The position numbers were made by a program, and so were the translations under genes. Shown here in pieces: positions 1-22,265 of a stretch of DNA of 22,265 nt. This DNA comes from Rikenella microfusus (GTDB lineage Bacteria > Bacteroidota > Bacteroidia > Bacteroidales > DYQK01). The stretch is from assembly GCA_020719385.1 (NCBI GenBank), contig DYQK01000047.1:1287-23551 (forward strand), in the 5' to 3' direction. The notes beneath the pieces were generated by a model. That model had not been told where the DNA came from. It worked only from the letters and a program-made list of their open reading frames with translations, and did no database searches. Every line of letters starts with the position of its first letter. The first letter of the stretch is position 1.

Positions 1-890
1 GTCCAAAAACCTGTTGCAGGATATGGATTTTCTGCTTGCAAAAATGTTGAGTCTGCACAAATATCTCTATCTGCACCTGCAGAAATCAAAATTTGATTAT
101 TGACAACTGTAATGACATCTGTAGATTCGCAATTTTGATTAGTGACCGTCCATCGATAATTGTTAGTCCCAAAAGCGATATTCGAAACTCTTGTATTAAA
201 AAGTGTAGAATTTTCAAAAATTCCCGTTCCTCCATCAACAGTCCATTTTCCTTTTGCTGTGGGAGAAAATGTTTGAGGATTATTTGCCGCTAAGTGTGTC
301 CAATTATCACAAGTTATTTCGTCATTGCCTGCATGGGCAGGAACTTGACTTTTTAAAACTATCATTTCCGCAGAACTTGAACAAGTTTCAGACGAAACAG
401 TCCAAGTAAAAATATTTTCTCCAAAAGCTAAATTTCTGACAAGAGTGTTATAACTTGTCGGATTTTCAATAATGACTTGAGGAATATTGCAAGTCCAAAT
501 TCCTGTTGCACCCAAAGACGGCATTACTGCGTTAAGAATCGCAGAAGTGTCGCAAATATTTTGACTATTTCCTGCACTCGTAACGACAGAATTGCTTGTA
601 ATTGTTACCTCATCGAAAAGAGAGTTGACAGACCATCGAAAACGATTTGCTCCAACACCTAAACCTCGCACTTTTGTGTTGTAAAGTGTTGAATTTTCGA
701 AAATTCCTGCTCCTGCAATAACAGACCAAAAACCTGTTGCGGGGTAAGGATTATTTGCCTGCATAAAAGTCGAATCGGCACAAATTGCTTGGTCTTCACC
801 CGCATAGACAACTTGCGATTTTACTTTTTCACAAAATAAAGTGAAAAATATACTCAAAATGAGTAACGAAAAAATTTTTAAACGTTTCAT
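1..890 (-). CDS. Partial (3'-truncated by window edge) secreted protein built from ~82-aa tandem repeats; N-terminal signal peptide MKRLKIFSLLILSIFFTLFCEKVKSQ
   Basis: ATG at 888-890 (revcomp). I translated the minus strand by hand from 890 to 1 and found no stop. This ORF is absent from the six-frame track. The repeat unit (C.D.....A..P...TG.W....G.G.F.NST..NT.V..L..G.N.F.W.V) recurs 4 times, and the nucleotide repeat is visible too (e.g. 1-60 vs 721-790). Confidence 0.6.
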   Translation of the reverse strand, partial: MKRLKIFSLLILSIFFTLFCEKVKSQVVYAGEDQAICADSTFMQANNPYPATGFWSVIAGAGIFENSTLYNTKVRGLGVGANRFRWSVNSLFDEVTITSNSVVTSAGNSQNICDTSAILNAVMPSLGATGIWTCNIPQVIIENPTSYNTLVRNLAFGENIFTWTVSSETCSSSAEMIVLKSQVPAHAGNDEITCDNWTHLAANNPQTFSPTAKGKWTVDGGTGIFENSTLFNTRVSNIAFGTNNYRWTVTNQNCESTDVITVVNNQILISAGADRDICADSTFLQAENPYPATGFW

Positions 891-998
891 AGAACACAGA
901 ATTTAAAATTAAAAAGTAAAAAATAGTTTACAAAATATAAACGAAGTTTTTAGAAAAATTATTGTGTAAATTATTGAAAAAAAATCGTTTTCATTTTT

Positions 999-2768
999 TT
1001 AATGAATACAATTTGATTTTCTGATTTTTGCAAAATTAGTGTTTTTTGTCTGATTCCATTCGTCATATTTTTTTTGCAATTCGATGTCATTTGCCAAAAA
1101 AACGGTATAATGTTCTAACAATTCAACAATTTTTGAATCATCAGAAAATAAACTAATTTTGTTAAATTCCATTTTTTCGATGATTTTCTTAACTTTTTTT
1201 TCTGTATATTTGTCTAAACTTTTCAAATATTCAAAATCTTGTTTCCATTTTTGCGTGTAACCAATTTTTTCATAAAAAAAACGGTACACCAAATAATCAT
1301 TTGGCATGTACAACAATTCGATAAATTCTTCAAGATTTTTACCAAATGCTTTTTCGACAAATGCTCTTCGATGCCCGATTTTGCCATAAGTGGCATTTAA
1401 AATCGAATAAATTGCCCGAATAAATTTTTTATTCCAATATTTTCCATAATTATCTCTTTTTCGAGATTTATTTCCTTCTATTTCTAAATATTTCATTGGA
1501 AAAGAAAATATTTTTAAACCTAATTCTTCTCGCAAATCCGTATTTATTTTAATTCGGTGATAAAAATCTTCGGGTTTGTCAGTGAAATTGTAAAGTATAT
1601 AATTTGAAAAATCTAAAATTCCAAATTTCACACATAACCGAATTGCTTTTTCGTAATGTTTTCGAAATTTAATGTTGTCAAAAGCAATACGCACGGGACG
1701 AATTGCAATTTCACTTAATAATTTCGCTTTTTTTTCGTCGAGTAAACGGGCATCAATGCCTTGATTAAAATCAACATATCGATTTTTCCCATGTTTTTTT
1801 AAAAATTTTGCGTACCACTCAATAATTTGTGGAAATTCAGATAACAGTTTTAACAAAATCTCTTTTGTTTCAGAAAAATTTTCGATTTTTACATTAGAAT
1901 TTTCTAAATTATGTGTTTGCAAAAAAGAATTTAACTTCGTAGAATCGGTTTCTTTTAATTTTTTCAACAATAAATGTATGTGTTCGACAATTTTTCGTAC
2001 ATAAAATTTTTCATTACAATTTTTTTTGTTCAAATTATTAAAATATATCTCTAACCAATTCGGTTCAACATATTTTGCACCTTTATAAAAACCAATTTCT
2101 TTTATTTCCTGAATAATTTTTTCGAAATTTTCAGAATTTAAAACATTATTATCTAATAAAATTAAATCTTTTGGTTCACCAAAAGTATTTTTAATATATT
2201 CGAAATTATCTTTTAACGGAATATAATGTTTAAATGTCGGTTCAATAATTGGAACAGCACAAAATTTACATTTATTGCTACAGCCTCTTGTTGTGTAAGC
2301 AAAATATGCATCAGAAACAGGATATTTATACTCAATTTCTTCCAAAATTGAATAGTCAAGAGGTAAATTGTCAATAATTGTGTCGTTTTTATCTAAAATA
2401 TTTGGTTTATCAAGTAAACCAAAGTGAATATTAATTTTACTAAATAAATTTGCGTTAAGAATATTTTCAATTTCTTCTTTGTGTATCGAAGCAGTTATTC
2501 CGCCAACCCATAATTCTCCATCTTTGTTTAAAAGTTTTTGAGCATATTGAATTGTTTCGATAGTTTTTTTCCAATAAAATGTAAAAAGTGTCGAAACGCA
2601 AATTCTGTCATAAAAATTTTGTTTATCTTTTGAAAAATTTTTAATATCTCCTTTAAAAAAAGTAACCTTATCACCTAAATCTCGGTGATAAGTTGCAAGT
2701 TTCATTAATCCGATGGGCGGATATTTGTTTTTGTAACTGGGTTCTAATAATAAAACTTTACGATTCAT
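999..2768 (-). CDS. Large radical SAM protein (589 aa) with an N-terminal Rossmann/B12-binding-like region and a CX3CX2C cluster motif
   Basis: Motif TTRGCSNKCKFCAVP (C-x3-C-x2-C) near residue 160. N-terminus KVLLLEPSYKNKYPPIGLMKLATYHRDLGDKVTFF resembles B12-binding-domain radical SAM enzymes. Its start overlaps the upstream gene's stop by 1 nt at 2768. Confidence 0.8.
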   Translation of the reverse strand: MNRKVLLLEPSYKNKYPPIGLMKLATYHRDLGDKVTFFKGDIKNFSKDKQNFYDRICVSTLFTFYWKKTIETIQYAQKLLNKDGELWVGGITASIHKEEIENILNANLFSKINIHFGLLDKPNILDKNDTIIDNLPLDYSILEEIEYKYPVSDAYFAYTTRGCSNKCKFCAVPIIEPTFKHYIPLKDNFEYIKNTFGEPKDLILLDNNVLNSENFEKIIQEIKEIGFYKGAKYVEPNWLEIYFNNLNKKNCNEKFYVRKIVEHIHLLLKKLKETDSTKLNSFLQTHNLENSNVKIENFSETKEILLKLLSEFPQIIEWYAKFLKKHGKNRYVDFNQGIDARLLDEKKAKLLSEIAIRPVRIAFDNIKFRKHYEKAIRLCVKFGILDFSNYILYNFTDKPEDFYHRIKINTDLREELGLKIFSFPMKYLEIEGNKSRKRDNYGKYWNKKFIRAIYSILNATYGKIGHRRAFVEKAFGKNLEEFIELLYMPNDYLVYRFFYEKIGYTQKWKQDFEYLKSLDKYTEKKVKKIIEKMEFNKISLFSDDSKIVELLEHYTVFLANDIELQKKYDEWNQTKNTNFAKIRKSNCIH

Positions 2769-4383
2769 TATTTTAAAGTTTTTTTAATTTGAGATATCAA
2801 CTCCTCGCCGCAAAGTGATGGATATTTGCGAATTACATCAACTATTGTTGAAAGTTTAAATAACTTATTTTCAACAACATCATTTTCAATTTTTTTATTT
2901 TCGTTAATATTTGAAATTTCGTTGATTACTTTCTTGGTCTCTTCACTTTTTTTTTCCAAATGAACCGTCTTTTCAATTTCGATTTTTTTCGAAATTTCTT
3001 CTTTTCTCTTTTCTATGGCATTTTTTATTACAAAACTTCGAAGAGAATTTTCAGATTTTGCTTTTTTCATTTTATTTTCAATATCAATCTTTGTTTTTTC
3101 AACCTCTTTTTTCTTTTTTTGCATTTCATTATATTCTAATTTTTTTTGTTCTTCATCTTCAAATGAATTTTCTTTCTGTTTTTGCTCAAATTCAGAAATA
3201 GCAATTCTGGCTTTTTTTAATTTATTTATCAAAGAATTAACTGCAGCTTCATCTTGCGGAAGTTTACTATAACCATACAAAACTTCTCGCAATACTTTTT
3301 GAAATTGCTTAACGCAATATTCATTTTCAACAAAAAAATCTCTTCGTGCATTTGGAATTAATTCTTTGTTAAAAACAAATATTTCACCTATAAAATAATC
3401 GTTCCATCTATCTCGTTTAAAAAATTTATCTAAACTATTTTCGTCACCAATTTGAATATTGTGTTTTCGCAAACGAAATCCTCTTATTGCTTTATAACTA
3501 TTATGAACCATTTTACTCATAGAATCTCTTATCGCAAACCATCCATAAAACAAAATACTTCCTTCATTATCGTGTTTTTCAAAATATTCCAACATTTGTA
3601 TTTTATCAGATTTTTTTGTATCCTCTTCTTTTGTTGTCTCATCTATAACAGATAATTCATCTGTATAATTTTTGAATATTGGCAAATTATTTAGATGAAC
3701 ATTATATTCATATTCACTTATGGGTAAATTAAGTTCTTTTAACTTCGAATATATCTCATTTCTAAAACTAAAATTTGAAGAATAAGCAACAGGAGCAACT
3801 GTGGATAAATACAGTTTTATGCCTTCGACATCCAACAAATCATCATTAGTAACTTTTTCTAAAGTTACATAAAAATAATGTCGATTAATATCTTCTTCGA
3901 AAACTTTAAAATCTGTTACTTCACGTATGACTTCAACAGCTTCTCTTCTTGTTGTGGAATTATAAAGTATTTCTTTCAATTTTTTCGCATCCCAAATAAA
4001 AATACTTTTTTTCGCTTCACCTTTATAAGACGTTTCAAAAATTAATTTTTCACAACAAGCAAGTCCTCCGAGACGTCCAATACCTCGAAACCCTTTTTCT
4101 GTATTTCTATTTTTTCAGATTCAGCAATATTTCCTAACAAAGATTCAACATATTGCGACTCTATACCTGTACCATTGTCTCGAATTCTAATTTTTCGTTC
4201 ATTTTTAATTATTTCAACATGGATAGAACTTTCACTTTGCATTTGCAAAATATTCATTCTCACAGCTTTATCAATAGAATCAGCAGCGTTTTGTACATAT
4301 TCTCGAAAAATAATTCGTGGGTCTTCATACATTCCTGTAGTTAAAACTTCAATGACATTCTTGCCAATACGAGGATAACTCAT
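2768..4383 (-). pseudogene. GHKL-superfamily ATPase (Hsp90/MutL/MORC-like Bergerat fold) with a long K/E-rich C-terminal coiled coil. It is split into two ORFs (4042..4383 and 2768..3979, extendable in-frame upstream to ~4114) by a 1-nt frameshift in a homopolymer at ~4091-4098; intact length ~535 aa
   Basis: N-box REYVQNAADSIDKA and G1 box IRDNGTGI lie in the 113-aa ORF. The G2 box KGFRGIGRLGGLAC appears in the -1 frame immediately after the T5/C3 run, and that frame continues directly into the 403-aa ORF, which starts on TTG. Confidence 0.65.
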
Positions 4384-4409
4384 AATTTTTAATAAATTTA
4401 AAATTTTTG

Positions 4410-4440
4410 CAAAATTAATTTCTTTTTTCGAATTTACAAA
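4410..4440 (-). promoter_or_regulatory. Bacteroidetes-type promoter TTTG-N19-TAATTTTG upstream of the GHKL ATPase/radical SAM pair
   Basis: On the minus strand tattTTTGtaaattcgaaaaaagaaatTAATTTTG lies about 29 nt before the ATG at 4383. It matches the Bacteroidetes sigma-A consensus (-33 TTTG, -7 TAnnTTTG). Confidence 0.4.
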
Positions 4441-4458
4441 ATATTTTTCTAAAATTCC

Positions 4459-6396
4459 TCAAATCTCTCGACCCAAATGTTTAAAACCTAAAAATAAAAT
4501 CAATAAATCATTCCGAAGTTTATAATTTTTTGCATAATTCATATTTAATTTTTGTAAAATCTCACTCGAAAAGTCAATATTCGGCAAAGAATCGGCAACC
4601 GTCAACACGCCTTTTTTCAACCTCGGCAAATGAATCTCGTTAAAATGTGAAACTGAAACATAACCAACAAAAGTATTTTTACCTCTTAAAACGTTAAAAA
4701 TATTTAAAAAATATTTCTTTTTGTTAATTATTGCAAAAATGAAAATCGGAAAAAACAAAAACAAACACAAAGAAACCGAAATATCTAAAAACCTTTTTCG
4801 CAAACGATTCTGCGGCTTGCTTATCGCATTCATATTTAACTCGTAAAAATGCTCCTCCGCAAAAATCGAATGACTCCCAATTATCGCAACATTCTCTGGC
4901 GGAATAATTTTATACGCAACTTTACAATCCGCTAAATTCCACATATTCTCTATAATTTCTTGCGAAGACAAAGAATCAGCTGAAAAAATTATCTCATCAA
5001 TTTTATTCATTTTAACCATTTCGCGAAGCGAAGAAACTTGCGAAGGTGAAACAAAATCGACAACTTCAAAATGAATTTCGCTTTGTTTTAACAAATTTAA
5101 AATCTCATTTTGTTCAACATTTCCAACAATTAACAACCGTTTTTTTTGCGAAAACGAAAATTGATAATTTTGAAACTTTAAAAAATGTAAAAAAGTCCTA
5201 AAAAACATTAAAATTATCACAGAATAAGCAAAACCCAACAAAATCAATGCCCGCGAATAGCGATATTTCTCACTCAACAACGCATAAATTAACAAAATCG
5301 CTATTGTTCCCAATGTTAAACCTTTCAAAATATCAAAAAATTTGAACGGTTTTTCGTATCCCCGCGACAAATACAACGAAATTAACCAAATAAAAATGTA
5401 AAAAGGTACAACAATACTCCAATATTCTGTCGGATAAATATCATTTTTCCCAAATTTATACAATTCCCAAAACGGAGCAAGAAAAAAATATCCCAAAAAA
5501 ATAAACGTAGAATCGCAAAAAGGCAAAAATATTGCGTCAATAAAACGCTTCAAAAGCGAAAGAAAAGCCCGAAAATAAACCGCAAATTTTATGATATACG
5601 AAAAAATCTTTGCATTTTGCTGCGAAAAATGTTTTTTCGCAAAAATTAACATCGCTTCATAAAAAACTAAAACATAATTTACGCTATTTTTCTTCGTACT
5701 CTCGCCTTTGTAATGAATAATTGTCGTTTCTGGAAAATAAAAATTTTTGTAACCTGCTTTCAAAATCCGATAAGAAAGGTCAATATCTTCGCCGTACATA
5801 AAAAAAGTTTCGTCCAAAAGCCCGATTTTATCAAGCATTTCCTTACGCAAAAGCATAAACGCACCTGACAAAATTTCAACTTCGTTTGTCTTTTCTTTGT
5901 CCAAATAAGTTAAATGATATTTCCCAAAAGTTTTCGATTTCGGAAAAATTTTCGAGAAACCAAAAATTTTATAAAACGCAACCGCAGGAGTCGGCAAGGA
6001 ACGCTTCGATTCGGGCAAAAAATTCCCATTTCCATCAATCATTTTCACACCCAAACCGCCTGCCTCGGAATGAGAATCCATAAAATTTACAATTTTCACA
6101 AACGTTTCCTCCTGCACAACCGTATCAGGATTCAATAACAAAACATATTTGCCCTTTGCCAAACGAATCGCTTGATTATTTGCTCTCGAAAAACCCGTAT
6201 TTTGTTTATTTTCAATGAGATAGACCTCAGCAAATTTTTGTTTAACCATCGCACAAGAACCATCGGCAGAATTGTTATCAACGACAAAAATCTCTATCTC
6301 GGAAGGCAACAAATTCGCTGCTTTCCTCACAGAATAAAGGCATTGCTCCAAAAAATACTTCACATTATAATTGACAATTATCACCGAAAGTTTCAT
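4459..6396 (-). CDS. Family 2 glycosyltransferase domain fused to a polytopic membrane domain and a C-terminal Rossmann-like region
   Basis: N-terminus LSVIIVNYNVKYFLEQCL...VVDNNSADGS...NQAIRLAKGKYVLLLNPDT is a typical GT2 (GT-A) fold with the DxD region. The middle ~250 aa is strongly hydrophobic (multiple TM helices). The C-terminus has RLLIVGNVEQNEILNLL, a Rossmann-like start. Confidence 0.7.
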   Translation of the reverse strand: MKLSVIIVNYNVKYFLEQCLYSVRKAANLLPSEIEIFVVDNNSADGSCAMVKQKFAEVYLIENKQNTGFSRANNQAIRLAKGKYVLLLNPDTVVQEETFVKIVNFMDSHSEAGGLGVKMIDGNGNFLPESKRSLPTPAVAFYKIFGFSKIFPKSKTFGKYHLTYLDKEKTNEVEILSGAFMLLRKEMLDKIGLLDETFFMYGEDIDLSYRILKAGYKNFYFPETTIIHYKGESTKKNSVNYVLVFYEAMLIFAKKHFSQQNAKIFSYIIKFAVYFRAFLSLLKRFIDAIFLPFCDSTFIFLGYFFLAPFWELYKFGKNDIYPTEYWSIVVPFYIFIWLISLYLSRGYEKPFKFFDILKGLTLGTIAILLIYALLSEKYRYSRALILLGFAYSVIILMFFRTFLHFLKFQNYQFSFSQKKRLLIVGNVEQNEILNLLKQSEIHFEVVDFVSPSQVSSLREMVKMNKIDEIIFSADSLSSQEIIENMWNLADCKVAYKIIPPENVAIIGSHSIFAEEHFYELNMNAISKPQNRLRKRFLDISVSLCLFLFFPIFIFAIINKKKYFLNIFNVLRGKNTFVGYVSVSHFNEIHLPRLKKGVLTVADSLPNIDFSSEILQKLNMNYAKNYKLRNDLLILFLGFKHLGREI

Positions 6397-6402
6397 AAAA
6401 TT

Positions 6403-7743
6403 TTATTTTCGCGTTTTGACCGTAGTTTTTTCTTGAATCCAACCCTCAATTTGAAAAGTTTGTCCTTCCTTATAATTGTAAAAAAATGCGTCTTCTTTTT
6501 GCGGAAAGTGTTGTGAATACAAAGAAATTTGCTTTTCTGCATCTGAAATTAACGCAGAATCAAGGGTTTTTGCTTTGAGAAAATAATCGACAGCAAGGCA
6601 ATAAACCATTTTTCTCTCAAAGTCATTTTTTCCAACATTTTTGGCAGCGGCAGCGTAAATTAATCCCAAAAGAAAATAAATTTTCCCATTTTTCGAGTCA
6701 ATTTGAAGAGCATTTTTACAAAAATTCCGAGATTTCTCCAAATTTTCAGTTTTTTCGTAAACCAACAAAGCGATTTCGTAAAAAAGAGTGAATCTCTCGC
6801 TGCTGTCGGTGGAAAGTTTTATTGCGTTCTCGTAAAATGAAATGGACTTTTCTATCTCGTTTTTTCGCAAAGAAAAAATGGCAAGCGAACGAAAATTCGC
6901 AGCACTCGGTGCTAACTCATTGATTTTCAAGACCAATAATTCCAAAAATTCAGATTCTTTGCACAACGAAATAGCGAAGTATTGATAAATTTTATTTAAC
7001 CAATCTAAATTTTGCGAATATTTCTCAAAATCTTTGCGAAAAACGGTATCTAAAATTTGACAATTAAAAATTTTATTTTCCAAAATTAATTTCTCTATTT
7101 CTATTTTCGCATTCGAAATATTATTTTTTTTCTCCGCAGAATTTTCTGTACTCAATTGATTATCAAGATATTGAAGAGATAAAAAATAATTTTCTAAAAG
7201 TTTCTGTTTTGTAATTTTGTTTTCTTTAAAAAAATTAACAGAATATTTAACAAAAGTTAAAAAAACTAACGGTTCAGTTTTATTTTTTTGCAACGAAACC
7301 GATTTTTCTGTCATTTTATAAATTTTTTCAGTGCTATCTGTTTGATATTTCGCCACATCAAGAGACTTTTTTCCCAAGACAAAACCTTCCTCGCCGAAGA
7401 GAGAAATACGTTTATCATAAAGAGAAAAAAGTGTATCCAAAAATTTATTTTTTCGTTGAGTATTTGTTTCATTATCAATGAGATAGCGAAAAATTTTTGC
7501 TCCGTCAATATAGATATTTTTGTTAGTTTTTGGGCAAGAGAAATAAACTTTTCTCCAATGCAAAAGTGCGTTTTGAAAATCTTGAATTTTTAAAAATTCT
7601 TTGTACAAAGAGATTTTTTTCAAACACTCAATGCTGTCTTTGTTGTTTTTTTTTGTTTGCGAAAAACCAATTAACGTTAAAAAAGTTAAAAATATCAAAA
7701 AAAATGTTTTTTTCATAAAAAAATTAGGTTTATTTCGTTGCAA
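6403..7743 (-). CDS. Secreted TPR-like/helical-repeat protein; true start probably the internal Met (MKKTFFLIFLTFLTLIGFSQ) at ~7716
   Basis: Signal peptide, then repeated amphipathic helical segments with TPR-like LxxAxxYF patterns. It sits 6 nt upstream of the GT2 gene on the same strand. Confidence 0.5.
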   Translation of the reverse strand: MQRNKPNFFMKKTFFLIFLTFLTLIGFSQTKKNNKDSIECLKKISLYKEFLKIQDFQNALLHWRKVYFSCPKTNKNIYIDGAKIFRYLIDNETNTQRKNKFLDTLFSLYDKRISLFGEEGFVLGKKSLDVAKYQTDSTEKIYKMTEKSVSLQKNKTEPLVFLTFVKYSVNFFKENKITKQKLLENYFLSLQYLDNQLSTENSAEKKNNISNAKIEIEKLILENKIFNCQILDTVFRKDFEKYSQNLDWLNKIYQYFAISLCKESEFLELLVLKINELAPSAANFRSLAIFSLRKNEIEKSISFYENAIKLSTDSSERFTLFYEIALLVYEKTENLEKSRNFCKNALQIDSKNGKIYFLLGLIYAAAAKNVGKNDFERKMVYCLAVDYFLKAKTLDSALISDAEKQISLYSQHFPQKEDAFFYNYKEGQTFQIEGWIQEKTTVKTRK

Positions 7744-7809
7744 ATTTAAAGATTTTTTCTCAAAAAAAATTTTTTTTCGAGAAAATGTTTAAAATATAAA
7801 ATATTTTAT

Positions 7810-7817
7810 TATCTTTG
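7810..7817 (+). promoter_or_regulatory. Putative -7 box TATCTTTG of the vault-protein gene promoter
   Basis: TAnnTTTG motif 22 nt upstream of the ATG at 7840. The same TTATCTTTG core is used upstream of the tRNA operon and clpX. The -33 element is not clean. Confidence 0.3.
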
Positions 7818-7839
7818 TTTGTTAAAAAATTGATGCTTT

Positions 7840-22265: not shown

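Follow-up and report, generated by a model that had tools for sequence, protein, structure and literature searches.

The window analysed here is a stretch of 22,265 nucleotides from a Rikenella microfusus assembly (GCA_020719385.1, contig DYQK01000047.1). Two genes are of concern, both on the minus strand. One (999..2768) codes without interruption for a radical SAM (rSAM) protein of 589 aa; the other, immediately upstream (2768..4383), codes for a GHKL ATPase resembling Hsp90, MORC and MutL, which is 538 aa long in its intact form and carries a 1-nt frameshift in the window. The stop codon of the ATPase gene and the start codon of the rSAM gene overlap in the sequence TAATG (2766..2770, minus strand), with base 2768 common to both, an arrangement that implies translational coupling. 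A preliminary description of this DNA, made from its letters and their translations, had reported the shared strand and the single-base overlap. Both are as described, and such overlaps are typical of the family: of 44 relatives in which the GHKL gene lies directly upstream of the rSAM gene, the overlap is 4 nt in 25 and 1 nt in 7.

A promoter belonging to the pair had also been proposed. The promoter-like site, of Bacteroidetes type, is an exact match (TTTG-N19-TAATTTTG, 4410..4440, minus strand) and lies within the 75-nt gap between the stop of a GT2 gene (4459) and the GHKL start (4383). Counted as TTTG-N19-TANNTTTG, the motif occurs five times in the window against 0.33 expected, a number reached by none of 100 shuffles; four of the five sites are at, or shortly 5' of, gene starts. 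The two genes are a genuine, tightly coupled pair.

The neighbours upstream on the same strand are GT2 and TPR genes, a gene for a secreted protein is also a neighbour, and the suggestion that a defence island might be found around the pair did not hold for this copy: the locus in the window lies outside any such island. A tblastn search of the window with all members of the HerA and NurA-like families that accompany the pair elsewhere (c2 and c3, below) gave nothing credible. The preliminary description took the AT-richness of the module as a sign of accessory origin. The AT-richness is real (23-29% G+C, against about 40-42% for tuf and an MVP-like gene), but base composition is a weak sign of foreign origin here, because other, ordinary genes of the window are also at 27-31%. 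Accessory status is suggested rather by the patchy distribution of the family and by its mobile-element contexts.

There is no intact GHKL ORF in the window; the gene is split, both parts being on the minus strand. The 5' ORF (4042..4383, 113 aa) includes the N-box and the G1 box; the 3' ORF (2768..3979, 403 aa) encodes the transducer (or middle) domain together with a coiled coil rich in K and E (about 2887-3232) and, at the C-terminus, a small helical domain. The N-box (EYVQNAADSIDK, 4267-4290) and G1 box (DNGTG, 4165-4179) occupy alignment columns that are invariant across the family, as does the G2 box (GFRGIGRLGG, 4064..4093; invariant G/F/R/G/I/G/R/L/G columns in alignments A3 and A6), which lies past the frameshift and is read in the same frame as the 3' ORF. 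All the Bergerat boxes that had been named are present, then, and in the correct order. The break itself is a run of six adenines ('ctgAAAAAAtag', 4110..4115, minus strand), located by alignment with four near-identical contigs; a seventh adenine restores the frame. The run is A7 in an NCBI MAG contig (L085, GCA_973320375.1), which is 99.6% identical over 12.8 kb and encodes an intact protein of 538 aa, so that the earlier figure of about 535 aa for the repaired ATPase was right in substance. The run is A6 in the window, in two Logan assemblies and in a JGI contig, so that three of the four near-identical assemblies share the frameshift with the window; a second indel is present in the JGI contig. 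The later sequence 'cagaaaaaggg' is not the site. A sequencing error could account for the frameshift; neither programmed frameshifting nor slippage during transcription is supported, as the run is short and no zero-frame slippery heptamer was seen by eye.

The repaired protein reaches 38.7 bits with PF13589 (HATPase_c_3; cut-off 25), and the intact L085 allele has the same domain. An ATPase domain is followed by a transducer domain, as in Hsp90, MORC and MutL, in the fold predicted for a homologue of 42% identity, which stood in for the repaired protein itself. It is not an HtpG/Hsp90 orthologue: it gives 43.8 bits with NF003555 (cut-off 371) and 46.8 with NF010683 (cut-off 455), and these models match along the N-terminal roughly 100 residues only.

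The rSAM protein is predicted to consist of a Rossmann/B12-like N-domain (about residues 1-105), a barrel that contains a helical insertion, and a helical domain at the C-terminus. Its CX3CX2C motif (2259..2282, minus strand) is the predicted [4Fe-4S]/SAM cluster site; the three residues concerned, C163, C167 and C170, are the sole invariant cysteines in the 20 of 20 aligned members (alignment A1). The protein falls under the Pfam cut-offs, with 19.6 bits against 29.5 for Radical_SAM (PF04055) and 19.1 against 32.1 for B12-binding. Many homologues have a precomputed PF04055 match, and the predicted fold, a partial TIM barrel of rSAM type preceded by the Rossmann/B12-like N-domain, agrees with both domains at the level of fold; motif and B12-like N-terminus had each been recognized in the preliminary description. 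The best fold match is AprD4. A PDB sequence-profile search with the rSAM alignment returned nothing useful; the fold search alone was informative.

The 'long low-complexity insertion' attributed to the protein is a helical subdomain that all 20 aligned members have in common (A1 columns about 330-420), in which the window protein has about 17 additional residues. The protein is without the roughly 70-aa N-domain insert of many relatives. Spacing in this domain is bimodal across the family (20-24 or 87-104 residues, in a partial count, 77 sequences having escaped the motif regex), and each of the two spacings is found in loci that have HerA and in loci that lack it; absence of the insert was accordingly dropped both as a mark of decay and as a clue to a NurA-HerA interface. 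In phylogenetic terms the window rSAM stands apart at the end of a long branch, its best match being 54-56% identical. Matches in NCBIfam, PADLOC and the PDB sequences all stay well short of their cut-offs, which removes the possibility, admitted at the outset, of a known housekeeping enzyme. The family has no curated entry beyond the superfamily and no name in the annotation sources consulted.

What gives the pair its interest is its constancy elsewhere. Among rSAM-anchored genome loci assessable by having at least 5.5 kb upstream, 62 of 64 have the GHKL gene, and 56 of 64 have NurA-like and HerA genes as well; in the other direction, the rSAM gene is present at 69 of 70 assessable GHKL-anchored metagenome loci, the loci in all these counts being the 80 best per scan and so a non-random sample. 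Co-occurrence beyond this genome, on which the preliminary description had staked its case, is near-universal in both directions, across phyla and in both prokaryotic domains. The window pair is a member on the same terms: the two genes are adjacent on one strand (999-4383), the GHKL protein is 35-49% identical to those encoded beside rSAM genes (74 loci), and the rSAM protein is 40-56% identical to operon-family members. The usual form is a four-gene operon of NurA-like, HerA, GHKL and rSAM genes. The HerA assignment is firm (c2; PDB 7f6d_B, E = 4.5e-48); the c3 protein resembles NurA weakly (7f6d_H, E = 0.13) and has no Pfam, PADLOC, NCBIfam or PHROG match. The pair survives changes of order and partner, being found as GHKL-rSAM and as rSAM-GHKL, with or without NurA-HerA. 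It is normally the 3' half of the four-gene operon, of which this genome holds a reduced form.

Relatives are spread patchily over many phyla of bacteria and archaea, and over plasmids and prophages, from gut Bacteroidales to Altiarchaeales; identity is about 50% among Bacteroidota, Campylobacterota, Aminicenantes and Altiarchaeales. For the rSAM family, 464 clusters at 50% identity reach E <= 1e-30, and a word-indexed search gives >6,700 clusters at 90% identity. AbiE often adjoins the operon, as do integrases and conjugative-transposon genes; the flanking families include tyrosine integrases, a conjugative-transposon topoisomerase III, a DUF3987 primase, AbiEii and, by eye, TraG/relaxase. 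The conjugative plasmids pNL1 and pR132505 carry the system. The sole isolated virus with an rSAM homologue is Marinitoga camini virus 1, where a short form adjoins HerA and NurA in the lysogeny region. About 15 full operons occur in IMG/VR 'viral' contigs, which may be proviral flanks; the matches were set aside as proof of phage carriage.

Where partners change, they come from the repertoire of defence by DNA modification and restriction. Variant loci combine rSAM and GHKL with an SNF2 helicase, a ParB-like protein and a DpdB-like protein, or with HNH-WYL, or with a NERD-UvrD helicase; MZB proteins are also among the alternatives. The DGQHR/DpdB-like partner matches TIGR03187 at 154 bits, and the SNF2 helicase matches the ZorD/DpdE/DrmD models. 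Cassettes resembling NsnB/NsnC are inserted into some operons. The GHKL family has other company too: on pNL1 and pR132505 it is paired with a PIN-like protein (GHKL model 256-260 bits), and elsewhere with c4, a protein of 333 aa with no Pfam, PADLOC, NCBIfam or PHROG match and no PDB sequence match.

One way to understand these associations is to suppose that the pair is the core of an undescribed, DNA-directed system of the defence type, because it recurs so widely and usually with NurA-HerA. On balance the locus is probably a copy, cut down to two genes, of an uncharacterised conflict system that is directed at DNA, is widespread and moves horizontally. Gene structure, coupling overlap, promoter motif, family folds, near-obligate co-occurrence, the range of partners and the mobile settings are established by the data; the defence role, the chemistry, DNA as substrate and the tasks of the individual proteins we infer as follows. 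The invariant core would be the GHKL ATPase and the large rSAM enzyme. The ATPase would dimerise upon ATP binding, like Hsp90, MORC and MutL, act as a DNA-engaging clamp or sensor, and work together with its translationally coupled partner; the rSAM enzyme would reductively cleave SAM at its single predicted [4Fe-4S] cluster, and the resulting 5'-deoxyadenosyl radical would alter DNA or a nucleotide. The favoured form makes the pair the modification arm of a restriction-modification-like system, with NurA-HerA, or SNF2 with ParB-like and DpdB-like proteins, or HNH-WYL or NERD-UvrD, as the arm that processes or restricts phage and plasmid DNA. Several points count against it: there is no direct defence marker, and none of the PADLOC v2 models covers the canonical rSAM, GHKL or NurA-like protein; the GT2, TPR and secreted-protein neighbours in the window make no defence island; and NurA-HerA is a DNA-repair machine of Deinococcus and archaea.

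In this genome the nuclease arm is missing and the ATPase gene is switched off, in most sampled strains, by the single-nucleotide A6/A7 change, while the rSAM gene is intact; the copy may therefore be a phase-off or decaying remnant, or else an orphan modification module. That it is a non-functional relic of the four-gene system, having lost NurA-HerA and now losing the ATPase, is possible but the lesser prospect. (A relic would describe the state of the local copy, and is compatible with the explanations offered for the family.) The empty tblastn search for NurA and HerA, the frameshift in the window and three of four near-identical assemblies with the second JGI indel, and the long branch of the rSAM protein all speak for decay. 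Against it stand the intact allele in L085, the retention of promoter and coupling overlap, and an rSAM gene identical in four assemblies whose product keeps every family-invariant residue; moreover, forms that do without NurA-HerA exist elsewhere, with GHKL at three loci (L040, L186, L187) and as rSAM-GHKL pairs in IMG/VR contigs.

The role of the rSAM enzyme may be construed in two further ways, each tentative and neither likely. In the first, the enzyme, gated or loaded by the ATP clamp, would install a novel radical-derived mark on DNA; NurA-HerA or the SNF2/DpdB-like modules would destroy DNA lacking the mark; and the window copy would be a phase-variable (A6/A7), orphan epigenetic writer. 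C-methylation or another C-H functionalisation would be examples of such a mark. The second resembles abortive infection: the GHKL protein would serve in common as the sensor of infection or as a switch, and the rSAM enzyme would be a swappable effector that makes a toxic or chain-terminating nucleotide, damages RNA or DNA, or drains SAM, rather than marking self DNA. The pairing of the same GHKL family with other putative effectors, the PIN-like protein and c4, fits such a sensor with exchangeable effectors at least as well as it fits a modification arm. AprD4, the top match of the predicted fold, is a radical 1,2-diol dehydratase, whose chemistry resembles that of viperin, and viperin makes a chain-terminating nucleotide. 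Precedents for rSAM-based defence exist in the viperins and Ophion.

It is improbable that the system is an accessory of DNA repair or recombination, in which a clamp like MutL or MORC and an rSAM enzyme of the repair type, of which spore photoproduct lyase is an example, would aid end resection by NurA-HerA, with mobile elements carrying the set for their own maintenance. The distribution argues otherwise, being patchy, driven by horizontal transfer and amounting to one copy per few genomes; so does the company of AbiE, integrases, NsnB/C-like cassettes and Dpd-like parts; and the operon is often disrupted (in the window and at L021, L044, L052 and L166), unlike core repair genes. Least probable by far is a biosynthetic pair tied to the adjoining same-strand GT2 and TPR genes (polysaccharide or RiPP), with the ATPase as chaperone: the predicted fold does resemble natural-product B12-type methylases and AprD4, but the functional link to GT2/TPR is rejected because no glycosyltransferase cluster recurs around 84 genome loci (80 metagenome loci were screened for core families only), the annotated flanking families are mobile-element or defence-type genes, the pair has its own promoter, no precursor peptide accompanies it, the family alignment contains no SPASM/twitch cluster, and the HtpG score is far below its cut-off.

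The significance of the DNA-directed conflict system, if it is one, would extend beyond this genome, for which the message is modest: a reduced copy, frameshifted in most strains. A sizeable rSAM family, for which neither a name nor a description in the literature was found, has a fixed Hsp90/MORC-like partner and is usually linked to NurA-HerA, which makes a clonable four-gene candidate for action against mobile elements. Such a system might bring to light radical reactions on nucleic acids that are new, and show bacterial GHKL clamps in a role like that of MORC proteins in eukaryotes; the set of HerA-based defence systems would grow as well.

How the pair stands to systems already described can be set out briefly. 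Neither the window rSAM nor the GHKL protein matches a family of PADLOC-DB v2.0.0 at E <= 0.1, and the pairing was found in neither PADLOC, NCBIfam nor a literature search, as the preliminary description had suspected; Ophion, the Dnd reappraisal and an eLife 2020 paper on conflict systems deal with other rSAM contexts. From AprD4, TsrM, MgmA and CysS, which have a cobalamin-binding-like N-terminus, and from MiaB/RimO, the rSAM protein is separated by sequence identities of 10-18%, by its large helical insertions and by its genomic context; it scores 11-15 bits with B12 rSAM models (cut-offs 251-360), 21 with TIGR01125 (357) and 16.8 with TIGR00089 (251), and, unlike MiaB/RimO, it has no second cysteine cluster, CX3CX2C holding the only invariant cysteines. 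With the prokaryotic viperins and Ophion OpnA it has in common a mobile, multi-gene, phage-related setting for an rSAM enzyme (bioRxiv 10.1101/2025.09.30.679545), and it matches viperin (pVip) models and fold no better than it matches other rSAM enzymes. The plasmid-borne variants approach the Dpd (7-deazaguanine) system, setting rSAM-GHKL beside DGQHR/DpdB-like and DpdE/ZorD-like SNF2 proteins, so that both assemble a modification enzyme, a ParB-fold ATPase and a helicase; they differ in having neither DpdA nor DpdC and in scoring 42 bits with the DpdB model (cut-off 300), and the window contains none of these partners. Several relatives contain a Menshen-like (NsnABC) cassette, lying between HerA or GHKL and a second GHKL gene (NsnB 198 bits, NsnC 27 bits); NsnA was not seen, and the cassette is optional and missing from the window. 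The prokaryotic MORC/paraMORC and MzaB-type GHKL ATPases of restriction-modification-like systems are among the closest known (Iyer et al. 2008, PMC2292703). With HerA-based systems the comparison differs for the window copy, which is without HerA and NurA, and for the full form, which has no Sir2 or DUF4297 effector, has GHKL and rSAM as additional obligatory genes, and encodes a HerA that scores 17.8 bits with the PADLOC model. What the full form shares with Sir2-HerA, DUF4297-HerA and the NurA-HerA resection complex of D. radiodurans (PDB 7F6D) is a HerA-family ATPase, encoded here beside a nuclease-like protein with a weak resemblance to NurA; and, like Sir2-HerA, it brings a HerA motor and further enzymes together in one mobile operon (PMC11291478, PMC11472057).

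A radical SAM (rSAM) enzyme encoded beside a GHKL ATPase turns out to be a near-obligate arrangement, found far outside the Rikenella lineage. A word-indexed search returned more than 6,700 homologues of the rSAM, none bearing a name, at ~50% identity across Bacteroidota, Campylobacterota, Aminicenantes and Altiarchaeales; at 50% identity, an exhaustive search (E ≤ 1e-30) put the family at 464 clusters. In the first three contexts (Paludibacter, Chryseobacterium and an Altiarchaeales archaeon), a gene of the HATPase_c_3 type lay upstream of the rSAM gene each time. When 80 rSAM-anchored genome loci were fetched and their ORFs clustered into families, four families dominated: rSAM, GHKL (about 517 aa) and two others, of 555 aa and 390 aa. 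The loci are the best 80 of each scan, no random sample, with genes called by longest-ORF heuristics; read on those terms, GHKL is present in 62 of the 64 rSAM-anchored loci with at least 5.5 kb upstream, and all three partners in 56 of them. Where the two genes directly abut, they overlap by 4 nt in 25 of 44 cases and by 1 nt in 7. From the other side, 80 GHKL-anchored metagenome loci had rSAM downstream in 69, while 10 end at the contig edge; the sole exception with room downstream (L166, 756-3333) has HerA-GHKL but, in the rSAM position, two unrelated genes on the opposite strand, one of them small and the other for a membrane protein. Co-occurrence outside this genome, on which the preliminary description had made the pairing depend, is thus borne out in 69 of 70 assessable loci by this second route as well.

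The 555-aa family is HerA (PDB 7f6d_B, E = 4.5e-48). The 390-aa family has a match to that complex's NurA chain at E = 0.13; because this match is weak, the NurA identity serves as a lead from sequence comparison. Examples of the full operon are those of Paludibacter propionicigenes WB4 (proteins of 386, 555, 517, 495 and 608 aa, the last being Palpr_0576) and Chryseobacterium gambrini (locus L002). The window contains neither a HerA nor a NurA-like gene, and therefore holds a reduced, two-gene form of the NurA-like/HerA/GHKL/rSAM operon. Placed in a distance tree, its rSAM forms a long branch on its own; the rSAM most like it (54%) belongs to a NurA-like/HerA/NsnB-like/NsnC-like/GHKL/rSAM operon.

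Locally, the rSAM ORF (999..2768, minus strand) is intact and encodes 589 aa. The GHKL coding sequence is divided between two minus-strand ORFs: a 5' ORF of 113 aa (4042..4383), bearing the N-box and G1 box, and a 3' ORF of 403 aa (2768..3979) with a nominal TTG start. The G2 box, GFRGIGRLGG (4064-4093, minus strand), lies upstream of that TTG in the frame of the second ORF; as the first carries the other two boxes, the two ORFs represent one frameshifted gene. Comparison with four near-identical contigs from other assemblies locates the frameshift at a run of A residues (4110-4115): the run is A6 in the window, in two Logan assemblies and in a JGI contig, and A7 in the NCBI MAG contig L085 (GCA_973320375.1). 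The A7 allele yields an intact GHKL ORF of 538 aa, so the repaired ATPase of ~535 aa proposed earlier was right in substance. L085 and the window share 99.6% identity over 12.8 kb, and within the module they differ by just the A6/A7 indel and one SNP. The JGI contig (L086, 3300000230) carries a second, 2-nt (AA) insertion in GHKL, at the window equivalent of about 4208; this twice-broken gene represents either real decay or homopolymer sequencing error.

The claimed 1-nt overlap is there: in TAATG, one base is common to the GHKL stop and the rSAM start. So is the promoter-like TTTG-N19-TAATTTTG (4410-4440, minus strand), directly upstream of the pair, within the 75 nt that separate it from the GT2 gene. 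The consensus in its generic Bacteroidetes form, TTTG-N19-TANNTTTG, has five occurrences in the window where 0.33 would be expected, a ~15-fold enrichment; four sites (4410-4440, 10426-10456, 19981-20011 and 20806-20836) coincide with a gene start or closely precede one, and the remaining one (5524-5554) is within the GT2 gene. The two genes are coupled, and the promoter ahead of them is a plausible one of their own. A functional tie to the upstream GT2 and TPR genes found support in none of the genome loci examined.

Is the local copy alive? The module lacks NurA-HerA, and its GHKL gene carries the frameshift in most of the strains sampled, so it may be switched off or in decay. Against simple decay stand an rSAM gene that is identical in all four assemblies compared and keeps all family-invariant residues, the existence of an intact GHKL allele, and a lesion that is a single-base homopolymer change, as phase variation or read error would give. 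The window rSAM also lacks an N-domain insert of ~70 aa; this was dismissed as a sign of damage, since presence of the insert is a two-state feature across the family.

The GHKL protein is an ATPase that also has a transducer domain and a coiled coil, its fold having been examined on a homologue of the window protein. Once repaired, it scores 38.7 bits on Pfam HATPase_c_3, above the cut-off of 25, and the N-box, G1 and G2 boxes can be read in the DNA, as the preliminary description had it; with HtpG/HSP90 models it aligns over the N-terminal ~100 residues alone, far under their cut-offs. The rSAM protein is a single-cluster enzyme with a Rossmann-like N-domain. Its Pfam matches fall short of the cut-offs; the cysteines of the CX3CX2C motif already noted are the sole invariant cysteines across the family. 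In a fold search, its structure model (pLDDT 80.3) lies nearest to AprD4 (14.5), RimO (14.3), MgmA (14.0), TsrM (13.8), MiaB (12.7) and CysS (12.4), enzymes with an N-terminal Rossmann/cobalamin-like domain; the suggested B12-binding-like N-terminus is consistent with this modelled fold. A methylthiotransferase is ruled out, because the second cluster is absent; nor is the protein a viperin. In the fold search viperin scores 9.9 and spore photoproduct lyase 9.5.

What all forms seen have in common is the rSAM-GHKL pair; what changes around it is in every case a module of DNA nuclease, translocase or ParB-fold type. Some operons contain optional inserts: a second, MzaB-like GHKL gene with a 333-aa protein (c4), a cassette resembling NsnB/NsnC that comes with a duplicate of the GHKL gene, or a membrane protein (c11). 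NurA-HerA is missing from GHKL2-c4-rSAM forms (Altiarchaeales, for example) and from simple GHKL-rSAM pairs (L040, L186 and L187). A large group is arranged the other way round, with rSAM before GHKL; in IMG/VR contigs these reversed pairs follow an SNF2 helicase and ParB-like protein, or a NERD-UvrD helicase and MZB zinc-ribbon protein, and an HNH-WYL protein precedes one GHKL-rSAM pair. The c4 protein (~333 aa; L007 8994-10004 and 11 other loci) always sits between the MzaB-like GHKL gene and rSAM, and has no match in Pfam, PADLOC, PHROG, NCBIfam or PDB sequences. In Paludibacter the c11 protein (~480 aa; L001 6505-7992, five loci) is encoded between GHKL and rSAM; it has hydrophobic N-terminal helices, no Pfam match, and a C-terminal 'IDIDGVLN' motif that by eye looks HAD/nucleotidase-like.

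The carriers of the system are mobile. Tyrosine integrases (8 loci), conjugative-transposon topoisomerase III with DUF3945, and DUF3987 primase flank the genome loci, as do AAA_14/DUF4143, Schlafen-AlbA_2 and AbiEii genes. On two conjugative plasmids, pNL1 from Novosphingobium and pR132505 from Rhizobium, the genes run in the order DGQHR/DpdB-like, rSAM, GHKL, with SNF2 helicase and ParB-like genes as an optional preceding part; the 'ATP-binding protein' 3' of rSAM scores 320-332 bits with the GHKL model built here. Adjoining these genes on both plasmids is a 651-aa PIN-like protein paired with a GHKL of the same family (256-260 bits; 4084-7637 in the pNL1 locus, 12212-15728 in that of pR132505). 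Neither PADLOC nor NCBIfam gave a match for the PIN-like protein, and the pair is possibly a second undescribed union of GHKL and effector. An isolated temperate virus, Marinitoga camini virus 1 (KP836355; 6998-10824), encodes a 360-aa rSAM homologue (phrog_9298, 388 bits) convergent with annotated HerA and NurA-type exonuclease genes in the lysogeny region, near a resolvase and a LexA-like repressor.

One way to understand this assortment is a restriction-modification-like logic, which we favour; a defence role is inferred from genomic context. Hsp90, MORC and MutL dimerise on ATP. By analogy, GHKL would do likewise and engage DNA, and would recruit or gate rSAM; rSAM would apply its 5'-deoxyadenosyl radical to DNA or a nucleotide; and the nuclease-motor arm would degrade the target DNA. 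This reading is preferred because the alternative partners (DpdB-, ParB- and DpdE-like) are helpers of a known DNA-modification system, because rSAM-GHKL recurs without NurA-HerA, and because the converse, HerA-GHKL without rSAM, appears in just one of 70 loci. The main rival supposes a sensor-effector logic, with GHKL as the switch and rSAM, the PIN-like protein and c4 as interchangeable effectors; the pairs of PIN-like protein and GHKL speak for this rival. The system's patchy distribution, evidence of horizontal transfer and frequent disruption make a role in housekeeping repair unlikely.

The window itself is a piece of low-G+C Bacteroidota-type chromosome, with tuf and a tRNA cluster, clpX, a POTRA-domain outer-membrane protein, an S46 peptidase and an MVP-like gene. 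The AT-richness noted for the module is there: at 23-29% G+C it lies below tuf and the MVP-like gene (about 40%). Several ordinary window genes also have only 27-31%, which makes composition weak evidence of foreign origin. The MVP-like gene (7840-10308, plus strand) encodes an 822-aa major-vault-protein-like protein, in a bacterium, with MVP_shoulder (96 bits), Vault_3 and Band_7/SPFH matches; it is retained in the near-identical contigs. A second accessory cluster (17781-20784, minus strand), ~13 kb from the module with housekeeping genes between, comprises a restriction endonuclease of the R.HinP1I type (252 bits) and an N4/N6 DNA methyltransferase, accompanied by an AAA_15/AAA_21 ATPase of 314 aa and a DUF6370-like protein of 125 aa. 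Downstream of rSAM, within a secreted-protein gene, 527-725 is a dense SNP/indel patch relative to L085 and a second contig (L087), strains otherwise 99.6-100% identical; it looks like a hypervariable surface-protein region.

The pairing had been thought to match no described system, and none was found in PADLOC v2, NCBIfam or the literature: PADLOC v2 has no matching model for the rSAM, for a GHKL of the window type or for the NurA-like protein, NCBIfam has none that gives any of them a name, and full-text searches returned no description of the GHKL-rSAM pairing. Annotation sources label these proteins 'hypothetical', 'ATP-binding protein' or, wrongly, 'HtpG'. That the system constitutes a new class of DNA modification-based immunity is less likely than not, yet a real possibility. 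It has parts or logic in common with HerA-based defence (Sir2-HerA, DUF4297-HerA), with the paraMORC and MzaB GHKL ATPases of restriction-modification-like systems, with rSAM-based defence (viperin, Ophion) and with the Dpd system of 7-deazaguanine DNA modification, but is a member of none of these; we place it alongside them, among the modular prokaryotic conflict systems.

What the first reader, a model, noticed from the sequence alone, without database searches (positions are those of the whole stretch)
4085..4117. The GHKL ATPase gene is interrupted by a 1-nt homopolymer frameshift (T5/C3 run at 4091-4098)
The 113-aa ORF reads ...EIQKKGF then runs out of frame. The -1 frame from the same spot reads KGFRGIGRLGGLACCEKLIFETSYKGEAKKSIFIWDAKK and runs straight into the 403-aa ORF, which uses a TTG start. 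Adding one A to the coding-strand A5 run, or one G to the G3 run, restores a single ~535-aa protein with the G2 box intact. This is a sequencing or assembly error, a recent inactivating mutation of a possibly toxic gene, or slippage-based phase variation.
Basis: seen in the sequence. Interest (0 to 1): 0.6.

Follow-up and report, generated by a model that had tools for sequence, protein, structure and literature searches.

The report
Frameshifted Hsp90-like ATPase gene allele

Summary
The gene is split as described: 113-aa and 403-aa ORFs that together match one ~515-aa Hsp90-like GHKL ATPase family. The lesion is not in the T5/C3 run at 4091-4098. A near-identical MAG (GCA_973320375.1) carries an intact 538-aa gene. 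Its only indel relative to the window is A7 instead of A6 on the coding strand (window + strand T6, 4110-4115), and it reads ...SEKNRNTEKGFRGIG. The family profile also favours that site by 6.9 bits.

The A6 allele is not an assembly error. It recurs in a JGI contig and in three Logan assemblies on at least three SNP haplotypes. At least two of those runs are Illumina HiSeq data from separate Frasassi cave biofilm samples. Two A6 haplotypes carry further, different frameshifts in the same gene. No other coding gene shows an indel across 20.6 kb.

Best reading: a recent, polymorphic inactivating deletion followed by early pseudogene decay. Phase variation is not excluded but is unsupported, because the tract is short, is not conserved in the family, and two OFF alleles carry second lesions. 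Programmed frameshifting is unsupported.

Context: relatives sit in a conserved, apparently undescribed four-gene cassette (unknown ~390 aa, HerA-like ATPase, GHKL, radical SAM). This lineage has only the last two genes.

The parts
4110..4115 (-). The lesion. The coding-strand poly(A) tract is A6 here (+ strand T6). It is A7 in the intact allele, where it spans codons E90-K91-N92 (GAA AAA AAT).
   Evidence: Alignment of the window gene with L002 (GCA_973320375.1) shows a single 1-nt indel at this run plus one SNP. The full 20.6-kb comparison agrees. Coordinates were read directly.
4091..4098 (-). It is unchanged in the intact allele, where it encodes E96-K97-G98.
4042..4383 (-). The 5' fragment ORF of 113 aa. 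Residues 1-91 are authentic and carry the N box (E28, N32, D35) and the G1 box (D69-N-G-T-G73). Residues 92-113 (IEIQKKGFEVLDVSEDLLVVKN) are out of frame. The stop is at 4042-4044.
2768..4114 (-). The 3' part of the gene, in the frame offset by one base. It encodes residues 91-538 of the intact protein: the G2 box G98-F-R-G-I-G103, the Hsp90-like middle domain and a C-terminal coiled coil. The ORF finder lists only 2768..3979 (403 aa, TTG).
999..2768 (-). The partner radical-SAM-like gene (589 aa, CxxxCxxC at C163/C167/C170). Its ATG overlaps the GHKL stop (TAATG). It is intact and identical in every assembly that holds the whole gene.
   Evidence: A homologue lies downstream on the same strand in 75 of 79 family loci.
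4209..4210 (-). Site of a second lesion in another A6 haplotype. The JGI contig TB_GS10_10DRAFT_10000472 has TTTT here instead of TT (+2 nt), which truncates the 5' fragment to 74 aa.
3332..3338 (-). Site of a second lesion in a third A6 haplotype. The Logan SRR1560849 contig has a run of 6 here instead of 7 (-1 nt).
4384..4458 (.). The 75-bp spacer between the GHKL start and a GT2 glycosyltransferase gene (4459..6396). In 78 of 79 family loci a HerA-like ATPase gene abuts the GHKL gene at this position. That gene is absent here.

Best explanation
The window carries a genuine, recent loss-of-function allele of an Hsp90-like GHKL ATPase gene.

Mechanism. One A was lost from an A7 tract on the coding strand (now A6; window + strand 4110-4115). 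The loss most likely arose by replication slippage (inferred). The deletion falls at codons 90-92, inside the ATP-lid loop between the G1 and G2 boxes of the Bergerat fold.

Consequence. Translation from the ATG yields 91 native residues plus 22 out-of-frame residues and stops at 4042. The remaining 447 codons, which include the G2 box, the Hsp90-like middle domain and the coiled coil, have no connection to the ATP-binding N-terminus. Neither product can form a nucleotide-binding site (inferred from motif positions and the model). Premature termination 1.27 kb upstream of the overlapping start of the radical-SAM partner should also reduce translational coupling to that gene (inferred, not shown).

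Population picture. The allele is polymorphic in an uncultured low-GC Bacteroidota-like population (phylum inferred from gene content, not tested) from sulfidic cave biofilms. One MAG keeps the intact A7 gene. The A6 allele is the consensus in all the other assemblies found. In two sub-lineages it has acquired further frameshifts, which marks the start of pseudogene decay.
For: Shown:
- The split ORFs and their frames.
- Single-ORF homologues cover both halves, and the Pfam match spans the junction.
- The intact 538-aa allele in GCA_973320375.1 differs only by A7 against A6 plus one SNP. It keeps 93 of 95 family-conserved positions, against a family median of 1 deviation.
- The A6 allele is present in JGI 3300000230 and in Logan SRR1559353, SRR404114 and SRR1560849.
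- These represent at least three haplotypes, with 17-27 substitutions per 20.6 kb between the long ones.
- SRR1559353 and SRR1560849 are separate biofilm samples sequenced on Illumina HiSeq 2000 (PMC4288042).
- Secondary frameshifts lie at 4209-4210 (JGI contig) and 3332-3338 (SRR1560849), both on the A6 background.
- In the 20.6-kb comparisons the only coding indels lie in this gene. The other two indels are intergenic. None of the other 133 coding homopolymers of 6 nt or more is affected. A rough chance estimate for four coding-blind events is (65/198)^4, about 0.012.
- The AF2 model (pLDDT 82.8) places residues 88-99 in the low-confidence lid loop rather than at a domain boundary.
- Two of 79 representative genomes carry nonsense-disrupted copies of the same family gene, so loss is recurrent.
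Against: - No reads could be inspected, so within-sample heterogeneity at the tract is unknown.
- The origin of the intact-allele MAG is unknown. Its A7 could in principle come from a different strain, or from frameshift-aware polishing.
- The sample identity of SRR404114, and which SRA run underlies the JGI assembly, are unknown. The number of truly independent data sets is therefore at least 2-3, not necessarily 5.
- The radical-SAM partner is still intact and identical in all assemblies, so there is no sign yet of decay of the whole module.
- Coexistence of ON and OFF tract lengths on near-identical backgrounds is also what phase variation would produce.
Confidence: 0.8

Rival explanations
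1. Phase variation. The A7/A6 tract is a reversible slipped-strand switch that turns the GHKL gene, and by polarity its radical-SAM partner, ON and OFF in the population.
For: Both tract lengths exist on nearly identical backgrounds, with 1 SNP across the 1.6-kb gene. The gene belongs to a cassette with defence-like neighbours: a HerA-like ATPase and inserted AriA/NsnB-like ABC ATPases. From general knowledge, defence and restriction genes are classic phase-variable loci.
Against: - The tract is only 7 nt. The window holds 82 homopolymers of 7 nt or more, 59 of them coding, so this tract is not special.
- Homologues have 3-7 nt at the site, never 8 or more, and the run follows simply from the conserved T/S-K-K/N codons.
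- Two of the A6 haplotypes carry additional frameshifts that a single tract reversion could not rescue.
- Every Illumina assembly found has A6 as consensus, and no Logan contig encodes the intact protein.
Confidence: 0.1
2. Sequencing or assembly artefact. The true sequence is A7 and the gene is intact in the organism.
For: Homopolymers are the commonest site of indel errors. One assembly of a near-identical genome shows A7.
Against: - The same A6 appears in five assemblies made by different pipelines (the window's source, JGI SOAPdenovo/Newbler, Logan). These cover at least three SNP haplotypes and at least two separate Illumina HiSeq samples.
- All other coding homopolymers in 20.6 kb agree between assemblies.
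- Indels are confined to intergenic DNA and to this one gene. That pattern fits selection, not a coding-blind error process.
Confidence: 0.05
3. Recoding. A full-length protein is still made from the A6 template. The routes would be -1 ribosomal slippage (P-site tRNA-Lys on A_AAA_A at 4110-4116, or the dnaX-like G_AAA_AAG at 4093-4099) or transcriptional slippage on the A tract.
For: A -1 slip of tRNA-Lys within the A6 run would give exactly the wild-type sequence EKNRNTEK. AAA_AAG lies in the zero frame 12 nt downstream (sequence). Low-level slippage on A runs is known from the literature (my own knowledge).
Against: - There is no canonical X_XXY_YYZ heptamer at the A6 run.
- The 80 nt downstream fold no better than shuffles (z +0.54; 142 of 200 shuffles fold at least as well).
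- Homologues are single ORFs: none of the 79 representative loci has a frameshift (two have in-frame stops), and the same species has an intact allele.
- Second frameshifts accumulate on the A6 background.
- A6 is far shorter than the tracts of about 9 nt or more that are linked to efficient transcriptional slippage (my own knowledge).
Confidence: 0.04

Closest known systems
Frameshift pseudogenes and loss-of-function polymorphisms caused by homopolymer slippage in bacterial accessory or defence genes
   Same: A one-base loss in a mononucleotide run breaks an otherwise conserved ORF. Intact and broken alleles coexist in one population. Further lesions follow on the broken allele. Independent nonsense alleles occur in other species of the same family (L081, L025).
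   Different: Nothing essential differs. This is a new instance in an uncharacterised gene family.
Hsp90 family (HtpG, TRAP1, GRP94)
   Same: The N-terminal Bergerat-fold ATPase carries the N, G1 and G2 boxes. The model aligns to the N-terminal and middle domains of TRAP1, GRP94 and Hsp90 over about 420 columns (Foldseek E 2e-15, TM 0.44). The sequence match to Hsp90 N-domains gives E 6e-5.
   Different: Identity is only 12-16%. The score is far below the NCBIfam HtpG cut-off (44 against 371 bits). The C-terminus is a long K/E-rich coiled coil (helices 355-465, 495-537), not recognisably the Hsp90 C-terminal dimerisation domain. The gene is encoded in a HerA-like/radical-SAM cassette. It is not a chaperone orthologue.
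Phase-variable (contingency) loci with homopolymer tracts, such as restriction-modification mod/res genes of Haemophilus, Helicobacter and Campylobacter
   Same: A change in homopolymer length inside the ORF toggles the reading frame. Both lengths are seen in closely related genomes.
   Different: The tract is 7/6 nt rather than the roughly 8-9 nt or more typical of such loci (my own knowledge). It is not conserved in homologues. OFF alleles carry additional lesions. No within-sample heterogeneity has been shown.
dnaX-type and IS-type programmed -1 ribosomal frameshifting (A_AAA_AAG)
   Different: The first base of the heptamer is G. There is no stimulatory structure. The frameshift is not conserved, and the intact allele shows that the ancestral gene is a plain single ORF.
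HerA-containing defence systems (SIR2-HerA, DUF4297-HerA, MADS mad8)
   Same: The family's canonical cassette has a ~555-aa protein with weak HerA and mad8 similarity (PADLOC E 6e-8 and 2e-4) next to putative effector genes. Some loci have inserted AriA/NsnB-like ABC ATPases (E 7e-67).
   Different: The GHKL, the radical-SAM protein and the ~390-aa first gene match no PADLOC, Pfam (above cut-off) or NCBIfam model. The window lineage lacks the HerA-like gene altogether.

Membership tests
GHKL (Bergerat-fold) ATPase superfamily | N box (ExxxNAxD), G1 box (DxGxG) and G2 box (GxxGxG) in one polypeptide, with a Pfam HATPase_c/HATPase_c_3 match above the gathering score | tested here: met
   This holds for the repaired or intact sequence. 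E28, N32, D35, D69, G73 and G98-G103 are invariant in 45 sequences. HATPase_c_3 scores 38.7 bits against a cut-off of 25. As encoded in the window, the N and G1 boxes (113-aa ORF) and the G2 box (second frame) lie on different products.
Hsp90/HtpG chaperone family | N-terminal ATPase plus middle domain fold | tested here: met
   Foldseek against PDB returns TRAP1, GRP94, Hsp90 and HtpG at E 2e-15 to 1e-13 over about 420 aligned columns.
Hsp90/HtpG chaperone family | Orthology by sequence (NCBIfam HtpG equivalog cut-off) and the Hsp90 C-terminal dimerisation domain | tested here: not met
   NF003555 scores 44.1 bits against a cut-off of 371, and NF010683 scores 48 against 455. The C-terminal ~185 residues are modelled as long helices or a coiled coil.
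Frameshift pseudogene allele | Homologues are single uninterrupted ORFs, and the break is not at a domain boundary | tested here: met
   The 119 other listed homologues are single proteins, nearly all 476-531 aa. The break lies in the lid loop, residues 88-99 of the model.
Frameshift pseudogene allele | The lesion is reproduced in independent sequence data | tested here: met
   A6 is found in the JGI contig and in three Logan assemblies, on at least three haplotypes. Two runs are documented as separate Illumina samples. Reads themselves were not inspected.
Frameshift pseudogene allele | Relaxed constraint, seen as additional disabling mutations | tested here: met
   There is a +2 nt lesion at 4209-4210 in the JGI haplotype and a -1 nt lesion at 3332-3338 in the SRR1560849 haplotype. 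No coding indel occurs in any other gene.
Phase-variable contingency locus | A hypermutable repeat tract of sufficient length, conserved or expanded among homologues | tested here: not met
   The tract is 7/6 nt. The homologous site in 91 family copies holds 3-7 nt. The window has 82 other runs of 7 nt or more.
Phase-variable contingency locus | Several tract lengths within one population or sample | not testable with these tools
   Both lengths occur across assemblies, but read-level data are not available here.
Programmed -1 ribosomal frameshift site | A slippery heptamer plus a downstream stimulatory structure, conserved among homologues | tested here: not met
   The only heptamer is the non-canonical G_AAA_AAG. 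The downstream fold has z +0.54. Homologues and the intact allele of the same species are single ORFs.
Four-gene cassette (unknown ~390 aa + HerA-like + GHKL + radical SAM) | The ~390-aa first gene and the HerA-like ATPase gene lie directly upstream of the GHKL gene | tested here: not met
   These genes are present in 75 of 79 and 78 of 79 family loci. tblastn finds no hit in the window or in the near-identical contigs, and the upstream neighbour is a GT2 gene.
Four-gene cassette (unknown ~390 aa + HerA-like + GHKL + radical SAM) | A radical-SAM-like gene lies directly downstream of the GHKL gene on the same strand | tested here: met
   The gene is at 999..2768(-) and overlaps the GHKL stop. 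The arrangement holds in 75 of 79 family loci.
Radical SAM superfamily (partner gene) | A CxxxCxxC cluster motif and a Pfam Radical_SAM match | tested here: inconclusive
   C163, C167 and C170 are conserved in 66 sequences. Pfam Radical_SAM scores 19.6 bits against a cut-off of 29.5, and B12-binding scores 19.1 against 32.1. No PDB relative was found by sequence.

The most novel reading that the evidence does not exclude
The A7/A6 tract may be a working, low-frequency ON/OFF switch. It would sit in a stripped-down two-gene derivative (Hsp90-like GHKL plus radical SAM) of a widespread four-gene HerA-like/GHKL/radical-SAM conflict system that appears undescribed. On this reading, the cave population keeps both states because the module is costly, or toxic, when ON.
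Probability: 0.08. Interest if true: 0.5.

Novelty: new member of a known kind. Interest (0 to 1): 0.22.

Why it matters
The frameshift itself matters little. It is a textbook homopolymer deletion that creates a null allele, and it is useful mainly as an annotation correction. The gene should be annotated as a pseudogene allele of a 538-aa protein, with the lesion at 4110-4115.

Two side results are of more use:
- A natural intact/broken allele pair with secondary decay gives a clean example of ongoing loss of an accessory gene in a wild population.
- The gene family belongs to a very widespread cassette, with more than 588 relatives among species-representative genomes across many phyla. The cassette comprises a ~390-aa protein, a HerA-like ATPase, an Hsp90-like GHKL and a radical-SAM protein. 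It matches no PADLOC or NCBIfam model, and I found no paper on it. It may be a candidate defence system worth testing.

Tried and rejected
- A DNA pattern scan of metagenome contigs across both homopolymer runs returned 0 hits. That collection does not hold these samples, so it gave no allele census.
- PADLOC on the GHKL and radical-SAM proteins returned nothing. NCBIfam gave nothing above cut-offs. Pfam and PADLOC on the ~390-aa first gene returned nothing.
- Literature searches found no paper on such a system. The terms combined radical SAM with GHKL, HATPase_c_3, MORC, HSP90 or HerA, plus defence. The one promising hit, the Dnd reappraisal paper, was irrelevant.
- The radical-SAM protein has no significant relative in the PDB by sequence.
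- I looked for other frame-split GHKL copies among the 79 representative loci and found none. Two have in-frame stops.
- I considered whether the split could be a natural two-subunit arrangement. I rejected this because the break lies inside the Bergerat fold, between G1 and G2.
I rejected it on the intact allele and on the HMM score.
- The organism name of GCA_973320375.1 could not be obtained. The source gives no names, and the genome is not among the GTDB representatives returned.

Full report
OBSERVATION

On the minus strand, ORF 4042..4383 (113 aa, ATG) ends ...IAESEKIEIQKKGFEVLDVSEDLLVVKN*. The frame offset by one base reads KNRNTEKGFRGIGRLGGLACCEKLIFETSYKGEAKKSIFIWDAKK and continues into ORF 2768..3979 (403 aa, listed from a TTG).

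Inserting one base there gives a 538-aa ORF. Its Pfam HATPase_c_3 match (E 1.3e-9, 38.7 bits against a cut-off of 25) spans the junction at residues 28-148. A search of 5.8 billion proteins found 1,697 relatives. The 119 other listed hits are single proteins, nearly all 476-531 aa (one of 456 aa, one of 594 aa), 38-49% identical, and they cover both halves. The split of one gene into two ORFs by a missing base is therefore real.

WHERE THE LESION IS

ORF logic alone allows the missing base anywhere from 4045 to 4115. The second frame is open from 4114, and its stop TGA occupies 4117-4115.

The family consensus around the site is IAQSTKxRxxDKGFRGIGRLGG. Repair at the A6 run gives SEKNRNTEKGFRG, which fits the KxR..[DE]K pattern. 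A profile built from 17 homologues scores these 541.1 and 534.2 bits.

The question is settled by a near-identical genome. NCBI MAG GCA_973320375.1 (contig CCWSPU010000012.1) encodes an intact 538-aa protein. Its gene differs from the window's by exactly one extra A in that upstream run (A7 against A6) and one substitution, K to M in the coiled coil. The A5G3 run is identical in both.

IS IT AN ARTEFACT?

The window is not the only sequence with A6.
- The JGI contig 3300000230 TB_GS10_10DRAFT_10000472 has A6 plus a second lesion, TT to TTTT at 4209-4210. This explains its 74-aa gene call. It also shows 27 substitutions over 20.6 kb.
- Logan assemblies of SRR404114 and SRR1559353 carry a gene identical to the window's.
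- A Logan contig of SRR1560849 has A6, two SNPs and a third lesion, a run of 7 shortened to 6 at 3332-3338.

According to Hamilton et al. 2015 (PMC4288042), SRR1559353 and SRR1560849 are two of eight separate Frasassi/Acquasanta sulfidic-cave biofilm metagenomes, sequenced on Illumina HiSeq 2000. The paper lists GS10-10 as Grotta Sulfurea, June 2010. This platform has low homopolymer error at 6-7 nt (my own knowledge).

Across 20.6 kb, the window differs from the intact-allele MAG by 17 substitutions and 3 indels: the A tract and two intergenic sites. It differs from the JGI contig by 27 substitutions and 2 indel events: 4209 in this gene and one intergenic site. None of the other 133 coding homopolymers of 6 nt or more differs. 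Indels confined to intergenic DNA and one gene are the signature of selection acting on real mutations, not of a coding-blind error process. A rough chance estimate is (65/198)^4, about 0.012. With three long haplotypes, the pattern is compatible with a single A7-to-A6 event in the ancestor of the window and JGI haplotypes.

WHAT THE GENE IS

The intact allele keeps 93 of 95 positions that are at least 95% conserved in 44 relatives. The family median is 1 deviation. The gene therefore looked functional until the deletion.

An AlphaFold2 model (pLDDT 82.8, pTM 0.76) has its main low-confidence segment in the ATPase region at residues 88-99. This is the ATP-lid loop between G1 (D69-G73) and G2 (G98-G103), exactly where the frameshift falls. 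Foldseek matches the N-terminal and middle domains of TRAP1, GRP94, Hsp90 and HtpG (E 2e-15, about 420 columns, 12-16% identity). Sequence-level matches are limited to the Hsp90 N-domain and lie far below the NCBIfam HtpG cut-offs. The C-terminus is a long coiled coil.

The protein is an Hsp90-like GHKL ATPase, not an HtpG orthologue. The break is inside the ATPase fold. The 113-aa product has the N and G1 boxes only, and the rest has G2 without them. Neither is expected to bind ATP (inference).

CONTEXT

The downstream gene 999..2768(-) overlaps the GHKL stop (TAATG). It is a radical-SAM-like protein with conserved CxxxCxxC, sub-threshold Radical_SAM and B12-binding hits, and 120 of 127 family-conserved positions kept. 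It is the shortest of the 66 family members aligned.

In species-representative genomes the GHKL family has at least 588 relatives in many phyla. Counts in the 79 loci fetched:
- The radical-SAM gene follows on the same strand in 75 loci.
- A highly conserved HerA-like ATPase of ~555 aa lies directly upstream in 78 loci. It is 65-83% identical across phyla in the loci listed and shows weak PADLOC mad8 and HerA hits.
- A ~390-aa gene with no family match precedes that in 75 loci.
- About 24 loci carry inserted modules: an AriA/NsnB-like ABC ATPase plus a ~280-aa protein plus a second GHKL, or another HATPase_c_3 protein plus a ~330-aa protein.

The nearest metagenomic relatives also sit in multi-gene cassettes. 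The window lineage has neither upstream gene. A GT2 glycosyltransferase gene lies 75 bp upstream. The locus is therefore an atypical two-gene version of a four-gene cassette.

The cassette matches no PADLOC or NCBIfam model, and I found no paper on it. Two of the 79 representative genomes have nonsense-disrupted GHKL copies: Parabacteroides chinchillae DSM 29073 and a Mucilaginibacter MAG. Loss of this gene is recurrent.

RIVALS

Phase variation. This would explain the coexistence of A7 and A6 on near-identical backgrounds. Against it:
- The tract is short.
- It is one of 82 runs of 7 nt or more in the window.
- It is not conserved or expanded in 91 family copies, which have 3-7 nt.
- Two OFF haplotypes carry additional frameshifts.
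It cannot be excluded without reads.

Programmed or fortuitous recoding. A -1 slip of tRNA-Lys in the A6 run would restore the native sequence, and AAA_AAG lies 12 nt downstream. Against it:
- The 80 nt downstream do not fold better than shuffles (z +0.54).
- The shift is not conserved in homologues.
- An intact allele exists in the same species.

Artefact. This is disfavoured by the evidence given under "Is it an artefact?" above.

VERDICT

The gene is a real, recent, polymorphic loss-of-function allele caused by a 1-nt deletion in an A7 tract, and early pseudogene decay is visible in sister haplotypes. The phenomenon is ordinary. Of its three interpretations, the middle one (a recent inactivating mutation) is supported.

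The most interesting by-product is the uncharacterised HerA-like/GHKL/radical-SAM cassette to which the gene belongs.

Noticed in passing
L007 3134-9400 and 78 other loci (L008-L085); window 999-4383 holds only the last two genes: There is a widespread conserved four-gene cassette: an unknown ~390-aa protein, a HerA-like ATPase of ~555 aa (65-83% identical across phyla), an Hsp90-like GHKL of ~515 aa and a radical-SAM protein of ~640 aa. It matches no PADLOC or NCBIfam model, and I found no paper on it. About 24 loci carry inserted AriA/NsnB-like ABC ATPase modules or a second GHKL. It is a candidate new defence or conflict system.
   Followed up: partly
window 7840-10308 (+): An 822-aa bacterial homologue of the eukaryotic major vault protein (Pfam MVP_shoulder E 1.5e-27, Vault_3 E 6.7e-8, weak Band_7). 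It is conserved in all near-identical contigs.
   Followed up: no
window 498-725, inside a repeat-protein gene that runs 890..1 (-) and off the window: Substitutions and small indels cluster tightly here between the window, the MAG (L002) and the SRR1559353 contig (L004), while flanking DNA is identical. The protein has tandem ~90-aa repeats (AGEDQAICADSTF...PYPATGFW). The cause is likely recombination or gene conversion between repeats, or assembly ambiguity.
   Followed up: no
window 17781-20784 (-): A small defence islet lies between the S46 peptidase gene and clpX. It holds an R.HinP1I-like restriction enzyme (252 aa), an N6/N4 DNA methyltransferase (260 aa), an AAA_15/AAA_21 ATPase (314 aa, weak MADS mad3 and PtuA hits) and a 125-aa ORF. 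In the MAG a NACHT-domain gene starts just beyond the window's right end (L087 20664-).
   Followed up: no
L081 5977-7566 (Parabacteroides chinchillae DSM 29073); L025 5950-7524 (Mucilaginibacter MAG): Homologous GHKL genes are interrupted by in-frame stop codons (...SSSFIFR*KIND... and ...GGMAY*DQLIF..., the latter replacing the invariant Cys). These are independent pseudogenisations within the same family.
   Followed up: partly
window 7770 and 15490 (intergenic); 10860-10861: These are the only non-GHKL indels between near-identical assemblies, and both are intergenic. The two adjacent SNPs at 10860-10861 lie just downstream of the hibernation-factor gene (10473-10853), which callers annotate as either 126 or 98 aa.
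   Followed up: no
window 11096-11576 and 12885-12958 (+): A tRNA cluster Thr-Tyr-Tyr-Gly-Thr lies upstream of tuf (11633-12820), and tRNA-Trp lies downstream of it.
   Followed up: no
window 999-2768 (-): The radical-SAM partner is the shortest of 66 family members (589 aa against a median of about 640). It lacks a segment of roughly 50 aa near residue 48 and deviates at 7 of 127 conserved positions. This may be mild degeneration or a distinct subtype.
   Followed up: partly
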